In this document: piece after piece, positions 1 to 27,511 of the stretch
Layout of the letters: the number at the start of each line of letters is the position of its first letter
How positions within the stretch are numbered: position 1 is the first letter of the stretch
Source of the DNA: a virus
Lineage: Duplodnaviria > Heunggongvirae > Uroviricota > Caudoviricetes
Reading direction: 5' to 3' (one strand)
Virus record (IMG/VR): IMGVR_UViG_2537562015_000010
Length of the DNA: 27,511 nt
The notes under the pieces: model-generated
What the model was told of the DNA's origin: nothing
Databases searched by the model: none
What the model saw: the letters and a program-made list of their open reading frames with translations, nothing else
Translations under genes and position numbers: made by a program

Positions 1-489
1 ATGATGATGATCTACGGCATGTTTGTTTTTGAGCTGCGCACGTTGCCGCATCAGCAGTTACAGCAAAACAAAAGCTGGCGGCATGTGAAAAATGAACGCG
101 TTAACCGTTCAGCAAGCTGGCAGTATATCGGGGCAGGCGATGATCGCATCGTTCTTTCTGGTGTGCTTTATCCTGAAATTACAGGTGGCGAAGTGTCGCT
201 TTCGTTGCTGACCACGCAGGCATATACAGGACGCCCCTGGCCTCTGATTGATGGTGTCGGGCAGATTTACGGCATGTATGTCCTGACCGGAACGAATACG
301 ACCCGCTCCGAGTTTGATCGCTACGGTAAGGCGAAAAAGATAGAATTTTCACTGACCCTTGAACGCTGTGATGAGGATTTGCGGGAGCGCCTGCAATCCT
401 CATCATTCAGCGATATGCTGTCCGGCTTCAAAGATAAGGTGACATCATCTCTTAACAGCGCGGCCAGTTCAGTTAAAGGGCTGTTCTGA
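1..489 (+). CDS. U: Tail protein, P2 gpU-like
   Basis: 162-aa ORF starting ATGATGATG at nt 1; N-terminus MMMIYGMFVFELRTLP and size resemble the P2 gpU family as I recall it; stop TGA at 487-489. Confidence 0.65.
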   Translation: MMMIYGMFVFELRTLPHQQLQQNKSWRHVKNERVNRSASWQYIGAGDDRIVLSGVLYPEITGGEVSLSLLTTQAYTGRPWPLIDGVGQIYGMYVLTGTNTTRSEFDRYGKAKKIEFSLTLERCDEDLRERLQSSSFSDMLSGFKDKVTSSLNSAASSVKGLF

Positions 490-497
490 TTTAACAC

Positions 498-534
498 AAA
501 AACCGCTAATGGTCAGATTAGCGGTTTTCTTTTT
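498..534. terminator. Bidirectional rho-independent terminator between convergent U and tfa
   Basis: Stem AACCGCTAAT (502-510) / ATTAGCGGTT (517-526), loop GGTCAG, flanked by an A-run upstream and TTTTCTTTTT downstream, so it is U-rich after the hairpin on both strands. Confidence 0.6.
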
Positions 535-742
535 CCTGGATCTGCCTGGTTGTTTCTTCGGCCTGTATGTCGCCTATGGGACTCACAGCTACGGCTGGAC
601 ATCATTTCCGACGAGAATAAACAAAAATTAACCGAGTGGATGCTCTACGCGTAGAAAGTCGAATCTACAGACACCTCCAGCCTGCCAGTAACGTTTCCCG
701 AACAACCTGAATGAGACAAGGCCCGCTATCGGGCCTTAATTT

Positions 743-1270
743 TTATTCAGGCTTTTGTGGCCATTCGGGATCTGCCGTATCCACACGGCTGACCAGAACA
801 CTGTAGCGTTCCCATGCTTCCAGTCGGCTGTGCTCCTCATCTGTTGCCATGTTCAGCCTGACAGCGCGCTCCAGTGGCAAAATCACGGATTCAGCATCTG
901 CAAGAAGTCTGGCTTTCCGGTTTTCTGCCTGCTGCTGCAATTCCTCTGCCGTATAAATGCGTTTAATCACTGTACCGTCCTTAAACATCCAGTTCCCTGA
1001 AATGTCCGCCCGTCGGTTAGCAGTAATATCCGCCACTTCAACAACACTTAATCCATCCGGTCTGATAGCTGTCACATCCTTTTCCACATAGCGGATGATA
1101 TTATCTTTGTCGTACGCTATTTTTAGCGTGTCATCAGCAAAATACTTTTGTTCTTCGTACCAGTTCTTACCATCTTCTGAAAAAAACCAGACAACATCAA
1201 AGTCTTTTGTCAATTGATATTGTTCAACCGTTTTTGGATTACCCGCCGTAATATTTTTTAAATGCTGCAT
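743..1270 (-). CDS. Tail fibre assembly protein (P2 gpG / Tfa family)
   Basis: 175-aa protein [30 protein letters not shown]...[30 protein letters not shown] is typical of enterobacterial tail fibre assembly chaperones; ATG at 1268-1270; lies immediately downstream of the tail fibre gene. Confidence 0.85.
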
Positions 1271-1273
1271 AAA

Positions 1274-4033
1274 TTATACCTGCGCCACGTTATACCATGT
1301 CCCGTTAATGTATTTCTGAACCGGTCTGTAATATACACCACCAATGTTATCGGCAGAGTTTGAGCCGGTATCCTGAACAATAATGCCGGAATATACACAC
1401 CCGGACGGTGCCTGATGTGTCCATGTCATGCCATTGTTCGCAGGTTTGTATGTGGCAGCACCACCAAGCCGGATATCCCGGACATAGCGGGAATCAAAGT
1501 TACCGTAATCCGAGGGATTAACACGCCCCGTAATATTTATGGTTTTATTACTTTGAATACTTCCCGAGACAAAGCGCATAACATGGACGCTATTAGCATA
1601 AACATCCAGATTACCATCACCATTTTGTTTAAAGCCCGTGTCATTATCACCCAAAACAATCGAATTACCGCCAAGAGCACTGGATGTTCCTATACCCAGA
1701 GCACCATTCAATTGACCACCAGATAACGGCAGTGCACCGACATCTCCCGCTGTAGGTTTTCGCGTTGTGGTATAAAACTCAGACCAGTCAGCCTCGAATC
1801 CGTAACCGTCACGAGCAGAACGATAAAAAATACCGCCGTTCTTATAATTAACGCGGAACTGGGCGGCGGGACAACTTCCTTCACCGATATTAAAATGAAG
1901 AATTAACGTTGATGCCCCACCAGTAGTTGCGTTATAGGCTCCGCTACTCCAGTTCCACCCAACGGCTTTATCATTCGCAACGGTGTCTCCTGTTTTTCCT
2001 GAGGCAAATGCACCAATATTTTTCGGCGTCAGGTTAATATCTGATGTTCCATCAAACGAAACGTTATTAATTTTACGGGCTGTTTTCAGCTTTGTTGCTG
2101 TCGCCGCATTGCCGGACAGTTCACCAGAAAGGCCAGCACTGAATGTCTGTTTCGCGCCCCATGTCTGGGCTTCGTCAATGATTGGTACTCGTCTTGCTGT
2201 GATCGTGCGGCTTCCCGGATTTCCTGAAATACGCACCATAAAAAATCGGTAGTTCGCTTTACTTACAGTGCTGCGCCATACATGCATTGAGCGCCCCGTA
2301 CCGGAATCATCACTCGGACCAACTGCGATGTTTATCAGGTTGCCATCAATGACGCCCCAGTCCATACCGTCGGGAATGTTGGTCATGTTATCAAGCCGAA
2401 CGGTTATCAGACTGCCCGGCACAAAGTCGTGGGTCTGCCAGTCCAGGCTGGTGAGCTTTGCCACTGCACCGCCGATACCCAGATTCAGGGGAAGTGAATA
2501 CGAGGTGTAGACTTCCCGCCATTCGCTCCACGAGCTGCCGGTATAGACGCGCTCAAACGTGCGACCTTTAAGGGTTGCACCTGTTCCGGCAGTTGTATAA
2601 CGCTGCCATACGTTAACACCATCAAAGCGCCTCAACACTTCCAGAATACCGAGGACTGTCACGCCGTTTCCGTCCAGTATTGGACCGTTGGTCGCTTTAC
2701 CTGTAACGCTGTAAATACCTGGTGAAGTCACATCATTCAAATCCCCGTCGTAATAACGACTCTCTGACTGATGACCGACTCTTAACCACGGTTCCCACTG
2801 CGGATTTGATGCATCCCAGCTTGCCGCAAGGCAGCGGACATACATATTTCCACGACGAGTGGTATAACGTTGCGTTCTTCCATAATTCCCGCCTTCGAGG
2901 ATCTCAAGCGTCCCCTGAGCAAAGCCGCCTTCCTCTGGATAATTGCGTTCATATGAAGCTATAGCCGAGCTACTGTTACGCCATAAACCAAGATGCTCAG
3001 CGGCTCCAAGCGTATTCAGGTCTATAGTCGTACTCAAAGGGCGGGTAGCTGATTGAGTGTGACGCCATACGCCCCACGGACCATCAGTGCCATTCCACTT
3101 ATTGGCGAGTCTGCGTATGTATACATTGCCGTCTCTCGTGATAAAACGTTGCGTGCCTGCAAAATTGCCAGCTGCAAAAACCTCAAGCACACCGACAGCA
3201 TTATCTTCCGGGAAATTTTTCTCCAGTGTTGCGTTGGTGGATGTTGCTTTAGACCAGATGCCAAGATAAGCCTTAACGGGACCAAATGTATTCAAGTCAG
3301 CATCAAGCGGCATTTCGCCATTGTTTTTCATAAACGTCAGGCTGGTAACGCCAACATTGTCCAGAAAAGCGCCCTTATCTGGAATATCGCCACCGTTCCG
3401 GTCTTTCTGCATACGTTTTTCAGCATTGTCATAGGCTGCTTTTACTGCCTTTGGCGTTGCCGCCAGCTCTTCACTGGTGCTGTTTGTTGCGCTACTTAAC
3501 TGAGTAAAACCTTTTTCTGTCAGCGTGGCGTCAGGATGGCGGCGGGATTGCTCATGCTCTGCGATTTTGTCATCGACGTAATCCTGCGTCGCCATCACTG
3601 TGCTGGCATCAATACTCAGCTCAACGGACGCTACGTTGCTGACAGTAATAACCATGCGGCAGGTCTGCGCGCGCCCGGAGCCTTCAGCGAGTTCAGGCTT
3701 ATAGCTTTCCGCCATGTTAGCGACCGCAATCAGTGTTCCGGCATCGTCATACAGACCCAGCTCACGCATCCAGAAGCCGCCCACTTCTGGCGGTACAACC
3801 AGTTCAGCCACGATATAGTTTTTATTCTTGTTATCCACGCTGACTTTATTCAGAGCGTGACGCCAGACCTCATGCACCAGTTTCGTCTGACCGGCATCCG
3901 GCACCGGCAATTTGCCATTACCGTCACCCACGGCCATTGCAGACAGAGTTACTTTTTTCCCGCCGGGGACAGTGGCGGCTGCCAGCTTCGCGGCTCCGGC
4001 AGTAGTGATAACGGTTTTAAATTTCGTGCTCAT
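1274..4033 (-). CDS. H: Tail fibre protein (P2 gpH-like N-terminus, long mosaic C-terminus)
   Basis: 919-aa ORF; N-terminal region MSTKFKTVITTAGAAKLAAATVPGGKKVTLSAMAVGDG resembles the gpH baseplate-attachment domain; ATG at 4031-4033; three internal tandem ~60-aa repeats. Confidence 0.85.
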   Translation of the reverse strand: MSTKFKTVITTAGAAKLAAATVPGGKKVTLSAMAVGDGNGKLPVPDAGQTKLVHEVWRHALNKVSVDNKNKNYIVAELVVPPEVGGFWMRELGLYDDAGTLIAVANMAESYKPELAEGSGRAQTCRMVITVSNVASVELSIDASTVMATQDYVDDKIAEHEQSRRHPDATLTEKGFTQLSSATNSTSEELAATPKAVKAAYDNAEKRMQKDRNGGDIPDKGAFLDNVGVTSLTFMKNNGEMPLDADLNTFGPVKAYLGIWSKATSTNATLEKNFPEDNAVGVLEVFAAGNFAGTQRFITRDGNVYIRRLANKWNGTDGPWGVWRHTQSATRPLSTTIDLNTLGAAEHLGLWRNSSSAIASYERNYPEEGGFAQGTLEILEGGNYGRTQRYTTRRGNMYVRCLAASWDASNPQWEPWLRVGHQSESRYYDGDLNDVTSPGIYSVTGKATNGPILDGNGVTVLGILEVLRRFDGVNVWQRYTTAGTGATLKGRTFERVYTGSSWSEWREVYTSYSLPLNLGIGGAVAKLTSLDWQTHDFVPGSLITVRLDNMTNIPDGMDWGVIDGNLINIAVGPSDDSGTGRSMHVWRSTVSKANYRFFMVRISGNPGSRTITARRVPIIDEAQTWGAKQTFSAGLSGELSGNAATATKLKTARKINNVSFDGTSDINLTPKNIGAFASGKTGDTVANDKAVGWNWSSGAYNATTGGASTLILHFNIGEGSCPAAQFRVNYKNGGIFYRSARDGYGFEADWSEFYTTTRKPTAGDVGALPLSGGQLNGALGIGTSSALGGNSIVLGDNDTGFKQNGDGNLDVYANSVHVMRFVSGSIQSNKTINITGRVNPSDYGNFDSRYVRDIRLGGAATYKPANNGMTWTHQAPSGCVYSGIIVQDTGSNSADNIGGVYYRPVQKYINGTWYNVAQV

Positions 4034-4043
4034 TGTTTCTCAC

Positions 4044-4571
4044 TTATCCGGGATAAACAGTAATAACATCACCATCACAGACCACACCGCCTGTATACAG
4101 ATAGCCGGGAATGTCCTGGATAATGTTCAGGCCGATAAGGTGGCGACTTGCGGGTTTGGCATCGGCAATCAGCCGTTCCATTTCCAGATACATTTCCTCA
4201 GTCACACCACTGTCCAGCGTGCCAACATCAACCTTGAATGTTCCGGGGTCGCCGTCGAACTCCCACCACTCAGACACGCGAATGAGGTATCCCAGCGGCT
4301 CAATGGCCCGGCGCAGTGCGCTGATGGTCCCTTTGTGTCGGTGTATCAGCCATGCATCACGAATAACCTGTCGCTTTGTCTCTTCCGGCCAGTTGCGATC
4401 CCAGCGGTCAACGGAAAATGCCCAGGCGAGATAAGGCAGCAGATGCACCGGGCAGGTGTCCGGTGACCACAGCGTGTTGAGGTCTACCGGGATGTTTGTA
4501 ATGCGCGCTCCGACAGCTTCGGCGCAACGCATGAAATTGCTGGCTGATGGTGGTAACAGTGAATTACTCAT
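4044..4571 (-). CDS. I: Baseplate assembly protein, P2 gpI-like
   Basis: Similar to P2 gpI (LLPYLAWAFSVDRWD..., ERLIADAKPASRHLIGLNI). The ORF track starts at GTG 4604; the P2-aligned ATG is at 4569-4571 (MSNSLLPP), overlapping the gpJ stop by 8 nt. Confidence 0.85.
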   Translation of the reverse strand: MSNSLLPPSASNFMRCAEAVGARITNIPVDLNTLWSPDTCPVHLLPYLAWAFSVDRWDRNWPEETKRQVIRDAWLIHRHKGTISALRRAIEPLGYLIRVSEWWEFDGDPGTFKVDVGTLDSGVTEEMYLEMERLIADAKPASRHLIGLNIIQDIPGYLYTGGVVCDGDVITVYPG

Positions 4572-5460
4572 TACGCCCACCTTCGCTGATGGTGAATGAC
4601 TCACAGCGCGCCGCCTGTATGTCGCTGATGGCCATATTCTGTGTGGGTTCGATTATCTCCACGCGTTGCACACCGTGCACATGCAGTGCGGCAGCAATGG
4701 CGGACAACGCCACGTCCTGACCGATAAGCCCCTGCTCAGCCAGCCACTTCCTGAACGACGATTCAGCCGCAGCCAGAATAGGTTCGGATTCCGGGCCGGG
4801 ATAAAAGTACAGTTTTGCATTCAGCCGCCATGTCACGATTCTGGCACTCTGTACGGTCAGGCGGTCGGCCACCGGGCGGGTATCCTCTGCATTCAGAACG
4901 GCGCGAACGGTATTAAGCAACGCCTCCGTTGCTGTGCCGTCGCCTTCAGTGGACAGGATGGAAACCGTCACGTTGGCCGGAGACGGGCTGATGGCCCGCG
5001 CGTCACGTACCAGACCGCTGGCGCTGCGTGCAAAATACTCGTATGCACCTGACGGGCCAGCAACACTCAGACCGTCATACGCCCGTTGCGCCCGCAGTCT
5101 CAGCGAGGTGTCACTTTCCATCACCGCGTCGGTGGTATCCGTTGCCGGAGTGATAACCAGGCGCTTTGTGTTCATATTGCCCGCGAGGTTGTCCAGGTCT
5201 GTCCCGGCGCTGTGGCTTAGCATGCAGGCGCGTGCACCCTCATTGACCCGCTGGCGTAACAGCATTTCACGAAACGACATGGTTTGAGCGATAACGTTCA
5301 GGGGTTCCGATTCCAGCTCCAGCGCGGCGGAAACGGCTTCACGCTGTTCGGCGGGATAAGCCGCAATCATCATGGCCTTTGTGTCAGCCAGAATTGCCTC
5401 AAAGTCAGGCTCCGCGATGATGGCGGGTTCCGGTAACTGGGAAAGGTCAACGGCAGGCAT
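4564..5460 (-). CDS. J: Baseplate assembly protein, P2 gpJ-like
   Basis: 298-aa protein, MPAVDLSQLPEP...RPVADRLTVQSA...LYFYPGPESEPI matches P2 gpJ over its length; ATG at 5458-5460. Confidence 0.9.
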   Translation of the reverse strand: MPAVDLSQLPEPAIIAEPDFEAILADTKAMMIAAYPAEQREAVSAALELESEPLNVIAQTMSFREMLLRQRVNEGARACMLSHSAGTDLDNLAGNMNTKRLVITPATDTTDAVMESDTSLRLRAQRAYDGLSVAGPSGAYEYFARSASGLVRDARAISPSPANVTVSILSTEGDGTATEALLNTVRAVLNAEDTRPVADRLTVQSARIVTWRLNAKLYFYPGPESEPILAAAESSFRKWLAEQGLIGQDVALSAIAAALHVHGVQRVEIIEPTQNMAISDIQAARCESFTISEGGRNE

Positions 5461-5463
5461 GAT

Positions 5464-5814
5464 TTACTCCCTCAGCGTGATGGTTAATTCAACATTCTGC
5501 ATGGTCTGCATGACAGTGCCCGACAGCGTCACCCCGGCGCGGCCTCCCGCTTTCCAGACAACGTCGATGGCATCCAGGGCAATGCGGGGTTCCCATCGTG
5601 TCAGCGCAATCACGGCAGCACTCATGCATTGCAGACGCGTGGTGTTATTCATGGGTTCGTCAATCAAATCAGGCACAAGGCTGCCATATTCCCGTCGCAT
5701 AACCCGGCTTGCCAGCGGGGTGGTCAGGATATTCCTGACTGACTGTTTCAGGTGCTCCATATCGTTCAGGTTTCCCGTTCCGTCCGGGTTCATTCCTGTG
5801 TAGCGGGTTGTCAC
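5464..5814 (-). CDS. W: Baseplate assembly protein, P2 gpW-like (gp25/GPW family)
   Basis: 116-aa protein MTTRYTGMNPDG... matches the P2 gpW N-terminus (MTARYLGMN...); start is GTG at 5812-5814, overlapping the gpV stop (GTGA). Confidence 0.85.
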   Translation of the reverse strand: MTTRYTGMNPDGTGNLNDMEHLKQSVRNILTTPLASRVMRREYGSLVPDLIDEPMNNTTRLQCMSAAVIALTRWEPRIALDAIDVVWKAGGRAGVTLSGTVMQTMQNVELTITLRE

Positions 5815-6392
5815 TGCGGGCCTCCTGTCGAATCGCTGCCACCTTTAACGCCACCGTGTTTATGCGTATGCACTGTGATGCCGTTTGAGGTGAAATCGCC
5901 GCCGCTGTGCGTGATATTGCCGCTCATCTTTCCCCCTTTTGTGACGTCAATCTCGGCTGTTTTCAGAAGGTTTGTGCATTCCACGACAGGCGTGTCCAGT
6001 GTCACACTGACGGATGCCTGCAGGGTGGCTGTTTTCATGCCGCTGGCGCTCAGTGCGCCTGCGTCTGCGTCGTAGCGGAACACCGCGCCATCCGGCGCGC
6101 TGACCACGATTTCTTTCAGGCTTTTGCCGGGGGCCGGAATGGCATCACTCCACAGGCTGCCGATTATCATGGCGGTTTCCGGATTGCCGCCGATGCAGGC
6201 AATTACCACCTGTTCGCCAGGTGATGGTGGCAACCATACATTGAAGGCTCCCGCGCGCGTGGTGTTCCAGCGCAGCCAGCCTGTTTCCAGTTCGCCACTG
6301 CGAACGCGAACGCGCCAGGACTTCTCATCAACTTCAGAGATGATCCCGGTGCGGATGATGTTGCTCAGCAGTCGCATGAGTTCTGCACTCAC
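5811..6392 (-). CDS. V: Baseplate spike/assembly protein, P2 gpV-like
   Basis: 193-aa protein with NIIRTGII, VTLDTPVVECTNLL and HTHKHGGVKGG motifs like P2 gpV; GTG start at 6390-6392 overlaps the gpS stop; an alternative ATG lies at 6377. Confidence 0.85.
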   Translation of the reverse strand: MSAELMRLLSNIIRTGIISEVDEKSWRVRVRSGELETGWLRWNTTRAGAFNVWLPPSPGEQVVIACIGGNPETAMIIGSLWSDAIPAPGKSLKEIVVSAPDGAVFRYDADAGALSASGMKTATLQASVSVTLDTPVVECTNLLKTAEIDVTKGGKMSGNITHSGGDFTSNGITVHTHKHGGVKGGSDSTGGPQ

Positions 6393-7024
6393 CGTACAGC
6401 CTCCGCAATCCGGCCCAGCACCGTGTTATAAATCAGGCGTTCATCTGCCTGACTGATGCCCAACAGCTCACGTACCGGGTAATCGGTGAAAATGCCCGGC
6501 GCAACCTGATCGCGCTCACCGAACTGATGAACGCGTGCAATACGTGCAGCCACGCCGCTGTAACCCACCGTCACACCGGAAGTATCCGCACGGGCTTTCA
6601 GGTAGCGGGCGGTGCGCAGTTTTACGAACATGGGGACGCGCTTTGTGCTGTCCTGGTTGATGCGCCGGGTGCGTATTTCCAGAAAGCGGTCGATGTCATC
6701 CCGGTAAAACGTGCGGATATTGTTTTTATCCTCATCCCACCCGGTAATGGTTCGCCCGTATTTCCCCGTGTCGTGATGCCAGTTTTTCAGTGTGCGTGCT
6801 TCGTTATTCCAGATAAAGCGAATGCGCTCCTGTATCCGGGTTACACGGCGTCTGCGTGGTGTCCATGCGGTCCCGTCCGGCGCTTTCTGTGACCGGATGC
6901 GTGCCTGCTGGGCGCGACGTAAATCGTGTGCCAGCTTTCTGGCGATGTTATTGATGGCCTGCTGATTCAGGCTGTCGCGGATAGCCTCAAAGGTTTCATC
7001 CACGCGGGTGAATGCCTTATCCAT
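6389..7024 (-). CDS. S: Tail completion / virion morphogenesis protein, gpS-like
   Basis: Sits at the gpS position between R and V; ATG at 7022-7024 overlaps the gpR stop by 8 nt (alternative GTG at 7033); 211 aa is longer than P2 gpS, so the family assignment is by position plus weak similarity. Confidence 0.55.
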   Translation of the reverse strand: MDKAFTRVDETFEAIRDSLNQQAINNIARKLAHDLRRAQQARIRSQKAPDGTAWTPRRRRVTRIQERIRFIWNNEARTLKNWHHDTGKYGRTITGWDEDKNNIRTFYRDDIDRFLEIRTRRINQDSTKRVPMFVKLRTARYLKARADTSGVTVGYSGVAARIARVHQFGERDQVAPGIFTDYPVRELLGISQADERLIYNTVLGRIAEAVR

Positions 7025-7484
7025 CGCTTTCACCCCACGTCACATCCTGGAATACATGCGACCAGTCGCCTTCGGAAGATGGCAGGCGGGGTTTTGGCTC
7101 CGGCAGGTGCTCTGCCTGCGGTGTGCCCTGACTGCTGCGCGTGATGCGAACGCGTTCCCGCAGGGGGAGTGTAAACAGGAGATCGGCGCTGTCATCGTCA
7201 TTGATAACGGCGGAGAATTTGATGTCCTGATTACGCTCAGGGTTGAGCAACAACTGTGGCTGATTTTCGGATAACCACGCCAGCAGCGGCAGCGTGAGGT
7301 CGTCCAGCTCCCCGGCGTAATCCATGACAAACATCACCATCTGATAGCGGTAAACAAACGAGGGCGTTTCTCCGGTCGTTTCAATGTTGCCGCTCTCCAC
7401 GAAAATGGTGAATTTTTCCGGGTTAGCCTGACACCATCGGCATGAACGGGTCATGGCTTCACGCAGGGAATCAGTTTTCAGCAT
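7017..7484 (-). CDS. R: Tail completion protein, P2 gpR-like
   Basis: 155 aa, the same length as P2 gpR, with a similar N-terminus MLKTDSLREAMT and conserved LLAWLSENQP; ATG at 7482-7484. Confidence 0.75.
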   Translation of the reverse strand: MLKTDSLREAMTRSCRWCQANPEKFTIFVESGNIETTGETPSFVYRYQMVMFVMDYAGELDDLTLPLLAWLSENQPQLLLNPERNQDIKFSAVINDDDSADLLFTLPLRERVRITRSSQGTPQAEHLPEPKPRLPSSEGDWSHVFQDVTWGESDG

Positions 7485-7761
7485 GGTTGTTATCCTCGTT
7501 GTTCAGTCGTTGCAGCCTGCGCTGTTCCAGCAATTCAATGGCCCGTTTATCCGCGTTACAGGTTTCCAGTGCATCCAGAAGGCGGTCGCCCCATATACCG
7601 AGATTTCCCCATGTGGGAGAGTCAGGGAAGGGGGGAGGCGTTACCGGTATGGTCAGCGTCTGCGGTATAAGCCGGACTGACGGCGCTGGCCGTGGCGCGT
7701 TCTGCGTGCCTGCGCAGCCTGTCAGTAAAACGAGCGTCAGGCAAAGCGTGGGCGCATTCAT
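7471..7761 (-). CDS. lysC: Outer-membrane spanin lipoprotein (Rz1 / P2 LysC-like)
   Basis: ATG at 7759-7761 gives MNAPTLCLTLVLLTGCAG (lipobox LTGC) followed by a proline-rich region; embedded out of frame in the i-spanin gene and extending past it; alternative GTG start at 7791. Confidence 0.7.
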   Translation of the reverse strand: MNAPTLCLTLVLLTGCAGTQNAPRPAPSVRLIPQTLTIPVTPPPFPDSPTWGNLGIWGDRLLDALETCNADKRAIELLEQRRLQRLNNEDNNHAEN

Positions 7762-8029
7762 CTTTTGCAATATCGTTGCGTAGCTGTTCACGTCTTGCCT
7801 CTCCGTCCTGATTGCGTTGCTGATTTTCCACGCGGAGTTGCGCCAGCACCTGCTGCATATCCTGTACCCCAGCGCTGATGATATTCAGGGTGTCGACGGT
7901 ACTTTTCAGGGCGCTGGCCTGCGCTTCGTTTCTGGCGTTCTCCCTGCCCAGCGACCACGACAGACGCATGGATGTTCCCCATGCGGCAATCAGAAGGAAA
8001 GCGACGCCCAGCGTGGGCCAGAGCTTCAT
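7622..8029 (-). CDS. lysB: Inner-membrane spanin (Rz / P2 LysB-like)
   Basis: ATG at 8027-8029 in an ATGA overlap with the endolysin stop; MKLWPTLGVAFLLIAAWG transmembrane helix followed by a periplasmic coiled-coil region; the ORF-track N-terminal extension is rejected. Confidence 0.7.
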   Translation of the reverse strand: MKLWPTLGVAFLLIAAWGTSMRLSWSLGRENARNEAQASALKSTVDTLNIISAGVQDMQQVLAQLRVENQQRNQDGEARREQLRNDIAKDECAHALPDARFTDRLRRHAERATASAVSPAYTADADHTGNASPLP

Positions 8030-8418
8030 GCCGGATAGGCTCCGTGTGGCAACTGAAAATGCGGTCCGTCTTTCAGGGTCTTCCAGTCGCCGCCCCATTC
8101 CACCGGAATATTCAGCTCCCGGCTGGCCTGTCTGAATGCTGCTGCGATTTTTTCGTACAGCGGCCATTCCCATGACACCTGGCTGCCGACATAAGCCACA
8201 ACATCCACGGCATGCCCCGTAAGGTGGCGGCTGTTCATGGTCTGGCTCTTACCTGTGGCCACCAGTTGCTTCTGGCGGTAACGGCTGCGCAACCCTTCGG
8301 TGATACCAAAATCCACTTCCGAAATTTCCAGTGCCCGTCGGGTCACTTTCACCAGATCAGGATTTACGCCCTGCAAATTCTTTTCGCTCCGGCTGCTGAA
8401 TTTAAATGTGTTGCTCAT
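8026..8418 (-). CDS. Endolysin, M15-type peptidase (L-alanyl-D-glutamate endopeptidase-like)
   Basis: 130-aa protein with the SRHLTGHAVDV zinc-peptidase motif (H-x-x-x-x-x-x-D family signature); ATG at 8416-8418 in an ATGA overlap with the holin stop; occupies the P2 K position but is not a lysozyme. Confidence 0.7.
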   Translation of the reverse strand: MSNTFKFSSRSEKNLQGVNPDLVKVTRRALEISEVDFGITEGLRSRYRQKQLVATGKSQTMNSRHLTGHAVDVVAYVGSQVSWEWPLYEKIAAAFRQASRELNIPVEWGGDWKTLKDGPHFQLPHGAYPA

Positions 8419-8738
8419 TCGTCCTTCTCCTTCACCCTGCGATTAAAGGCCGCAATAACCTTGTCGCGTGCTTTCTCTGCGCCCATAAAACCGATTGATG
8501 CGCCGATAAACGTCACGGCATCTTCAGGAAACCCGAAGAAGCGCAACGACCCGGCCACGGCCATGGCAAGAACGCCGCACGCCAGCGACCCCGTTACGGT
8601 CTGAACCAGTGTTCGTCCGTCATAAAGACTCATCAGCGCGGAAATGCTGACTGCCGCGCCTACTGCATACACCGTTGGCAGGTGGTCAAAGAGCCACGCA
8701 ATAACCTGCTCTGTGATCCCTGTTTGAATGGTGCTCAC
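8415..8738 (-). CDS. Holin (GTG start)
   Basis: GTG at 8736-8738 preceded by GGGGGAG 6 nt upstream; product VSTIQTGITEQVIAWLFDHLPTVYAVGAAVSISALMSLY... has three hydrophobic segments; directly follows the gpX stop. Confidence 0.6.
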   Translation of the reverse strand: MSTIQTGITEQVIAWLFDHLPTVYAVGAAVSISALMSLYDGRTLVQTVTGSLACGVLAMAVAGSLRFFGFPEDAVTFIGASIGFMGAEKARDKVIAAFNRRVKEKDE

Positions 8739-8740
8739 TG

Positions 8741-8941
8741 CTACTCCCCCCACAACTGAATCATTTCTCGTTTCTTCTTCTCCGGCTCCGGCATCTCCAC
8801 TTCCTGCCCGGCGTCCAGAAATACCTGCTGACAGAGTCCGGGGTTGGCATCCAGCACCTTTTCGGTGACGCCCTGCGTCGTGCCGTAGTACCGGAAACAG
8901 AGCGAATCCACGGTGTCGCCTTCCAGTGCCTTCACTTTCAT
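8741..8941 (-). CDS. X: Tail protein X, P2 gpX-like
   Basis: MKVKALEGDTVDSLCFRYYGTTQGVTEKVLDANPGL matches P2 gpX (MKTFALQGDTLDAICVRYYGRTEGVVETVLAANPGL); ATG at 8939-8941 in an ATGA overlap with the gpL stop. Confidence 0.8.
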   Translation of the reverse strand: MKVKALEGDTVDSLCFRYYGTTQGVTEKVLDANPGLCQQVFLDAGQEVEMPEPEKKKREMIQLWGE

Positions 8942-9435
8942 CAGCACAGCTCCGCAAAGATTCGCGGGCGGCGCAGAATGTCAGAGATGGCCCAGCTCAC
9001 ATCGCGCCACAAATCCGATGTCTGTATATCCAGTGCGTCCGCCCGGCGGTCGCCCTTATCCGTTGTGTCCGCATCGCGGTAACGCTCCAGAATCAGGGCG
9101 CGTGTGGCGGTATAAACGGCATTGCGCCAGTGCCAGAGATTGACGCTTTCTCCGTTAATTACGGGTGCCGGAACATCGGCCAGCGTCTGATGGCCAGCCG
9201 CCTGCTGTTCCTGCTGCCACGCTTCCAGCTCGCGGGTAACGTGTGCCACGGCCCCGGTGGCGGTATGCAGCAGGCGGGAGGTGGTCACGCGCCCCGGCAG
9301 TCGTACCGCCAGACGCAGCTCGCGCAACACAATATCCGGCCAGAATGCACCCGCTGAAATGCGGGTATCTCCATCATCGGTATCGGTGATGTCGTCCTCT
9401 GCGGGTCTGGGTTCAGTTCTGGCAACCATACTCAT
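8941..9435 (-). CDS. L: Head completion/stabilisation protein, P2 gpL-like
   Basis: 164-aa protein in the gpL position, similar in size to gpL; ATG at 9433-9435. Confidence 0.8.
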   Translation of the reverse strand: MSMVARTEPRPAEDDITDTDDGDTRISAGAFWPDIVLRELRLAVRLPGRVTTSRLLHTATGAVAHVTRELEAWQQEQQAAGHQTLADVPAPVINGESVNLWHWRNAVYTATRALILERYRDADTTDKGDRRADALDIQTSDLWRDVSWAISDILRRPRIFAELC

Positions 9436-9537
9436 GGGGTTCGCTCCTGAAAAAAATCGGGCGGTGGGTGCGCGGTGTAAACGGTCACGGAGTCAAACCG
9501 GAACACCGCGCACGCCGCCCGCTGACGGGGTCAGTCG

Positions 9538-10338
9538 TTAACCGCGCTTCGCCTTCTGCGTCGCGGTGGTTTTTCGTGTTGCAGGCTTCCGCGTTGTCTT
9601 TTTACTTTTGCTGCTTTCGTCCTGCGCCTGCTGTGCGCTGGCGTCTTCTGGTTCGGCTGCGGAATCGGCTTTTTTCAGGGCGCGGGAAAGGGTTGCAATC
9701 TCGCGTTTCACACCTGCGTTCGGGTTCAGGTGCATCGCTTCGCGCAGCAGCTTCAGTGATAAGGCCATGTTGCCTGCATCGGTCAGACCACGACGGGCAA
9801 AGGCGCACGCCTTGCATAATTTGGCGCGCACTTCGTCCGGCATGTCCTGGTCTGTGACAATCTCCCGGAGGGTGTCCAGTGGTTCGATAAAGGCGGACAA
9901 ATCCGCGTCAGCATCCGTCCCGGCCTGCGTCAGTACCGGGTTGCAGATTTCTTCGGTCAGTACCGTGGCAGCAGTACGGCCAAAGTTATCCGGCATGATG
10001 AGGTTATGACGGACCACATACGCACCAATACGCAACGCAAGCGGAAGATCGCCGCAGTCAATCGCCCACACCATCAGCGTGGCAATCACTTCATCCTGCT
10101 GCCCGCCGTCAGCCTCCAGCGTTCCCTCAATCCAGCCGGAAAAATCCGGCAACAACTCTTTTTTGATGGCGGCTTTCGCGCTTCTGGCCTGTACGCCCTT
10201 AAGCCGGGCCTGTGCCAGACGCAGACGATACAGCACCTCTTCATGCGCGGTACGCGCGGCGTGGTCCACGCCTTCATTCGCCCGGCCTGCGCGCTGTGCC
10301 ATCACGTTCTGCCAGTGTTGTTGTGCAGGAGTAATCAT
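9538..10338 (-). CDS. M: Terminase endonuclease (small) subunit, P2 gpM-like
   Basis: 266 aa with a basic C-terminal tail, in the gpM position after N; ATG at 10336-10338 with GGAGAG Shine-Dalgarno upstream. Confidence 0.85.
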   Translation of the reverse strand: MITPAQQHWQNVMAQRAGRANEGVDHAARTAHEEVLYRLRLAQARLKGVQARSAKAAIKKELLPDFSGWIEGTLEADGGQQDEVIATLMVWAIDCGDLPLALRIGAYVVRHNLIMPDNFGRTAATVLTEEICNPVLTQAGTDADADLSAFIEPLDTLREIVTDQDMPDEVRAKLCKACAFARRGLTDAGNMALSLKLLREAMHLNPNAGVKREIATLSRALKKADSAAEPEDASAQQAQDESSKSKKTTRKPATRKTTATQKAKRG

Positions 10339-10383
10339 TTTTTCTCTCCGTTACAGGCGGGCATGATGCCCGCCGTGAGTTGA

Positions 10384-11436
10384 TTAGCTGTCGGCGAACT
10401 TCAGGCCAGTGACCATCGCGCACTTGCCATAGTCTTCAACGACATAAGCGTCATTGATGGACTGGTAGGTGGCGATGCGGTTGTATTCCGGTTCGTCTTT
10501 CATCAGACGACGCATTGAACCTTTCTGCCAGTAAATCGACAGGTTGTTGAACGAGGTGACCAGCATCGTTGAATCCGGGAAGAACGGCGCAAGGAACACG
10601 CCCAGCCCGCCAATGGTGCGCGATGACAGGATGAGCTGTCCGGCGAGTAATTCCGCATTGGGATTCTGGCCGCTGATGCTGTTCAGCACGGGCAGACGCA
10701 GCGAGTTAAACAGGTTGCGCCCCATAATCACCACGAGGTCGTCTGCTTCCTTGTGCCATTCATCCAGCAGGGATGAGCGCGCGTCCTGTACCAGTGCATC
10801 AGCGTTCGCATACTTACCCGCGTGCGCCACGGTGTTGTCCATGTTACGGGAGGTCAGCGTCACGTTATTCATAACGCGTTCGCTGGCGTCGGTTCTGATG
10901 TGCTCCAGCCAGCCCACGTTAACGTCCTGAAGCAACTTGTTGGTGCTGAAGTTAGACTCATCCGCGTGAGACGTGCCGTTGAAACCGATCATGATGCGGT
11001 CAAGTGCCACCTGTCGGGCAATCTGTGCGCTGATGCGGGACTGAAAATCAGGGTGTGCCGCCCAGGCATCAAGCTGCGGATATGAAATAAACGTGTCGTA
11101 GTTCACCTGTTCGCACTGGTATTTGCGGTTTTTCAGATCAACCACGTTATTCGGGTTACGGCGTTTTGTTCCGTCATAACTGGTATTCGTGCGCGCAATC
11201 GGTCCTGTGGTATCCAGGAGGATTTTTTCGCCTTTCTGGTCGGTCACGCCGATCACGTTAATTCTTTTTGTAAATTCGGTGCTTTCCTTTGAGGCGTTTT
11301 CAAAACGCTGCTGTACCGAGGGTTCCACGGTAAATCGCGATACCAGTGCGGAAACCGGGATATTGTTAAGCGACGCCTGCTGCGCCATATAGCAACCCAG
11401 CTTGTTGCGGGTAATATCTGACATCACCAGATTCAT
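10384..11436 (-). CDS. N: Major capsid protein, P2 gpN-like
   Basis: 350 aa; FTVEPSVQQ, GEKILLDTTGPIA, IMIGFNG, LLQDVNVGWL and DYVVEDYG align with P2 gpN; ATG at 11434-11436 with AAGGAG upstream. Confidence 0.9.
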   Translation of the reverse strand: MNLVMSDITRNKLGCYMAQQASLNNIPVSALVSRFTVEPSVQQRFENASKESTEFTKRINVIGVTDQKGEKILLDTTGPIARTNTSYDGTKRRNPNNVVDLKNRKYQCEQVNYDTFISYPQLDAWAAHPDFQSRISAQIARQVALDRIMIGFNGTSHADESNFSTNKLLQDVNVGWLEHIRTDASERVMNNVTLTSRNMDNTVAHAGKYANADALVQDARSSLLDEWHKEADDLVVIMGRNLFNSLRLPVLNSISGQNPNAELLAGQLILSSRTIGGLGVFLAPFFPDSTMLVTSFNNLSIYWQKGSMRRLMKDEPEYNRIATYQSINDAYVVEDYGKCAMVTGLKFADS

Positions 11437-11459
11437 AAAAAATTTGCTCCTTTGTCTTA

Positions 11460-12296
11460 TCAGAAGTCAGCCAGCTGGTCGGAGGCTGCGCCCGTTGCGG
11501 TGAACCGGTTCTGCGGATCGCCGTCCTGCGTGCGCAGCTTTTCCTTCAGTGCTGCCAGCTCTGTGGTCAGTGAAGTGATTTTCTGGCTGTCCTGCTGATG
11601 GCGGGTTTCCAGTGCATTAAAACGGTCGATAATGTCGGCCTGTGACGTTGCGACGCCTTCCACCGCTTCCTGAATGCGGGAGAAACTGGCGTCATCCGCT
11701 TTGCGGCCACGGCCAATAATCCCCATTACGCGGTTAAACCACTGGGTGCCTTCTTCCTGGCGTTGTTCTGCCATTTCGATGATTTCAGACTCGATGGCTT
11801 CGGAGATAAGCGGTGCTTCACCCTGGACACTGTTGAACGTCATCACCGCCTGACGTTGCTGTGCCGTGAATTTCAGGCGCTCAGTGCCCAGGCTTGCCGG
11901 GGTGTCGGTCATCGCCAGCCCGACCAGATAGGCGCGCCCGTTAACGGAGAACTGCGGGTGCAGTTCGATACTGGAATAGATTTTCTTGCCGTCAGCGACA
12001 AGCTGCTTCATGCGCTCGGTCGGTTCGATTTCTGCATACAGCGCAGTACGTCCGGCCAGCGGGCCTTCCGTAATATCTTCCGTACTCAGCGCGGTGACAT
12101 CGCCCATTGCGGAAAATTCGCTTGACGGGCATGGCGAGAGATAGTGCTCAACGTTCACGCGGGCAGCGTAAACATCCGGGTTGAAGTTCTCGGCGGCTTC
12201 ACGCAGATGCACCGGACTGATTTCGCGGCCATCAACAGTTGATCCGGAGACAGCCACGCGAAACTTTTTGCGGGATGTCTTTTTTTCATTAGCCAT
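11460..12296 (-). CDS. O: Capsid scaffolding protein, P2 gpO-like
   Basis: MANEKKTSRKKFRVAVSGSTVDGREISPVHL matches the P2 gpO N-terminus; ATG at 12294-12296 with GAGGGG upstream; the upstream in-frame ATG at 12329 is considered less likely. Confidence 0.85.
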   Translation of the reverse strand: MANEKKTSRKKFRVAVSGSTVDGREISPVHLREAAENFNPDVYAARVNVEHYLSPCPSSEFSAMGDVTALSTEDITEGPLAGRTALYAEIEPTERMKQLVADGKKIYSSIELHPQFSVNGRAYLVGLAMTDTPASLGTERLKFTAQQRQAVMTFNSVQGEAPLISEAIESEIIEMAEQRQEEGTQWFNRVMGIIGRGRKADDASFSRIQEAVEGVATSQADIIDRFNALETRHQQDSQKITSLTTELAALKEKLRTQDGDPQNRFTATGAASDQLADF

Positions 12297-12450
12297 AGTT
12301 TTTGCCCCTCTGACTGGTTCTTCAGTCATGATGGCAAAGCGTAACAGGCTGATACAAAGGGCTTTTGTTGTAAGAAAACGGCCAGAACAGGGGGTTAAGG
12401 AGAACGGTTTCGCGCGCGGGTAATCTTCCTGTAATTACTCAGGGGGAGCA

Positions 12451-14202
12451 ATGATTCAGGACGCTTTTGTGCGCCAGCGTGCGCGGCAACTTTACTGGCA
12501 GGGTTATCCGCCCGCAGAAATATCACGTCTGATGGGAATAAACCCGAACACGATTTATGCGTGGAAAAAACGCGACCAGTGGGATGAAACGCCACCCGTG
12601 CAGCGTGTCACGCAGTCCATTGATGCGCGCCTCATCCAGCTTACTGAAAAACAGAATAAAACAGGCGGTGACTTTAAGGAAATAGACCTGCTGACCCGGC
12701 AGCTTAAAAAGCTGCATGATGGCCAGCCGGATGTGATGGCCGCAGGAAAGAAAGGCCGGGCGAAAAAACTCAAAAATCATTTCACGCCGGAACAGATTGC
12801 CGCACTGCGGGAAAAAATCATCAGCAGGCTGGAGTGGCATCAGCGGGGCTGGTTTGACTCCCTGACCCTTTGCAGGGAAGCCGGGATACGTAACAGGATG
12901 ATCCTGAAATCCCGACAGATTGGGGCGACCTGGTATTTTGCACAGGAAGCACTGCTGATGGCGCTGCGTGACGATGTGACGCAACCTTACCAGCGTAACC
13001 AGATTTTTTTGTCTGCGTCGCGTCGTCAGGCGTTCCAGTTTAAAAGCATTATTCAGAAGGCTGCATCTGAAGTTGATGTGGAGCTGAAAGGGGGCGATAA
13101 AATCATCCTCTCCAACGGTGCAGAGCTGCATTTTCTTGGTACTTCTGCTGCGACGGCACAGTCCTACACGGGCAATTTTTATTTTGATGAATTTTTCTGG
13201 GTCAGCCGCTTTGCTGAACTGCGCAAGGTGGCTGGCGCTATGGCAACCCTCAGCGGACTGCGGCGCACCTACTTCTCCACGCCATCCACCGAAACGCACG
13301 AGGCATACGCCTACTGGAACGGCGACCGCTGGAACGAGAAAAAGGCCACGCATAAACGCCAGCGTTTTTCTGTGGACTGGAAAACGCTGCATAACGGGCT
13401 TATCTGCCCTGACCGGACGTGGCGGCAAATTGTCACGCTGGAAGATGTGGTTAATCACGGCTGGAAACACACCGATATTGACGAAATTCGTGATGAAAAC
13501 ACCGAAGACGAGTTCCGCAATCTCTATATGTGTGAGTTTGTCCGCGAAGGGGAATCGGCATTTAACCTGAATATCCTGATTGGCTGCGGTGTTGACGGAT
13601 ACGACGACTGGAAAGACTGGAAACCTTTTGCTCCCCGCCCGATGGGGAATCGTCCGGTATGGATTGGGTATGACGCAAACGGCAGCAGTGGCAACGGCGA
13701 CAGCGGCGCTGTGTCCGTGGTGGTTCCTCCGGCTGTTCCTGGTGGCCGTTTTCGAACGGTGGAGACGCGACGCGTTCAGGGGCTGGAGTTTGAAGAACAG
13801 GCCAGAGTCATTGAAGAGTTCACGTGTCGCTACAACGTGGAACACATCGGCATTGATGTGACGGGCGGGAACGGGGAGGCTGTTTATCAGATAGTGAAGC
13901 GGTTTTTCCCTGCTGCTATTCCGTACACCTTCACGCTGTCATCCAAACGGTCGCTGGTACTGAAAATGCTGCAAATAATGCGTGCCGGACGGTGGGAATA
14001 CGATCGCGCCGAACGCGAGCTGGTCGCGGCCTTTAACGCCGTGCGTAAGGTGAAAACACCGGGCGGCTTTATCACTTACGAAACGGACCGCGCGAGGGGG
14101 ATCAGCCACGGCGACCTTGCGTGGGCAACCATGCTTGCTGTCATTAACGAACCAATTGGCGGCGAAGGAGAAAACGAGCGTTTCACGGTTATGGAGTTCT
14201 GA
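12451..14202 (+). CDS. P: Terminase ATPase (large) subunit, P2 gpP-like
   Basis: 583 aa; ATG at 12451 preceded by AGGGGGAG; strong similarity to P2 gpP throughout; its stop overlaps the Q start (TGATG). Confidence 0.9.
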   Translation: MIQDAFVRQRARQLYWQGYPPAEISRLMGINPNTIYAWKKRDQWDETPPVQRVTQSIDARLIQLTEKQNKTGGDFKEIDLLTRQLKKLHDGQPDVMAAGKKGRAKKLKNHFTPEQIAALREKIISRLEWHQRGWFDSLTLCREAGIRNRMILKSRQIGATWYFAQEALLMALRDDVTQPYQRNQIFLSASRRQAFQFKSIIQKAASEVDVELKGGDKIILSNGAELHFLGTSAATAQSYTGNFYFDEFFWVSRFAELRKVAGAMATLSGLRRTYFSTPSTETHEAYAYWNGDRWNEKKATHKRQRFSVDWKTLHNGLICPDRTWRQIVTLEDVVNHGWKHTDIDEIRDENTEDEFRNLYMCEFVREGESAFNLNILIGCGVDGYDDWKDWKPFAPRPMGNRPVWIGYDANGSSGNGDSGAVSVVVPPAVPGGRFRTVETRRVQGLEFEEQARVIEEFTCRYNVEHIGIDVTGGNGEAVYQIVKRFFPAAIPYTFTLSSKRSLVLKMLQIMRAGRWEYDRAERELVAAFNAVRKVKTPGGFITYETDRARGISHGDLAWATMLAVINEPIGGEGENERFTVMEF

Positions 14203-15248
14203 TGAGCAGAAAAAATAAAAAAGTGCGCATGAGTTCACGCATTGATCTCGCTGATGCGCTCAGGAAAGAATCATCGCTCAGTGCATTCACATTTGATGGT
14301 CCTTATCGCCTGACCGGGCATGACCTGCTGGACAATATGTACTGTGCTGATAACGGGCGGTGGTATGAAACCCCGGTGGACTGGTACGGTCTGGCAAGAG
14401 CCGCCCGGCAAACGTCCTGGCATCAGTCTGCGCTTTACTTTAAGCGCAATGTATTGCTCGGTTGCTACATCCCGCACCCGCTGCTTTCCCGGCAGGATTT
14501 CTCGGCGCTGGCGCTGGACTGGTTTGTGTTCGGTAACGCATTCCTTGAGCTTCGGAGTAATATGCTCGGCGAACCACTTAAATTACGGCACGCACTGGCG
14601 AAATACGTGCGACGCGGAAGCGATCTTGAATCATGGTGGTATGTGCAGGATGGCAAGGACGCGTTTCAGTTTCGCCCTGGCAAAGTGTGCCACCTGATGA
14701 ATCCGGACATTAACCAGGAAATTTACGGCATGCCGGAATATCTTGGCGCATTACTCTCGGCCAGCCTTTCTCATTCGGCGGACATGTTCAGAAAACTGTA
14801 CTACGACAACGGATCCCACGCCGGGTGCATCATCTACATCGGTGCAGCGCAGGTAAACCGCGAAAGCATGGACTCCCTGAAAGAAACGCTACAGGGGGCA
14901 CGTGGTGGTGGTGCGTTTAAAAACGTGCTCATTCATGCGCCCAACGGGGGCAAAGAGGGGGTGCAAATTTTGCCGTTCCAGCAGATCACCGCAAAAGATG
15001 AGTTCATGAATGTTAAGGCGGCATCCCGTGATGATGTGCTGGCTGCGCACCGCGTTCCGCCGCAACTGATGGGGGCGATGCCGGGCGAAAAAAGTGCGTT
15101 TGGTGATGTGGAGAAGGCCGCGCGGGTTTACGCAATTAACGAGCTGATGCCCGTCATGGAGGCCATGAAGCATATCAATGACTGGCTTGGCGAAGAGGTG
15201 ATCCGCTTTAACCCTTACGCACTGTTAGATACCCAGCCCACATCCTGA
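14202..15248 (+). CDS. Q: Portal protein, P2 gpQ-like
   Basis: 348 aa, co-directional with and coupled to P; followed by the cos region. Confidence 0.9.
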   Translation: MSRKNKKVRMSSRIDLADALRKESSLSAFTFDGPYRLTGHDLLDNMYCADNGRWYETPVDWYGLARAARQTSWHQSALYFKRNVLLGCYIPHPLLSRQDFSALALDWFVFGNAFLELRSNMLGEPLKLRHALAKYVRRGSDLESWWYVQDGKDAFQFRPGKVCHLMNPDINQEIYGMPEYLGALLSASLSHSADMFRKLYYDNGSHAGCIIYIGAAQVNRESMDSLKETLQGARGGGAFKNVLIHAPNGGKEGVQILPFQQITAKDEFMNVKAASRDDVLAAHRVPPQLMGAMPGEKSAFGDVEKAARVYAINELMPVMEAMKHINDWLGEEVIRFNPYALLDTQPTS

Positions 15249-15720
15249 CGCGCTTCGCTTGTCTGCTGCTTCGCCGGGGCATAAAAAATTTATGCCCCGA
15301 CTCTCCAGCTCCTGTATCAGTCAGATAATTTCACGACGCTTTCCTGCTTATTGCCATCATCGACGGTCAGACTCTTACGCAATCCCACTGCGCTGACTGC
15401 ATGTTCTCGCCGCCTCAGTGCGATTTTGACGGCCTTACCTTTCACCCCATCAAACCAGAATCCCTCACGTATTTTTCACGCTCAGCGTGAGAAATACGGC
15501 CATTCTGTCGTGTCGCTGCGACATCGTTAAGGGAACGCTATTTACCCCCTGAAACGCGGGCTGTTCCCCCGTCACCTGCGCGCAGAAAAAGCGCGTTTTT
15601 TTGTGCACGCACGGATCCTTGACGGATCCAGCCGCCACGCGGGCCGGAAGGGCAAAAAGTCGTTCAAAAAAATTGTGCAAATTTGTGCACTATTGTGCAG
15701 TCAAAAAATTGCCACATGTT
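15249..15720. other. Predicted cos / packaging region (exact cohesive-end site not identified)
   Basis: Non-coding region between the portal gene and the cargo, where P2 carries cos; contains a 29-bp dyad at 15469-15497, ACGGATCC at 15611-15618 and 15622-15629, and TTGTGCA at 15601, 15673, 15683 and 15693. Confidence 0.5.
15276..15298 (+). other. Perfect 10-bp stem hairpin 28 nt after the Q stop
   Basis: GGGGCATAAA-AAA-TTTATGCCCC; no U-run follows, so it may be a weak terminator or part of the cos/packaging signal. Confidence 0.4.
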
Positions 15721-15879
15721 GAATATTGCAGGTTAGCTTTAAGTTAGTTTAACTAAAATTTTCAGTGAATCGGGCGAAGTGGAGCTGTGAGCATAAAATC
15801 CTTGTTCACTAAGCAACATTATCTCAGTACATATTTGAAGCTAATTCCGCATGTGGCGATTTTTATGCAGGTGCATGAT

Positions 15880-15911
15880 ATAAGCAAAAGCCCGCCACAT
15901 CTGGCGGGCTT
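15880..15911 (-). terminator. Rho-independent terminator of the cargo operon
   Basis: 10-bp stem AAGCCCGCCA / TGGCGGGCTT with loop CATC; on the minus strand it is followed by TTTTGCTTAT; about 55 nt downstream of the ASCH gene stop. Confidence 0.55.
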
Positions 15912-15964
15912 CAGCGAAACGGTCCTTAAACGATCATGCAGAACCATGCAGCAAAGTCATGCTC

Positions 15965-16342
15965 TTATCCGCGTATATACCTAAAGGACTGAGGTGGTAC
16001 AGCGCCAGGTATCAATTCATTAAGTGGAATTGGAGTATCATAGCGCAGAGGGTTTTTTACTTCTATTGCGAATCCCTTGTCTCTTTCTGAAAAATATTCA
16101 TCAAAAAAATCCCGCGTAATACCTGCATACTTTTTTGTCATATTCCATAATTCATCTGGCTGAGATGACAAAACCTTTTCGATTTCAAACTCACCAATTA
16201 CCTTTCCGACGGGCATTGTTGCATAAATAATAACCGCTCGGACTTCTTTGTTCCGAAAAATTGTCTTCCTGAATTCGAATTTTTTATATCCATTTAAAAT
16301 GGATTCAGCGAACTCTGGTTTAATCGACAATAAAATTTTCAT
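15965..16342 (-). CDS. ASCH (PUA-like) domain protein, cargo gene 2
   Basis: 125 aa; N-terminus MKILLSIKPEFAESILNGYKKFEFRK carries the ASCH signature G-x-K-x-x-E-x-R; AT-rich codon usage; ATG at 16340-16342 overlaps the upstream gene by 23 nt. Confidence 0.6.
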   Translation of the reverse strand: MKILLSIKPEFAESILNGYKKFEFRKTIFRNKEVRAVIIYATMPVGKVIGEFEIEKVLSSQPDELWNMTKKYAGITRDFFDEYFSERDKGFAIEVKNPLRYDTPIPLNELIPGAVPPQSFRYIRG

Positions 16343-17375
16343 TAACCTTTCCCGCGCTTAAAACAGCTTTGAAGTGAATATCACTTAACGTGAAGAACCC
16401 TGAATAGCTTGGAGTATAACCTAAAATACTCAACAATTCATCTCTAATTATTCTTTTTTGCAAAGGGAAATTGTAAGTTAACTTAATTACATGTGGAGGA
16501 TAACATCTGCTATAATAAGCATGTAATTCTTCATCAGAAAAAATACTGGCGCCTCCACAATAAGACTTAAACTCATCATATGATAAAAATTCTCGAATGT
16601 TTTTATACTCTTGTAATGTACAAACAGAAGTAACCACCGACCGATATTTCGCCGCTCCCTGTCCATCTGTCGTTCGATAAATAATTATATTATCTCCTGG
16701 CTGAAGAAGCTCCATGCCTTTCATCGCGCCAATATATATCTTATGAATACTATTAGTATAAGTAACATCTTCTAAAATAGAATCATTTTCATTTTTTAAA
16801 ATTGACTCCGGGAAAAGCCTTGAATGAAACTCAGGTTTAATGGCTAATAAAAAATTTCTTCCATTCATTTTTATCATAGGATAATTATTATAAAATGATG
16901 CTGCTGATGGCTTCCAGTTAAAATCCTTAAAGTAGACACCTTCACAACCGTTTTCCGTCTCAAGATTTTTTCTTGAACACAATTTAAAACCATAGCGTTC
17001 AAGTAAACGAATCAATCCTTGATGTTTGTCAAAGATAGTAACGTACACTTCCTGAATATCATGAGGCATTGCAAAATCAAATATTTTTCTTACAAATCTC
17101 TCCCCCATTTTCGTTCCACGAGCATCTATTTTAAATGTTCCGCATTTAAGACGTTTTTTCATAGGGAAAGATGGGGTCATGTCATTTAATTCTTCATTTT
17201 CAATTTTGAGGTATAAAAAACCATCTATTTTTCCATAGTCATCATAAGATACGTATGCTTTCTCGTTTCTTTTCTTTAAGAACCAGCTTTCAAAAGTTGG
17301 GTAGTCATTTTTAAGTGAGTCAAAAAAAACATCTGAGAGGTCAACCTTCCCAAATTCGACATAACTAAGAGACAT
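16320..17375 (-). CDS. Two-domain cargo protein: N-terminal GNAT-like acetyltransferase fold plus C-terminal divergent ASCH-like domain
   Basis: 351 aa; the segment RGTKMGERFVRKIFDFAMPHDIQEVYVTIFDKHQGLIRLLERYGFK resembles GNAT motifs A/B; the C-terminal half begins LLAIKPEF, paralogous to the downstream ASCH protein but lacking the G-x-K-x-x-E-x-R motif; ATG at 17373-17375 with AAGGA upstream; AT-rich. Confidence 0.5.
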   Translation of the reverse strand: MSLSYVEFGKVDLSDVFFDSLKNDYPTFESWFLKKRNEKAYVSYDDYGKIDGFLYLKIENEELNDMTPSFPMKKRLKCGTFKIDARGTKMGERFVRKIFDFAMPHDIQEVYVTIFDKHQGLIRLLERYGFKLCSRKNLETENGCEGVYFKDFNWKPSAASFYNNYPMIKMNGRNFLLAIKPEFHSRLFPESILKNENDSILEDVTYTNSIHKIYIGAMKGMELLQPGDNIIIYRTTDGQGAAKYRSVVTSVCTLQEYKNIREFLSYDEFKSYCGGASIFSDEELHAYYSRCYPPHVIKLTYNFPLQKRIIRDELLSILGYTPSYSGFFTLSDIHFKAVLSAGKVNENFIVD

Positions 17376-17425
17376 TGTGCCATCCTTTTCAGTAGGTATT
17401 TTGCAAAAAAACGTTACTGTATCTC

Positions 17426-17453
17426 AAAATATATGTAAATAAACTTAGATCAA
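17426..17453 (-). promoter_or_regulatory. Candidate sigma70 promoter for the cargo operon
   Basis: On the minus strand TTGATC-N16-TATTTT, about 45-50 nt upstream of the cargo ATG, in an AT-rich spacer. Confidence 0.3.
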
Positions 17454-17491
17454 AAAAATGCTTACTAACGCTTTGTCTTACCGGGGCTGTG

Positions 17492-17551
17492 TGTGTCGAA
17501 ATACTCGCTTAGTGGCAGGGTGATAACTACATCTACCTCTACTGGTGCAAT
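17492..17551 (-). pseudogene. About 60-nt relic of a parM-like gene (recombination scar at the cargo boundary)
   Basis: By hand alignment, 17492-17551 is about 83% identical (50 of 60) to 18539-18598 inside the intact parM-like gene; no ORF spans it. Confidence 0.5.
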
Positions 17552-17589
17552 ATCAGACTCTGCCCGGCGCAGAGTATTCCGACTGTTGG

Positions 17590-17901
17590 TCATTGAGGGA
17601 ACATGGCCTGTATATTCTTTTTCATCTGTGTAACGTTGTTGTTCTCTGTATCCTGCTGTGGTGATTTATTTCGTGGCGTTGGTGTGAGCGGCTGGCTGAA
17701 TCCGCTTTCAGGCCATTCAGCCAGCCAGTAAGCAAAGGCAGGATCGCTTTTAATGAGTGCCAGTCCAGCCAGAAAGGCCGCGCGTTGCGCGCGGCTACGT
17801 TCAGAGGCTGGCAGGCTGTCGAGGTAATTACACGCCTCCCGTTCACTATTGACGGCGGCTGGCTTCAGATAGAAACTTATCCGTCTGGTTGGTGTCGTCA
17901 T
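17590..17901 (-). CDS. parR: ParR-like centromere-binding protein (ribbon-helix-helix)
   Basis: ATG at 17899-17901 with AAGGAG 7 nt upstream, 5 nt after the parM stop; RISFYLKPAAVNSEREACNYLDSLPASERSRAQRAAFLAGLALIKSDP resembles plasmid R1 ParR (TIAFKLNPDV...LDSIPQGERSRLNRAALTAGLALYRQDP); the longer ORF-track form overlapping parM is rejected. Confidence 0.65.
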   Translation of the reverse strand: MTTPTRRISFYLKPAAVNSEREACNYLDSLPASERSRAQRAAFLAGLALIKSDPAFAYWLAEWPESGFSQPLTPTPRNKSPQQDTENNNVTQMKKNIQAMFPQ

Positions 17902-17905
17902 TGGT

Positions 17906-18865
17906 TTACTCCTTGTCCATTGCGTACAGCCCATTAACCAGAGCAAACTGTGGCACCCCGTCCGCGATGAAAGTCGCATTAACTCCGCAGGCTTCGCGGA
18001 TAGCGGGTGCCACAATCTCCGCCCCGCCACCGACAACCATCACCCGTCCGTAACCCGAAAAACCCGCCAGCGCGCGGATCACGCGTTGTTTCAGTGTTTC
18101 TTCCTTTTCACGAATAACCGCCATCAGGCTGGCGTAATGCGCGTCATTGTGGATGTGCTGGCGCAGCCAGGCTTCATCATGGCGATGTTCGATAATGGTA
18201 TTGGCGATGTGGTGACTGGTGCGCATACCGTTAGTGGCCATCACCGACAGTACGGCATCGGCCATCAGAGAAACGCCTACGTGTGGATCGCAAAACACCT
18301 GGCTGATACCTGCCAGTTGCCCCTGAACCTTTGCCACATCCAGCGTGGTTCCGCCCAAATCCACAATCAGCAGGGATTCAAACGGACTCATGTCAGCCAG
18401 TGCCTTAAAGCCAGCCGGAATGGATTCAGGCATAACCCGCACGTTACGGATAGTGAATGCTTCGCCGTTCTGGTACTCCACCGGGCGCATGACGTTCGCT
18501 TTTTTGCGGTTGATGTTGGCCATGTCCGGCTGTGCGTTTGTGTCGAAATATTCGCTCAGTGGCAGGGTGACAACCACATCCACCTCCTGTGGTGTGATGC
18601 CTGATTTGACCAGCGCGTGATGAATGGCAATGACATTCACATCGCTGTACTGGTATTGCGTGTCGGTCGTCTGGACAAAGCGATCGCTGACCGGATCAAA
18701 ACCATAGCGCACGCCATCAAGCATGTAGTTCGCGGGCTGCGTGCCACCGAACGGCGCAGACCATTCCGACTTGAAGCTGTTCGGGCTGATGGCGTTGCGG
18801 CGTTCGCCGTTCTCAGTCCATGCCAGCTTGATGTTGGTGGAGCCGTCATCGATACAAATTTTCAT
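17906..18865 (-). CDS. parM: ParM/StbA-like actin-type segregation ATPase
   Basis: 319 aa; N-terminus MKICIDDGSTNIKLAW...ISPNSFK...YQYSDVNVIAIHHAL resembles R1 ParM (MLVFIDDGSTNIKLQW...); ATG at 18863-18865 with AAGGA upstream. Confidence 0.8.
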   Translation of the reverse strand: MKICIDDGSTNIKLAWTENGERRNAISPNSFKSEWSAPFGGTQPANYMLDGVRYGFDPVSDRFVQTTDTQYQYSDVNVIAIHHALVKSGITPQEVDVVVTLPLSEYFDTNAQPDMANINRKKANVMRPVEYQNGEAFTIRNVRVMPESIPAGFKALADMSPFESLLIVDLGGTTLDVAKVQGQLAGISQVFCDPHVGVSLMADAVLSVMATNGMRTSHHIANTIIEHRHDEAWLRQHIHNDAHYASLMAVIREKEETLKQRVIRALAGFSGYGRVMVVGGGAEIVAPAIREACGVNATFIADGVPQFALVNGLYAMDKE

Positions 18866-18894
18866 GTCGCTTTTCCTTATGTTGATTAATTAAT

Positions 18895-19005
18895 CGTTTA
18901 CGGGATTCTGAAATCCCGTTTTTGCCTGTTTTATGCGCGCTTCATATATCGCGGCGCGTTTTTTGCTCATTTACGGGATTTGTGAATCCCGTTTCTGTCT
19001 GTTTT
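18895..19005. repeat. Two 38-bp direct repeats, each containing the palindrome ACGGGATT-N4-AATCCCGT
   Basis: Repeat 1 at 18895-18932 (A-parM intergenic) and repeat 2 at 18968-19005 (inside the last codons of gpA); 31 of 38 positions identical; 73-bp period. Confidence 0.5.
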
Positions 19006-21782
19006 TTGTTTCCACTGGTCAGGCCACCCCGCAGCAGGTCTGCTTTGCGGCGGGCGCGTTCAGTGGTTTCACTGATTCTCTGTGCGTGCTCTGCGTCGCG
19101 GATGGCGCGCAGCATGTCAGAAAGCACGGTAACGGGGGTTTTCATGGTGTTCTGGTCTTGCTGAAGTGTGGATGCCAGGCGTGCGGCGGCTTCGGGGTCT
19201 GACGCCCCCAGCTGTTCCAGATAGCTGGCGACCGGGTTATGGCAGATCTCCGTGCTGCTTACGCCGTGGTTACGGCTCAGGCGCTGCCAGAGCTGCGTGA
19301 TCCGGCTGTCCGGTCGGGTATCCGGTTTGCGTACAATTTCAAATCCCTGCGGTGCAATGATGCTGCCGTCAACGTACAGACTGCCGCCCCGTAACAGGTG
19401 CTGCATCTGCTGTTCACCGATATGCAGGCCGAGAGATTCAGCAGACTCCCGCCATTCTTTAGCGAGTAATTCGTGGTTATCAGGCAAAGGCCGCGGCTGT
19501 TTGCGGCTCTGTGTCCAGTTCTGCATTTCATCACTGTTGTTTTTTGCCTGTTTGTCACGCAGCGAACGCATCAGCGCCCGGCGTTCGTGCCGTTTCAGTG
19601 AGCGCATCCATTCGTTCACTTCAACACCGTCAGGGATCTGCGGCCACGGTGCTGGCCGTTCTTCCGGCTGTTCTGTCCCGTTGTTGTCCGTTTCCTGTAC
19701 ACGGGGACAGTTATTGCCACGAGTCCAAGGGGCGGCAGGGCCGCCCTGAAGGTCAAAACCATTTTCGCGGGTGCTGTCTTCCGCTTCCGGTTTGCGTCTT
19801 ACCAGCTTCCAGTTATCCGGATGCGTGCACACACGGGAGGATTCCCCGATGAGTGGTGACCAGATCCCATAAATCTGTACGCTCTGTTCGCCGTAATCGT
19901 TCAGCTCTTCTGCGAGGTCGTAGGCGGTGCGAATCAGGTAGTCTTTGCGTGGAACAAGTACGCCACCCTGTTTCTCAATGTAGGTGGCAAAACATCCGGC
20001 ATCAGCGGCAGCGAGTACCGCATCCATTGCGTCATCCTTCAGCCGTTGCGGGCCTTCCGGGTTGCGTGCCATCTGGCTGGCAAGGCGGCGCAGTTCACGC
20101 CACACCTGACGGGAGGGGATACCAAAGAACTGGAACTGGCGGACCCGGTGAAGGCGCGCCCAGCCGATGGCGCGTTCCACGCTCTCGGCCATTGATTTTC
20201 CGGTTTCGTGGTCAACGCGTGGCTTGCCCGTTTTCGGGTCGATGCCATCCACGGCGCGGCTGTCCAGGTTCTTTCCGATGTAGGTGGCGATGTAGCTGGT
20301 TGGCGTGCCTTTTGAGCCGTCGACGTACTCCGCCTTAAAACGCGGAGTTATGTCATCGCCCAGCTCGTGGCGGTCTTCCTGAATGGCAATATCGCGGGTG
20401 TGGGACACGATGGTGTCGATTTCTTCCGGATGTGCAAAGACCATCATATGCCAGTGCACAGTGCCGTCATGGTGAGGCTCCACCGTGCGGATGCCATACC
20501 AGCGAAGACCGTCGCGGTTCAGTTTTTTGCGGACCGCCGCAAAAAACGTGTTAACCAGGTAATCGCTGGAGTCGCGCATGGTGGCCCCGTTCCATTTGGG
20601 ATTCGGATGGCCGTTCTCTGTTGTGGCGTGGTATTTTGACGGGCAGGTGACAGTCAGAAACACCGCTTTGTCGCCACGGGCTTCGGCCAGAAGTTCCAGT
20701 CCCTTCATGGTGGCCATCATTTCTGCCTTACGGTGAACCGGGTTACTTACTCCCGCGTAATACACCGTCTCGAGATCAATCGTGAACCCGTCTTCGTTTT
20801 CCAGCATGAAACTTTTCAGGAAATCGCGTGTTTTCTCGCGCTGTGCGCGAAACTCGCTTAACGCGTCCTGGCTCAGATAGGGTGATGTTTTTCTGGAAAC
20901 CAGACAGGCGGCGCGGAGTTGTTCTTCCCGCCACTCGCAACGTAACAGCCACAGTTTGCGCTTCCACCAGTCCGCACAGGTCAGGCGAAGGATTGCACCC
21001 GGCAGCAGCTCTGTGTCCGGTTCGTTCCTCCGGTCTTTGTCTGTTGTCAGTACGTCATAATGCGGAGGCATGGCGTGCAGGTGTAACGCCATGCGGGCCA
21101 GCATCTGATACGCCTTCAGGGTTACATCCATGGTCAGCTCGCCATCGGTCGCGCCAAAGCCGTCGCAGAGTTTTTCGAAGGTGCTGCTGAACATTGCCGC
21201 CGTCATGGTGGCCAGCGTCTGTATCTGGCGCTTGTTAAGCTGCGGCAGGTAAAGCAAATCGTCCAGGCGTTCGCGTCCGGCAAGGGCGCGATAACCCGGT
21301 GTCAGCCAGCGGCTGTCGGTGCGCTCCAGACGTTCGAATATTTTGCGCAGGGTTCCGCGCGCGTAGCGTTCAGCCTGCCAGCTCTTTTTGCCTTTCTGGC
21401 GATCGGCTTCCTGTTTTTTGCGCAGGAAAGAGAGGTGGCGGCTCAGTGGTTCACGCAGATAAACAGGTAGTGCCTTTAGTGTGGCAAAGGCACGGGCTAC
21501 TGGGTCTTGTTCTGTTGCCCGGCGCTTACTGATGATGCTCTGTGTCAGCTTTTCACGCTGTCCGGCTTCCTCAAGGGATGCCATGAGTTTTTTACCCATG
21601 GCGGATTGTGCGAAAAAGGCTTCTTCCTTCGCTTCCTGTTCTTCCTGTGCCCTTTTGTCTGCCTCAAGGTAGTAACGGATGGCGCGTTGCAGGTCGGTTT
21701 CAGTTTCCTGCCTGCGCTCCGTAAATCTGGCCGGATCAATGGCTGGCCGTGGTTCATTCCAGCTCCATGCAAACTCGCTCAT
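18942..21782 (-). CDS. A: Replication initiator (rolling-circle nickase), P2 gpA-like
   Basis: RTVEPHHDGTVHWHMMVF (HUH motif) and SYIATYIGKN match P2 gpA; preferred start is ATG 21780-21782 in an ATGA overlap with the upstream ORF (the ORF track begins at GTG 21809); about 946 aa, longer than P2 gpA at both ends. Confidence 0.85.
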   Translation of the reverse strand: MSEFAWSWNEPRPAIDPARFTERRQETETDLQRAIRYYLEADKRAQEEQEAKEEAFFAQSAMGKKLMASLEEAGQREKLTQSIISKRRATEQDPVARAFATLKALPVYLREPLSRHLSFLRKKQEADRQKGKKSWQAERYARGTLRKIFERLERTDSRWLTPGYRALAGRERLDDLLYLPQLNKRQIQTLATMTAAMFSSTFEKLCDGFGATDGELTMDVTLKAYQMLARMALHLHAMPPHYDVLTTDKDRRNEPDTELLPGAILRLTCADWWKRKLWLLRCEWREEQLRAACLVSRKTSPYLSQDALSEFRAQREKTRDFLKSFMLENEDGFTIDLETVYYAGVSNPVHRKAEMMATMKGLELLAEARGDKAVFLTVTCPSKYHATTENGHPNPKWNGATMRDSSDYLVNTFFAAVRKKLNRDGLRWYGIRTVEPHHDGTVHWHMMVFAHPEEIDTIVSHTRDIAIQEDRHELGDDITPRFKAEYVDGSKGTPTSYIATYIGKNLDSRAVDGIDPKTGKPRVDHETGKSMAESVERAIGWARLHRVRQFQFFGIPSRQVWRELRRLASQMARNPEGPQRLKDDAMDAVLAAADAGCFATYIEKQGGVLVPRKDYLIRTAYDLAEELNDYGEQSVQIYGIWSPLIGESSRVCTHPDNWKLVRRKPEAEDSTRENGFDLQGGPAAPWTRGNNCPRVQETDNNGTEQPEERPAPWPQIPDGVEVNEWMRSLKRHERRALMRSLRDKQAKNNSDEMQNWTQSRKQPRPLPDNHELLAKEWRESAESLGLHIGEQQMQHLLRGGSLYVDGSIIAPQGFEIVRKPDTRPDSRITQLWQRLSRNHGVSSTEICHNPVASYLEQLGASDPEAAARLASTLQQDQNTMKTPVTVLSDMLRAIRDAEHAQRISETTERARRKADLLRGGLTSGNKKQTETGFTNPVNEQKTRRDI

Positions 21783-22168
21783 GGCTGGTATCCCGTCACG
21801 CGCTGCCACTCCTGCGAGAAGATGGCGGAAAGGCGGTTAAATTCAGCGGTGTATTCACTCAGCGAGGCACACCCGCCAGCAGTGCGATGCGCCAGCATTG
21901 CCGCGAATACGGAGGCCGGGGAGTCGTAATACGCCAGCAGTGATTCGCCGTGTGGTGTCAGGCAGTGCAACGCCAGCCCGTGTGGTGTGAAGTCCACGCG
22001 GTAGCAGTCGTCTACTGTGAAATAAAGGGTGTCCACATTCTCCGGTTTTGTAGTGCGTGCTCTGTTGTCACGACCACGGATATAAAGATCAAATAATCCC
22101 TGAAGAACGGGAGCCAGACGGGTGTCCTGTGTGCGCACCCATCTTGTGAAGTCATGAGCGTCAATCAT
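21779..22168 (-). CDS. Hypothetical early protein
   Basis: ORF coupled to gpA by an ATGA overlap; first ATG at 22166-22168 (the ORF track begins at TTG 22198); no recognisable motif. Confidence 0.4.
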   Translation of the reverse strand: MIDAHDFTRWVRTQDTRLAPVLQGLFDLYIRGRDNRARTTKPENVDTLYFTVDDCYRVDFTPHGLALHCLTPHGESLLAYYDSPASVFAAMLAHRTAGGCASLSEYTAEFNRLSAIFSQEWQRVTGYQP

Positions 22169-22240
22169 GCTGCAATTCTCTTTACTACAGATGTGCAAAG
22201 GCCTCCCGCCGCAAGGTGCAGGAAAGGCCCGGAACAGGAA

Positions 22241-22471
22241 TTAATGGAGTTTGTTTTGCTGCTGGATGAGCTGCTGAAGCTCGCGCAGATCATCCGCCAG
22301 ATAGCTGAAAACAGCGGATGAATAGAGGTTTGAAAGTTCGCAGCTACGCTCATGCAGCATATTGATGTGCATGATTTTAGCGACGCGGAATGCGCGGGAA
22401 AGTCTGCGGTTGATTTCAGTCTGGATGTGACGACGCTCCGCGATAGCGCGGTGCTGTTTGCGGTTTGCCAT
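22241..22471 (-). CDS. Hypothetical 76-aa basic protein
   Basis: ATG at 22469-22471 with AAGAGG upstream; arginine-rich N-terminus; a single Cys, so not an Ogr-type zinc finger. Confidence 0.4.
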   Translation of the reverse strand: MANRKQHRAIAERRHIQTEINRRLSRAFRVAKIMHINMLHERSCELSNLYSSAVFSYLADDLRELQQLIQQQNKLH

Positions 22472-22838
22472 GATATGTGGCCTCTTGTAGTAAGTTGTGA
22501 AAACTCACCATCCAGAGGTTCCAAGCTCGGGGTGGTGAGACGTACAGGGTTGGAACTACCGGCTACAAGAGATCCCGGCCCGACCGAAATCGGCCCCGTA
22601 CGCCCCACCATAATTCGTGTGCGAAAAAGACGTGGCAATACAGTACGCACAAAAAAACCGCTGGCGCGGTTGTGCGCTCTTGTAGTCTGCGGGGTTCCAA
22701 TCCCGGCACCCGTTTTATGAGGTGCAGCGAAAATGTAACCTGACTGATTGCGGCATGGCAAGCGGTTTTTTTGTGAGAACGGCATACTAAAAAATCCTGA
22801 TACTGCTCCGGCCAGCGGTTTTCACTGGCCGGGTTTAA
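22472..22838 (-). promoter_or_regulatory. Structured non-coding leader with repeated CTCTTGTAG motifs and terminator-like hairpins
   Basis: CTCTTGTAG at 22483-22491 and 22677-22685 with its reverse complement at 22563-22571; GGTTCCAA / TTGGAAC pairing inside; minus-strand hairpin plus U7 at about 22650-22672; strong hairpin at about 22810-22835. Confidence 0.35.
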
Positions 22839-23669
22839 TTACTTCACCGGAACAAACGGAACAGCGGTGTTACTGGTCATGTATTGCGGTAGCGTGCCGT
22901 TCCATTTGTTAATCGCTTCCAGCTCCATAACGCCGGGATTCTGGCGCAGAGCTTCACCGCGTAAACGAATGGCGTCGGCTTCAGCCTGGGCTTTTGTGCG
23001 AATGGCATCGGCCTGTCCGGCTGCTTCTGCGCGTAGCATGTTGGCTTCTGCTTCACGCTGCTTGACTTCCTGTTCGCGTTGCAGGGTTTTCTGGTTTGCC
23101 GTGACTTTGGCATTAATGCTGTCGATAACGGTTGGCGGGTATTCCGGCTTACCCACATAAGAGAGGCTCATTACCTGAATGCCGATAGGTGTCATTTCTG
23201 CCTGAATGTCTTTAAGTGCTGAATCCAGCAGTTCAGACTTGCCACCGTCGATAAATTTATCGGTGGTCATTTTGCTGGCCAGTCGGTTGAGTGCGTCGGC
23301 GATCTTCTGGCGCAGGTCAGTGTCGGTAATGTCATCCACGCCTTTGCGGTAGGTCTGAAACACTGTAGTAACTTTGGATGGATCAACCTTGTAGGCCACA
23401 CCGATGTGATAGCCGATGGTTGTGCCGTCACTCATCTGAAAGCTGAACGGCTCATCGTAGGTCTTCATTTGTTTGAAGGTCGGGAAGATGTAAACCTCGG
23501 TATTCCAGCCAGTCCAGTAGCGACCAACGCCAACCACTTCGCCAACGCCTTTGTCGTCGCCCAGCTTGTTGACTTTGATGCCCACATTACCTGGCTCAAC
23601 GCGATCGCAGCCAACCAGCAGGATGGCGGCAAAAAGCGGGAGAATCTGAAAGAGTCTGAATTTCTTCAT
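22839..23669 (-). CDS. SPFH/band-7 (prohibitin/HflC-like) lipoprotein
   Basis: 276 aa; signal peptide with lipobox LLVGC; central SPFH-like region and a C-terminal Ala/Glu/Arg-rich coiled coil (QREAEANMLRAEAAGQADAIRTKAQAEADAIRLRGEA). Confidence 0.7.
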   Translation of the reverse strand: MKKFRLFQILPLFAAILLVGCDRVEPGNVGIKVNKLGDDKGVGEVVGVGRYWTGWNTEVYIFPTFKQMKTYDEPFSFQMSDGTTIGYHIGVAYKVDPSKVTTVFQTYRKGVDDITDTDLRQKIADALNRLASKMTTDKFIDGGKSELLDSALKDIQAEMTPIGIQVMSLSYVGKPEYPPTVIDSINAKVTANQKTLQREQEVKQREAEANMLRAEAAGQADAIRTKAQAEADAIRLRGEALRQNPGVMELEAINKWNGTLPQYMTSNTAVPFVPVK

Positions 23670-23869
23670 TGTTTAATTTCCTTGATGTACTTACTGAAAA
23701 GGCGAACAACGCCTGCCGGGTACAGCATGGCAATGAAAATGCCCAGCAATACCAGGAAGGAGCTGTCTGATGAAATCATTCGGGGGAGTAGTCCTGCATA
23801 CAGAATGAGAGAAACGAGGACGCATACCAGCGCCCACATGTATGCGCGAAACCAGGTCTTTTTGTTCAT
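23666..23869 (-). CDS. Small two-transmembrane protein coupled to the SPFH lipoprotein
   Basis: 67 aa, two hydrophobic helices (WALVCVLVSLILYAGLL, FLVLLGIFIAMLYPAGVV); ATG at 23867-23869 with AAGGA upstream; 4-nt overlap with the SPFH gene start. Confidence 0.5.
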   Translation of the reverse strand: MNKKTWFRAYMWALVCVLVSLILYAGLLPRMISSDSSFLVLLGIFIAMLYPAGVVRLFSKYIKEIKQ

Positions 23870-23880
23870 ATCGCGGTCCT

Positions 23881-24180
23881 TTACTGGTTAAGGAAGAAAT
23901 CAAAAACCTTGTCGATGCGTTGCAGTAGCTCTCGTTGCATTGCTTCCGGCGTTTCTGGTTCACCAAGCGAACCCAGTGGTGCGCAGAAATCAGCGATTTC
24001 ATGATGGAGCGCCAGGCGAATGGCTGGAGACATGGTTCTGGCGTGCTCCAGCTCATCCAGCAGTGCCAGCACGGCAGACGGCGAGAGCATTGCGCGAAAC
24101 GCCAGTAATTTTTGATGCGTTGCCATTCGTTGCAGGTCAATCGCCAGTTCGCGTAATTCCTGATGGTTGATGGCGCTCAT
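23881..24180 (-). CDS. Hypothetical early protein (99 aa)
   Basis: ATG at 24178-24180 in an ATGA overlap with the upstream gene; no recognisable motif. Confidence 0.4.
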   Translation of the reverse strand: MSAINHQELRELAIDLQRMATHQKLLAFRAMLSPSAVLALLDELEHARTMSPAIRLALHHEIADFCAPLGSLGEPETPEAMQRELLQRIDKVFDFFLNQ

Positions 24181-24422
24181 GCTCTGGCTTCCTTCAGTAG
24201 CTGGTTAAACATGTTGGTAAGTGGATTGCCGCACCCGAACGGCATCGGGTTTATCTGGTAAGAAAAGCGACCGCCTGTTTTGCGCTCTTTTCTTATGACT
24301 GAACCGCTGCGCCAGAGTCGGCGTAACTCCGCATTAATGGCTGTGGTTGGGGTATTCAGTGCTGCGGCGATTTCTCCACCGCTACACCCCGGATTGGCGG
24401 CGATATAGTCCAGAATGGTCAT
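24177..24422 (-). CDS. Hypothetical early protein (81 aa), possible winged-helix DNA-binding protein
   Basis: ATG at 24420-24422 in an ATGA overlap; the segment GCSGGEIAAALNTPTTAINAELRRLWRSGSVIR looks like a helix-turn-helix. Confidence 0.4.
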   Translation of the reverse strand: MTILDYIAANPGCSGGEIAAALNTPTTAINAELRRLWRSGSVIRKERKTGGRFSYQINPMPFGCGNPLTNMFNQLLKEARA

Positions 24423-24622
24423 CTGCGTGACTCCTGTACCTGTCGGATAAGGTTCACCCGCACCACATTCGTGGCGCAGAAGTAAGTGCCGTCAGTGAGA
24501 TAGATGTGATGTGCATCCTTTTCTGAACGGTGTTTGTCGATTGTGGTAATCAGGCGTTCGTCGACTTCGTATTCACGTCCTCTGGAGGTAAAACGAACGA
24601 CAGGAAAATGCTTAATTGCCAT
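24419..24622 (-). CDS. Hypothetical early protein (67 aa)
   Basis: ATG at 24620-24622 preceded by AAGGAGG. Confidence 0.45.
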   Translation of the reverse strand: MAIKHFPVVRFTSRGREYEVDERLITTIDKHRSEKDAHHIYLTDGTYFCATNVVRVNLIRQVQESRR

Positions 24623-24708
24623 TACGCCTCCTTGGCGTGTGCGAATACCTCCGCGAATGCGGATTGTTTTTACATTTTCTTATTTAACCTGTGGTTTTAT
24701 TTGCTCTG

Positions 24709-24822
24709 TTATTCACCAGTGAAAAAGCGTTCAATCTTTTTTACTGAATGAATAATTCGCATAATCCCAATGGCGCAGGCCACCGAAATAATCAGAACAA
24801 GCCATGAGATAAATATACTCAT
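24709..24822 (-). CDS. Unannotated 37-aa hydrophobic peptide MSIFISWLVLIISVACAIGIMRIIHSVKKIERFFTGE
   Basis: Hand-translated; ATG at 24820-24822 forms an ATGA overlap with the stop of the upstream 80-aa gene; one predicted transmembrane helix and a basic tail; below the ORF-track size cutoff. Confidence 0.35.
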   Translation of the reverse strand: MSIFISWLVLIISVACAIGIMRIIHSVKKIERFFTGE

Positions 24823-25061
24823 GCAATATTCCCCAGCTTATACGGTTCAATATGTTCCCCGCATTCTGCGGCACAGATCAGCTCGGAAAGTTCGTTAAGT
24901 GCATCCAGATCATCAGCGTAAAAAGCCACGTCATACAGACTCCGGATTGCCCTGGTCAATGAGTCACGGGCTGCACGTTCAGCATGAGCGCCTGATGCAC
25001 TTAAGCGAAAATAAAAACGCTCAAGTGCTTTGTTAATGAGAGTTTTATATTCTTTGCCCAT
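24819..25061 (-). CDS. Hypothetical early protein (80 aa)
   Basis: ATG at 25059-25061; fits the operon spacing. Confidence 0.4.
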   Translation of the reverse strand: MGKEYKTLINKALERFYFRLSASGAHAERAARDSLTRAIRSLYDVAFYADDLDALNELSELICAAECGEHIEPYKLGNIA

Positions 25062-25072
25062 CGCAACGCCCT

Positions 25073-25360
25073 TTAATCTGCTTTCTGAATTTCAGTTTCT
25101 GAATCCATACAAATAATTTCGATATAGGGTTCATCGCCATTAACCTGGCGTGCCTTTTCAGCTTCGCTAATGATTTCTCGTACGGTCTGGTACGGAAGTT
25201 CCACAAGCAGTCGCGTGCCGTTCAGATAAACGTAAGTGGCTTCGTCGACTACGTTTTTACCCGCCGGAGCCACTCCATCAATAGCGGATGCGCGTAATAA
25301 CAGTTCACCGCGAAAATCAATAAAACGGATAAATACACCTTGTGCATGCTCTTTGGTCAT
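25073..25360 (-). CDS. Hypothetical early protein (95 aa)
   Basis: ATG at 25358-25360 (MTKEHAQGV...) with AGGTG upstream, 10 nt after the preceding stop; the ORF-track N-terminal extension is rejected. Confidence 0.4.
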   Translation of the reverse strand: MTKEHAQGVFIRFIDFRGELLLRASAIDGVAPAGKNVVDEATYVYLNGTRLLVELPYQTVREIISEAEKARQVNGDEPYIEIICMDSETEIQKAD

Positions 25361-25370
25361 AAAGCACCTG

Positions 25371-25712
25371 TTATAAATCAGCCTGTTTAATAAAACTTTG
25401 TCCGCGAAGCAGACGATCAACCGTGCGTAGTGCTTCGTATAATGTGAAATCCTGCCCGAACTGATTGTCGCCGCAGCTCAATGCAAAAATGCGGTTTCCG
25501 GTAAACGGATTGCGTGGGCATTTGTGAACCACGATTCCAGCTTTCTCAATCAGCCAGGCATGCTCGCCGATTTGTTTTACTGGGTGGCCATCCGGCGTTG
25601 CGTGTGTATCACTCAGGCTGTAGCGGATGTTGCTGCGTGATGCACTGGTAGCGAAACGGTTAGCCTGGCGTTCAGCCCCATTACGAAAGCGTGAATTACG
25701 TTGCTGTTTCAT
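25371..25712 (-). CDS. Hypothetical early protein (113 aa)
   Basis: ATG at 25710-25712 with GGGAG upstream; first gene after cox. Confidence 0.4.
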   Translation of the reverse strand: MKQQRNSRFRNGAERQANRFATSASRSNIRYSLSDTHATPDGHPVKQIGEHAWLIEKAGIVVHKCPRNPFTGNRIFALSCGDNQFGQDFTLYEALRTVDRLLRGQSFIKQADL

Positions 25713-25730
25713 ATCAAAACTCCCTGCATC

Positions 25731-26057
25731 TCATGCAGCAAAATTAAGAAAGCCTAATCCCAAATCTTCCGCCAGCTTCTTAGCTTTATTAAGCCAGTGG
25801 TTGCGCCAATCTTTACGCTCAGGAGGAAGCTGTTTCGTTGCGTCATAGACCATTTCGAGCCACTCGTTCCATAAGATGAGGAGGCGGCGTGAACTTCCTT
25901 CCTCGCCTAAAACTTCACGCTCAGTAGCCAGAGGGATGAGCCGACGTTCCACCAACTTTCTTACGGCAGATTCGGTCTTGCCCGTGCGGCGGGCAAATTC
26001 ATCGACGGTGATGGGGTCTGGGATCTTAAACAATGCCCTCAATAGTTCTTCATTCAT
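25731..26057 (-). CDS. cox: Cox-like excisionase / early-operon repressor
   Basis: From ATG 26055-26057 (GGGAG 8 nt upstream) the product MNEELLRALFKIPDPITVDEFARRTGKTESAVRKLVERRLIPL resembles P2 Cox (AIPYQEFAKLIGKSTGAVRRMIDKGKLPV); divergent from C. Confidence 0.6.
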   Translation of the reverse strand: MNEELLRALFKIPDPITVDEFARRTGKTESAVRKLVERRLIPLATEREVLGEEGSSRRLLILWNEWLEMVYDATKQLPPERKDWRNHWLNKAKKLAEDLGLGFLNFAA

Positions 26058-26072
26058 GTGATAATCTCCCTG

Positions 26073-26104
26073 TTTGGGGTATTTCTTGCGACGGATGCCC
26101 CAAA
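26073..26104. promoter_or_regulatory. Candidate operator in the cox-C intergenic switch region
   Basis: Inverted repeat TTTGGGG (26073-26079) / CCCCAAA (26098-26104) with an 18-bp spacer, in the 95-bp divergent intergenic region where the P2 Pe/Pc promoters lie. Confidence 0.3.
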
Positions 26105-26152
26105 TCAAACTCATTTGTATAAACATTAATACAGACGTTGGAGAATTGCAAC

Positions 26153-26455
26153 ATGCGTATGACTATTGGAGAGCGCATAAAAATCATGCGTGAAAGCGAG
26201 AGACTTACTAGCCTCCCGGATACAGCAAAAATGCTTGGTTTAAACCGTGATGCTCTGTGGAGATATGAAAGCGGTAAAACTATCCCTAATGCTGAAGTAA
26301 TTGAGCAAATACTAAACAACCCCAGATTTGAGAAATATGCGTTGTGGTTTATGACTGGGAAAATTGCGCCTGAATCCGGGCAGATAGCTCCGGCTCTCGC
26401 ACACTATGGGCAAGAGCCAACGGACTTACCCCCATCCGAAAGGAAAATTGGCTAA
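26153..26455 (+). CDS. C: Immunity repressor, P2 C-like
   Basis: FEKYALWFMTGKIAPESGQIAPALAHYGQ matches P2 C (FTKYTLWFMTNQIAPESGQIAPALAHFGQ); preferred start ATG 26153 (alternative 26159; the ORF track begins at TTG 26138). Confidence 0.85.
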   Translation: MRMTIGERIKIMRESERLTSLPDTAKMLGLNRDALWRYESGKTIPNAEVIEQILNNPRFEKYALWFMTGKIAPESGQIAPALAHYGQEPTDLPPSERKIG

Positions 26456-26521
26456 CCCTTTATTATTCTTACGTTTTACAAACTGGAAATGTCTTTCCTC
26501 GTTTCACCGGAGGGCTTGCCA

Positions 26522-27511
26522 ATGGCAATTAAAGCGCTCGATGGTGGACGGTATAAAGTGGATGTTAGACCGCGTGGCCGAAGTGGACGTCGGATTCAGC
26601 GGATTTTTAAGAAAAAGGCAGATGCAGTGGCCTTTGAGCGTTATGTTCTCAGCCACATGCACGATAAGGAATGGCTTGAAAAGCCAACAGAGCAACGTCA
26701 TCTCTCAGATCTGCTTCCGTTATGGTGGGAATTGGGTGGACGCAATAAGCCATATGCTAACGGCGTTCTAACCAGGTTGAAAAAAATCATCAAAGAAATG
26801 AATGATCCAAGGGTTAGCCAGATTAATGCTCGTTTCATGGCCGCTTATCGAAGCTCCCGTTTATCCTTGGGAGTAAAAGAGTCTACTGTTCGGCGTGATG
26901 AGTCGGATCTCGGAGGAATGTTTACACTCCTGGCAAATGCCGGGGAATTTCACGGAGAAAATCCGCTCCGCGCCCTCCCCTCTTTGAAACGAAAATCACC
27001 CGAAATGACGTATCTCACCACGGAAGAAATCGCCAAATTACTGGATGCAGTAAGCGGTGATGCTCGGCGGATTACGCTGCTTTGTCTCAGTACTGGTGCG
27101 AGATGGGGAGAAGCGAAAAATCTGCGCGCGGAACACATCATCAATAACCGCGTGACGTTTAACAAAACTAAAAACGGAAAAGTTCGAATTATTCCTGTCT
27201 CTGATGAAGTTGTTAGTGAGATCAAAACAAAGAAATCCGGCCTTTTGTTTGACGTCAATTATGAGGAATATCGCAAGGTGCTTCGCAGTGTTAAGCCTGA
27301 CCTACCGAAAGGGCAGGCTGTACATGTTCTACGCCATACCTTTGCAGCTCACTTTATGATTAATGGAGGAAATATACTTACGCTCCAGCGAATTATGGGG
27401 CACGCCACGATCCAGCAAACTATGACCTATGCGCACCTCGCTCCTGATTTCCTCCAGGATGCAATTTCACTTAATCCGTTAAAAGGAGGTATCCACATTT
27501 CATCCACATAA
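26522..27511 (+). CDS. int: Tyrosine integrase, P2 Int-like
   Basis: MAIKALDGGRYKVDVRPRGR..., ITLLCLSTGARWGEA and HVLRHTFAAHFMINGGNILTLQRIMGH...YAH align with P2 Int; ATG at 26522 preceded by GGAGGG; stop TAA at 27509-27511. Confidence 0.9.
   Translation: MAIKALDGGRYKVDVRPRGRSGRRIQRIFKKKADAVAFERYVLSHMHDKEWLEKPTEQRHLSDLLPLWWELGGRNKPYANGVLTRLKKIIKEMNDPRVSQINARFMAAYRSSRLSLGVKESTVRRDESDLGGMFTLLANAGEFHGENPLRALPSLKRKSPEMTYLTTEEIAKLLDAVSGDARRITLLCLSTGARWGEAKNLRAEHIINNRVTFNKTKNGKVRIIPVSDEVVSEIKTKKSGLLFDVNYEEYRKVLRSVKPDLPKGQAVHVLRHTFAAHFMINGGNILTLQRIMGHATIQQTMTYAHLAPDFLQDAISLNPLKGGIHISST

What the first reader, a model, noticed from the sequence alone, without database searches (positions are those of the whole stretch)
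1..742. Tail gene U is inverted relative to canonical P2 and converges on tfa; no gpD follows U
In P2 the FI-FII-E-T-U-D operon is co-directional with V-W-J-I-H-G. Here the gpU-like gene is on the opposite strand, ends at a bidirectional terminator and faces the tail fibre assembly gene, with nothing in the gpD position. This implies an inversion or module swap at the fibre junction. The window also begins exactly at the U start codon.
Basis: partly seen in the sequence, partly recalled or inferred. Interest (0 to 1): 0.4.

Follow-up and report, generated by a model that had tools for sequence, protein, structure and literature searches.

The report
P88-type prophage tail gene layout
The "inverted" tail gene U is real, but it is the normal gene order of a large, already sequenced branch of P2-family phages (phage P88 and relatives), and the gap after it holds the leftovers of a deleted tail-fibre switching cassette, so the finding is ordinary.

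Summary
Window 1-489 (+) encodes a gpU homolog (Pfam PF06995, 131.6 bits) that is 100% identical in protein to gpU of Escherichia phage P88. It ends at a bidirectional hairpin terminator (499-528) and converges on the fibre-assembly gene G (743-1270, -). No gpD follows it.

The interpretation as a local rearrangement is not supported. In close relatives (PhiR44_2, E. coli M00057, SCU-124) the order is ogr<- D<- | FI-> FII-> E-> E'-> T-> U-> | <-G <-H <-I <-J <-W <-V. The same order occurs in:
- P88 (genus Xuanwuvirus), SEN4 (Senquatrovirus) and two Klebsiella phages (Reginaelenavirus, Reipivirus);
- prophage Sp13 of O157 Sakai;
- 57 of 76 classifiable species-representative loci across Enterobacterales.

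Loci with this layout are monophyletic on FI, FII, U and D trees. P88-type U DNA is present in 1311 of 5426 complete E. coli genomes.

What is specific to this window is the 253-bp U-G spacer. It is what remains after a clean 1.7-kb deletion of the P88-type Gin-like invertible fibre cassette. The last 19 codons of the invertase survive (518-576, -), as do the last 46 codons of the alternative tfa' (574-714, +, with a nonsense codon at 652-654). No crossover sites remain.

Interest is low.

The parts
1..489 (+). gpU tail protein gene, last gene of the inverted FI-FII-E-E'-T-U late operon
   Evidence: PF06995 1.5e-38; PHROG 76; protein 100% identical to P88 gpU; preceded by T, E', E, FII and FI on the same strand in PhiR44_2, M00057 and SCU-124
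499..528 (.). bidirectional intrinsic-terminator hairpin; in P88 it is shared by the convergent U and invertase genes
   Evidence: Terminator scan; folds at -17 and -15.6 kcal/mol on the two strands; the same hairpin lies at P88 27555-27596, between the invertase stop and the U stop (I8)
518..576 (-). relic of the serine DNA invertase gene: last 19 codons plus the stop codon
   Evidence: Window 1-576 aligns to P88_4B11 16750-16175 at 96.4%, running into the 3' end of its invertase gene (15634-16233). The translation IGDIQAEETTRQIQEKENR* compares with VGDIQTEETTGQTQENENR*. It also matches the invertase fragment of strain 4238
574..714 (+). relic of the alternative tail fibre assembly gene tfa' (G'): last 46 codons plus stop, inactivated by CAG->TAG at 652-654
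   Evidence: Nucleotide and protein alignment to the C-terminus of P88 G'; annotated as 'tail fiber assembly protein, incomplete, missing N-terminus' in M00057, EcPF14 and SCU-124; 79-88% matches to the tfa/tfa' pairs of Mu, D108, SfMu and P1-like plasmids
718..737 (.). GC-rich terminator hairpin between the convergent tfa' relic and G
   Evidence: z -5.7 and -6.1; conserved in P88 (alignment)
743..1270 (-). tail fibre assembly gene G (P2-type allele)
   Evidence: PF02413 2.1e-34; window 743-1400 is 94-97% identical in DNA to G and the 3' end of H in Peduovirus (P2-type) phages
1274..4033 (-). tail fibre gene H, mosaic: P88-type N-terminus with a different distal part, and no invertase crossover site
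   Evidence: PF12571, PF03406 and PF12604; P88 similarity stops at window 3429; no gix-like site in the window

Best explanation
The window is a P88-like (Xuanwuvirus-type) P2-family prophage, read from gpU to the integrase.

In this whole clade the sheath-tube-tape-measure operon FI-FII-E-E'-T-U, together with its own Ogr-type late promoter, lies inverted relative to P2. Transcription therefore runs from FI towards the fibre genes and stops at the hairpin after U. gpD and ogr keep the P2 orientation on the other side of FI, and gpD must be transcribed divergently from the FI-D spacer.

In P88 itself, a Gin/Cin/Pin-type invertible fibre cassette sits between U and the fibre genes. It consists of H-G, inverted G'-H', two gix-like sites and a serine invertase.

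In this window a single 1.7-kb deletion removed most of the invertase gene, one crossover site, H' and the 5' two-thirds of G'. The distal H-G part has also been replaced by a P2-type allele without a site. The fibre is therefore locked in one state, and U now abuts G across 253 bp of relics.

Shown: gene identities, the layout in relatives, the deletion end-points, the absence of crossover sites, and the clade distribution. Inferred: transcription and termination, and a single ancient inversion.
For: Gene identity:
- gpU identity.

Layout in relatives:
- Upstream FI..T, with a divergent D and ogr, in three close relatives that share the same junction at 98-99.9%.
- The P88 and P88_4B11 maps show H G | G' H' | invertase | U T E' E FII FI | D.
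- The inverted layout is also in SEN4, Kp4860-2, Kp4848-1 and Sp13, and in 57 of 76 classifiable loci from more than 20 enterobacterial genera. The split is clean at about 52-53% gpU identity.
- Inverted loci are monophyletic on FI, FII, U and D trees rooted on phiCTX, with no canonical locus nested inside.

The cassette and its deletion:
- The P88 gix-like sites are TTATCGAATACCTCGGTTTACAGGAA and TTATCTAAAACCTCGGTTTACAGGAA.
- Window 1-576 equals P88_4B11 16750-16175, and window 574-1328 equals 14462-13708. This is a clean 1712-bp deletion with a 3-nt overlap.
- The relic translations match the invertase and G' C-termini.
- Other junction states exist in E. coli: an invertase HTH fragment only (strain 4238), and U directly against G (S87).

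Promoter and viability:
- A P2-type late-promoter dyad, TGT-N12-A(C/G)A, lies 75-88 bp before the FI start across the clade.
- P88, SEN4 and PhiR44_2 are phages that make particles or plaques, so the layout is functional (PMC5285337; PMC5261728; the PV340564 record).
Against: The DNA to the left of the window is not available. The upstream FI..T and D genes are inferred from relatives that are 98-99.9% identical at the junction, and no exact source genome was found among complete E. coli genomes (best 98.1%).

No transcript data exist, so terminator and promoter use are predictions.

The trees are quick neighbour-joining trees without bootstrap support.

The cause of the original inversion is unknown. 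No inverted repeats flank FI-U, and the invertase gene keeps its orientation relative to the fibre genes in both layouts. The known crossover sites therefore cannot explain the inversion.
Confidence: 0.9

Rival explanations
1. A recent inversion or rearrangement took place in this particular prophage at the fibre junction, for example catalysed by a resident invertase.
For: Invertase and tfa' relics do lie exactly at the junction. Fibre-region mosaicism is evident: G and distal H are P2-type at 94-97%.
Against: The same U-to-fibre convergence is found in P88, SEN4, Sp13 and 57 species-representative loci that span gpU identities from 97% down to 52%. These loci are monophyletic. P88-type U is present in 1311 of 5426 E. 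coli genomes. No crossover sites are left in the window, and no inverted repeats flank FI-U. The only recent event at this locus is a deletion, not an inversion.
Confidence: 0.03
2. The FI-U block is a foreign module acquired from another phage lineage and inserted backwards (a module swap), rather than an in-place inversion.
For: The U DNA has no megablast match in P2-type phages, while G and H do. P2-family genomes are mosaic.
Against: Identity to canonical-layout SopE-phi and Gegavirus is about the same for genes inside the block (FI 48-49%, FII 45-47%, U 46-50%) and outside it (V 39-41%, W 51-53%, J 51-52%, I 42-52%, D 51-53%). D, which lies outside the block, gives the same clade as FI, FII and U. 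The high-identity outlier is the fibre tip, not the FI-U block.
Confidence: 0.05
3. The junction is an assembly artefact, or a chimera of two P2-like prophages.
For: The window starts exactly at a gene boundary. Many E. coli genomes carry more than one P2-like element (up to 8 places per genome).
Against: The identical junction, including both relics, is found in 14 independent complete E. coli genomes and in the phage record PhiR44_2.
Confidence: 0.01

Closest known systems
Escherichia phage P88 (KP063541; Peduoviridae, genus Xuanwuvirus) and P88_4B11 (LR595891)
   Same: gpU protein 100% and 99.4% identical. About 73% of the window aligns to P88 at 94-97% DNA identity. Same inverted FI-U operon with a divergent D, and the same terminator after U.
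   Different: P88 carries an intact invertible fibre cassette (G', H', two gix-like sites, a 195-aa invertase) between U and G. The window has lost 1.7 kb of it and has a different, P2-type G and distal H. The cargo genes also differ: the window carries a PDC-M11 candidate cassette.
Escherichia phage PhiR44_2 (PV340564) and prophages of E. coli M00057, SCU-124 and EcPF14
   Same: The same U-relic-G junction at 98-99.9% (86.9% in EcPF14), including the nonsense codon in the tfa' relic.
   Different: They are not identical elsewhere: 98.4% over 13.4 kb for PhiR44_2. D is truncated in M00057.
Salmonella phage SEN4 (Senquatrovirus) and O157:H7 Sakai prophage Sp13
   Same: Inverted FI-U with U converging on the fibre assembly gene, and D divergent from FI (truncated in Sp13).
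   Different: SEN4 is only 53% identical in gpU and has no invertase relics annotated. Sp13 is degraded by IS elements.
Bacteriophage P2 late operon F (FI FII E E' T U D)
   Same: The same genes in the same internal order. A P2-type late-promoter dyad lies upstream of FI.
   Different: In P2 the operon is co-directional with V-W-J-I-H-G and includes D directly after U. Here it is inverted, and D is outside it.
Mu G segment / P1 C segment / e14 P segment (Gin, Cin, Pin invertible tail-fibre switches)
   Same: Window 574-1397 is about 79-81% identical to the Mu, D108 and SfMu segments.
   Different: In the window the switch is dead. Only 19 invertase codons and 46 tfa' codons remain, and there are no crossover sites.

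Membership tests
P2 gpU tail protein family (PF06995) | Full-length match to the family profile above the curated threshold | tested here: met
   131.6 bits against a cut-off of 27.5, model positions 1-120 of 120
P2 gpU tail protein family (PF06995) | Genomic position directly after the tape-measure gene T | tested here: met
   Not visible in the window itself, but it holds in three relatives with the same junction and in all 80 surveyed loci where T was detected
P88-like phages (genus Xuanwuvirus, Peduoviridae) | High nucleotide similarity to P88 over most of the genome (as I recall, the ICTV genus guideline is about 70%) | tested here: inconclusive
   About 20.1 kb of the 27.5-kb window aligns at 94-97%, which gives roughly 70% overall. 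The left ~8 kb of the prophage is outside the window
P88-like phages (genus Xuanwuvirus, Peduoviridae) | Gene layout: FI-U inverted and converging on the fibre genes; D divergent from FI | tested here: met
   U converging on G is seen in the window. The remainder is seen in relatives 98-99.9% identical at the junction
Canonical P2 F operon (FI FII E T U D, co-directional with V-G) | U on the same strand as V-W-J-I-H-G and followed directly by D | tested here: not met
   U is on the + strand and V-G on the - strand. No D ORF follows U
Gin/Cin/Pin/Hin-type invertible tail-fibre switch | Intact serine invertase gene next to the segment | tested here: not met
   Only the last 19 codons remain (518-576, -)
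Gin/Cin/Pin/Hin-type invertible tail-fibre switch | Two inverted crossover sites (gix-type, core AAACC-NN-GGTTT), one of them inside the fibre gene | tested here: not met
   No match in 1-4200 with up to 1 mismatch to the core, and none anywhere with up to 3 mismatches to the P88 site. P88 has both sites
Gin/Cin/Pin/Hin-type invertible tail-fibre switch | An alternative fibre tip plus tfa' in inverted orientation | tested here: not met
   Only a 141-nt 3' relic of tfa' remains, with a premature stop. There is no H'

The most novel reading that the evidence does not exclude
The ancient inversion cut gpD off from the FI promoter, and the clade solved this with a bidirectional late promoter. A single Ogr-type dyad (TGT-N12-A(C/G)A) in the 122-195-bp D-FI spacer would activate FI rightwards and D leftwards.

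A CGCGCGCG block is conserved 18-23 bp from the dyad on the D side in the inverted-clade loci I aligned. In canonical P2-type FI promoters, and in this window's own P promoter, such a block lies on the transcribed side of the dyad.

This region is outside the window and is untested.
Probability: 0.3. Interest if true: 0.35.

Novelty: already known. Interest (0 to 1): 0.1.

Why it matters
It matters mainly for annotation and triage. A gpU gene that converges on the fibre genes, with no gpD after it, should not be flagged as a rearrangement in P88-like prophages, which sit in about a quarter of complete E. coli genomes.

The small added value is a precise reading of the U-G spacer as a decayed invertible host-range switch. 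There is also a series of decay states in E. coli (intact cassette, invertase fragment only, tfa' relic only, nothing left). This shows that these prophages repeatedly lose fibre switching.

The uncoupling of gpD from the F operon raises a modest, testable question about how late expression of D is driven in this clade.

Tried and rejected
- Invertase crossover sites in the window. I searched for the AAACC-NN-GGTTT core with up to 1 mismatch and the 19-nt P88 site with up to 3 mismatches. Nothing was found in the fibre region.
- Inverted repeats within window 1-4200 and flanking the FI-U block in PhiR44_2. Only short, chance-level pairs were found, none at the block ends. No trace of the mechanism of the old inversion remains.
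- An exact TGT-N12-ACA search in PhiR44_2 gave 0 hits, because this lineage uses AGA in the right half-site. I re-scanned with a mismatch allowed.
- I first treated window 539-573 as filler of unknown origin. It turned out to be the 3' end of a P88_4B11-type invertase allele.
- Literature. The P88 paper, the SEN4 paper and a 2026 survey of P2-like prophages contain no text on the inversion. The Casjens & Grose 2016 comparative paper on P2-like prophages is not held. I therefore cannot say whether the layout has been discussed in print, only that it is plain in the deposited annotated genomes.
- The exact source genome among complete E. coli genomes was not found; the best match is 98.1%.
- A first tree script timed out. 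I re-ran it with a lighter distance calculation.

Full report
**1. The observation**

The window is a P2-family prophage lying in reverse orientation. It runs from gpU at the left end to a tyrosine integrase (26489-27511, +) at the right end.

- ORF 1-489 (+) is a full-length gpU homolog: Pfam PF06995, E 1.5e-38, 131.6 bits against a threshold of 27.5; PHROG 76, 6e-74.
- ORFs on the minus strand to its right are, in order, G (tail fibre assembly, 743-1270), H (1274-4033), I, J, W, V, S and R.
- U and G therefore converge, and no gpD-like ORF follows U.
- A 12-bp hairpin at 499-528 has an A-run on one side and a T-run on the other. It folds well on both strands and scans as a terminator.
- A second, GC-rich hairpin lies at 718-737.

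The window's exact start at the ATG of U, and its end at the integrase stop codon, reflect how the window was cut.

**2. What lies upstream, and where gpD is**

Window 1-1400 is 99.9% identical to Escherichia phage PhiR44_2. It is 99.8% and 98.3% identical to prophages in E. coli M00057 and SCU-124.

In all three the order is ogr<- D<- | FI-> FII-> E-> E'-> T-> U-> | tfa' relic | <-G <-H <-I <-J <-W <-V. So gpD is not lost. It keeps its P2 orientation next to ogr, on the far side of FI, and is separated from FI by about 158 bp of divergent spacer. Only the FI-to-U block is flipped relative to P2. I checked the canonical order on a P2 record and on PSP3.

**3. This is the standard layout of a recognised lineage**

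The gpU protein is 100% identical to that of phage P88, type phage of the genus Xuanwuvirus (Peduoviridae), and 99.4% identical to that of P88_4B11. About 20 kb of the window aligns to P88 at 94-97%.

P88 and P88_4B11 have the same inverted FI-U block and divergent D. So do:
- Salmonella phage SEN4 (Senquatrovirus);
- Klebsiella phages Kp4860-2 (Reginaelenavirus) and Kp4848-1 (Reipivirus);
- the defective prophage Sp13 of O157:H7 Sakai.

By contrast, ST15-OXA48phi14.1 (Gegavirus) and SopE-phi (Felsduovirus) have the canonical order.

I then scanned one genome per bacterial species with a gpU alignment, which returned 80 loci. I classified them with tblastn of 14 marker proteins.
- 57 loci have the inverted layout, 19 are canonical, and 4 are too short to call.
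- The inverted loci come from Salmonella, Serratia, Kosakonia, Enterobacter, Trabulsiella, Symbiopectobacterium, Mixta, Izhakiella, Pantoea, Erwinia, Kluyvera, Pectobacterium, Brenneria, Klebsiella, Yokenella, Edwardsiella, Morganella, Providencia, Photorhabdus, Xenorhabdus, Yersinia, Hafnia, Citrobacter and Dryocola.
- Every locus with gpU at least 53% identical to the window's is inverted. Canonical loci have 47-52% identity.

On neighbour-joining trees of FI, FII, U and D rooted on phiCTX, the inverted loci form one clade with no canonical locus inside. D lies outside the flipped block and gives the same clade. Genes inside and outside the block are similarly diverged from canonical-layout phages. 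An in-place inversion in the ancestor of this clade is therefore the simplest reading. Acquisition of a foreign block is less likely.

P88-type U DNA (95% identity or more) is present in 1311 of 5426 complete E. coli genomes. P88 and SEN4 make virions (PMC5285337, PMC5261728), and PhiR44_2 is deposited as a phage with E. coli C as host. The layout is therefore fully functional.

That condition is met.

**4. What is specific to this window: the 253-bp spacer**

In P88 the space between U and G holds a classical invertible fibre cassette. Its order is H-G, then inverted G'-H', then a 195-aa serine invertase that converges on U.

The cassette is bounded by a 65-nt inverted repeat. The repeat carries TTATCGAATACCTCGGTTTACAGGAA inside H and TTATCTAAAACCTCGGTTTACAGGAA upstream of the invertase. 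From memory, these match the Mu gix site.

- Window 1-576 aligns to P88_4B11 16750-16175 (96.4%), and window 574-1328 aligns to 14462-13708. One clean deletion of 1712 bp, with 3 nt of overlap, separates the two.
- Window 518-576 (-) encodes the last 19 residues and stop codon of the invertase: IGDIQAEETTRQIQEKENR* against VGDIQTEETTGQTQENENR*.
- Window 574-714 (+) encodes the last 46 residues and stop codon of G'. It is nearly identical to P88 G', but CAG has become TAG at 652-654.
- The hairpin at 499-528 is the terminator that U and the invertase share in P88 (pair I8). The hairpin at 718-737 is the one between G' and G.
- No crossover site survives anywhere in the window.
- Similarity of H to P88 stops at position 3429. 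G and the 3' end of H are 94-97% identical to P2-type Peduovirus alleles. The distal fibre has therefore been exchanged as well.

The fibre is locked in a single state.

The same junction occurs in 14 complete E. coli genomes. U next to an intact invertase occurs in 508. Other states also exist: strain 4238 keeps only a C-terminal invertase fragment, and strain S87 has U directly against G.

**5. How it most likely works**

FI-U is transcribed from a P2-type late promoter. A TGT-N12-A(C/G)A dyad lies 75-88 bp before the FI start in most of the inverted-clade loci surveyed. In this lineage it reads TTGTTGT-N12-AGAAC. That exact string occurs upstream of FI in PhiR44_2 and upstream of P in the window, at 12365-12388.

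Transcription then ends at 499-528 after U. These steps are inferred from sequence, not measured.

How the original inversion arose cannot be recovered. No inverted repeats flank the block. The invertase gene keeps the same orientation relative to the fibre genes in both layouts, so the known crossover sites were not the end-points.

**6. A loose end**

Because D is no longer downstream of U, it needs its own promoter. The D-FI spacer (122-195 bp across the clade) contains only one good dyad. A conserved CGCGCGCG block lies 18-23 bp from the dyad on the D side.

In canonical FI promoters, and in the window's P promoter, a similar block lies on the transcribed side of the dyad. The region upstream of canonical FI promoters is a terminator or the end of the invertase gene.

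A shared, bidirectional activator site is therefore possible. It is untested and lies outside the window.

**7. Verdict**

However, the layout is the ordinary, already deposited organisation of P88-like and related Peduoviridae. The only local event is a deletion that killed an invertible fibre switch. Novelty: already known. Interest: low.

Noticed in passing
window 15965-17375 (-): A two-gene cassette next to the portal gene Q matches the PADLOC candidate defence system PDC-M11 (A: 3.9e-131; B: 5.7e-51, with an ASCH domain). It sits in the known cargo and defence hotspot of P2-like phages and is absent from P88.
   Followed up: partly
window 17590-18865 (-): ParM/StbA-type plasmid segregation genes lie inside the prophage, after the replication gene A. 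The same genes are in P88 and Sakai Sp13.
   Followed up: no
L001 3409-3565 (D-FI spacer, outside the window); window 12295-12450 (O-P spacer): Each divergent late-gene spacer holds a single TGT-N12-AGA dyad. In the D-FI spacer a conserved CGCGCGCG block lies on the D side of the dyad across the inverted clade. This suggests one activator site serving two divergent late promoters.
   Followed up: partly
L015 (NZ_JBQPOM010000071.1, 'Vagococcus sp. WN89Y'): A contig labelled as a Gram-positive Vagococcus carries a complete P88-like layout with gpU 97% identical to the window's. This is probably contamination or a mislabelled assembly.
   Followed up: no
L023 (Trabulsiella odontotermitis): The marker order after U is I+ Hn+ G- inv+, which differs from the rest of the clade. 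This is a further rearrangement at the fibre junction.
   Followed up: no
L002 8656-9500 (E. coli M00057): gpD is truncated there (263 aa plus a fragment, with about 400 bp of extra spacer before FI). That prophage is probably defective, although its U-G junction is 99.8% identical to the window's. SCU-124 and PhiR44_2 have a full-length D.
   Followed up: no
L097 2514-3653 (E. coli SCU-124); L002 8021-8161: Cargo sits between D and the attachment site: a YecA-family gene between D and ogr in SCU-124, and a Hok/Gef toxin gene beyond ogr in several relatives.
   Followed up: no
window 1733-2012: This part of H is 80% identical to the alternative, inverted H' copy of P88 (P88 26171-26450), not to P88's expressed H. 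The window's fibre tip is therefore related to the other switch state.
   Followed up: no

What the first reader, a model, noticed from the sequence alone, without database searches (positions are those of the whole stretch)
15965..17375. AT-rich two-gene cargo operon (GNAT-like/ASCH-like fusion + ASCH protein) in the P2 old/tin hotspot: candidate novel defence or toxin-antitoxin module
The segment between the cos region and the replication genes is the classic variable cargo site of P2-like phages. Here it holds a compact operon with its own promoter-like sequence and terminator and a much lower GC content than the flanking phage genes. Gene 1 (351 aa) appears to combine a GNAT acetyltransferase fold with a divergent ASCH/PUA-like domain; gene 2 (125 aa), overlapping it by 23 nt, is a canonical ASCH domain protein. 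ASCH domains are PUA-like nucleic-acid readers, and one E. coli member (YqfB) is an N4-acetylcytidine amidohydrolase. An acetyltransferase paired with a possible acyl-eraser or reader suggests a writer/eraser pair acting on RNA or nucleotides. I do not recognise this architecture as any named system.
Basis: partly seen in the sequence, partly recalled or inferred. Interest (0 to 1): 0.85.

Follow-up and report, generated by a model that had tools for sequence, protein, structure and literature searches.

The report
GNAT-EVE/ASCH prophage cargo module (PDC-M11)
The two AT-rich genes are real and sit in the variable cargo slot of a P2-like prophage, but they belong to an already catalogued, still untested family: a GNAT-EVE acetyltransferase plus an ASCH protein, listed by PADLOC as PDC-M11 and annotated once in GenBank as the GevT/GevA toxin-antitoxin pair.

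Summary
Gene A (16320-17375, minus strand, 351 aa) and gene B (15965-16342, minus strand, 125 aa) overlap by 23 nt. Their GC content is 0.30-0.36 against about 0.55 in the flanks. They lie between the portal gene and the parM/replication genes of a P88/SopEPhi-type P2-like prophage.

Structure prediction and fold search show that A is an N-terminal GNAT fused to a PUA-like, EVE-type domain. That domain lacks the ASCH catalytic motif. B is a canonical ASCH protein whose G-x-K-x-x-E-x-R motif is identical in all 81 orthologs examined.

The architecture is not new. It is the PIN-less form of the "(PIN)-GNAT-EVE + ASCH (+AAA_17)" operon of Iyer 2013 and Bell, Wolf and Koonin 2020. It hits PADLOC's untested candidate PDC-M11 at E = 3.9e-131 (A) and 5.7e-51 (B). 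It is 44% and 55% identical to genes annotated "GevT toxin / GevA antitoxin" in lambdoid phage PhiR47_2.

All 80 surveyed A loci, from many phyla, also carry B. The 23-nt overlap is conserved in 63 of them.

The most likely function is a toxin-antitoxin-like conflict or defence module. A would acetylate a nucleic-acid target and B would remove or counter the mark. That mechanism is inferred and was not tested here. I found no experimental paper.

Verdict: a new member of a known, uncharacterised kind, of moderate interest.

The parts
16320..17375 (-). Gene A: 351-aa GNAT-EVE fusion protein (PDC-M11A, GevT-like), the putative acetyltransferase toxin or effector.
   Evidence: ORF. PADLOC PDC-M11A E = 3.9e-131. 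PHROG phrog_6345, function unknown. AF2 model pLDDT 89.3, pTM 0.86. 44% identical over its full length to GevT of phage PhiR47_2.
16908..17375 (-). GNAT acetyltransferase domain of A (about aa 1-156). The motif A loop is R86-G-T-K-M-G91.
16323..16883 (-). PUA-like (EVE-type) domain of A (about aa 165-351). It lacks the ASCH G-x-K-x-x-E-x-R motif and is the presumed nucleic-acid or modified-base reader.
   Evidence: Foldseek: ZmASCH 5y6b E = 1.5e-6 (TM 0.66-0.70), THYN1 EVE 5j3e. Pfam EVE weakly in 3/42 homologs, ASCH in 0/42. hhalign against the B family: E = 0.003, with P-E-S-I-L-K-N-E where B has the catalytic motif.
15965..16342 (-). Gene B: 125-aa ASCH protein (PDC-M11B, GevA-like), the putative amidohydrolase eraser or antitoxin.
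   Evidence: Pfam ASCH E = 1.2e-6. PADLOC PDC-M11B E = 5.7e-51. ZmASCH 5GUS E = 4.6e-12 over its full length. K20, E23, R25 and Y40 are invariant in 81 orthologs. 55% identical to GevA.
16320..16342 (-). 23-nt dual-coding overlap of A's 3' end and B's 5' end (translational coupling).
   Evidence: Sequence. The overlap is exactly 23 nt in 63/80 loci and 23-35 nt in 73/80 loci across many phyla. GevT/GevA have the same 23-nt overlap.
17383..17386 (-). Shine-Dalgarno AGGA, 7 nt upstream of A's ATG.
   Evidence: Read from the sequence.
17398..17427 (-). Weak sigma-70-like promoter candidate (TTGAGA-18-CAAAAT).
   Evidence: Consensus scan, 9/12 matches. Such sites are not enriched over shuffled sequence. 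This part is tentative.
15882..15912 (-). Intrinsic terminator: GC-rich hairpin followed by a U-run, about 55 nt after B's stop codon.
   Evidence: Sequence. RNA fold dG -24.7 kcal/mol, z = -4.55.
17489..17584 (-). Degraded parM fragment at the cargo boundary (recombination scar).
   Evidence: 17489-17547 is 85% identical to parM-internal 18536-18594, and 17565-17584 is 90% identical to 18752-18771.

Best explanation
This is the PIN-less, prophage-borne form of the GNAT-EVE + ASCH two-gene module (PADLOC PDC-M11; called GevT/GevA in one GenBank record). It is carried as a self-contained, horizontally acquired cargo cassette in the old/tin-type hotspot of a P2-like prophage.

Proposed mechanism (inferred, not shown): protein A is the toxic effector. 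Its EVE-type PUA domain docks on a nucleic acid, probably at a flipped-out or modified base. Its GNAT domain then transfers an acetyl group from acetyl-CoA to a nearby amine. The most plausible targets are cytosine N4 in RNA or tRNA (or in DNA), or the alpha-amine of an aminoacyl-tRNA. Protein B is an ASCH amidohydrolase with an intact K/E/R catalytic motif. It is made in fixed ratio with A through the 23-nt overlap, and it removes the acetyl mark or otherwise neutralises A, which keeps the lysogen healthy. Infection by another phage would upset this balance, acetylated nucleic acid would accumulate, and translation or replication would stall. The result would be abortive-infection-type protection, or alternatively plain addiction of the host to the element.

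Shown here: the domain identities, the motif conservation, the obligate A-B linkage and overlap, the locations on mobile elements and in hotspots, and family membership. Inferred: toxicity, substrate, reversal by B, trigger, and any anti-phage phenotype.
For: Family membership: PADLOC PDC-M11A E = 3.9e-131 and PDC-M11B E = 5.7e-51. The architecture matches Bell et al. 2020 exactly, including the optional AAA_17 gene and the prophage location of the PIN-less form.

B's catalytic residues K20, E23 and R25 are invariant in 81/81 sequences. Y40 (ZmASCH Y47) is invariant, and PQS119 (ZmASCH S128) is conserved in about 99%. In the 2026 preprint, all 19 tested ASCH proteins, including B's closest solved relative ZmASCH, remove ac4C from purified tRNA, and K and E are the essential dyad.

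A's own PUA domain lacks that motif. That fits a division of labour between a reader on A and a hydrolase in B.

Toxin-antitoxin-like genetics: B is present in 80/80 A loci, with a 23-nt overlap in 63/80. B-family proteins also occur without A, as in ZmASCH. GenBank PV340567 annotates the 44%/55%-identical pair as 'GevT toxin / GevA antitoxin', directly downstream of cI on the same strand; from my own knowledge of lambda, that is the position rexAB occupies.

Conflict context: a P2 hotspot whose cargo varies between genomes; the same cassette in SopEPhi; a Legionella conjugative element next to ArdC, near AbiE and Mrr; fusion or adjacency to putAbiC; 16 phage and 33 plasmid records; and a wide but patchy spread at about 45% identity.
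Against: No experiment on any member was found in the searchable literature. PDC-M11 is explicitly one of 145 untested candidates.

The GNAT motif A is non-canonical. It reads R/H-G-T-K-x-G, with Lys where the central Gly usually sits. The usual general-acid Tyr of PaiA aligns with a Leu. Catalysis is therefore plausible but not assured.

ZmASCH, the closest tested relative of B, was inactive on free ac4C and gave no significant ac4C decrease in vivo. It also has reported ssRNA RNase activity. B could therefore be a nuclease or a binder rather than an eraser.

Immediate neighbours are heterogeneous and include housekeeping genes. Defence-island enrichment was not demonstrated statistically here. 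No A-B complex model could be made.
Confidence: 0.5

Rival explanations
1. Counter-defence or self-protection by DNA base modification. The prophage uses GNAT-EVE to acetylate a base in its own or the host's DNA, in the manner of phage Mu Mom, so as to evade restriction. ASCH and, where present, the AAA_17 kinase would be accessory processing or regulatory enzymes. This follows Iyer et al. 2013 as summarised by Bell et al.
For: Bell et al. report that Iyer et al. proposed acetylation of a DNA base. They also suggest that GNAT-EVE in prophages may protect phages against host RM systems. EVE and ASCH domains bind modified DNA bases: THYN1 with 5mC, and BapA on glucosyl-5hmC DNA. The cassette is phage-borne in P2-like, lambdoid, Lactobacillus and archaeal phages.
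Against: The cassette sits in lysogeny-type cargo positions, and in P2-type phages those usually hold host-protective genes. These positions are the P2 old/tin slot here and the slot directly downstream of cI in the lambdoid phage. It is also found in chromosomes, conjugative elements and plasmids with no phage around it. It is fused or adjacent to abortive-infection proteins. A tightly coupled hydrolase that would erase the mark is hard to reconcile with a protective modification. The GenBank depositors call the pair toxin and antitoxin.
Confidence: 0.12
2. B is the effector rather than the antidote. On this reading the ASCH protein is a Mg-dependent ssRNA ribonuclease like ZmASCH. GNAT-EVE would be the sensor or regulator, for example by acetylating B or by recognising phage-modified nucleic acid and releasing B's activity.
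For: ZmASCH matches the PDC-M11B profile (E = 3e-29) and shares Y47 and S128 with B. It cleaves ssRNA in vitro. Many defence systems pair a sensor with a nuclease.
Against: ZmASCH is not encoded next to a GNAT-EVE gene, so its activity may not transfer to B. B-family proteins occur alone in genomes, which is unusual for a toxic effector. The residues most strictly conserved in B (K20, E23, R25) are the amidohydrolase dyad and motif. GenBank calls the B homolog the antitoxin.
Confidence: 0.12
3. A pure addiction (post-segregational killing) toxin-antitoxin module, or selfish cargo, that stabilises the mobile element and has no anti-phage role.
For: It has toxin-antitoxin-like genetics. Here it lies next to plasmid-type partition genes parM/stbB. 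It occurs on plasmids and conjugative elements. There are no phage-challenge data.
Against: Its occupancy of classical prophage defence hotspots, its association with putAbiC, and PADLOC's finding of it embedded in BREX, DISARM or type I RM systems all point towards conflict with phages. The two roles are not mutually exclusive.
Confidence: 0.18
4. A housekeeping RNA-modification pair that tunes tRNA or rRNA acetylation, with no role in genetic conflict.
For: ASCH proteins deacetylate tRNA ac4C. The Oxalobacter copy lies among housekeeping genes (valS, argJ, secA).
Against: The cassette is present in only 2 of 5,426 E. coli genomes at this site and in about 17 in any form. It is AT-rich foreign DNA. 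Its phyletic pattern is patchy with about 45% identity across phyla. It is overwhelmingly found in mobile-element contexts.
Confidence: 0.03

Closest known systems
(PIN)-GNAT-EVE + ASCH (+AAA_17) operons (Iyer et al. 2013, NAR 41:7635; Bell, Wolf and Koonin 2020, BMC Biol 18:159, PMC7641849)
   Same: The architecture is identical: an N-terminal GNAT fused to a C-terminal EVE-type PUA domain, followed by a separate ASCH gene. [quoted passage not shown] The optional AAA_17 gene was recovered in 21/80 related loci. Longer forms of about 500 aa and about 615 aa, consistent with PIN fusions, appear in the family search.
   Different: This copy has no PIN domain and no AAA_17 gene. Nothing else differs. 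Those papers are purely computational and give no tested function.
PADLOC phage defence candidate PDC-M11 (Payne et al. 2024, bioRxiv 10.1101/2024.01.29.577857)
   Same: Both proteins hit the PDC-M11A and PDC-M11B models over their full length (E = 3.9e-131 and 5.7e-51).
   Different: PDC-M11 was defined from cassettes embedded in BREX, DISARM or type I RM loci and is untested. Here the cassette is prophage hotspot cargo.
GevT toxin / GevA antitoxin of Escherichia phage PhiR47_2 (GenBank PV340567.1 annotation)
   Same: 44% (A) and 55% (B) identity over the full length. Same gene order and the same 23-nt overlap. Both are prophage cargo at a lysogeny-associated position.
   Different: It is in a lambdoid phage, directly after cI, rather than in a P2 hotspot. 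It is a divergent lineage. I could not find or read the study behind the names, so what was actually shown is unknown to me.
DarTG (ADP-ribosyltransferase toxin plus macrodomain antitoxin; anti-phage TA). Cited from my own knowledge.
   Same: The proposed logic is the same: an enzyme that writes a chemical mark on nucleic acid, encoded upstream of an overlapping gene for the enzyme that erases it, carried on mobile elements.
   Different: The folds and chemistry are unrelated (ADP-ribosylation versus acetylation). The analogy is functional only and is unproven here.
GNAT/RHH type II TA systems (TacAT, AtaRT, KacAT, ItaRT). Cited from my own knowledge.
   Same: A GNAT-fold toxin that uses acetyl-CoA. 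Bell et al. suggest aminoacyl-tRNA as a possible target of GNAT-EVE.
   Different: Those systems have a small DUF1778/RHH DNA-binding antitoxin encoded upstream, and their toxin has no PUA domain. Here the partner is an ASCH enzyme-like protein encoded downstream. Neither protein gave a Pfam hit to an RHH or DUF1778 family, and none of those toxins appeared among the top structural hits.
ASCH amidohydrolases and ZmASCH (YqfB, TthASCH, ZmASCH; PMC6972931, PMC5615036, bioRxiv 10.64898/2026.02.27.708502)
   Same: B has the ASCH fold, the GKER-type octapeptide (G18-x-K20-x-x-E23-x-R25), and the Y47 and S128 equivalents of ZmASCH. ZmASCH matches the PDC-M11B profile.
   Different: Those proteins are stand-alone genes. 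ZmASCH has no GNAT-EVE neighbour. B's own activity is untested.
Brig3-BapA (PMC13160076)
   Same: It is a precedent for an ASCH-like enzyme (BapA) that removes a substituent from a modified cytosine in phage DNA as part of a two-gene defence operon.
   Different: BapA's partner is a DNA glycosylase, not a GNAT. BapA is a double beta-barrel glucosyl hydrolase. No sequence relationship was tested.

Membership tests
(PIN)-GNAT-EVE + ASCH operon / PADLOC PDC-M11 | Profile-HMM match of both proteins to the family models. | tested here: met
   PDC-M11A E = 3.9e-131 (aa 3-351). PDC-M11B E = 5.7e-51 (aa 1-124).
(PIN)-GNAT-EVE + ASCH operon / PADLOC PDC-M11 | N-terminal GNAT acetyltransferase fold in the large protein. 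| tested here: met
(PIN)-GNAT-EVE + ASCH operon / PADLOC PDC-M11 | C-terminal PUA-superfamily (EVE-type) domain fused to the GNAT. | tested here: met
   The PUA-like fold is clear: ZmASCH E = 1.5e-6, with THYN1 EVE also hit. The specific EVE assignment is weak at sequence level (Pfam EVE in 3/42, best E = 5e-4; ASCH in 0/42).
(PIN)-GNAT-EVE + ASCH operon / PADLOC PDC-M11 | A separate ASCH gene in the same operon. | tested here: met
   B is directly downstream with a 23-nt overlap. B is present in 80/80 related loci.
(PIN)-GNAT-EVE + ASCH operon / PADLOC PDC-M11 | AAA_17 P-loop protein nearby (frequent but optional). | tested here: not met
   There is no AAA_17 homolog in the window. It is present in 21/80 related loci. 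It is described as non-obligatory, so its absence does not exclude membership.
(PIN)-GNAT-EVE + ASCH operon / PADLOC PDC-M11 | Anti-phage activity. | not testable with these tools
   PDC-M11 is listed among 145 untested candidates.
GevTA toxin-antitoxin (GenBank PV340567 annotation) | Homology and synteny with GevT and GevA. | tested here: met
   A versus GevT: 44% identity, E = 2e-96. B versus GevA: 55% identity, E = 1e-53. Same order and the same 23-nt overlap.
GevTA toxin-antitoxin (GenBank PV340567 annotation) | A is toxic and B neutralises it. | not testable with these tools
   Only the depositor's annotation is available, and no paper was found. Indirect support: A was never seen without B, while B-family proteins occur alone.
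GNAT/RHH type II TA (TacAT, AtaRT, KacAT, ItaRT) | A small RHH/DUF1778 antitoxin encoded upstream of a single-domain GNAT toxin. | tested here: not met
   The partner is an ASCH protein encoded downstream. Pfam gave no RHH or DUF1778 hit for either protein. The toxin carries an extra PUA domain.
ASCH N4-acetylcytidine amidohydrolases (GKER/GKTR octapeptide) | ASCH fold with the G-x-K-x-x-[ET]-x-R motif. | tested here: met
   B: Pfam ASCH E = 1.2e-6. Motif G18, K20, E23, R25, with K, E and R invariant in 81/81 orthologs.
ASCH N4-acetylcytidine amidohydrolases (GKER/GKTR octapeptide) | Hydrolysis of ac4C as free nucleoside or in tRNA. | not testable with these tools
   The closest tested relative, ZmASCH, is active only on purified tRNA in vitro.
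TmcA/NAT10 RNA cytidine acetyltransferases | GNAT domain coupled to an ATP-dependent helicase-type domain and a tRNA-binding domain (from my own knowledge). | tested here: not met
   A is 351 aa with only GNAT and PUA-like domains. There is no ATPase or helicase domain in the model or in Pfam.
P2 old/tin-type prophage cargo hotspot | A variable insert between the cos/portal side and the replication gene A side of a P2-like phage. | tested here: met
   Portal, then cargo, then parM/stbB, then the GPA nickase. The flanks occur in 1,433 genomes and the cargo in 2, with different cargo elsewhere. The same slot in SopEPhi and in strain SBF45 holds related cassettes.

The most novel reading that the evidence does not exclude
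The module is an acetylation-based writer/eraser immune system. On this reading, an EVE-guided GNAT acetylates cytosine N4, or another base amine, in RNA or DNA, and a dedicated ASCH amidohydrolase erases the mark. It would be the acetyl counterpart of DarTG and the first defence known to work by reversible base acetylation of nucleic acid. It would also give the ac4C-eraser activity of ASCH proteins a natural paired writer.
Probability: 0.25. Interest if true: 0.75.

Novelty: new member of a known kind. Interest (0 to 1): 0.35.

Why it matters
The family is widespread. It has 1,961 representatives at 50% clustering, is found in at least 501 species, and occurs in phages, plasmids and conjugative elements from bacteria to archaeal viruses. 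It has been flagged three separate times as a likely conflict system. I found no published biochemistry or phage-challenge data for it. If the writer/eraser model holds, it would add reversible acetylation of nucleic-acid bases to the known chemistries of bacterial immunity. It would also link the newly reported ASCH ac4C-eraser activity to a physiological partner. This particular copy adds little that is new. It is one more instance in a well-known prophage hotspot, nearly identical to orf12/orf13 of Salmonella phage SopEPhi, which have been annotated 'unknown' since 2003. It would still be a convenient E. coli/Salmonella-native version to clone.

Tried and rejected
1. ZmASCH as an in-operon member with known biochemistry: rejected. 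ZMO0922 matches the PDC-M11B profile, but its upstream 375-aa neighbour is unrelated to A.

2. A's C-terminal domain as a second catalytic ASCH: rejected. The K/E/R motif is absent and Pfam ASCH matches 0/42 homologs.

3. Membership in the TacT/AtaT-type GNAT toxin-antitoxin systems: rejected. The antitoxin type and the gene order are both wrong.

4. A conserved third partner or conserved neighbourhood: only AAA_17 recurs (21/80 loci). The other 145 nearest neighbours are heterogeneous.

5. A housekeeping role: rejected on rarity, base composition and mobile-element context.

6. Literature trail for 'PDC-M11', 'GNAT-EVE', 'GevT/GevA' and 'PhiR47': only catalogue mentions and Bell et al. were found. 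Iyer 2013 (PMC3763556) is not held. The Laub-lab preprint that uses the PhiR phage panel has no reference list in the library.

7. Promoter scan: the candidate upstream of A is no better than chance.

8. A-B complex prediction: not attempted.

9. The global hhalign of A's C-terminal half against B failed. Only the local mode gave a weak, topologically consistent alignment.
Full report
**Observation.** Gene A is at 16320-17375 (351 aa) and gene B at 15965-16342 (125 aa), and they overlap by 23 nt. GC falls to 0.30-0.36 across the pair, against 0.51-0.58 on both sides. A has an AGGA Shine-Dalgarno 7 nt before its ATG. B's ATG lies inside A's last codons, behind a GGGAAAGG. About 55 nt after B's stop there is a GC-rich hairpin with a U-run, with dG -24.7 kcal/mol and z = -4.55. 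The promoter-like hexamers upstream of A match 9 of 12 positions and are no more than chance would give.

**Phage context.** The window is a P2-like prophage of the P88/Xuanwuvirus-SopEPhi type. It carries terminase (12451-14202), portal (14202-15248), the cargo, a plasmid-type partition pair (StbB-like 17590-18036, ParM 17906-18865), the GPA-type replication nickase (18942-21809), and an integrase at the window's end. The flanks of the cargo occur in 1,433 of 5,426 complete E. coli genomes. Only two of those carry this cargo. At the same place others carry XF1762, DUF4760, RelE/ParE and various hypothetical genes. So the site is a true variable cargo slot, equivalent to P2's old/tin position. 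The P2 gene order is from my own knowledge.

The motif is not canonical. A Lys sits where the central Gly usually does, and PaiA's general-acid Tyr aligns with a Leu. Catalysis is therefore plausible but not assured.

The C-terminal half, about aa 165-351, is a PUA-superfamily beta-barrel. Its best structural matches are ZmASCH (E = 1.5e-6, TM 0.66-0.70) and the EVE protein THYN1. At sequence level, 3 of 42 homologs weakly match Pfam EVE and none match ASCH. A local profile-profile alignment of this half to the B family is weak (E = 0.003, probability 11%) but topologically consistent. A's LLAIKPEF aligns with B's LLSIKPEF, and A's IIIYRT with B's VIIYAT. The same alignment shows P-E-S-I-L-K-N-E in A where B has its catalytic motif. 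A's PUA domain therefore looks like a reader rather than a hydrolase.

B aligns over its full length with the solved Zymomonas mobilis ASCH protein (5GUS, E = 4.6e-12). Among 81 B orthologs, the ASCH octapeptide residues K20, E23 and R25 are invariant. Y40 (ZmASCH Y47) is also invariant, and P117-Q118-S119 (ZmASCH S128) is conserved in about 99%.

**It is a known family.** Both proteins hit PADLOC's PDC-M11A and PDC-M11B models, at E = 3.9e-131 and 5.7e-51. PDC-M11 is one of 145 untested 'phage defence candidates' that Payne et al. derived from cassettes embedded in BREX, DISARM and type I RM loci. It is CAS_00069, listed with a count of 293 in the candidate table.

The same architecture was described in detail by Bell, Wolf and Koonin (2020), citing Iyer et al. 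(2013). They describe '(PIN)-GNAT-EVE' fusion proteins whose operons almost always encode a second PUA-like protein, ASCH, and often an AAA_17 ATPase. [quoted passage not shown] They predicted a toxin-antitoxin system and stated that no module had been characterised experimentally.

GenBank record PV340567 (Escherichia phage PhiR47_2) annotates a pair that is 44% (A) and 55% (B) identical to the window's as 'GevT toxin' and 'GevA antitoxin'. That pair has the same 23-nt overlap and lies directly downstream of cI on the same strand. From my own knowledge, that is the position rexAB occupies in lambda. I could not find the study behind those names. RefSeq calls A 'hypothetical protein' and B 'ASCH domain-containing protein'. 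PHROGs lists both as of unknown function.

**Comparative genomics done here.** A-family proteins number 1,961 representatives at 50% clustering with E <= 1e-3. They fall into three length classes: about 350 aa, about 500 aa (an extra N-terminal 155 aa or so, consistent with the PIN form) and about 615 aa. A scan of one genome per species found at least 501 species with a relative. The 80 best come from Pseudomonadota, Bacteroidota, Bacillota, Acidobacteriota, Verrucomicrobiota, Chloroflexota, Campylobacterota, Spirochaetota and others, at 42-50% identity.

All 80 loci contain a B homolog. In 63 the overlap is exactly 23 nt and in 73 it is 23-35 nt, so A's C-terminus and B's N-terminus are dual-coded across phyla. 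A third gene is adjacent or interleaved in 21 of 80 loci. It is a P-loop protein of about 175 aa of the AAA_17 family, with Walker A sequence GIHGVGK[ST]Y. In two loci it is fused to a putAbiC abortive-infection domain. It is absent from the window.

The other nearest neighbours are heterogeneous. They include methyltransferases, KAP NTPase, PifA, phage GPA, integrases, VapE and housekeeping genes. Individual contexts include the following:
- a Legionella conjugative element, between the relaxase and ArdC and near AbiE and Mrr;
- a lone insertion in Oxalobacter;
- SopEPhi orf12/orf13 in the same slot, at 91-92% identity;
- 16 phage records, including Lactobacillus, Enterococcus and Methanothermobacter phages;
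- 33 plasmid records.

B-family proteins also occur without A. ZmASCH itself matches PDC-M11B (E = 3e-29), but its upstream neighbour is unrelated to A.

**How it most likely works.** These points are shown:
- a GNAT fused to a reader-type PUA domain;
- a separate ASCH protein whose catalytic motif is under absolute conservation;
- obligate linkage and translational coupling of the two genes;
- mobile, patchy distribution in prophage cargo slots, conjugative elements and plasmids;
- association with abortive-infection domains.

These steps are inferred. A is a toxin or effector that its EVE-type domain guides to a nucleic acid. There it acetylates a base amine, with cytosine N4 the obvious candidate, or an aminoacyl-tRNA amine. 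B is the antidote that hydrolyses the mark.

The eraser step draws on a 2026 preprint. All 19 ASCH proteins tested there, including ZmASCH, removed ac4C from purified tRNA, and Lys and Glu of the octapeptide were the essential dyad. The logic parallels DarTG (from my own knowledge). The BapA-Brig3 system shows that an ASCH-like enzyme can act on modified cytosine in phage DNA as part of a defence.

There are caveats. ZmASCH was inactive on free ac4C and showed no significant effect in vivo. It also has reported Mg-dependent ssRNA RNase activity, so B could be a nuclease or merely a binder. The GNAT motif is atypical. No phage-protection or toxicity data are available to me.

**Rivals.** I weigh four rival explanations, detailed in the Rival explanations section:
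- a Mom-like anti-restriction DNA modification (0.12);
- B as an RNase effector with A as the sensor (0.12);
- an addiction-only toxin-antitoxin module (0.18);
- a housekeeping RNA modification pair (0.03).

**Verdict.** The claim of an unrecognised architecture does not hold. This is a new member of a known, catalogued, experimentally uncharacterised kind: GNAT-EVE/ASCH, PDC-M11, 'GevTA'. I score interest at 0.35. The family's mechanism is an open and testable question, and this copy is a convenient enterobacterial exemplar, but a specialist would not be surprised to see it in a P2 hotspot.

Noticed in passing
window 17489-17547 and 17565-17584 (compare 18536-18594 and 18752-18771): A degraded second copy of internal parM sequence (85% and 90% identical) sits exactly at the GC/AT boundary between the partition genes and the cargo. 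It is probably a scar of the recombination that swapped the cargo.
   Followed up: partly
window 18894-19000: Two copies of a palindrome (ACGGGATTCTGAAATCCCGT and ACGGGATTTGTGAATCCCGT) lie between the start of parM and the end of the replication gene. They may be a parC-like centromere or ParR-binding site, or terminators.
   Followed up: no
L001:10001-11050, L002:10001-11056, L091:6347-7402 (E. coli SBF45): In three related P2-type prophages, gene A is split at the interdomain linker. There is an in-frame stop at aa 156/157 (TGA, TAA and TAA), followed one codon later by an ATG; at least the SBF45 copy has an AAGGAG Shine-Dalgarno just upstream. GNAT and EVE are therefore separate, coupled ORFs there, which suggests the two domains can work as separate polypeptides.
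   Followed up: partly
L091:4212-7402 (E. coli SBF45, same P2 hotspot): This is an expanded version of the system: a putAbiC-type abortive infection protein, ASCH, the AAA_17 ATP-binding protein on the opposite strand, a second ASCH, the EVE half and the GNAT half. Eight E. coli genomes share this variant at 65% DNA identity to the window.
   Followed up: partly
L081:10001-13634 (Oxalobacter) and L084:8001-12846 (Zymomonas): The Oxalobacter A-B pair and the solo ZmASCH gene of Zymomonas both lie next to argJ-secA. This could be coincidence or a shared insertion site, and it remains unexplained.
   Followed up: no
L086:3671-6245: A B-like ASCH protein (144 aa, matching PDC-M11B) follows, with a 14-nt overlap, an unrelated 717-aa protein whose N-terminus is a weak GNAT match. 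This may be a parallel GNAT-plus-ASCH pairing built on a different large protein.
   Followed up: partly
L090:4225-6411 (phage PhiR47_2): In lambdoid phages the homologous pair directly follows cI on the same strand. That implies expression in lysogens from the repressor operon. Eight lambdoid phage records share it.
   Followed up: partly
Methanothermobacter phage psiM100, AF301375 8722-9534: ORFD, within the 'inserted fragment IFa' of this archaeal phage, is a 30%-identical homolog of gene A. The family therefore reaches archaeal viruses.
   Followed up: no
window 17590-18865: This P2-like prophage carries a plasmid-type ParM/StbB partition pair between the cargo and the replication gene. 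The pair is shared with P88-like phages, which hints at a plasmid-like or stabilised maintenance mode.
   Followed up: no

Follow-up and report, generated by a model that had tools for sequence, protein, structure and literature searches.

Immediately downstream of the partition gene parR, in a P2-type prophage, lies a short stretch of DNA that resembles part of parM, and an intact parM sits on the other side of parR. What is this stretch, where did it come from, and does it still do anything? We addressed these questions within a window of 27,511 nucleotides (the whole stretch of viral DNA that was analysed; IMG/VR record IMGVR_UViG_2537562015_000010), which is a P2-type prophage of the P88 group (Xuanwuvirus, Peduoviridae). 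Searched with megablast, positions 15400-19000 of this window matched 17 phage records, mostly P88-like (including P88 and Citrobacter phage Shae_phiSM) plus SopEPhi, as well as 1,408 of 5,426 complete E. coli genomes. The minus strand carries, in order, gpA, parM, parR, the parM-like stretch (hereafter the relic) and two AT-rich genes, followed by the cos region and the plus-strand portal gene. In both the window and its annotated relatives, the relic is therefore located in the variable gpA-gpQ region beside cos. The interval between gpA and gpQ is the hotspot for anti-phage systems in P2-like phages; in about one in four of these phages it includes a partition system (Rousset et al. 2022, PMC9122126). 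The resident genes, with the parts of parM that correspond to the relic, are:

18942-21809, minus strand: replication endonuclease gpA
17906..18865, minus strand: resident parM, intact, 319 aa (Pfam PF06406 + PF21523)
18751-18772, minus strand, within parM: counterpart of relic piece A
18525-18612, minus strand, within parM: counterpart of relic piece B
17590..17901, minus strand: parR, StbB-type, intact, 103 aa (Pfam PF10784, E=1e-25)

In the 76-nt gap between gpA and parM we also observed two 42-nt direct repeat units (18894-19008) that are 81% alike, each holding the palindrome ACGGGATT..AATCCCGT. Their position upstream of parM suggests a putative parC centromere/operator for ParR.

The initial annotation had reported about 60 nt of similarity to a segment of a parM-like gene some 1 kb away, and had read the stretch as derived from such a gene. 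Both points hold up. A repeat search aligned 17489-17547 with 18536-18594 on the same strand (59 nt, 50 matches, 85%), with a start-to-start distance of 1047 nt. The best blastn match of the 214-nt parR-to-cargo interval to the rest of the window scored 67.1 bits, whereas 300 dinucleotide shuffles of the interval scored 23.5 bits on average (sd 1.9) and 32.8 at most; the observed match is hence about 23 sd above the shuffles, and machine alignment places the similarity well beyond chance. The relic also matches parM in tblastx (E=3e-8), and its translation within a 42-aa ORF (described below) matches positions 87-111 of Pfam StbA_N, the ParM N-terminal domain (PF06406), with E=2e-5. This hit scores 25.0 bits against a curated cut-off of 24.6; a Salmonella variant of the ORF scores 24.1 bits, just below that cut-off.

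The core of the relic lies within the segment originally delimited (17481-17551), but the parM-derived DNA is longer, covering 105 nt (17481-17585) in two pieces:

17564..17585, minus strand: relic piece A, equivalent to parM codons ~32-39 (SEYSAPG vs SEWSAPFG; 18/22 matches)
17481..17563, minus strand: relic piece B, equivalent to parM codons 86-113, translating to AESDIAPVEVDVVITLPLSEYFDTHSPG, with the 59-nt core at 85%

Over 25 codons (86-110), piece B is 76% identical to the resident parM. Piece A is further supported by the repeat search (18/20) and by blastn (E=0.029 against 4.2 kb). The two pieces are collinear with parM and on the same strand, with 140 nt of the gene missing between them. 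Piece A begins 4 nt past the parR stop, and at most a few nucleotides separate the end of piece B from the cassette start; together they span the gap from edge to edge, so all of the DNA between parR and the cassette derives from parM. At one Salmonella locus (L012), a 1-nt deletion brings both pieces into a single frame (SLNDQQSEYSAPG-RSDIAPEEVDVVATLPLSEYFDT; P0003), which supports the parM origin of piece A.

This arrangement contains three novel joints. The first connects the parR stop plus 4 nt to codon ~32 of the gene that gave rise to the relic (parM'), the second is the 140-nt internal deletion, and the third connects parM' codon ~113 to the edge of the AT-rich cassette. In intact parM, the hexamers GCGCCG and GCGCTG (GCGCYG) are found at the two endpoints of the internal deletion, which is what slippage or a microhomology deletion would leave behind. 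Microhomology between the end of parR and parM (CGGAAT) was also considered as the cause of the first joint, and was rejected because the relic-bearing parR has its own complete end and spacer. In total, about 36 of the 319 parM codons remain, and pieces A and B are mutually out of frame in the window. The relic thus falls far short of a complete two-domain ParM of about 320 aa (PF06406 + PF21523); judged by its coding content, it is a pseudogene fragment and cannot encode an actin-fold ATPase.

On its other side, the relic abuts the cargo, a candidate defence system:

15851..17479, minus strand: AT-rich cargo cassette, GC 0.35, candidate defence system PDC-M11 (PADLOC, Pfam)
17427->17398: the cassette's own promoter-like site (promoter scan)
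16320-17375, minus strand: PDC-M11A, full length (PADLOC E=3.9e-131)
15965-16342, minus strand: PDC-M11B, full length (PADLOC E=5.7e-51), with an ASCH domain (Pfam)
15909->15886: hairpin and T-run after the ASCH gene, read from the sequence

The PDC-M11 models are those of PADLOC-DB v2, and the A and B genes are adjacent, as this system is defined. At about 91% identity, the cassette is shared with SopEPhi (orf12/orf13), Enterobacteriaceae bacterium G50 and three Fels-2-type contigs from IMG/VR, where it comes after a DinI-like gene and neither parMR nor the relic is present. In these five independent loci, homology to the cassette runs out at 17479 at one end (one locus stops at 17471) and at 15851/15852 at the other. 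The cassette has a GC content of 0.35, and its promoter region one of 0.29, compared with 0.53 in the relic and 0.52-0.57 in parR, parM and gpA, with a step from 0.15-0.28 to 0.53 at ~17460-17480. As the GC jump and the end of homology both fall at the relic, it marks where the cassette ends, in composition as well as in structure, and the proposal in the initial annotation that it sits at the upstream boundary of the AT-rich cargo is borne out.

The cos-side end of the cassette has features of its own. At 15843, the window is without 115 nt of backbone-type sequence found in its closest E. coli relative (L001) and also in Citrobacter phage Shae_phiSM, and a 21-nt inverted repeat (15704-15724 / 15844-15864) brackets a backbone segment beside the cassette end. 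An Rfam scan gave nothing on the relic. It did give a sub-threshold match to the rnk_pseudo leader (15878-15970, minus strand; 35.4 bits against a gathering threshold of 55, E=0.002), which overlaps the hairpin and T-run after the ASCH gene and is probably just the terminator hairpin.

The relic was present in 19/19 examined loci in which PDC-M11 lies next to parMR (from E. coli, Salmonella, metagenomes and IMG/VR), and was seen only in this setting. Nine P88-like relatives with other cargo lack it (blastn with word size 7; tblastx against parM-parR-gpA). Given this absence alongside other cargo, together with its absence from the Fels-2-type cassettes, the relic is neither an element of the backbone nor part of that cassette; it is linked to the cassette rather than the backbone, and is not the functional element conserved in all relatives that had been considered as an alternative. 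No relics of parM, parR or gpA were found by tblastx in the hotspots of nine other cargo types. Searching for the cassette protein in GTDB genomes and IMG/VR returned three kinds of context, namely parMR with the relic, the Fels-2-type arrangement, and distant Brenneria/Agrilactobacillus homologues without parM; none had a full-length parM' beside the cassette.

Where, then, did the fragment come from? No two of the 20 backbone parM alleles examined differ by more than 3.5%, and the relic is 15-24% away from them. Of 26 differences between the relic and the resident parM, 13 are at third positions. Across the 25 aligned codons (86-110), the two have an identity of 0.76, with pS 0.54 and pN 0.14. 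Synonymous differences (Sd) account for 10.0 of 18 changes in these codons, where about 25% would be expected under neutrality (P=0.005). A comparison of two functional lineages over the same codons, the resident parM and a diverged E. coli allele (P0021/L028), gives nearly the same values (identity 0.76, pS 0.57, pN 0.13). As the pS and pN of the relic resemble those between functional lineages, most of its divergence probably accrued while it was still part of a working gene. From these 25-28 codons, we infer that the relic stems from another, diverged parM lineage and is not a recent copy of its neighbour. This second lineage would have about 76% nucleotide identity to the resident P88-type, similar to known functional alleles among themselves. 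Its synonymous signature is GTA GAT GTA GTT, CTA, TCT, ATT.

The diverged E. coli allele belongs to a second parMR lineage within a P2-like prophage (GCA_031701865.1 contig, nt 1-1016), in which ParM has 81% protein and ~77-79% DNA identity to the P88 type, ParR is 102 aa long, and different cargo follows parMR (HTH/peptidase M78 and a methyltransferase). Diverged par modules thus do circulate in the P2-like hotspot. As a candidate donor, this allele shares 'IAP' with the relic but is only 61% identical to it, and was rejected. At the DNA level, distant-mode blastn against phages and 5,426 E. coli genomes found no donor allele closer than the P88-type parM, and no donor was found by tblastn against plasmids and phages or by scanning IMG/VR and JGI metagenomes with degenerate DNA patterns whose geometry had been checked on the window. 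At the protein level, no donor ParM was found in a word-indexed search of 5.8 billion clustered proteins or by exhaustive phmmer against 1.84 billion representatives, and none of the 120 ParM homologues compared was closer.

Our main reading, to which we give a probability of about 0.78, is that the 105 nt between the parR stop and PDC-M11 are filled by the dead remnant of a second parM gene, carried as a passenger and most likely inactive. Such a remnant could have arisen by illegitimate recombination, in either direction, between a P88-type phage and an ancestral P2-like phage in which a diverged parM'(R') lay beside the cassette; the product would be parM-parR-[parM' lacking its 5' end]-...-cassette. 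Deletions would then have trimmed the redundant DNA, plausibly aided by the packaging limit of cos phages (mentioned in PMC13586616).

Alternatively, part of the resident P88-type parM could have been duplicated long ago, for example through unequal crossing-over in a concatemer, and the copy could have decayed neutrally since. The fragment's orientation and its distance of 1 kb from parM are in keeping with this, as is the fact that neither DNA nor protein searches found a closer relative than P88-type ParM. The synonymous excess described above, however, is not what neutral decay should produce, and a divergence of 24% greatly exceeds the spread of the backbone alleles (at most 3.5%), while copies of the relic differ from each other by only ~1.6%. 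A duplication therefore seems unlikely. Much less credible still, to the point of being negligible, is that the similarity is due to chance, or represents a conserved backbone element of all relatives such as a copy of a ParR-binding centromere. Nothing beyond the shortness of the match speaks for this, and against it stand the score relative to the shuffles, the protein-level Pfam match, the nine relatives with other cargo that lack the relic, and the repeat units upstream of parM (18894-19008), which do not occur in the relic.

A remnant of a dead gene may nevertheless have acquired a new use, and here the sequence contains more than the initial annotation had allowed. There the stretch was described as not part of any ORF, which turned out to be incorrect, since it is contained in:

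17465..17593, minus strand: ORF of 42 aa, MTNSRNTLRRAESDIAPVEVDVVITLPLSEYFDTHSPGKTKR, whose ATG overlaps the parR TGA (ATGA)

The stop codon of this ORF lies within cassette-edge sequence. It is called as a gene (P0002/P0124) in about 495 collection blocks and labelled a ParM-domain protein by some sources. The exact ORF of the window is recorded mainly from Salmonella enterica, which suggests that this may be a Salmonella prophage, and four loci (L034-L037) carry a variant that is also named in NCBI records mainly from Salmonella enterica. In relic-bearing phages parR ends in FPQ-TGA, and in others in FPE-TAA/TGA; the relatives with other cargo have GAATAA or GAGTGA at this point, none with an ATGA overlap. 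Variable sites among relic copies are radical at the protein level (V/E; I/D/A at one codon), and rarer variants of the ORF include S->F, T->P, D->G, I->D and stop losses. The ORF is open in nearly all copies, which are close relatives (pairwise 1.6%), and the 1-nt deletion in L012 frameshifts and truncates the frame that starts at ATGA.

As RNA, the relic of the window is predicted to form a long hairpin (-35.6 kcal/mol, z -3.1), as are two variants (L013, -36.6, z -3.6; L012, -38, z -2.5). The outer stem consists of piece A paired with the end of piece B, the complementary segments being 17573-17584 (GTCGGAATACTC) and 17497-17508 (GAGTATTTCGAC), respectively. All five variable positions lie in columns that are unpaired in the prediction, although this is weak evidence, as the structure was predicted from the same sequences. 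No covarying pair was found in the hairpin. No terminator-like sites were detected in 17300-17950; the hairpin is followed by ACACACACAGCCCCGG, with no T-run, so that the GC-rich hairpin plus T-run of an intrinsic terminator is not found after parR. Most of the complementarity of the outer stem appears, by reading, to be already present inside intact parM. An adjacent double change in piece A, TGG->TAC, is specific to the relic relative to parM and improves the stem; it looks like a templated quasi-palindrome correction, for which no selection would be needed.

It is conceivable from these features that the fragment has been co-opted, either as a stable stem-loop that closes the parMR transcript at its 3' end, serving as a stabiliser or as an insulator ahead of the cassette promoter, or as a 42-aa peptide translated by coupling to parR. 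The relic folds better than its shuffles in the window and in both variants, a GC-rich hairpin or a terminator is found right after parR in several of the relatives that carry other cargo, a TAA->TGA change in the relic-bearing parR made the ATGA overlap, and the ORF is intact in ~495 collection blocks. This last observation carries little weight, since all copies are recent relatives, and the ORF is in any case disrupted by the L012 frameshift and altered by the substitutions and stop losses listed above. The hairpin, for its part, has neither covariation nor a T-run or terminator call, and its outer stem largely pre-exists in intact parM. We thus regard co-option as improbable. More specifically, the fragment may be kept as useful because its hairpin, with a 14-bp stem, acts as the parMR 3' end or an insulator, or because the 42-aa peptide interferes with ParM filaments, whether those of the resident or those of competing P2-like phages or plasmids; taken jointly, we think these quite doubtful. 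The fragment is most likely an inert, non-functional scar today.

The initial annotation had further interpreted the stretch as the scar of a recombination that exchanged the cargo. A real scar is indeed present at the cassette edge, but it is not the breakpoint of present-day exchange. Twelve distinct relic-bearing haplotypes were compared; their mean pairwise diversity is 0.027 in parM, 0.036 in parR, 0.016 in the relic and 0.004-0.008 in the cassette. In 100-nt windows, diversity is 4-7% over 18065-17767 and then about 2% at 17766-17667; from 17667 on through the cassette it is at most about 2%, and mostly about 1% or less. The low-diversity block therefore consists of the 3' half of parR, the relic and the cassette, and starts inside parR at ~17767 instead of at the relic. 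The window and L034-L037 show no differences from parR through the ASCH gene, and differ at 20-22 sites in parM, a pattern that indicates a recent homologous crossover near the parM/parR boundary. The diversity gradient and these four loci together argue that homologous crossovers in parM/parR have transferred the block from one P88-like backbone to another; a further crossover is assumed in the flank towards cos and the portal gene. This agrees with the swapping by recombination that has been described for such hotspots (PMC13586616). On this evidence the relic is a passenger from what would be an older illegitimate event, rather than a current breakpoint.

We also considered the divergent 3' end of parR (17590-17707) as the boundary of an imported segment. 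The ParR linker encoded here (residues ~65-95) is hypervariable in all relatives, with DNA homology gone at ~17707, and in the alignment of relatives the last residues, (K/G)NI(Q/R)xxFP(E/Q) (also written NIQxxFP(E/Q)), are conserved, as would be expected of a ParM-binding tail; this candidate was therefore rejected. The segment nevertheless lies within the low-diversity block. The longest perfect match between the relic and the resident parM is 13 nt. Efficient RecA-dependent recombination needs longer matches than this, and the repeat should therefore leave the par locus stable.

The relic is thus a well-resolved case of the way in which defence cassettes become joined into P2-like hotspots. 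A lost parM lineage would have left behind a datable fragment through an illegitimate join, after which crossovers in the flanking parM/parR spread cassette and scar together across E. coli and Salmonella backbones. Such scars could be used as lineage markers of cassette history, and this one suggests that partition-gene lineages exist, or existed, outside current collections. Our understanding of partition or defence mechanisms is unchanged by it.

Several known systems can be compared with this locus. The resident genes match those of the type II system parMRC of plasmid R1 (stbA/stbB) end to end (PF06406/PF21523 and PF10784), unlike the relic, which is two out-of-frame pieces of parM. The Felsduovirus SopEPhi has the same 1.63-kb cassette (orf12/orf13) at 91% identity and with equal ends, but differs from the window in being without parMR and the relic, and in having the cassette after a DinI-like gene. 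The locus and its partition system are those of the hotspot of Rousset et al. 2022 (PMC9122126), with the PADLOC candidate PDC-M11 as cargo here; whereas that study proposes recombination through the cos end plus homologous recombination, we place the gpA-side crossover inside parM/parR.

The closest parallel is with the many very small intergenic pseudogenes in P2/P4 hotspots, which have been read as remnants of intense recombination (PMC13586616). Like these, the relic is a very short gene fragment beside an intact defence cassette in the cos-proximal gpA-gpQ hotspot. It shares the hotspot location, the short length relative to a gene that is intact elsewhere and the patchy presence of such remnants, and on its sequence is one of them, an instance of a kind of feature that has already been described and is ordinary for P2-like defence hotspots. 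It differs in that the parent gene is known (parM, which is not mentioned in that paper), the positions of three joints are known to a few nucleotides, and both a probable origin from a diverged allele and hitch-hiking with one cassette can be traced. What is added here is the two-piece structure, the mapped joints, the probable origin in a diverged parM, and a linkage to PDC-M11 that is found only in parMR phages.

Follow-up and report, generated by a model that had tools for sequence, protein, structure and literature searches.

A predicted type II (ParMRC) actin partition cassette with a probable centromere in P88-like, P2-type phages

A parM-parR gene pair is located directly behind the replication gene of a P2-type phage. 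Judging from its sequence, the pair appears to be a genuine and intact actin partition cassette of the plasmid type (type II, ParMRC) with a probable centromere, and it probably works. The window considered here, i.e., the whole stretch of 27,511 nucleotides (27.5 kb) that was analysed from IMG/VR record IMGVR_UViG_2537562015_000010, lies wholly inside phage sequence. The best explanation, to which a probability of roughly 0.6 is assigned, is that ParMRC is a fixed cassette of P88-like phages, which is read through from the early operon and transiently segregates extrachromosomal circles of the phage.

The proposed mechanism includes the following reactions. Dimers of ParR would bind two phased 42-nt repeats just upstream of parM. 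Filaments of ATP-bound ParM would be captured by the conserved C-terminal tails of ParR and, once captured, would drive apart two DNA molecules that carry the repeats, in the manner known from plasmid R1. Both proteins would be made during replication of the extrachromosomal phage genome, which follows infection or excision, and not in the quiescent lysogen. Circular phage genomes could be distributed in this way within the cell or between daughters, which would constitute a transient episomal or carrier state; a permanent plasmid prophage would not be supported by the cassette. A point against this explanation is that a cell in the lytic cycle has no obvious need for partition.

Neither the occurrence of partition genes in P2-like phages nor the idea of an episome is new, and both are in print. 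The partition genes of P88-like phages were noted, and an episomal state was proposed, by Rousset 2022; P88 was flagged as possibly having 'episomal and integrative states' by Pfeifer 2020; and the gene of PhiSM was listed as a fitness factor by Magaziner et al. 2019. In terms of discovery, nothing is added here beyond the existing annotation and two published remarks. The cassette deserves attention as a very common element of E. coli that is clearly maintained by selection.

Genes of the cassette and their phage context

The cassette and the gene preceding it are arranged as follows:

17590..17901, minus strand: parR, encoding a 103-aa ribbon-helix-helix adaptor
17906..18865, minus strand: parM, encoding a 319-aa actin-fold partition ATPase
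18942..21809, minus strand: gene of the gpA replication endonuclease (Pfam Phage_GPA, 3.6e-131), with parMR directly downstream on the same strand

An earlier reading of this DNA, made from the letters alone (the sequence-only reading), had proposed a ParM-like ATPase and a ParR-like adaptor, and both open reading frames are found with exactly the coordinates and lengths given there. ParM contains the Pfam domains StbA_N (1.8e-82) and ParM C-terminal domain (1.3e-68). R1 ParM, whose structure has been solved (1mwk and others), is aligned to residues 2-316 (E 9e-93) with 147 of 317 positions identical (46%), and this full-length homology, together with the Pfam domains, confirms the actin ATPase. 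The phosphate-1, connect, phosphate-2 and adenosine motifs of an actin-fold ATPase could be recognized in the protein; the ATP-binding motifs IDDGSTNIK, MPESIPAG, DLGGTTLD and VVGGGAE are conserved in the alignment to R1 ParM. The sequence-only reading had made the assignment conditional on such motifs, and all of them are present in the 319-aa protein.

ParM is 99-100% identical to ParM of P88, PhiSM and other Xuanwuvirus members, and 98-100% identity at the protein level is kept across loci where the adjacent ParR varies. Comparison of parM with nine relatives revealed 8-45 synonymous and 0-26 non-synonymous differences (dN/dS 0-0.15). ParM is under strong purifying selection. The parM gene was intact at 319 aa in all 89 copies examined and parR in 86 of 87, in a sample picked for close ParM matches and biased for that reason towards intact genes.

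Alternatively, the module could be an inert passenger of plasmid origin, carried along by the P88 backbone without any function. A phenotype has never been reported in the literature on ParM of P2-like, P88 or Xuanwuvirus phages, in which passing mentions only, and no experiments, were found, and an inert module would fit this silence. Such a passenger is hardly credible in view of the low dN/dS values, the intact reading frames (albeit in a sample selected for close ParM matches), the occurrence of the cassette in roughly one in four complete E. coli genomes and its composition, which is the same as that of the backbone.

ParR belongs to the Pfam family Plasmid_stab_B (E 1e-25), and its residues 6-63 match the pB171 ParR/StbB structure 2jd3 (E 0.002); the adaptor identity proposed earlier is supported by both matches. 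Its gene is located immediately downstream of parM, with a gap of 4 nt. The protein comprises an N-terminal DNA-binding domain (approximately residues 1-62), a hypervariable linker and a conserved C-terminal tail, KKNIQAMFPQ. This pattern fits the known layout of a DNA-binding domain, a flexible linker and a ParM-binding tail. The tail, in the general form KKNIQxxFP(E/Q/K), is kept despite the hypervariable linker and is common to ParR of pOXA-48, with which overall identity is 33%; it would be a putative ParM-binding peptide. The variant NIQAMFPQ carried by the window is rare (3 of 87).

ParR is much more variable than ParM. Its N-terminal strand, RRISFYLKP, is almost invariant, and the rest of the N-terminal domain is represented by at least two allelic types, with the window carrying a rarer allele (53% identical overall to P88 ParR). 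Across loci L001-L091, the region equivalent to window positions 17590-17901 comprises mosaic forms beside the two N-terminal types, and its linker is hypervariable. This diversity could correspond to incompatibility groups or only to recombination at the edge of a hotspot. In megablast comparisons between phages the homology ends within parR or shortly behind it, so this gene is considered the border of the variable gpA-gpQ hotspot.

The integrase-bearing, P2-like context proposed earlier is also borne out. The gpA gene, annotated as replication endonuclease in relatives, lies directly upstream of parM, and Ash-like, SPFH, DUF4761, Cox-like, HTH repressor and tyrosine integrase genes are found beyond it by Pfam. 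The P2 capsid, terminase and portal block is known from the annotation of a 96%-identical prophage. The DNA search revealed 14 records of P88-group phages that are 96-99% identical to the window, including P88 and Citrobacter PhiSM, both of which are active, temperate, integrating phages carrying the parMR cassette. The cassette genes are already annotated as ParM or partition protein in P88-group phage records. By these matches the element can be assigned to the P88-like P2-type phages (Peduoviridae, Xuanwuvirus).

The SPFH gene of the early region (window 22839-23669, minus strand) encodes a 276-aa protein of the SPFH/Band 7 family (7.6e-31). Its equivalent in P88 is annotated as a lipoprotein or a serine protease.

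Candidate centromere and expression signals

Two 42-nt direct repeats upstream of parM likely represent the centromere (candidate parC). The repeats and the translation signals of the cassette are located as follows:

18894..18935, no strand: proximal 42-nt repeat, candidate parC half (direct repeat family D2, inverted repeat I1)
18967..19008, no strand: distal 42-nt repeat, candidate parC half, with its palindrome at 18973-18992; overlaps the last gpA codons
18873..18878, minus strand: AAGGAA, Shine-Dalgarno sequence of parM, read from the sequence and nearly invariant in alignments
17909..17914, minus strand: AAGGAG, Shine-Dalgarno sequence for parR, read from the sequence in the last two parM codons

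The two repeats are 81% identical and 73 bp apart, and each contains a 20-nt palindrome, ACGGGATT-N4-AATCCCGT. The proximal repeat falls into the 76 bp that separate parM from the gpA stop, and its palindrome has the form ACGGGATT-CTGA-AATCCCGT (18900-18919). Only two occurrences of the palindrome, both upstream of parM, are present in the 27.5-kb window, compared with 0.1 expected by chance. In 55 distinct upstream sequences the proximal palindrome is kept with single-base variants. Each variant is a transition in one arm only, and neither compensatory changes nor a protein-specific signature could be seen; the variants do not discriminate an RNA hairpin from a protein-binding site.

Some prophages carry other sequence upstream of the cassette, and their homology to the window sets in precisely where the distal repeat has its outer edge. 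In the E. coli SWHEFF_58 prophage (L010), parMR is placed behind an extra gene and a different gpA, which is annotated there as an unrelated, shorter protein of 768 aa; a remnant of 69 nt ahead of parMR carries the annotation of a partial replication protein (L010 6001-6069). A second differing context with the same breakpoint is represented by u30 among IMG/VR contigs, and u54 behaves likewise. Since homology begins exactly at this edge in differing contexts, the repeats are concluded to travel with parMR. The breakpoints delimit a mobile unit composed of the repeats, parM and parR (approximately 17590-19010), as expected of a parC-parM-parR cassette. The last ~66 nt of the P88-type gpA also travel with parMR into other contexts, where an annotated pseudogene stub is left (L010, u30).

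The palindromes could be interpreted in another way, with the genes still functional. They would act as terminators of the + strand, which shield gene A from antisense transcription coming from the late operon or the hotspot, and the ParR sites would be located elsewhere, for example, in AAAC(A/G)G motifs or outside the cassette. On the + strand, each of the palindromes runs into a stretch of T and is scored as terminator-like, and the hairpins are stable (about -10 to -11 kcal/mol). Seven AAAC motifs are distributed across 112 nt with spacings of 7, 10, 33, 30, 10 and 22 nt, mostly in helical phase, and the AAAC(A/G)G motifs within the 42-nt repeats are similar to the 10-bp, A-rich iterons that precede parM in pOXA-48. 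However, a need for + strand termination is not evident in the 3.6 kb upstream, the hotspot genes and parMR all being on the minus strand. The AAAC motifs, moreover, are located inside the same 42-nt repeats, so the two interpretations overlap, and the repeats are co-transferred with parMR. A terminator function with ParR sites elsewhere is thus quite unlikely.

The AAGGAG hexamer encodes K318-E319 of ParM and is followed by TAA, ACCA and the parR ATG; its distance to the parR start is 7 nt. It had been placed 5 nt after the parM stop in the sequence-only reading, which is wrong, as it forms the last two sense codons before the stop. Translational coupling of parM and parR via this site is probable from the arrangement.

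Upstream of parM, no sigma-70-like promoter scoring at least 9 of 12 was revealed by a simple consensus search, which could miss a weak or ParR-regulated promoter; the best candidates (7-8 of 12) are badly placed. A coding-strand (minus) terminator between gpA and parM was not found either. Since neither promoter nor terminator was detected and the cassette is situated directly behind A, parMR is most likely read through from the early operon containing A. In P2, gpA belongs to the repressed early operon. A separate promoter within parC, under autoregulation by ParR, is typical of R1, although it is not strictly defining for a type II system.

Rfam scanning of positions 15000-19500 yielded one sub-threshold hit only, outside the cassette. 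It corresponds to the Pseudomonas rnk leader (15878-15970, minus strand; 35.4 bits against a gathering threshold of 55, E 0.0022), is located just downstream of an ASCH gene and is probably a chance match.

Distribution, lifestyle and hotspot neighbourhood

Of 5426 complete E. coli genomes, 1303 (~24%) carry the cassette, at 1443 places, and O104:H4, O157:H7 and ST131 strains are among these carriers. For the P88-type A gene, matches to its 3' part (at least 80% coverage) were counted in 1355 complete E. coli genomes. It follows from these two numbers that the cassette keeps almost strictly to the lineage of the P88-type gpA, unlike hotspot cargo, which is shuffled. With 52-57% GC it matches the phage backbone in composition, whereas the two adjoining cargo genes have 31-34%. 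Among 50,697 phage records this type of ParM is confined to the P88 group and D6. Searching genome contigs with a single protein gave only three near-identical loci.

In PLSDB (72,556 plasmids), seven close matches were found, most of which are either fragments or replicons of very large size. No other record of the plasmid collection exceeds 80% DNA identity to the cassette; all seven are copies of P88-like phage, and nothing was found there between approximately 80% and 90% identity. Recent capture from a known plasmid was considered and rejected, since such intermediates are lacking in the plasmid collection.

A 98%-identical P88-like prophage of the E. coli type, with gpA and parMR, is contained in a 226-kb contig labelled Vagococcus sp. 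WN89Y (L008, NZ_JBQPOM010000071.1). A contaminated or wrongly labelled assembly is a more probable explanation than a Firmicute host.

A dual lifestyle, in which P88-like phages persist stably as low-copy plasmids partitioned by ParMRC, corresponds to the proposals of Rousset 2022 and Pfeifer 2020, and precedents are provided by D6, with its homologous StbA/ParM (48%), and by the P2-like plasmid prophage KS14. One complete circular copy has been deposited as a plasmid: pZ1323PEC0009-2 (L005, NZ_CP148288.1), a 34,461-bp circle from a cat E. coli isolate, is a complete P88-like genome with integrase, cox, repressor and parMR, and it is the only phage-sized circle among the seven close PLSDB hits. 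The circle may represent a genuine episome, or just the DNA of an induced phage. Several structural genes are absent from its gene table, which could be due to frameshifts or to an incomplete PLSDB table.

Such a dual lifestyle is nevertheless unlikely, as 1441 of the 1443 cassette copies in complete E. coli genomes are chromosomal and the integrase, Cox and repressor genes are intact. No plasmid-type Rep or initiator that could be used under repression was found in the scanned early-region proteins or among the listed genes of the complete relative, whose PLSDB gene table is incomplete; the rolling-circle gpA is the only replication protein there and a theta-type initiator was not found, whereas KS14 has RepB and ParA. 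By analogy with P2, gpA would be repressed in the lysogen, and a repressed genome would not replicate. The population data argue against a routine plasmid lifestyle. A routine plasmid prophage, of the kind known from the phage-plasmids P1, N15, SSU5, D6 and KS14, is disfavoured by the chromosomal copies, by the integrase, Cox and repressor genes and by the lack of a plasmid-type initiator. Transient segregation of extrachromosomal circles is favoured over stable plasmid lysogeny as the best estimate.

Beside parR, the following trace of a second parM is located:

17489..17584, minus strand: decayed second parM fragment (direct repeats D1, 59 nt, 85%, and D3, 20 nt, 90%, versus the resident parM)

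The fragment is derived from a diverged parM and lies between parR and low-GC cargo. It consists of two pieces, which correspond to codons ~33-38 and ~91-110 and between which ~140 nt have been lost (ORF translation VEVDVVITLPLSEYFDT), and it is probably a recombination scar left by cargo acquisition at the hotspot edge. The cargo is represented by two genes downstream of parR (window 15965-17375, minus strand), which encode a 351-aa protein and a 125-aa ASCH-domain protein and match a PADLOC candidate defence system (PDC-M11A, 3.9e-131; PDC-M11B, 5.7e-51). The PDC-M11 genes have 31-34% GC versus ~55% for the phage and are rare, since just two STEC genomes among the 5426 complete E. coli genomes carry them at this locus.

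This neighbourhood allows for a competitive function, in which ParR and ParM of the prophage would disturb the partition or replication of incoming related phages, satellites or plasmids with the same centromere. The cassette is situated at the edge of the known gpA-gpQ anti-phage hotspot, next to the PADLOC candidate system, and the diversification of ParR beside a nearly invariant ParM could reflect specificity or incompatibility groups. However, neither ParM nor ParR has a PADLOC match, and the DNA-contacting strand RRISFYLKP is almost invariant between ParR alleles. All seven plasmid records above 80% DNA identity to the cassette are P88-like phage copies. The cassette is tied to one gpA lineage, unlike the shuffled hotspot cargo, and an own promoter for expression in lysogens was not detected. 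Exclusion of competitors is therefore very doubtful as the function of the cassette.

More tentatively, and going beyond the transient segregation of circles preferred here, the P2-type lineage may keep ParMRC for a purpose of its own that is unrelated to plasmid life, such as separating or positioning monomeric replicated circles, or delivering unintegrated or excised genomes into both daughters. About a quarter of E. coli strains would, in that case, carry an unstudied cytoskeletal function of an otherwise chromosomal virus. Retention in daughter cells during a transient carrier state would be expected to raise lysogenisation or reduce prophage loss. A hidden episomal phase in P2-like phages would affect current views of prophage stability, pseudolysogeny and the boundaries between phages and plasmids.

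Comparison with known systems

The ParMRC system of R1/NR1 (parM-parR-parC, also named stbA-stbB) shares with the phage cassette the gene order, a full-length ParM homolog (46%), the Pfam family of ParR and the position of repeats upstream of parM. Unlike the R1 system, the phage cassette belongs to an integrating phage, where a gene for rolling-circle replication immediately precedes it; its repeats are long, carry palindromes and number only two, and a promoter of its own could not be recognised.

ParMR of pOXA-48 (IncL/M) is among the nearest plasmid relatives found (ParM 52%, ParR 33% identical). Its ParR ends in the same KN(I/V)Q..FP tail, and two iteron clusters upstream of its parM are 73 bp apart, which is the spacing of the phage repeats. 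On the other hand, pOXA-48 ParR is longer (147 aa, with a longer linker), its iterons, direct repeats of 10 bp, surround a region that clearly resembles a promoter, and DNA identity is only ~66%.

Phage-plasmid D6 (P1-like) is, outside the P88 group, the sole phage among 50,697 with this ParM type. Its StbA/ParM is 48% identical and is described in GenBank as 'similar to phage P88 StbA protein'. D6 differs as a 91-kb plasmid prophage whose parC is composed of several TCTCA-type iterons; several short iterons are likewise present in the parC region of pOXA-48, in contrast to the two large repeat units of the phage cassette.

Burkholderia phage KS14 resembles the element in combining a P2-like virion module with partition genes, and its maintenance as a plasmid prophage has been shown experimentally. 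Its genes are of another kind, namely, ParA (type I), a RepB initiator and a serine recombinase; neither ParMR nor replication by gpA only is found there.

P88, PhiSM and other Xuanwuvirus members carry the same cassette in the same place as the window. The window differs from the P88 group in its rarer ParR allele (53% to P88 ParR) and its hotspot cargo, PDC-M11.

Follow-up and report, generated by a model that had tools for sequence, protein, structure and literature searches.

A cargo locus in a P88-like prophage carries two direct repeats, each containing a perfect palindrome, that straddle the stop codon of the replication gene gpA immediately upstream of the partition genes parM and parR. 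The question that they raise is whether they form the centromere on which a ParR protein would act, part of a replication origin or something unrelated to either. The window (the whole stretch of DNA that was analysed, 27,511 nt, IMG/VR record IMGVR_UViG_2537562015_000010) is a P88-like prophage (Xuanwuvirus, Peduoviridae; P2-type) with 96–99% identity to 14 phage records. All genes from 15965 to 26126 lie on the minus strand, among them, in this order, a Cox-like early gene, gpA, parM, parR and two cargo genes, beyond which are convergent portal and terminase genes. gpA stops at a TGA (18942–18944, minus strand), and its true start is probably about 15 codons inside the ORF, as the P88 annotation gives 940 aa. 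The ParM and ParR genes next to the repeats are both intact and belong to the R1/pB171 families: the window ParM matches the R1 ParM structure 1MWK (9e-93), and pB171 ParR (2JD3) is the sole PDB sequence match of the window ParR (E = 0.002).

A repeat search of the window returned the two copies as one direct-repeat family of 42 nt, with 81% identity between the copies and a start-to-start distance of 73 bp (Table 1). An earlier sequence-only reading had described the same direct pair at the same spacing, which stands, and had given it a length of 38 bp, which is too short. That reading had also seen in each repeat a perfect palindrome with 8-bp arms and a 4-nt spacer, and the repeat and motif searches bear this out: the proximal palindrome ACGGGATTCTGAAATCCCGT is ACGGGATT-CTGA-AATCCCGT and the distal palindrome ACGGGATTTGTGAATCCCGT is ACGGGATT-TGTG-AATCCCGT, so that the arms are the same in both copies and the 4-nt spacers differ. 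With up to three mismatches allowed, ACGGGATT-N4-AATCCCGT occurs at these two sites only on both strands of the 27.5 kb; shuffled windows gave 0.10 expected matches, and two matches were reached in 0 of 100 shuffles. The element comprises two full 42-nt units with four half-sites and is palindromic, not composed of 10–11-bp direct iterons; it also contains three copies of an A-rich 17-mer that form a separate repeat family. From the gpA and parM coordinates, the proximal repeat lies in the 76-bp gpA–parM spacer and the distal repeat in the end of gpA, in agreement with the placement first proposed. The whole element (18894–19008) is co-oriented with the parM–parR operon and directly upstream of it, parM starting at 18865 on the minus strand. 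Within the distal unit, the A-rich block AAAACAGACA (19005–18996) is invariant across 69 unique sequences, and within the proximal unit AAAACAGGCAAAAACGGGATTT is unchanged in a divergent relative from Hafnia. An A6 run at 18955–18965, just past the distal repeat, is A5 or A7 in a few IMG/VR relatives; the A5 variant fuses gpA in frame to a 26-codon ORF considered below and the A7 variant gives gpA another tail. These variants may be sequencing errors or real length variation.

Table 1 Features of the gpA–parMR region, in window coordinates
Feature	Position	Strand	Remarks
gpA replication endonuclease ORF	18942..21809	-	Pfam Phage_GPA, E = 4e-131
Homologue of the P2 ori nick site, GCCGCCCCTTGGACTCGTGGCAATAACTGT	~19700..19740	-	Inside gpA; from alignment to the P2 record
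Left boundary of the par cassette	19042..19050		End of homology in the parMR-less loci L139, L157, L166 and L174
Distal 42-nt repeat unit, candidate parC	18967..19008	-	Overlaps the last ~20 gpA codons
Distal palindrome ACGGGATT-N4-AATCCCGT	18973..18992		Conserved core GGGATT-N4-AATCCC
31-bp core between the units	18936..18966	-	gpA stop, A6 run, variable GC/AT segment
Proximal 42-nt repeat unit, candidate parC	18894..18935	-	In the gpA–parM spacer
Proximal palindrome ACGGGATT-N4-AATCCCGT	18900..18919		Weak -10-like CAGAAT in the loop and right arm
parM, actin-like segregation ATPase	17906..18865	-	Pfam StbA_N 1.8e-82; ParM C-terminal domain 1.3e-68
parR, ribbon-helix-helix adaptor, StbB/ParR family	17590..17901	-	Pfam PF10784 1e-25

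Conservation of the palindromes in relatives was one of the checks that the sequence-only reading had called for, and its outcome is positive. The most informative relative is a phage in a Hafnia metagenome-assembled genome (L123), in which gpA shares 58% amino acid identity with the window and ParM 94%. It keeps the two 42-nt units exactly 73 bp apart, with the palindrome cores GGGATTCATGAATCCC and GGGATTTGAAAATCCC; all four GGGATT/AATCCC half-sites are unchanged, and the outer two arm positions and the spacers are changed. Its gpA passes through the distal palindrome in another frame (KRDS*), with a TGA stop in the palindrome loop. Conservation is thus at the level of DNA and not of peptide. 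Across the last 600 bp of gpA, nucleotide identity between the window and the Hafnia phage is 0.42–0.67, and from ~19011, at the distal repeat, it rises to 0.77–0.97, a level that extends across parM and the 5′ half of parR. A further locus (L039) has a different gpA C-terminal region, and its homology to the window likewise resumes at the distal repeat (~19011). Searches for other distant relatives left the Hafnia phage as the sole clearly divergent comparator: a ParM tblastn search against phages found P88-like phages and D6 only, a ParR search of 5.8 billion proteins found P88-type alleles only (Escherichia, Shigella, Salmonella and Hafnia), the gpA C-terminal domain occurred in Xuanwuvirus only within the phage collection, and a viral-contig scan seeded with the Hafnia gpA yielded the E. 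coli group only.

Among 80 loci anchored on the gpA C-terminal domain, both palindromes were present in all 73 that carry parM and in none of the four complete P88-like loci that do not; the other three were contigs truncated after the distal copy. The four cassette-less loci show ~95% homology to the window up to the boundary given in Table 1. In the one of these that was inspected (L157), gpA ends ~25 codons earlier, with …ARKKISLLHRTR (…HRTR), and is followed by a GC-rich hairpin and then by unrelated cargo genes on the other strand. This pattern of presence and absence fits the published description of the gpA–gpQ interval as a cargo hotspot, in which a putative partition system is found in about a quarter of E. 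coli P2-like phages (PMC9122126). The spacing of 73 bp between the palindromes is kept in 86 of 89 loci. The Hafnia DNA, the step in nucleotide identity and the co-occurrence counts agree that the repeats are part of the parMR cassette and not of gpA. Linkage to parMR would, however, be equally expected of any other cis element borne by the cassette. As a separate observation, the hotspot of L157 (3476–5700) contains three unrelated minus-strand ORFs of 269, 114 and 312 aa, which could be a defence system.

Two readings would make the repeats something other than a functional DNA site. The distal copy corresponds to the gpA codons ...KQTETGFTNPVNE (gpA tail …KQTETGFTNPVNEQKTRRDI), and a 26-codon ORF on the minus strand (18970–18890; MSKKRAAIYEARIKQAKTGFQNPVND) runs across the core and the proximal repeat and ends with the same motif as gpA. 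The repeat might accordingly be a duplicated peptide-coding segment, one copy forming the gpA C terminus KQTETGFTNPVNE and the other the ORF MSKKRAAIYEARIKQAKTGFQNPVND. Both copies do lie in open frames that give the same peptide, and 72 of 76 haplotypes, like the Hafnia phage, keep the ORF intact with start and stop the same. Its pN/pS is 0.50, lower than in either of the other frames (1.15 and 0.84). But the gpA peptide is unconserved, given the other frame of the Hafnia gpA; the gpA tail is wholly absent from the cassette-less phages; the 76 haplotypes specify 45 different peptides from the ORF; and the conserved spacing alone would hold the frame open. We therefore regard a duplicated peptide as highly improbable. 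The ORF, for which neither a Shine–Dalgarno sequence nor a PHROG match was found, is unproven as a real gene. A peptide repeat or a programmed frameshift, in which the A6 run could in principle connect gpA with the ORF, was considered and rejected, because the Hafnia gpA is in another frame and stops inside the palindrome and the cassette-less phages do not have the tail. For the same reasons the earlier suggestion that the distal copy is under dual coding and structural constraint was overstated: with a different frame in Hafnia and a gpA that ends ~25 codons sooner where the cassette is missing, the end of gpA looks more like a reading frame that runs on into the cassette than like constrained protein, and the last ~30 codons of gpA in par-bearing phages are cassette sequence. 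The other reading, which takes the repeats as a duplication or recombination scar of no function, left at the junction of the par cassette with the gpA 3′ end, draws on the position of the distal copy within ~35 bp of the cassette boundary and on the finding that, among close relatives, the repeat region is conserved no better than its surroundings, the neighbouring parM coding sequence included (a point that also counts against a centromere). A scar does not readily account for the Hafnia phage, which keeps both copies, all four half-sites and the exact spacing next to gpA 3′ DNA of ~55% identity, or for palindromes in which the spacer bases vary while the arms stay fixed; moreover, both copies are on the same side of the cassette and so do not flank it. 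This reading is very unlikely.

If the repeats do act as DNA or RNA, they could still do so other than as a centromere. One such reading takes the palindromes as nucleic-acid hairpins and not as protein sites, whether as tandem intrinsic terminators on the plus strand, as elements in the stability or processing of a gpA–parM mRNA, or as single-strand hairpins in rolling-circle replication. On the plus strand the arms of each palindrome would pair as an 8-bp stem around a 4-nt loop, a T-rich run comes next, and a terminator scan lists both; predicted hairpin energies are about −10 to −11 kcal/mol whichever strand is folded, z-scores reach −4.6 (minus strand), and the T-run (the A-run of the minus strand) is retained in the Hafnia relative. 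Against this, no plus-strand gene or transcription unit ends at the palindromes, there is no U-tract past the stems on the sense (minus) strand, and a hairpin function leaves the strict 73-bp spacing unexplained. Arm variation, sampled as 76 distinct haplotypes from 163 loci, is also at odds with a hairpin: none of the 16 arm pairs shows a compensatory (two-sided) change, bases that do not pair often face each other (C.A at one position in 20 of the 76), and Hafnia has lost the outer two pairs. All deviations in the arms are one-sided and the central GG/CC pairs never vary, within the small divergence available among these haplotypes, which is the pattern of independently read protein half-sites and not of a selected stem. 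Natural variants with a mismatch in one arm, such as GGGACT in 20 of 76 haplotypes, count in turn against parC. A search of Rfam gave no match. On balance a hairpin is quite unlikely. An operator, either for a phage or host regulator other than ParR or for autoregulation with no centromere role, is suggested by the perfect 20-bp palindrome, a classic shape of site for a dimeric regulator, and by a weak -10-like hexamer in the proximal palindrome (CAGAAT; GAAAAT or AAAAAT in variants), 16 bp past AAAACA. Yet the cassette delimited by homology encodes ParM and ParR alone, the palindrome is found nowhere else in the prophage window, and the promoter match, at 7/12, is under the scan threshold; this reading we consider distinctly unlikely. 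The origin of replication was the alternative that the sequence-only reading had left standing, on the ground that P2-family origins sit in the 3′ part of gene A, as the P2 record also has it. In that record the ori nick is annotated at 29892 inside gene A, within GCCGCGCCTCGGAGTCCTGTCAATAACTGT (nick site GCGCCTCGGAGTCCTGTCAATAAC), and BLASTP aligns P2 gpA …GIAAPRSPVNNCGK… with window gpA …GGPAAPWTRGNNCPRV…, so that the P2 nick site aligns not with the repeats but 700–800 bp from them (Table 1). Compared with the Hafnia phage, the gpA gene is most similar at 19777–19718, where identity over 60 nt reaches 95% against 40–75% elsewhere; this peak lies in the same part of gpA, and the origin is likely to be at ~19.7 kb, 700–800 bp off the repeats. 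Because the nick-site homologue is ~750 bp away, and because the four cassette-less P88-like phages with ~95% identical gpA 3′ regions do not have the palindromes, we reject the idea that the repeats are a part of a P2-type origin recognized by gpA; it is almost certainly wrong.

The promoter evidence also bears on the earlier suggestion that the proximal repeat covers the likely parM promoter, which is not upheld; the suggested autoregulatory operator at that place likewise gains no support. A consensus scan of 18600–19300 found no sigma-70-like site. A relaxed scan of the P88-type region gave AAAACA-16-CAGAAT as its best match, at 7/12, and recovered the known R1 promoter at 8/12. The -10-like hexamer of this weak match falls partly in the loop and partly in the right arm of the proximal palindrome; its equivalent is GAAAAT in Hafnia, and L079 has none. 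By analogy with R1, a promoter would be expected in the 31-bp core, where neither the consensus nor the relaxed scan detected one; a par promoter placed within or between the repeats and repressed by ParR is an R1-type trait that not all such centromeres share. parMR may be read through from the early operon.

With these alternatives weighed, the reading of the repeats as a parC centromere can be set against the centromeres already known. The experimentally defined parC of plasmid R1 consists of ten 11-bp direct iterons, arranged as five and five around a 39-bp core that holds the promoter (PMC5016525); the R1-type array was recovered here as one locus (L084) alongside ~30 other parMR loci. 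Like the parC of R1 and NR1, as Dam & Gerdes 1994 is summarized in that review (PMC5016525), the P88-type element lies directly upstream of homologous parM and parR genes, and window and R1 share 47% identity in ParM and 42% in ParR over the ribbon-helix-helix (RHH) domain. The likeness extends to layout, in that two repeat blocks flank a short core (31 bp here, 39 bp in R1), to an A-rich top strand and to the same Shine–Dalgarno context, ATAAGGA. The differences are equally plain. Where R1 has its ten direct iterons, the P88-type element has two 42-nt units with one 20-bp palindrome each; where the R1 core contains the promoter TTGATT-16-TAAACT, no clear promoter is found here; and the P88-type element runs into the 3′ end of the gene upstream of it. 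When the ten R1 iterons were turned into a weight matrix, it ranked generic A-rich sites in the window above the repeats, and a MAFFT alignment of the region with R1 parC was unconvincing. From these two results we take the P88-type element to be a site of another specificity and not a copy of R1 parC.

In pSK41, parC is a continuous array; ParR is an RHH protein that binds as one dimer per iteron (PMC5016525). With the parC sites of pSK41 and pB171, for which there are ParR–DNA structures (Schumacher 2007 and Moller-Jensen 2007, via PMC5016525), the P88-type element shares an RHH ParR of the same fold family and repeat units of ~20 bp, long enough for two ParR dimers each; in pSK41, however, four direct 20-bp repeats follow one another without a break, whereas the P88-type element has two inverted-repeat units 73 bp apart. 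RHH proteins are reviewed as binding inverted and direct arrangements of repeats equivalently (PMC5016525). In all of the ~30 other R1-type parMR loci, repeats are clustered in the 200 bp before parM; a pair of clusters with a core between them is the usual arrangement, and some loci have inverted motif orientations. The enterobacterial arrays among those compared (the phage-plasmid D6, Klebsiella, Leclercia, Pantoea and others) thus share the position and the two-cluster layout of the P88-type element, and those of Pantoea (L093), Escherichia sp. (L096) and Rosenbergiella (L103) have inverted motif orientations too. They differ in having TTCTC-type and other iterons and ParR strands such as RRKITFYLNP, and GGGATT-N4-AATCCC occurs in none of them. 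Among prophages, the AlpA/AlpC–alpS system of the Corynebacterium prophage CGP3 (PMC5539076) similarly combines an actin-like filament, a DNA-binding adaptor and an upstream cis site, but its protein families are unrelated in sequence and its host and phage type are different; it is a functional precedent only, for a partition-like system in an integrating phage. A description of the P88-type site itself was not found in searches of the literature on P88, Xuanwuvirus and parC.

ParR varies in a way that is compatible with a fixed site. Of the 49 full-length (101–104 aa) P88-type alleles listed, 45 share the N-terminal strand TRRISFYLKP without change; of the four exceptions, one has L for F and three depart from it immediately ahead of RRISFYLKP. 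Most of the differences fall in the linker (residues ~65–95), and the C-terminal tail …KNIQAxFPE is nearly constant. In four P88-like loci (L083 and L086–L088), ParR has only 51–68% identity to the window ParR next to a ParM of 98–100% identity. Overall the pattern resembles diversifying selection or frequent exchange of alleles. The constant recognition strand is consistent with the constant half-sites; since that strand is essentially invariant and the palindrome variants are shared between the two main ParR N-terminal types, covariation between ParR and its site is uninformative.

Taken together, the position, architecture, DNA-level conservation and strict linkage to parMR make a centromere the best-supported reading: the two 42-nt units are probably a split palindromic parC of a parC–parM–parR cassette and the predicted site of ParR. 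The centromere idea of the sequence-only reading thus gains support from the parC-like position, from conservation in Hafnia at the same spacing and from a presence confined to parMR-bearing loci. Against it stand the small number of units (two, with four half-sites, to ten iterons in R1), their palindromic form, the lack of a convincing promoter between or over them, and the fit of each palindrome and its T-run to a plus-strand terminator pattern. The element would be a new type II parC, unusual in being laid out as two palindromic units. ParR binding and its stoichiometry, looping, any repression of parMR and any biological role in an integrating phage are inferred, as follows. The cassette would sit as a self-contained unit in the gpA–gpQ cargo hotspot of this P88-like prophage of P2 type. 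On the model of R1, pB171 and pSK41, dimers of the RHH protein ParR would recognize the four CGGGAT half-sites, probably as two dimers per 20-bp palindrome. As 73 bp is ~7 helical turns, both palindromes should face the same side of the DNA, and this phasing, together with the A-tract-rich flanks, could favour one bent or looped ParR partition complex over ~115 bp. The conserved C-terminal tail of ParR might then capture the ends of ParM filaments, which would push extrachromosomal copies of the phage genome apart.

That the element represents a minimal palindromic type II centromere, with a layout unlike that of any iteron array examined to date (two phased palindromes that supply four half-sites and are joined to the 3′ end of the phage replication gene), is a more ambitious claim that we think unlikely. 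Were it true, the cassette would allow an integrating P2-like phage to be maintained or segregated in plasmid form, and the 26-codon ORF might be a real micro-protein of the system. Rousset et al. 2022 suggest that the partition system may permit maintenance as a plasmid (PMC9122126). Locating a candidate cis site makes the function of a P2-like partition cassette directly testable with a 115-bp fragment and sets that site apart from the replication origin predicted at ~19.7 kb. Beyond this, the element is an expected component of a gene pair that was already annotated, a fairly ordinary example of modest interest.

Several minor observations accompanied the analysis. The top hits of the scan with the R1-iteron matrix were an inverted pair of the 13-mer ACAAAAAAACCGC, at 22649–22661 (plus strand) and 22762–22774 (minus strand), ~100 bp apart inside an Ash-family ORF (22165–22785). 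Some assemblies labelled Vagococcus, Streptomyces, Clostridiales and Lachnospiraceae contain near-identical enterobacterial parMR or P88-like sequences (L087, NZ_JBQPOM010000071.1; L099; L100; L110), probably through contamination or mis-binning of those records. A complete circular E. coli ‘plasmid’ record of 34,461 bp (NZ_CP148288.1, L207) is a P88-like phage genome in which gpA, parM, parR and the two palindromes are all present; either the assembly caught an excised or replicating phage, or the record is evidence of plasmid-like carriage.

Follow-up and report, generated by a model that had tools for sequence, protein, structure and literature searches.

A probable IsrK-C4 antisense-RNA immunity module upstream of an epsilon-like gene in a P88-type, P2-like prophage

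Genes and RNA features of the spacer

The window, by which we mean the whole 27.5-kb stretch of DNA that was analysed, is a P2-like prophage that carries capsid, portal, terminase and tail genes together with a gene A nickase, a Cox-like gene and a repressor gene homologous to P2 C, and its positions 22200-22900 share 93% identity with P88, an Escherichia phage of the genus Xuanwuvirus (Peduoviridae). On the minus strand, a spacer (22472-22838) begins after the stop codon of a gene for an SPFH/Band-7 lipoprotein and extends to the ATG of a 76-aa gene. Only two Rfam families exceed their gathering scores in the window, isrK and C4, and both matches lie in this spacer, on the minus strand and at full length. 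Read 5′ to 3′, the module consists of a promoter-like site, the sites b1 and a1 followed by a terminator (together IsrK), the sites a2 and b2 (within C4), the sites b′ and a′, the latter at the Shine-Dalgarno sequence, and the ATG; the a and b labels are borrowed from Rfam family RF03163 (“a1, b1 targets of C4 antisense RNA”). The features are as follows.

23669..22839, minus strand: SPFH/Band-7 lipoprotein gene
22165..22785, minus strand: Ash/Eta-like open reading frame (ORF) of 206 codons, starting upstream of the IsrK promoter-like site
22732..22761, minus strand: promoter-like site TTGCCA-18-TACATT, sigma-70-like, 7 nt upstream of the IsrK 5′ end
22651..22725, minus strand: IsrK/seqA-like small RNA with three hairpins, the third being an intrinsic terminator
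22694..22700, minus strand: b1 site UUGGAAC in the loop of IsrK hairpin 2, complementary to b2
22677..22685, minus strand: a1 site CUACAAGAG in the single-stranded IsrK linker, complementary to a2
22671..22656 (stem) and 22657..22651 (U7), minus strand: IsrK terminator
22528..22615, minus strand: C4/P4 CI-type antisense RNA with a 17-bp closing stem and two hairpins
22563..22571, minus strand: a2 site CUCUUGUAG in the 12-nt loop of C4 hairpin 2
22550..22556, minus strand: b2 site GUUCCAA in the single-stranded C4 junction
22504..22539, minus strand: alternative hairpin, in which CUCACCA (22539..22533, the 3′ strand of the C4 closing stem) pairs with UGGUGAG (22510..22504)
22518..22524, minus strand: b′ site UUGGAAC, 4 nt 3′ of the C4 end; first candidate mRNA target site
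22481..22490, minus strand: a′ site CUACAAGAG, overlapping the Shine-Dalgarno GAGG of the 76-aa gene; second candidate target site
22471..22241, minus strand: 76-aa gene, followed by orf129 and gene A
22168..21779, minus strand: orf129 (PHROG 3237, unknown function), overlapping the start of gene A
21809..18942, minus strand: replication gene A (955 aa, replication nickase, Pfam Phage_GPA)
26138..26455, plus strand: P2 C-type immunity repressor (E = 5.4e-25 to the P2 C protein, PDB 2XCJ/2L49)

The Rfam scan covered the whole 27.5-kb window, with the gathering score of each family as the criterion. It matched isrK (RF01394) at 22725..22651 with 71.3 bits against a gathering score of 50 (model positions 1-77 of 77) and C4 (RF01695) at 22615..22528 with 79.2 bits against 45 (positions 1-87 of 87, E = 3e-14), while no cis-regulatory family in the database matched the window. 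An earlier note on this DNA had proposed such a covariance-model scan, having described the spacer either as a riboregulatory or small RNA locus or as one 367-nt attenuation leader acting in cis. The former description stands, and the single leader gives way to two discrete RNA genes. Folded separately, IsrK and C4 both recover their family consensus structures, and for the 88 nt of C4 the minimum free energy (MFE) fold is itself the consensus (−43.8 kcal/mol, z = −4.1), in agreement with the proposal of an enclosed domain with internal pairing. In the predicted folds a2 lies in a loop, b2 in a junction and b1 in a loop, while a1 and a′ are single-stranded.

A terminator scan found a 6-bp GC-rich hairpin followed by a T-run (AACCGC-GCCA-GCGGTT, 22671..22651). 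The hairpin with its U7 had indeed been put forward as an intrinsic terminator, and it turns out to belong to a separate upstream RNA, IsrK. The accompanying suggestion that an outer stem competes with this terminator does not hold, because the a1:a2 pairing encloses the terminator hairpin without overlapping it, which leaves no simple anti-terminator role. The promoter-like site agrees with the sigma-70 pattern at 9 of 12 positions, and a sigma-70-like site is found at the equivalent position in 17/17 loci compared. The b sites, the promoter-like site, the separate RNA to which the terminator belongs and both family identities were missing from the earlier note. Two further candidates for control elements were rejected. 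One, with some uncertainty, is a second promoter that would serve C4 (TTGCCA-17-AATTAT, 22638..22610): in roughly half of the close relatives the −35 element is TCGCCA, and in lambdoid loci the spacer is only 24 nt long and of unrelated sequence. The other is control by LexA, for which the sole CTGT-N8-ACAG of the window lies inside gene A, at chance level, and the half-site TACTGTAT in the IsrK-C4 spacer is not conserved among relatives.

The window contains exactly three copies of the 9-mer CTACAAGAG, two on the minus strand at 22490..22482 and 22685..22677 and one, in complementary form, on the plus strand at 22563-22571, and all three fall inside 210 nt. The shuffle expectation is 0.07, and three copies were reached in 0/100 shuffles. 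The a′ copy overlaps the Shine-Dalgarno GAGG (22484..22481), 9 nt 5′ of the ATG of the 76-aa gene (22471), and the complementary copy a2 lies 73 nt upstream of it; a2 is the exact 9-nt complement of the ribosome-binding site that the earlier note placed at about 70 nt, and the third copy mentioned there is a1, in the IsrK linker. A second complementary set is formed by TTGGAAC at 22700..22694 and 22524..22518 with its complement at 22550-22556, and this 7-mer has no other occurrence in the window. With b2 (GUUCCAA) and a2, C4 thus offers 7 + 9 nt of exact complementarity to both of its potential targets, a1/b1 and a′/b′. Judging from the 9-mer counts, the overlap with the ribosome-binding site and the terminator hairpin, all elements described in the earlier note are present, far beyond chance.

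The C4 fold has a competitor in the alternative hairpin, as UGGUGAG (22510..22504) repeats, further downstream, the sequence of the closing stem's 5′ strand. This hairpin places b′ in its loop, is mutually exclusive with the C4 fold and appears in the MFE structure of the isolated target. Across 17 diverse loci, 5/7 of its pairs are compensatory and 96.6% of cells are paired. It could serve target presentation, control of processing or a switch resembling structures A and B of Gifsy-1.

The 76-aa protein scores 29.5 bits against Pfam PF25738 (Derepression), narrowly above the cut-off of 27, and shares 29% identity with P4 epsilon (E; E = 1e-8), which weakly suggests that the gene is a homologue of the P4 epsilon anti-repressor. 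Its variable sites are distributed 24/22/40 over the three codon positions, and this third-position excess indicates that the 76-aa frame is the frame under selection. We place orf129 and gene A in the same transcription unit (18942..22168). The anti-repressor E of P4 binds to the C repressor of P2 (PMC2995052), and by analogy the P2 C-type repressor of the window is the presumed target of the epsilon-like protein. No similarity was detected between orf139 and P4 orf151.

The 206-codon ORF traverses IsrK, C4 and the entire epsilon-like gene, in a frame that differs from that of the gene, and its TGA overlaps the ATG of orf129 (ATGA, 22168..22165). Residues 17-100, which correspond to the RNA genes, match Pfam Phage_ASH with 30.3 bits against a cut-off of 26; this family could itself in part represent translated conserved RNA sequence. 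In 79/83 close relatives the ORF stays open over 190 codons or more and ends at the same point. Its variable sites carry no codon-position signal in its own frame. If the ORF matters, the act of translation is more likely to be relevant than the protein. RefSeq annotates the stretch as an incomplete “ash family protein” pseudogene. The record of phage 186 makes a comparable remark: for A to be translated, translation apparently has to continue through the whole of the upstream ORF.

Covariation of the a and b sites among phages

A blastn search with the leader matched 176 phage records. For a diverse set of 17 loci we combined the window with 16 fetched loci, namely P88, two other Xuanwuvirus-type phages, nine lambdoid/Stx phages, a Yersinia phage, phiKO2, the P1-like RCS47 and P4. 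In all 16 fetched loci IsrK precedes C4, and the window shares with them a target that lies on or abuts the ribosome-binding site of the first gene. Despite differing sequences, the 7 nt of b2 are an exact complement of b1 and of b′ alike in 17/17 loci, and a2 pairs over a mean of 9.0 nt with a site on or beside the Shine-Dalgarno sequence. As the MAFFT alignment of the 17 diverse loci is out of register at a′, the statistics for this site were taken from a register-free search of cognate and non-cognate partners and from a separate alignment of close relatives. In the former, C4 and its own target share 16.0 nt of a plus b complementarity compared with 8.45 nt for non-cognate pairs, a value that 0/20000 permutations equalled, and the same test on the IsrK target gives an equal outcome.

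The close relatives comprise 83 further loci collected through the 76-aa protein (3 genome contigs and 80 viral contigs; 84-100% protein identity). Among 86 P88-like loci there are 5 types of b site and 13 types of a site in at least 18 a/b combinations, and in every combination all three copies of each site have switched together, the exceptions being single end or wobble positions. The window, for example, has a = CTACAAGAG and b = TTGGAAC, and P88 has a = CAACTACAG and b = TTTCCAC. Formal pair counts, made on 20 distinct sequences, are as follows.

a2:a′, 6/9 pairs compensatory, 97% of cells paired
b2:b′, 4/7 pairs compensatory, 100% of cells paired
a1:a2, 7/9 pairs compensatory, 100% of cells paired
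b1:b2, 4/7 pairs compensatory, 100% of cells paired

Sliding the partner by 1-3 columns lowers the paired cells to ~40%. For nine of ten whole-structure measures 0/500 shuffles reached the observed value, and for the tenth (further pair types) 7/500 did; covariation among relatives is also seen in the C4 stem. Compensatory changes therefore conserve the pairing in relatives, which is the point on which the earlier note had made its own reading depend. This covariation is equally compatible with pairing in cis and in trans.

The exact 22-mer containing a2 and b2 is present in only 5 IMG/VR contigs, each with an epsilon-like gene 100 nt downstream of a2. Since 5/5 of these carry the epsilon-like gene just as the window does, there is no evidence among IMG/VR contigs that the specificity is shared with other kinds of element, as satellite cross-talk would entail. 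The genomes of P2 and 186 gave zero Rfam hits, and the module is thus not a general feature of the P2 family. The leader is present in 1236/5426 complete E. coli genomes (~23%). One GenBank record already labels the IsrK and C4 pair as ncRNAs.

A proposed antisense circuit and its alternatives

Family membership, architecture, covariation of two sites in three copies and a target at the ribosome-binding site are established for this locus. On these grounds we consider it highly probable that the spacer constitutes an IsrK-C4 module for antisense-RNA immunity, of the P4 CI/P1 c4 type, in a P2-like (P88/Xuanwuvirus-type) prophage. The further steps of the mechanism outlined here are taken from P1, P4 and Gifsy-1 and from the c4/CI literature.

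By analogy with these systems, the promoter at 22761..22732 would remain active in the lysogen and transcribe IsrK with its decoy sites b1 and a1, most transcripts ending at the IsrK terminator. Read-through would enter C4 and then the mRNA of the epsilon-like gene, orf129 and gene A, and RNase P would cut C4 out of the read-through precursor. In P1 and P4 the C4/CI RNA is both an RNase P substrate and a repressor or immunity RNA (PMC5499578, PMC3632133, PMC10111431), and the mature C4 of ~77-79 nt is released by RNase P in P1/P7 and P4 (PMC5499578). The C4 of the window is predicted to expose a2 and b2 and to pair with b′, just past C4, and with a′ on the Shine-Dalgarno sequence. Acting in trans, and possibly also in cis, it would block 30S binding at the epsilon-like gene; the untranslated RNA would then be terminated in a Rho-dependent manner before gene A, and the anti-repressor and gene A would stay silent in the lysogen despite an active promoter. 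IsrK carries both target sites and would therefore compete for C4, and in this way it may titrate or modulate C4 and set the threshold of the circuit. The a and b sequences, which differ between near-identical phages, would fix the specificity of immunity, that is, which C4 silences which phage; the at least 18 types that vary in concert lend indirect support to such a trans-acting immunity factor.

Lytic growth may bypass this block. In P4, translation of eta from an upstream promoter prevents termination so that transcription escapes immunity, and the internal constitutive promoter gives only RNAs and, via read-through, Kil (PMC10111431). In the same manner, early-operon transcripts that start further upstream of the window's module could translate the Ash/Eta-like ORF during lytic growth, and its ribosomes would move through the terminator, then C4, then the target sites, with coupling to orf129 and gene A further downstream, and immunity would be escaped as with P4 eta.

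In Gifsy-1, IsrK activates rather than represses the downstream gene, and co-expression of the orf45 (STnc1160) region with IsrK makes growth arrest stronger instead of relieving it (PMC4825925), from which it follows that the sign and hierarchy of the interactions are not uniform within the family. In the window as well, the short IsrK RNA rather than C4 could be the main regulator, acting in trans either on the read-through transcript or on C4, opening the ribosome-binding site and turning the anti-repressor on, with C4 in a secondary role. We think this less likely than not, even though the IsrK family and the architecture match those of Gifsy-1, where such behaviour was shown, and exact copies of both target sites would let IsrK compete for C4; positive control of this kind is compatible with the C4 circuit, of which it would form the anti-antisense arm. 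A leader acting purely in cis, in which a copy in the nascent transcript sequesters the ribosome-binding site, the U7 terminator and the outer stem are alternatives and no RNA acts in trans, would find its complementary sites on a single transcript and 73 nt apart, would fit the covariation equally well and could draw on the conserved alternative hairpin. It is nevertheless very unlikely, because the anti-Shine-Dalgarno copy occupies a hairpin loop within an RNA that is very stable, folds by itself and matches the C4 family at full length; in P1 and P4 the equivalent RNA is an RNase P substrate and repressor or immunity RNA. Moreover, the terminator lies 5′ of C4 and is overlapped by neither the a nor the b pairing, so that these cannot switch it directly, and the model would not account for a1 and b1 recurring in a small RNA that has its own terminator.

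To the reading that the region is merely protein-coding, as the PGAP/GenBank label ‘ash family protein’ has it, and that the repeats are incidental, we give next to no credence. The 206-codon ORF does span the region, matches Phage_ASH and is open in 79/83 relatives, but two covariance models match the same stretch with 71 and 79 bits, and a protein offers no explanation for compensatory variation in three copies. The variable sites show no codon-position bias in the frame of the ORF, RefSeq calls it an incomplete pseudogene, and in P4 both eta and the RNA genes are present, the former not taking the place of the latter.

The module among known immunity systems

The IsrK-C4 immunity system has already been described for P4, P1/P7, N15 and lambdoid prophages (PMC3632133), and the locus in the window is an ordinary member of this described family without a new mechanism. 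In the searchable literature we found no description of IsrK-C4 in P2-like phages, of such a module linked to an epsilon-type gene where the phage also encodes a P2 C-type repressor, or of an Eta-like ORF that is out of frame. The P88 genome paper, which reports induction by mitomycin C, does not mention derepression or a small RNA.

Assigning the module accounts for a conserved “intergenic” region that is routinely mis-annotated as an “ash family” pseudogene or hypothetical protein, and it puts a P4/P1-type RNA immunity circuit and an epsilon-like anti-repressor within a helper-type P2-like phage. The relatives also provide an unusually clean natural data set of compensatory changes (two sites in three copies each, at least 18 variants), usable for the study of how antisense-RNA specificity evolves and for predicting heteroimmunity groups from sequence only. 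We tentatively propose, as an idea with somewhat less than even prospects, that the P88/Xuanwuvirus-type module guards the phage's own epsilon-type anti-repressor and gene A as a second, RNA-based layer of immunity that P2 and 186 lack. Under this proposal the a and b sites would act, among phages with 88-100% identity in the controlled protein, as a freely re-assorting two-part barcode under diversifying selection, whether for heteroimmunity or for insulation from P4-like satellites that share the system, and the frame-shifted Eta-like ORF, kept open only for translation, would be the lytic bypass.

Among the known systems, Gifsy-1 of Salmonella contains the founding member of the isrK family and has the order isrK - STnc1160 - orf45 - anrP. 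There, read-through of the terminator yields the mRNA, a processed stable RNA lies downstream, and the output is an anti-repressor and prophage induction. Gifsy-1 also has a 30-nt IsrK:orf45 helix. Unlike the window, Gifsy-1 is lambdoid, and its IsrK is described as an activator that works via alternative structures; in lambdoid loci the long ORF or anti-repressor is in frame. In phiKO2, which is of the N15 type, isrK, c4-a1b1 and C4 hits lie upstream of homologues of icd, antA and antB. N15 and phiKO2 differ from the window in being linear plasmid-prophages with another set of anti-repressor genes, and the a′ pairing of phiKO2 is shorter, at 8 nt.

The immI region of P1/P7, ordered a1b1 - c4 RNA - a′b′ - icd - ant, follows the same two-site a/b logic as the window, its a1b1 and c4 corresponding to IsrK and C4, and Rfam holds a c4-a1b1 family, on whose model the IsrK of the window scores 19 bits against a gathering score of 46.7. 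The P1 C4 is an RNase P substrate (PMC5499578), and the output of the P1 system is control of the anti-repressor of a protein repressor (PMC8201110). The P1-like RCS47 resembles the window in carrying IsrK and C4, there upstream of ant. In RCS47 the ORF that comes first downstream has the N-terminus MATVPT..., resembling the MATTLT... of the first ORF in P4, and the Ant gene comes next, whereas the window has a single small epsilon-type protein.

In P4 the immunity region is ordered PLE - seqA - CI RNA (seqB) - seqC - kil/eta - epsilon - alpha. The window differs from it in being a complete P2-like phage with its own C repressor rather than a satellite, in having 35 nt instead of 107 nt between IsrK and C4, and in controlling an epsilon-like gene first where P4 controls kil. 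The long ORF and the first gene occupy different frames in the window, while in P4, as in most lambdoid loci, the long ORF is nested in frame with the first downstream gene, and the replication protein of the window is gpA, an HUH nickase, in place of the alpha primase. At the same time, P4 gives both Rfam hits in the same order, the hits being seqA and the CI RNA (PMC3632133, PMC4825925), and has a promoter directly 5′ of IsrK/seqA, PLE, of which the promoter-like site at 22761..22732 is the positional equivalent. P4 further shares with the window two-site complementarity both up- and downstream, with the downstream target at the ribosome-binding site of the first gene, a long Ash/Eta ORF with its start 5′ of the internal promoter and the RNA genes inside it, and an epsilon homologue and a replication gene downstream.

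Possible RNA constraint and recognition-site exchange in the immunity module

The 206-codon Ash/Eta-like reading frame ORF206, which runs through IsrK, C4 and the epsilon-like gene, contains a protein-family match:

22486-22737, minus strand: Pfam Phage_ASH (PF10554) match, ORF206 residues 17-100

On ORF206 the extent of this match is exactly that of the IsrK-C4 RNA genes, and the Phage_ASH family may therefore owe its form mostly to conservation at the RNA level, in sequence and in structure, rather than to protein constraint. A codon-position signal was looked for in the ORF206 frame and none was seen.

The a and b sites through which C4 recognizes its partners also vary among relatives. Escherichia albertii NBRC 107761 (L017) encodes a 76-aa protein with 100% identity to the window's, while its a/b specificity differs (b = TTGCAAC, a = CAACTACAG), so exchange of the recognition sites is independent of the 76-aa gene beside them.

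Promoter-like sites and the upstream gene pair

The spacer between IsrK and C4 holds a further promoter-like element:

22610-22638, minus strand: second sigma-70-like site, TTGCCA-17-AATTAT

Its -10 is the conserved 5′ flank of C4, AAUUAUGG. Conservation of the -35 was looked for in the relatives and not found, and for this reason the site is only a candidate for an additional promoter of C4's own.

The IsrK promoter is directly preceded by two genes:

22839-23869, minus strand: one gene for an SPFH/Band-7 lipoprotein of 276 aa, and one for a 67-aa membrane protein classed by PHROG as 'moron'

P88 and some E. coli prophages have this pair; it is missing from Shae_phiSM, 705R2 and others compared, where similarity to the window begins only at the IsrK promoter. 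The pair looks like an inserted cargo cassette, after which comes a GC-rich hairpin (22832..22808) that lacks an adjacent U-run.

Annotation of the RNA genes and irregular records

In public annotations the IsrK and C4 genes are overlaid by protein features:

P88 (L001), 5033-5221, opposite strand: 'hypothetical protein'
705R2 (L004), 1489-2106: hypothetical protein, 205 aa
Stx phages (L005), 1155-2306: long 'Rha/transcriptional regulator' CDSs, starting upstream of the RNAs
RefSeq record (L100), 1206-1445: 'ash family protein' pseudogene

Among the records compared, the ncRNAs are annotated in LC710661 only. On a 226-kb contig (L019, NZ_JBQPOM010000071.1, 'Vagococcus sp. WN89Y') from an assembly labelled Vagococcus (Firmicutes) there is a P88-like leader of enterobacterial type, together with an epsilon-like gene (84% aa identity); the assembly is probably contaminated or mislabelled. 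Yersinia phage vB_YpM_41 has a strong ryfA RNA match (134.6 bits; L013 115-413, minus strand) ∼1 kb upstream of its own IsrK-C4 module.

Genes downstream of C4 compared with P4 and P2

The replication gene lies downstream of the epsilon-like gene:

18942-21809, minus strand: gene A, product of 955 aa

The sole LexA-like motif of the window sits within gene A, an occurrence at chance level. The product is ∼190 aa longer than that of P2 A (2286-nt CDS, 761 aa), and the extra length falls outside the Phage_GPA domain (residues 195-518).

In P4, P1-like RCS47 and most lambdoid loci compared, the first ORF after C4 begins with a common MAT(I/V/T)P(T/A)L..P(E/D) N-terminus, fused to C-terminal domains that differ among loci, whereas the P88 group has the epsilon-like gene in place of this ORF.

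Follow-up and report, generated by a model that had tools for sequence, protein, structure and literature searches.

A mobile two-gene phage module encoding an SPFH lipoprotein and a two-helix membrane partner in a P88-like P2-family prophage

What does a P2-type phage gain from a pair of membrane proteins with no obvious role in its replication or morphogenesis, and is the pair made for the dormant prophage or for the infected cell? We addressed this question in a 27,511-nt stretch of DNA (IMG/VR record IMGVR_UViG_2537562015_000010; hereafter, the window), which is a P88-like P2-family prophage and carries two such genes on its minus strand between positions 22839 and 23869. An initial annotation, made from the letters of the DNA, had read the pair as an SPFH lipoprotein with a coupled small two-transmembrane (two-TM) partner and had taken its position as the mark of a lysogenic-conversion gene.

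An SPFH lipoprotein and its two-helix partner

The larger gene (22839 to 23669, minus strand) is an open reading frame of 276 codons and a homologue of N4 gp20. Its product matches the Pfam Band_7/SPFH family PF01145 over residues 23 to 209 (23043 to 23603; E = 7.6e-31; 107.9 bits against a cutoff of 23.6) and the PHROG family phrog_200, annotated "lipoprotein" (6e-112). The N terminus reads MKKFRLFQILPLFAAILLVG-C-D, a signal peptide (residues 1 to 20) running into a lipobox, L-V-G-C21, with Asp at the +2 position (together 23604 to 23669, with Cys21 at 23607 to 23609 and Asp22 at 23604 to 23606), and Cys21 and Asp22 are each kept in at least 90% of the sequences in a 14-sequence alignment. 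The AlphaFold monomer (pLDDT 74, falling below 50 in the C-terminal 27 residues) has a beta-sheet plus helices across residues 21 to 176, followed by a long alanine-rich helix assigned by DSSP to residues 179 to 243 (22941 to 23135), which is the arrangement of an alpha/beta SPFH fold and then a long helix seen in cage-forming members of the family. The best Foldseek matches of this model were HflC and HflK in 7vhq (1.7e-13 and 3.5e-13), with further matches to prohibitin, erlin, stomatin, flotillin (1.8e-09), and QmcA (1.4e-07); the probability was 1.00 for HflK/C, prohibitin, erlin, stomatin, and flotillin. Sequence matches in the PDB were confined to HflK (three entries, representing two sequences) and prohibitin-2, and the weak NCBIfam matches were HflC or HflK throughout. 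Residues 179 to 243 align with the coiled-coil region of HflK, and on the predicted model this helix corresponds to the coiled coil that forms the wall of SPFH cages. The SPFH-fold lipoprotein of the initial annotation is thus borne out by Pfam, phrog_200, Foldseek, and the lipobox, and the profile search that could have denied the fold matched it. Across hundreds of genomes the pair is annotated just as "lipoprotein / membrane protein" or, wrongly, as "serine protease"; among the genomes so annotated are Stx-converting phages and relatives of Yersinia pestis plasmid-prophages. We rejected the protease label, which appears in phiP27, Stx-phage, and other phage records: Band_7 was the sole match, and no protease domain was found.

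Under the Lol sorting rule of Escherichia coli, a lipoprotein with Asp at +2 stays in the inner membrane. Taken together, the signal peptide, the lipobox, and Asp+2 predict an inner-membrane protein whose SPFH domain faces the periplasm. In some homologues (Piffle, DL54, ProddE) the +2 residue is Ser, and so inner-membrane retention cannot be extended to the whole family; in N4 gp20 it is Tyr, with Asp at +3, whereas the window protein has Asp at +2. The E. coli HflK/HflC-FtsH cage (7vhq, 7vhp, 7wi3, 9cz2) is the best match in both structure and sequence, and the window protein is predicted to share its layout, with an SPFH domain and a long helix extending into the periplasm from the inner membrane. 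HflK/C, itself periplasmic, uses its SPFH2 domains to hold FtsH by the periplasmic domains of the latter (PMC12624060). By analogy, a cage-forming architecture would be expected for the window protein. The two are nonetheless distinct: they share only 17 to 18% identity, and the window protein scores far below the equivalog models for HflC (TIGR01932, 24.8 versus 134.4 bits) and HflK (TIGR01933, 22.7 versus 159.4 bits). Where HflK and HflC have an N-terminal TM anchor, the window protein has a cleavable lipoprotein signal, the lipobox LVGC, and a lipid anchor, and where HflK/C brings two SPFH paralogues together, the phage-borne cassette has one SPFH gene plus a dedicated two-TM partner. Flotillin SPFH cages use lipid anchors on one leaflet without TM helices (PMC12624060). 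In combining SPFH domains with lipid attachment they resemble the window protein, from which they differ in being eukaryotic, cytoplasmic-face heterodimers of much longer subunits with palmitoyl/myristoyl anchors.

The partner gene (23666 to 23869, minus strand) is an open reading frame encoding 67 aa, a homologue of N4 gp19 and a member of phrog_1130 (1.3e-22), a family that PHROG files under "moron, auxiliary metabolic gene and host takeover." Its hydropathy profile has two hydrophobic peaks, at about residues 9 to 28 and 38 to 55, between basic ends (+3 at the N terminus, +4 at the C terminus), and AlphaFold returns a helical hairpin (pLDDT 84). The predicted topology is N-in/C-in, with a short periplasmic loop, P29-RMISSDSS. 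A profile search yielded a partner family of about 699 cluster representatives, of which the best 150 are all 36 to 89 aa long and therefore too short for a fused extra domain. The loop motif is kept in distant family representatives, and the partner HMM matches N4 gp19 (1.4e-19), SPLA5a, ProddE, and Piffle. No Pfam model covers this family; an RseC_MucC match (E = 0.032, below cutoff) was set aside as transmembrane-composition noise.

The two genes are tightly coupled. The partner's stop overlaps the SPFH start by 4 nt (ATGA), and a separate AAGGA Shine-Dalgarno motif serves each gene; with the hydropathy profile and the AlphaFold hairpin, this overlap confirms the coupled small two-TM partner that had been proposed. 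Co-occurrence in other phages, a check suggested at the same time, gave an equally clear answer: the partner lies upstream on the same strand at all 94 SPFH loci examined (94/94), and a Band_7 gene follows the partner with a 4-nt overlap in 10/10 reverse look-ups from three distant partner clusters. Overlapping or near-abutting genes in the same partner-SPFH order also occur in phiP27, Cyrano, and lambdoid prophages, and in the window, as at each of about 100 inspected loci, the cassette has a single SPFH gene. Among P88-like alleles both genes are under purifying selection (dN/dS of 0.025 for the SPFH gene and 0.21 for the partner). Between lineages whose SPFH cores exceed 90% identity, the partner is only 20 to 45% identical, a divergence that one would not expect at a tight and specific interface, unless conservation of the loop motif is enough.

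An adjacent, co-directional gene for a membrane partner, here with the 4-nt overlap, is also the hallmark of SPFH-NfeD operons (QmcA-YbbJ, 8z5g; archaeal PH1511 stomatin/PH1510 NfeD), which likewise join an SPFH scaffold to a small multi-TM protein. In those operons the partner has the NfeD OB fold (PF01957) and the SPFH domain is cytoplasmic, whereas in the window two helices fill nearly all 67 aa of the partner and the SPFH domain is predicted to be periplasmic. Kinship of the partner with NfeD was rejected, there being no Pfam NfeD match (E up to 0.1) and no room for an OB fold.

A mobile cassette shared by temperate and virulent phages

Local blastn against Xuanwuvirus P884B11 bounds the whole inserted cassette at 22776 to 23880 (1,105 nt, minus strand). 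Window positions 22149 to 22775 and 23881 to 24500 match contiguous P884B11 DNA, and the cassette, present in the window and in P88, is replaced in P884B11 by 18 nt. The short direct repeat ACAAAAA(G/A)ACC is found at both cassette ends. Across complete E. coli genomes the junction is filled in 127 and empty in 598. The pair is thus polymorphic for presence and absence between otherwise collinear phages, as expected of a moron-type insertion. P2 has no homologue of either gene (best tblastn E values of 6.6 for the SPFH protein and 2.3 for the partner, which is chance level), in agreement with the initial annotation that the pair is absent from canonical P2. These comparisons support an accessory pair, missing from P2 and most P88-like prophages. 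The GC content of the cassette (51.2%, compared with 52.2% for the window) means that composition gives no sign of foreign origin.

The cassette belongs with N4 gp19/gp20 as a mobile phage module of two genes. Both of its genes match the PHROG families of the N4 pair (1130 and 200) and the N4 proteins themselves, with the partner immediately upstream, and N4 gp19 (68 aa) and gp20 (278 aa) are true homologues in the same gene order. N4 gp20 is 61.5% identical to the window lipoprotein over its full length (tblastn), and gp19 has a length, a two-TM pattern, and a loop motif comparable to those of the window partner. The N4 genes overlap by 8 nt, compared with 4 nt in the window. N4 is virulent, and its pair adjoins, downstream, the RNAP2 gene and the gene for a 32 kDa protein, a position that we take to be the middle region. 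A literature search turned up no work on the function of any phage SPFH protein or of the N4 pair, and with no published function for gp19 or gp20, homology yields no mechanism.

We found an SPFH homologue in 412 phage records, many of them from virulent phages: N4-likes, Vequintavirinae, Autographiviridae, Bruynoghevirus, phiCbK-likes, crAss-like phages, and Lak phages. T-even phages are not among the organism names listed for these records. In lambdoid prophages the pair lies in the early-left operon, between repressor and int. SPFH proteins are 59 to 93% identical across unrelated families of enterobacterial phages (P2-like, lambdoid, N4-like, and plasmid-prophage), whereas N4 and an N4-like phage of Stenotrophomonas share only 40%. 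This similarity by host and the low dN/dS of the SPFH gene would both be in keeping with a host target that is conserved, although exchange of genes among phages with shared hosts can also produce such clustering.

Position in the early transcription unit

The initial annotation placed the pair at the distal end of the early operon, ahead of strong hairpins, and took this position as typical of lysogenic conversion. The pair in fact sits within the early transcription unit on the Cox side, upstream of replication genes: an isrK-like small-RNA gene, a C4 antisense RNA gene, an antirepressor-like/derepression gene, phrog_3237, replication gene A, and parM all follow on the same strand, so the pair is not at the distal end. 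The hairpins fared better in part. One 10-bp GC-rich hairpin does lie within the cassette, 6 nt past the SPFH stop (22808 to 22832, minus strand, by RNA folding), with a free energy of -22.8 kcal/mol (z = -2.95; 0/200 shuffles as stable). The others are the structured isrK and C4 RNA genes, both on the minus strand outside the cassette (isrK-like, 22651 to 22725, Rfam RF01394, 71.3 bits against a gathering score of 50; C4, 22528 to 22615, RF01695, 79.2 bits against 45). The isrK-like gene has its own promoter-like site in the promoter scan (TTGCCA-18-TACATT, 22761 to 22732, minus strand). The cassette hairpin is not a canonical intrinsic terminator, because the U-run is not adjacent to it (about 11 nt off), and the terminator scan omits it on the minus strand. 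A reading of the structured downstream DNA as a tRNA or attachment site was discarded, since a tRNA search found nothing and the structures belong to the isrK and C4 genes.

The stop of the upstream gene and the partner ATG are just 11 nt apart. These 11 nt are the 5′ edge of the cassette (23870 to 23880, minus strand), hold the partner's Shine-Dalgarno motif, and leave no room for a promoter of the pair's own. A promoter consensus scan, itself insensitive, found no match on the coding strand within about 1.1 kb upstream of the pair. This negative is weak, because the scan also missed the early promoter that should lie between C and cox, and the insensitivity of the scan means that the pair might still be expressed in the lysogen. 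The same insensitive scan, applied to phiP27 and to an Stx-type contig, gave no promoter-like site on the coding strand ahead of the pair; the sole coding-strand match in phiP27 falls within the partner gene. Operon position, the absence of a promoter match, homologues in virulent phages, and the early-left placing in lambdoid prophages together argue for a role in lytic development, and it is more likely that the pair serves the infected cell than the dormant prophage.

Lysogenic conversion, in which the pair would be expressed from the prophage and would aid the host through phage resistance, stress tolerance, or virulence as a surface or vesicle-borne lipoprotein, is accordingly hard to credit, and we regard it as quite improbable. 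The position once read as its mark argues the other way, given the early-unit placing, the 11-nt gap, and the homologues in virulent phages. Presence/absence polymorphism among P88-like prophages and the cassette's own 3′ hairpin would suit conversion. So would Pasteurella multocida PM0222, a prophage HflK/C-like protein seen in cultured lysogens and in outer-membrane vesicles and reported as a virulence factor signaling through TLR1/2 (OAZ06802.1; PMC9872710). PM0222, which is likened to the window protein by description alone (a prophage-encoded SPFH-family protein of 25 to 35 kDa), was the only experimentally studied prophage SPFH protein that our literature search found. A study of Citrobacter rodentium reports that under standard growth conditions its prophage regions are for the most part transcribed (PMC6456863), which would also favor expression from a prophage. 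Conversion is at odds with the lack of promoter space or of a match in the insensitive scan and with a place inside a repressor-controlled early unit that has replication genes downstream. Asp+2, moreover, predicts an inner-membrane rather than a surface site, and close homologues occur in strictly virulent phages, for which conversion is meaningless.

P2-family prophages carry defense cassettes at variable sites. In P2, the annotation of old, tin, and fun(Z) describes them as lysogenic conversion genes by which other phages are blocked, and the pair is itself a variable cassette, which might suggest an abortive-infection or other dedicated antiphage defense system of the prophage. We consider this very improbable. 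In PADLOC-DB 2.0 no model matched the SPFH protein (E up to 1), and the partner drew a single marginal match, to PDC-M18B (E = 0.0078, 21 residues). The pair has virulent carriers and no enzymatic or sensor domain, and its place is in the early operon, not at one of the known P2 hotspots.

A putative periplasmic cage and its candidate client

We infer a model in which the pair would build a membrane structure in the infected cell. Transcribed with the early Cox-side operon, the module would be expressed after infection or induction and not from a repressed prophage, and translational coupling would yield roughly equal amounts of the two proteins. The partner would insert in the inner membrane as a hairpin with both ends cytoplasmic and its short conserved loop periplasmic. 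The SPFH protein would be exported, lipidated at Cys21, and held in the inner membrane by Asp+2, so placing its domain and helix in the periplasm. The two proteins would then assemble together on the periplasmic face as a domed cage resembling HflK/C, with the lipid anchor and the partner hairpin standing in for the HflK/C transmembrane anchors. That the pair forms a cage on the periplasmic face is, in our judgment, likely. Like every solved SPFH assembly, such a cage would fence off a patch of membrane and its proteins. Its client would probably be a conserved host inner-membrane component, for which the FtsH protease is the leading candidate; capture of FtsH would change the turnover of membrane and regulatory proteins in the infected cell. 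FtsH itself is a tentative choice, and we think it possible but doubtful. For the reading as a whole, an early-lytic periplasmic cage whose sequestered client is a conserved membrane component of the host, FtsH being the leading candidate, we estimate a probability of about one in three (0.35).

A cage at this site might instead keep other phages out. In T4, Imm is a small two-TM inner-membrane protein and Sp an anchored, periplasm-facing one, and both are made early in infection. The window pair, a two-TM inner-membrane protein with an anchored protein facing the periplasm, could by the same logic exclude superinfection: made early, or at a low level from the prophage, it would block entry of a second phage's genome at the periplasm or inner membrane. 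The early or middle placing of the pair in virulent and temperate phages alike would suit this, as would PHROG's filing of the partner and the lack of T-evens, which have Imm and Sp, from the names in the 412 SPFH records. The likeness to Imm and Sp is one of function only, with no kinship in sequence or fold, and, unlike the window genes, imm and sp are neither adjacent nor coupled. No homology links the pair to Imm, Sp, SieA, Cor, or Llp. Known exclusion proteins usually match the entry route of their own kind of phage, whereas SPFH proteins 59 to 93% identical span phages with different entry routes, and a cage of a few tens of nanometers would be too small to cover the membrane. Neither a review of superinfection exclusion nor our literature search tied an SPFH protein to exclusion, and the literature search turned up no exclusion phenotype for SPFH pairs. 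Superinfection exclusion is, in our view, unlikely.

A second alternative keeps the cage and changes its purpose. As a membrane-integrity or lysis-timing factor, the SPFH protein could form a flotillin-like cage that stabilizes the inner membrane or curb a holin-like partner, so that proton-motive force is kept until programmed lysis or depolarizing abortive-infection effectors are countered. Class II holins are small proteins with two TM segments in an N-in/C-in arrangement, and the partner has their size and, as predicted, their topology. Strict 1:1 genetic coupling would suit an effector with its restrainer, and if membrane integrity benefited every phage that infects Gram-negative hosts, the very broad distribution would follow. 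The pair, however, is never in a lysis cassette among the loci inspected, lying in early or middle regions instead; by the P2 map, the P2-type lysis genes are expected elsewhere in the window, presumably about 14 kb from the pair; and neither Pfam nor PHROG gives any holin or antiholin homology. We therefore rate a lysis-timing or membrane-integrity role as decidedly unlikely. As identities for the pair itself, two lysis proteins were rejected: a spanin of the Rz/Rz1 type, given a partner with no periplasmic domain, a lipoprotein with Asp+2 and the SPFH fold, and an early-region position, and a holin, given that the pair lies outside the lysis region, shows no holin homology, and has Asp+2 and the SPFH fold.

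To return to the sequestering cage, the SPFH assemblies to which it would belong (HflK/C, prohibitin, stomatin, flotillin, erlin) have been solved structurally, and their clients and purpose are mostly unclear. The phage version is compact, with one lipid-anchored subunit and one 67-aa membrane partner, and its strong purifying selection, its exchange among host-sharing phage families, and its presence in N4, a tractable model phage, would make it a simple system for the study of SPFH cage function. It would also give a role to a gene pair that hundreds of genomes carry under uninformative labels. Should FtsH prove to be the client, the pair would be a second phage route to controlling this protease, besides lambda CIII. 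In its boldest form, to which we give little more than an outside chance, the idea is that the pair makes a phage-encoded membrane compartment, a periplasmic SPFH nanocage with a dedicated two-helix subunit that captures or insulates a host inner-membrane machine early in infection. If that is true, it would be the first SPFH cage with an obligate partner other than NfeD, and the nanocage would be a widespread, previously unrecognized device of host takeover in P2-like, lambdoid, and N4 phages, one that would include the more distant SPFH lipoproteins of crAss-like and Lak phages.

Features of the SPFH lipoprotein and its two-helix partner

The initial annotation described an SPFH lipoprotein coupled to a small two-transmembrane (two-TM) protein, and this description holds for both genes. 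The longer one (22839-23669, minus strand) encodes a 276-aa protein of SPFH fold, which matches Pfam Band_7/SPFH (E value, 7.6e-31; 107.9 bits against a cutoff of 23.6) and phrog_200, "lipoprotein" (6e-112). Its N terminus is a basic, hydrophobic signal peptide that leads into a lipobox (L-V-G-C21) followed by Asp22, and Cys21 and Asp22 are each at least 90% conserved in a 14-sequence alignment. E. coli lipoproteins with Asp at position +2 are kept in the inner membrane. In the AlphaFold model (pLDDT, 74), an alpha/beta SPFH domain is followed by a helix of 65 residues (179-243) and then by a tail of low confidence. Foldseek comparison with the PDB placed HflC/HflK first (7vhq, 1.7e-13 and 3.5e-13), ahead of prohibitin, erlin, stomatin, flotillin, and QmcA cages; a PDB sequence search returned only HflK and prohibitin-2. 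The "serine protease" label found in records of phiP27, Stx phages, and other phages is unsupported, as Band_7 is the sole significant Pfam domain.

The partner gene (23666-23869, minus strand) encodes 67 aa with basic ends and two hydrophobic segments (approximately residues 9-28 and 38-55) separated by a loop of 9 residues, and is predicted by AlphaFold to form a helical hairpin (pLDDT, 84). The PHROG match is to phrog_1130, "membrane protein" (1.3e-22), whereas a Pfam search returned no family. A partner profile run against 1.84 billion cluster representatives recovered 699 small stand-alone proteins, the best 150 of which are 36 to 89 aa long, too short for a fused NfeD or other domain, and share the motif YG-x3-P-x-[LM]-[IV]-S-x-x-[DS]-[ST]-x-x-V-x-x-G...P. 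The two genes are translationally coupled: the partner TGA overlaps the SPFH ATG, and an AAGGA Shine-Dalgarno motif precedes each gene. Comparison of P88-like alleles shows purifying selection on both (dN/dS, 0.21 for the partner and 0.025 for SPFH).

The pair belongs to the SPFH superfamily and to the module typified by gp19 (partner) and gp20 (SPFH) of coliphage N4 (PHROG 1130 plus 200). Identity as an HflK/C equivalog was rejected (24.8 and 22.7 bits against cutoffs of 134.4 and 159.4); unlike HflK/C, the pair has a single SPFH gene and no TM anchor on its product. An SPFH-NfeD pair was likewise rejected, since the partner has no OB-fold domain. Flotillin cages also use lipid anchors in place of TM helices (PMC12624060). 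Compared with known SPFH scaffolds, the lipoprotein is a new variation in being virus borne, accompanied by a non-NfeD two-helix partner, and, as predicted from its signal, lipid anchored and periplasmic.

Genomic setting and mobility of the cassette

The window is a prophage resembling P88, of the genus Xuanwuvirus in the family Peduoviridae; P88 itself is 94.7% identical across 22500-24200, where the same pair is annotated as gp11 and gp12. The map opens on the plus strand with an integrase and a C-like repressor, then runs along the minus strand through Cox, DUF4761, DUF4754, small ORFs, a winged-helix protein, and an Ead-like protein to the partner, the SPFH gene, and a hairpin, beyond which follow the isrK and C4 small-RNA genes, a "derepression" protein, phrog_3237, replication protein A (955 aa), and ParM. 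The pair therefore sits midway along the leftward early region rather than at the distal end of the early operon, where it had initially been placed. One of the "strong hairpins" said to follow it does belong to the cassette (10-bp GC stem, 22808-22832; −22.8 kcal/mol, z = −2.95; U-run not adjacent), but the others are the isrK and C4 RNAs. The partner ATG lies just 11 nt beyond the stop codon of the Ead-like gene. A consensus promoter scan found none near the cassette; this negative is weak, because the same scan flagged no candidate between C and cox, where an early promoter is expected.

P2 carries neither gene, as had been proposed. In P884B11, a Xuanwuvirus with collinear flanks, 1,105 nt (22776-23880) are replaced by 18 nt, and among 5,426 complete E. 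coli genomes the junction is filled in 127 and empty in 598. A short direct repeat, ACAAAAA(G/A)ACC, lies at both cassette ends (22776-22790 and 23855-23869), and the empty site of P884B11 holds a related sequence, which suggests gain or loss through microhomology-mediated recombination. The cassette is a real, well-defined, ordinary-looking accessory element. Its DNA matches phiP27 and Stx-converting phages at about 92% identity solely within the mature SPFH core (22873-23618), indicating recombination joints inside the SPFH gene; the signal peptide, partner gene (20 to 45% identity), and last codons are of another type.

Directly downstream of the cassette, isrK (Rfam, 71.3 bits) and C4 antisense RNA (79.2 bits) stand in tandem (22528-22725, minus strand), followed by a Pfam "Derepression" gene (22241-22471, minus strand). 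Together these resemble an antirepressor control module of the P1 immI or Gifsy IsrK type, set in a P2-family early region. The same DNA encodes a 206-aa ORF (22165-22785, minus strand) that matches Pfam Phage_ASH (30.3 bits, residues 17-100) and whose P884B11 counterpart is annotated "transcriptional regulator"; with one protein family and two RNA families describing one stretch, at most one reading is likely right. Farther along lies a ParM/StbA actin-like plasmid segregation gene (17906-18865, minus strand; StbA_N, 1.8e-82), unexpected in an integrating P2-like phage with an integrase; a partition protein is annotated beside its P88 counterpart.

Co-occurrence and distribution of the pair

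The initial annotation had suggested checking co-occurrence, which proved obligate in our survey of 80 viral contigs and 11 bacterial genomes encoding SPFH relatives, plus P88, phiP27, and Cyrano: a partner homologue lies upstream on the same strand in all 94 SPFH loci, usually overlapping or within 3 nt. In phiP27 it is an unannotated 62-aa ORF. From the partner side, all 10 places reached from three distant partner clusters held a Band_7 gene of 275 aa that overlaps the partner by 4 nt; each is in a lambdoid prophage, with a CI-like repressor on one side and the integrase on the other. Two of the 94 loci, one in Shigella flexneri and one in E. coli, have the partner 768 nt upstream; there, a 768-nt IS1-like element with an InsA-like ORF (3236-4004 in the Shigella locus) sits exactly at the junction, altering the partner C terminus and uncoupling the genes. 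In Salmonella phage SPLA5a (Vequintavirinae; 1133-2367), a 54-aa non-membrane ORF intervenes, so the coupling is not tight everywhere. The small neighboring gene was not recognizable as partner family in four more distant phages, DL54, phiEa21-4, Magneto, and cr128.

By tblastn, SPFH relatives occur in 412 phage records. These include coliphage N4 (gp20, 61.5% identical; gp19, partner HMM, 1.4e-19), other Schitoviridae, Vequintavirinae, Bruynoghevirus, Bcepfunavirus, one Autographiviridae phage of Desulfovibrio, phiEa21-4-like, phiCbK-like, jumbo, crAss-like, and Lak phages, Stx-converting and phiP27 lambdoid phages, P1-like RCS47, and SSU5/Cyrano-like plasmid-prophages. The pair is also present on a Yersinia pestis NCTC5923 contig of ∼108 kb, and the N4 record note for gp20, "similar to Yersinia pestis protein," may refer to this relative. 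JANQNF010000027.1, labeled "MAG: archaeon," carries an N4-like pair with a partner close to gp19 and is probably a mis-binned phage contig. SPFH identity tracks host rather than phage lineage: it is 59 to 93% among enterobacterial phages from unrelated families, yet N4 and an N4-like phage of Stenotrophomonas share only 40%. The position of the pair in the genome is early or middle.

The map position had been read as typical of lysogenic conversion, a reading at odds with both the mid-region placement and the virulent phages that carry the pair. Because virulent phages retain it, conversion cannot be its general function, and a conversion or virulence role expressed from the prophage seems improbable here. 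The only experimental report found on any prophage SPFH protein describes P. multocida PM0222, an HflK/C-like protein, as a vesicle-borne virulence factor (PMC9872710). Abortive infection or defense is very improbable: PADLOC models gave no match to the SPFH protein and one marginal, partial, nonsignificant match to the partner.

A proposed early lytic membrane assembly

The 24 subunits of HflK/C build a periplasmic cage in which FtsH is held via the SPFH2 domains. By analogy, the lipoprotein and hairpin probably form a joint cage, in a ratio near 1:1, on the periplasmic side of the inner membrane. Such a cage would form early in lytic development and would enclose a conserved host membrane component, for which FtsH is the leading, though doubtful, candidate. 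We give this composite explanation a probability of roughly 0.35. The pair could instead exclude superinfecting phages at the envelope, which we consider unlikely, or control membrane integrity or lysis timing, which is somewhat less likely still.

A 2026 phage genomics paper notes that why a phage genome has an SPFH lipoprotein "remains unclear" (PMC13239085). The SPFH fold itself is unsurprising; the pair is part of a large, conserved, functionally unstudied two-gene phage module, and N4 offers a tractable way into its study.

Follow-up and report, generated by a model that had tools for sequence, protein, structure and literature searches.

A small gene overlapping DUF4754 in the early operon of P88-like prophages is maintained by selection and encodes a predicted single-span inner-membrane protein

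The window analysed here, a stretch of 27,511 nucleotides, is a P88-like prophage of E. coli (genus Xuanwuvirus, P2-type Peduoviridae), and its early region raises the question of whether an open reading frame (ORF) of only 37 codons, which begins on the last bases of a DUF4754 gene, is a gene at all and, if it is, what its product might do. The ORF comprises 37 codons plus a TAA stop, lies at 24709..24822 on the minus strand and has the product MSIFISWLVLIISVACAIGIMRIIHSVKKIERFFTGE. The original prediction, which described it as an unannotated membrane peptide translationally coupled to the preceding early gene, had these coordinates exactly right; it did not give the strand. Note that a length of 37 codons is by itself unremarkable, as 88 ORFs with a length of 20 aa or more lie wholly or partly in the last 5 kb of the window. 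The small ORF stands above chance because it is conserved, with an open frame, a start/stop junction that is kept and an excess of synonymous changes that is specific to its frame.

The description of the ORF as unannotated holds only for the six-frame track from which it was made, whose length cut-off accounts for the label, since RefSeq has the gene. In the RefSeq record of phage P88 the small ORF is SF19_gp07 (YP_009113050.1, "membrane protein"), and PGAP annotation lists it as WP_000021656.1 in an E. coli genome that is 99.7% identical and WP_000021655.1 in the O157:H7 strain 86-24, in both cases as a "hypothetical protein". The ORF of the window and P88 gp07/WP_000021656.1 are the same gene, in the same place after DUF4754 and with the same 4-nt overlap, and nothing differs between them. 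The corresponding UniRef entry, A0A069FJJ5, is named "uncharacterized / prophage membrane protein". The small ORF is thus an already catalogued hypothetical or membrane protein without an assigned function, of the familiar class of small membrane proteins that phages encode. Moreover, a literature search found no mention of either DUF4754 or the peptide, neither the P88 paper nor those that name Xuanwuvirus treat the peptide, and the peptide is not among the translated small ORFs in the supplements of Ribo-seq studies of O157:H7 Sakai.

The gene is nevertheless widespread. More than 1000 contigs carry the exact peptide sequence, which belongs to a 90% cluster of 183 members, and tblastn finds it with 100% identity in P88 and the Citrobacter phage Shae_phiSM. 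When 5426 complete E. coli genomes were searched with the 701 bp around it (24400-25100 of the window), 1366 of them, O157:H7 strains included, had a match, with identities of 80-99.7%. A scan of genome contigs returned only two loci, one in E. albertii and one, with a DUF4754 of 98% identity, on a contig that bears the label Vagococcus.

The small ORF is the fifth gene of a minus-strand operon led by a cox-type gene. This first gene (PF10743; 25731..26126, with a PGAP start at about 26057) is divergent from a C-type repressor gene on the plus strand (26138-26455), past which the integrase gene begins, also on the plus strand (from 26489). On the minus strand the cox-type gene is followed by the DUF4761 gene (25371-25712), which lies two genes 5' of DUF4754 in the same operon, by the gene for a phrog_3800 protein (ORF 25073-25420, for which PGAP calls a shorter gene of 279 nt), by the DUF4754 gene (24819..25061), by the small ORF itself and then by a non-coding gap of 86 nt (24623..24708). 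Past the gap the order continues with phrog_3459, a MarR-type wHTH gene, an Ead/Ea22-like gene and a gene for a 67-aa membrane protein, after which come an SPFH lipoprotein gene, the C4 and isrK RNAs, and gpA. The architecture is the same as that of P2 (int-C / cox-orf78-B-terminator-...-A) and of 186 (int-cI / apl-cII-fil-dhr-tR1-...-A).

By analogy with those phages, the operon is likely to be repressed by the C-type repressor in a lysogen, so that the peptide would be made early after infection or induction. A scan for internal promoters found a single weak match (9/12, with 3.2 expected by chance) and nothing convincing, and a consensus promoter scan of the region did not find Pe. Because the operon is led by a cox-type gene and stands opposite the C-type repressor gene, the small ORF should be silent in a stable lysogen, which argues against a role in exclusion by a protein expressed in the lysogen and also against testing the peptide in an uninduced lysogen.

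The junction between the small ORF and the gene before it is an ATGA (24819..24822, minus strand), in which the ATG of the small ORF (24822-24820) shares bases with the TGA (24821-24819) of the 80-aa DUF4754 gene. Reading the sequence therefore bears out the overlap that had been predicted. An SD-like GGGGA lies 8 nt 5' of the ATG, within the 3' end of the DUF4754 gene (24830..24834, minus strand). It had also been said that neighbouring early genes overlap in the same manner, and by their ORF coordinates three other junctions of the operon do have 4-nt overlaps (67aa/MarR, MarR/Ead and membrane/SPFH), of which only 67aa/MarR was read as ATGA in the sequence.

To judge whether the frame is kept, we used the DUF4754 gene as an anchor and retrieved 166 related loci, with variants down to 44% DUF4754 identity; scans of viral contigs were repeated with divergent DUF4754 queries to widen the sample of loci. 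In all 167 DUF4754-anchored sequences the frame that starts in the overlap remains open; among them are 72 different versions of the DNA, which encode 55 different proteins with lengths of 30, 37, 41 or 45 residues. Conservation of the frame in related prophages had been proposed as a check in the original prediction, and at every one of these loci the frame is conserved. The junction is ATGA at 166 of the 167 loci and GTGA at the remaining one. Note that the A of the ATG doubles as the third position of the final sense codon of DUF4754, where C or T would be synonymous, yet neither is ever found there. In the loci examined the small ORF is always directly 3' of DUF4754, and the pair is never separated in the sample.

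The pattern of substitution is that of a coding sequence. Over codons 1-29, pairwise pN/pS is 0.27 in the frame of the small ORF; both shifted sense readings and two of the three antisense ones give 1.13-1.30, and the remaining antisense frame, rc1, gives 0.43, a value in which the synonymous excess mirrors that of the sense frame. The DUF4754 gene itself has a pN/pS of 0.20. Parsimony on a neighbour-joining tree counted 99 synonymous and 97 nonsynonymous changes against a synonymous-site fraction of 0.21 (binomial P = 1.4e-20); these counts are inflated by homoplasy and recombination, with the ratio still informative. Stop codons play no part in any of the 196 changes, where about 4.4% of possible changes would make one. 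The core of the ORF is without indels, and even close relatives differ in the length of the adjacent gap (85-87 nt). Judged by these comparisons of sequence, the small ORF is a genuine, selectively maintained protein-coding gene under purifying selection, in agreement with the prediction that it is a real gene.

Nucleotide diversity gives a further view of the locus. The peptide ORF, whose pi is 0.036, is the least diverse segment of its neighbourhood (DUF4754, 0.081; gap, 0.052; next gene, 0.073). Its pS is also lower than that of DUF4754 (0.18 versus 0.32), and part of the conservation could therefore be at the level of the nucleotide sequence or reflect recombination history.

Relatives at a greater distance are few. 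When 1.84 billion representative proteins were searched exhaustively with HMMER, only nine representative clusters (at the 50% identity level) were returned, whose proteins are 22-59 aa long and share 47-95% identity with the query. Two of these clusters (54% and 57% identity; 41 aa) were traced to contigs, as loci L167 and L168. In both, the peptide is encoded directly 3' of an 80-aa DUF4754-type gene with the ATGA 4-nt overlap kept, in a P2-type operon of the order int - C - cox ... DUF4761 - DUF4754 - peptide ... gpA. The DUF4754 proteins of these two loci are about 30% identical to that of the window, as judged by eye from sequences set side by side, so that by sequence identity the peptide is more conserved than its DUF4754 partner. 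A G-rich SD-like run is kept 7-8 nt before the ATG in each (GAAGGGGAAAC-ATG in L167 and GAGGAGCTGGC-ATG in L168), though the C-terminal DUF4754 residues that it encodes differ.

The features of a coupled gene pair that can be read from sequence, namely an overlap, an SD inside the upstream gene and conservation of both, are all present here. We infer that ribosomes finishing DUF4754 re-initiate on the small ORF. The coupling to the preceding gene that had been predicted fits with the retention of the ATGA and of the SD-like run in the face of only about 30% DUF4754 identity. Note, however, that 4-nt overlaps are common in this operon, with four such junctions, and coupling alone thus does not prove that DUF4754 and the peptide form a complex.

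What kind of protein is encoded? Residues 3-21 form a predicted transmembrane helix, IFISWLVLIISVACAIGIM (24760..24816, minus strand), which was assigned from hydropathy and AF2 and has a mean Kyte-Doolittle value of 2.68 over its 19 residues and summed Hessa values of -2.9 kcal/mol. Codons 22-37 (24712..24759, minus strand) encode a basic, amphipathic juxtamembrane tail, RIIHSVKKIERFFTGE, with +4/-2 charges and a hydrophobic moment of 1.98. AF2, run with an alignment of 15 sequences, models residues 2-35 as one continuous helix (pLDDT 88). Hydropathy, charges and the single modelled helix all agree with the architecture of one hydrophobic helix plus a basic tail that had been read from the window at the outset.

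Basic residues are absent before the hydrophobic segment (residues 1-7 contain no K or R) and number four after it. It is well established, as the positive-inside rule, that such residues tend to mark the cytoplasmic side, and from this rule and the placement of basic residues only after the hydrophobic segment follows a predicted N-out/C-in topology. The sequence holds what is expected of an integral inner-membrane protein so oriented, with about 19 or more hydrophobic residues and the positive charges on the cytoplasmic side. The product would accordingly be a single-span inner-membrane protein with a near-absent periplasmic N-tail and a cytoplasmic basic tail, and, given that its N-tail is short and uncharged, it probably inserts into the membrane without a cleaved signal peptide. 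Across the homologues S6, W7, L10 and I24 are invariant and F4, I11, G19, I20, R22, I23 and K28 nearly so, and substitutions within the helix are conservative (I/V/L/M and A/V/T).

The end of the protein behaves differently from its core. The last 4-8 residues are swapped among alternative tails (FFTGE, FFSDE, FFTEE, FFTDK or FSLxNNxxNKTxx), or the ORF stops after residue 30. These alternative tails correlate with different downstream genes, and at least six unrelated families follow the ORF across phages; DUF4754 and the peptide stay constant while the downstream gene varies. The association of tails with different downstream genes places the ORF at the 3' edge of a conserved block, with a recombination junction at its end. 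The 86-nt gap, which is a mosaic junction in relatives, contains a conserved hairpin, TCCGC-N4-GCGGA (24650-24663, minus strand), and a second hairpin that covers the SD of the next gene. A search for RNA families over the ORF and the gap gave only sub-threshold chance matches to eukaryotic families. On the opposite strand, a terminator-like hairpin lies 45 nt past the stop codon of the small ORF.

Disrupted alleles also exist in nature. At loci L174-L177, which represent about 24-29 contigs from several independent assemblies, a 1-nt deletion removes one T of the TTT at codon 4, and the frame from the ATG stops after nine codons, with all neighbouring genes intact. A second disruption may underlie a gene call of 28 aa that is found on 75 contigs. 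Disrupted alleles are a small minority, as intact forms are found on more than 2,500 contigs among the matches listed in the cluster. The original prediction had named a frame broken in close relatives beside conserved flanking genes as the observation that would speak against it. Such a state is indeed found in one minority lineage; in the great majority of loci it is not. The frameshift at L174-L177 beside intact neighbours indicates that the gene is dispensable for carriage of the prophage, and the existence of natural frameshift and tail-swap variants points to an accessory function.

Family searches provided no identity for the product. The peptide matched no profile in Pfam, PHROGs, NCBIfam or PADLOC, and a sequence-profile search against the PDB gave only chance matches (E >0.5). 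Its partner DUF4754 (PF15946, phrog_2549) is a predicted three-helix bundle of 80 aa (three helices in the AF2 model, pLDDT 89.5) that had no match in PADLOC-DB or in the defence and exclusion categories of PHROG, and Foldseek searches of its model against the PDB and BFVD found nothing with E <0.5. Peptides of this type had been suggested in the original prediction to act as membrane-depolarising toxins, cell-division modulators or injection inhibitors. Profile and sequence searches found no homology of the peptide to toxin, division-modulator or injection-inhibitor families, and these roles are speculation.

One comparison is by position. The Fil (cell-division inhibitor) and Dhr (host replication inhibitor) proteins of 186 are small accessory proteins encoded at an equivalent place in the early operon, downstream of a cox/apl-type gene and just before the first intergenic break (tR1); the peptide is likewise encoded just before the first break. 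They differ from the peptide in having no sequence relationship to it and, by eye, no N-terminal hydrophobic stretch comparable to its own, and the partner genes differ as well, being cII in 186 and DUF4761 plus DUF4754 here. Homology to 186 Fil (PF10893/DUF2724), with its conserved core PSFASLL...GWI...GKRWHP..., was rejected, as BLASTP gave no alignment, hhalign gave a probability of 0.4% over 6 columns and there was no Pfam match. A likeness seen by eye (IMRIIHSVKK compared to IIRIVHFVIK) falls in the variable, non-conserved tail of Fil.

Among other small membrane proteins, AcrZ, MgrB, MgtS and CydX are chromosomally encoded single-span regulators of about 30-50 aa that bind larger inner-membrane proteins, and their partners are known. 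The peptide resembles them in its size, its one transmembrane helix and its short charged tail; it differs in being phage-borne and operon-coupled to the soluble DUF4754, and no sequence similarity to them was found. Phages, too, encode small proteins whose site of action is the inner membrane, the divisome or their vicinity, among them HK97 gp15 and T4 Imm, which mediate superinfection exclusion, and lambda Kil, an early inhibitor of the host. Exclusion proteins of prophages are expressed in the lysogen, and lambda Kil belongs to the early lytic operon. All of these are small phage proteins, as is the peptide, but there is no homology between them, and the peptide is encoded in a cox-led lytic operon.

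The reading that we favour, and to which we assign a probability of roughly 0.55, is that the small ORF is a maintained, coupled gene whose product is a predicted membrane partner of DUF4754, or a binder of a host inner-membrane protein, made during early lytic growth. By comparison with Pe of P2 and pR of 186, an early promoter under the control of the repressor would drive expression. As translation of DUF4754 ends, ribosomes would re-initiate at the ATG of the small ORF, and the 37-aa product would insert in the inner membrane in the N-out/C-in orientation with its basic tail in the cytoplasm. There, and we say this with low certainty, it may sit in the membrane as a partner of the soluble three-helix DUF4754 or serve as its anchor, or else bind, as a small protein, to one of the inner-membrane proteins of the host. 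Contact could be made through the conserved S6-W7...S13...G19 face of the helix together with R22 and K28 of the tail, and the peptide would in this manner modify a process of the host envelope during early lytic growth. A bolder extension of this model, which we regard as tentative and rather unlikely, is that DUF4761, DUF4754 and the peptide make up an unrecognised membrane-targeted host-takeover module of P88-like phages, in which the peptide tethers DUF4754 and binds a host envelope protein (a divisome, transport or protease component). Such a module would fill the slot of cII-fil-dhr in 186 and of orf78-B in P2, and a specific contact with the host envelope would account for the stronger conservation of the peptide relative to its partner.

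We weighed several other explanations, which are taken here in decreasing order of likelihood. The peptide might be a stand-alone host-takeover effector, a putative agent of membrane damage, depolarisation or a division block that is analogous to Fil/Dhr or to lambda Kil and for which DUF4754 is irrelevant. Its place, which matches that of fil and dhr as the last small genes before a break (tR1 in 186, the terminator after B in P2), argues for this, and so do the small or polar residues on one face of the helix (S6, S13, C16/A17 and G19), which are compatible with oligomerisation, and the fact that some prophages dispense with the peptide, as is often the case for accessory toxic genes. We nonetheless find an effector of this kind doubtful, since the homology to Fil is missing in both BLASTP and hhalign, no toxin, defence or PHROG family matches, invariant residues at S6, W7, L10 and I24 exceed the needs of a generic pore-former, and the strict linkage to DUF4754 across deep divergence is left unexplained. 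Far less probable is an exclusion protein or injection inhibitor made in the lysogen in the manner of HK97 gp15 or T4 Imm. This was proposed in the original prediction and is compatible with a small inner-membrane architecture, but the gene is the fifth of a cox-led operon, outside the known lysogenic-conversion slots of P2-type phages, the one weak promoter-like match 5' of it is fewer than chance expects, and neither PADLOC nor PHROG gives a match to an exclusion family.

It is also improbable that the sequence of the peptide is irrelevant, with the ORF being translated against polarity or to position ribosomes near the structured gap, or being a conserved frame without function. The ORF is the last before a structured and conserved gap, its C-terminal tail is freely swapped or shortened, natural frameshift variants occur and synonymous diversity is low, all of which would fit. 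Against this stand a synonymous excess that is specific to the frame of the small ORF, replacements that are conservative and keep the transmembrane helix, polar and aromatic residues that are invariant, and a peptide identity of 54-57% where that of DUF4754 is about 30% by eye. An exported product, either a 20-aa periplasmic peptide freed by cleavage of a signal peptide at residues 1-17 (A15-C16-A17) or a lipoprotein with the lipobox ISVAC, is highly improbable, although ISVA-C16 fits a PROSITE-type lipobox and A-C-A fits the AXA motif of signal peptidase. We rejected both forms, given that there is no basic N-region, that the four basic residues after the hydrophobic segment favour N-out/C-in, and that homologues carry S, F or M in place of Cys16 and any of A, V, I, L, F and T at position 15. 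Last comes a type I toxin-antitoxin system of the Hok/Ldr/TisB/Ibs type, that is, a small hydrophobic toxin under a cis-antisense RNA, to which the hydrophobic nature of the peptide, the opposite-strand hairpin and the structured gap might point. This we likewise rejected and consider highly improbable. In plus-strand terms the terminator on the antisense strand is upstream of the ORF, so that a transcript terminated at that site would miss it altogether; no convincing promoter serves the gene alone, which is coupled inside an operon; and Rfam gives no antitoxin or toxin-associated RNA.

With these alternatives set against it, a maintained and coupled gene for a predicted membrane partner of DUF4754, or for a binder of a host inner-membrane protein, stands as the best explanation of the locus. 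The original reading of the window picked out a true small gene from raw sequence, and its follow-up is in the main a check on the quality of that reading. For the phages themselves, the peptide is among the most conserved pieces of the early region of a very common prophage, and if it does target a membrane process of the host, P2-type phages would have one more effector, a small protein, in their early programme.

A natural frameshift allele of the small ORF that encodes the 37-aa membrane peptide (24709-24822, minus strand) was found in related loci L174-L177. In these loci a 1-nt deletion in codon 4, TTT, at position ~1500 (window ~24811) shifts the reading frame of the small ORF, and the early genes that flank it are all intact. 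The allele is confined to one E. coli lineage, represented by ~24-29 contigs, and gene callers use an ATT start that yields a product of 34 aa at the frameshifted ORF. An alternative frame that is +2 relative to that of the small ORF is open on the same strand between positions 24731 and 24874, and remains open in 36 of the 54 variants. At least one (P0052) of the database proteins of 109-116 aa that are annotated as DUF4754 is a DUF4754 protein frameshifted into this +2 frame. Because pN/pS for the +2 frame is ~1.2, the frame is taken not to evolve under coding selection.

The small ORF ends, on its 3' side, at a mosaic junction, as judged by comparing window positions 24709-24740 and the sequence downstream across loci L005-L166. 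Depending on the phage, at least six unrelated gene families lie downstream of the small ORF in these loci, with products of 67, 84/105, 92, 122-138, 162, and 193 aa, and the final 4-8 codons of the peptide are exchanged together with the downstream gene family. A Pfam search with the 136-138-aa insert found at this site in O157:H7 returned no match. (Note that one of the compared loci, L005, is from a contig labelled Vagococcus sp., NZ_JBQPOM010000071.1; its DUF4754 gene is 98% identical to that of E. coli, and contamination, or an enterobacterial contig given the wrong label, is the probable explanation.)

Following the small ORF is a gap of 86 nt (24623-24708) that is structured by comparison with shuffled sequence, the folding z-score being -3.3 on either strand. 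The gap contains a hairpin, TCCGC-N4-GCGGA (24650-24663), with a variable loop and an invariant stem, that is found in 118 of the 167 DUF4754-anchored loci and is also present in the two divergent loci L167 and L168. On the plus strand, which is antisense to the operon, the hairpin is followed by TTGTTTTT and resembles an intrinsic terminator, whereas on the strand of the operon it is followed by a second hairpin that spans the SD of the next gene. By its position the gap corresponds to phage 186 tR1, and likewise to the P2 terminator that follows gene B.

Further upstream in the early operon, a 10-nt inverted repeat, TTTGGGGTAT/ATGCCCCAAA, with a 12-nt spacer (26073-26104) separates the start codon of the cox-type gene from the region presumed to hold the early promoter, and is possibly an operator or a Cox-binding site. 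Neither Pe nor Pc was detected around 26073-26104 when the sequence was scanned for consensus promoters. Also within the operon, a 4-nt overlap joins an SPFH/Band-7 domain gene to the gene for a membrane protein of 67 aa (phrog_1130, moron category) (22839-23869, minus strand), an arrangement reminiscent of NfeD/SPFH pairs. The pair is present in P88, where the RefSeq record labels the SPFH/Band-7 counterpart a lipoprotein, and is absent from several relatives. Immediately 3' of the SPFH gene, Rfam identifies a C4 antisense RNA (79 bits) adjacent to an isrK Hfq-binding RNA (71 bits) at 22528-22725 on the minus strand, a pair that resembles the isrK/C4 anti-repressor control module of P1/P7 and the Salmonella Gifsy prophages. 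The matching site in a near-identical genome is annotated by PGAP as an "ash family" pseudogene.

The variable stretch bounded by the portal gene and gpA is known in P2-type phages as a hotspot for defence genes. Within it, two overlapping minus-strand genes (15965-17375) match a candidate defence system of PADLOC, PDC-M11 (PDC-M11A, E = 4e-131; PDC-M11B, E = 6e-51, the latter match carrying an ASCH domain). Adjoining gpA, minus-strand genes (17590-18865) encode a Plasmid_stab_B protein and a ParM/StbA actin-like segregation ATPase with matches to PF06406 and PF21523; these constitute a plasmid-type partition cassette within a P2-type prophage.
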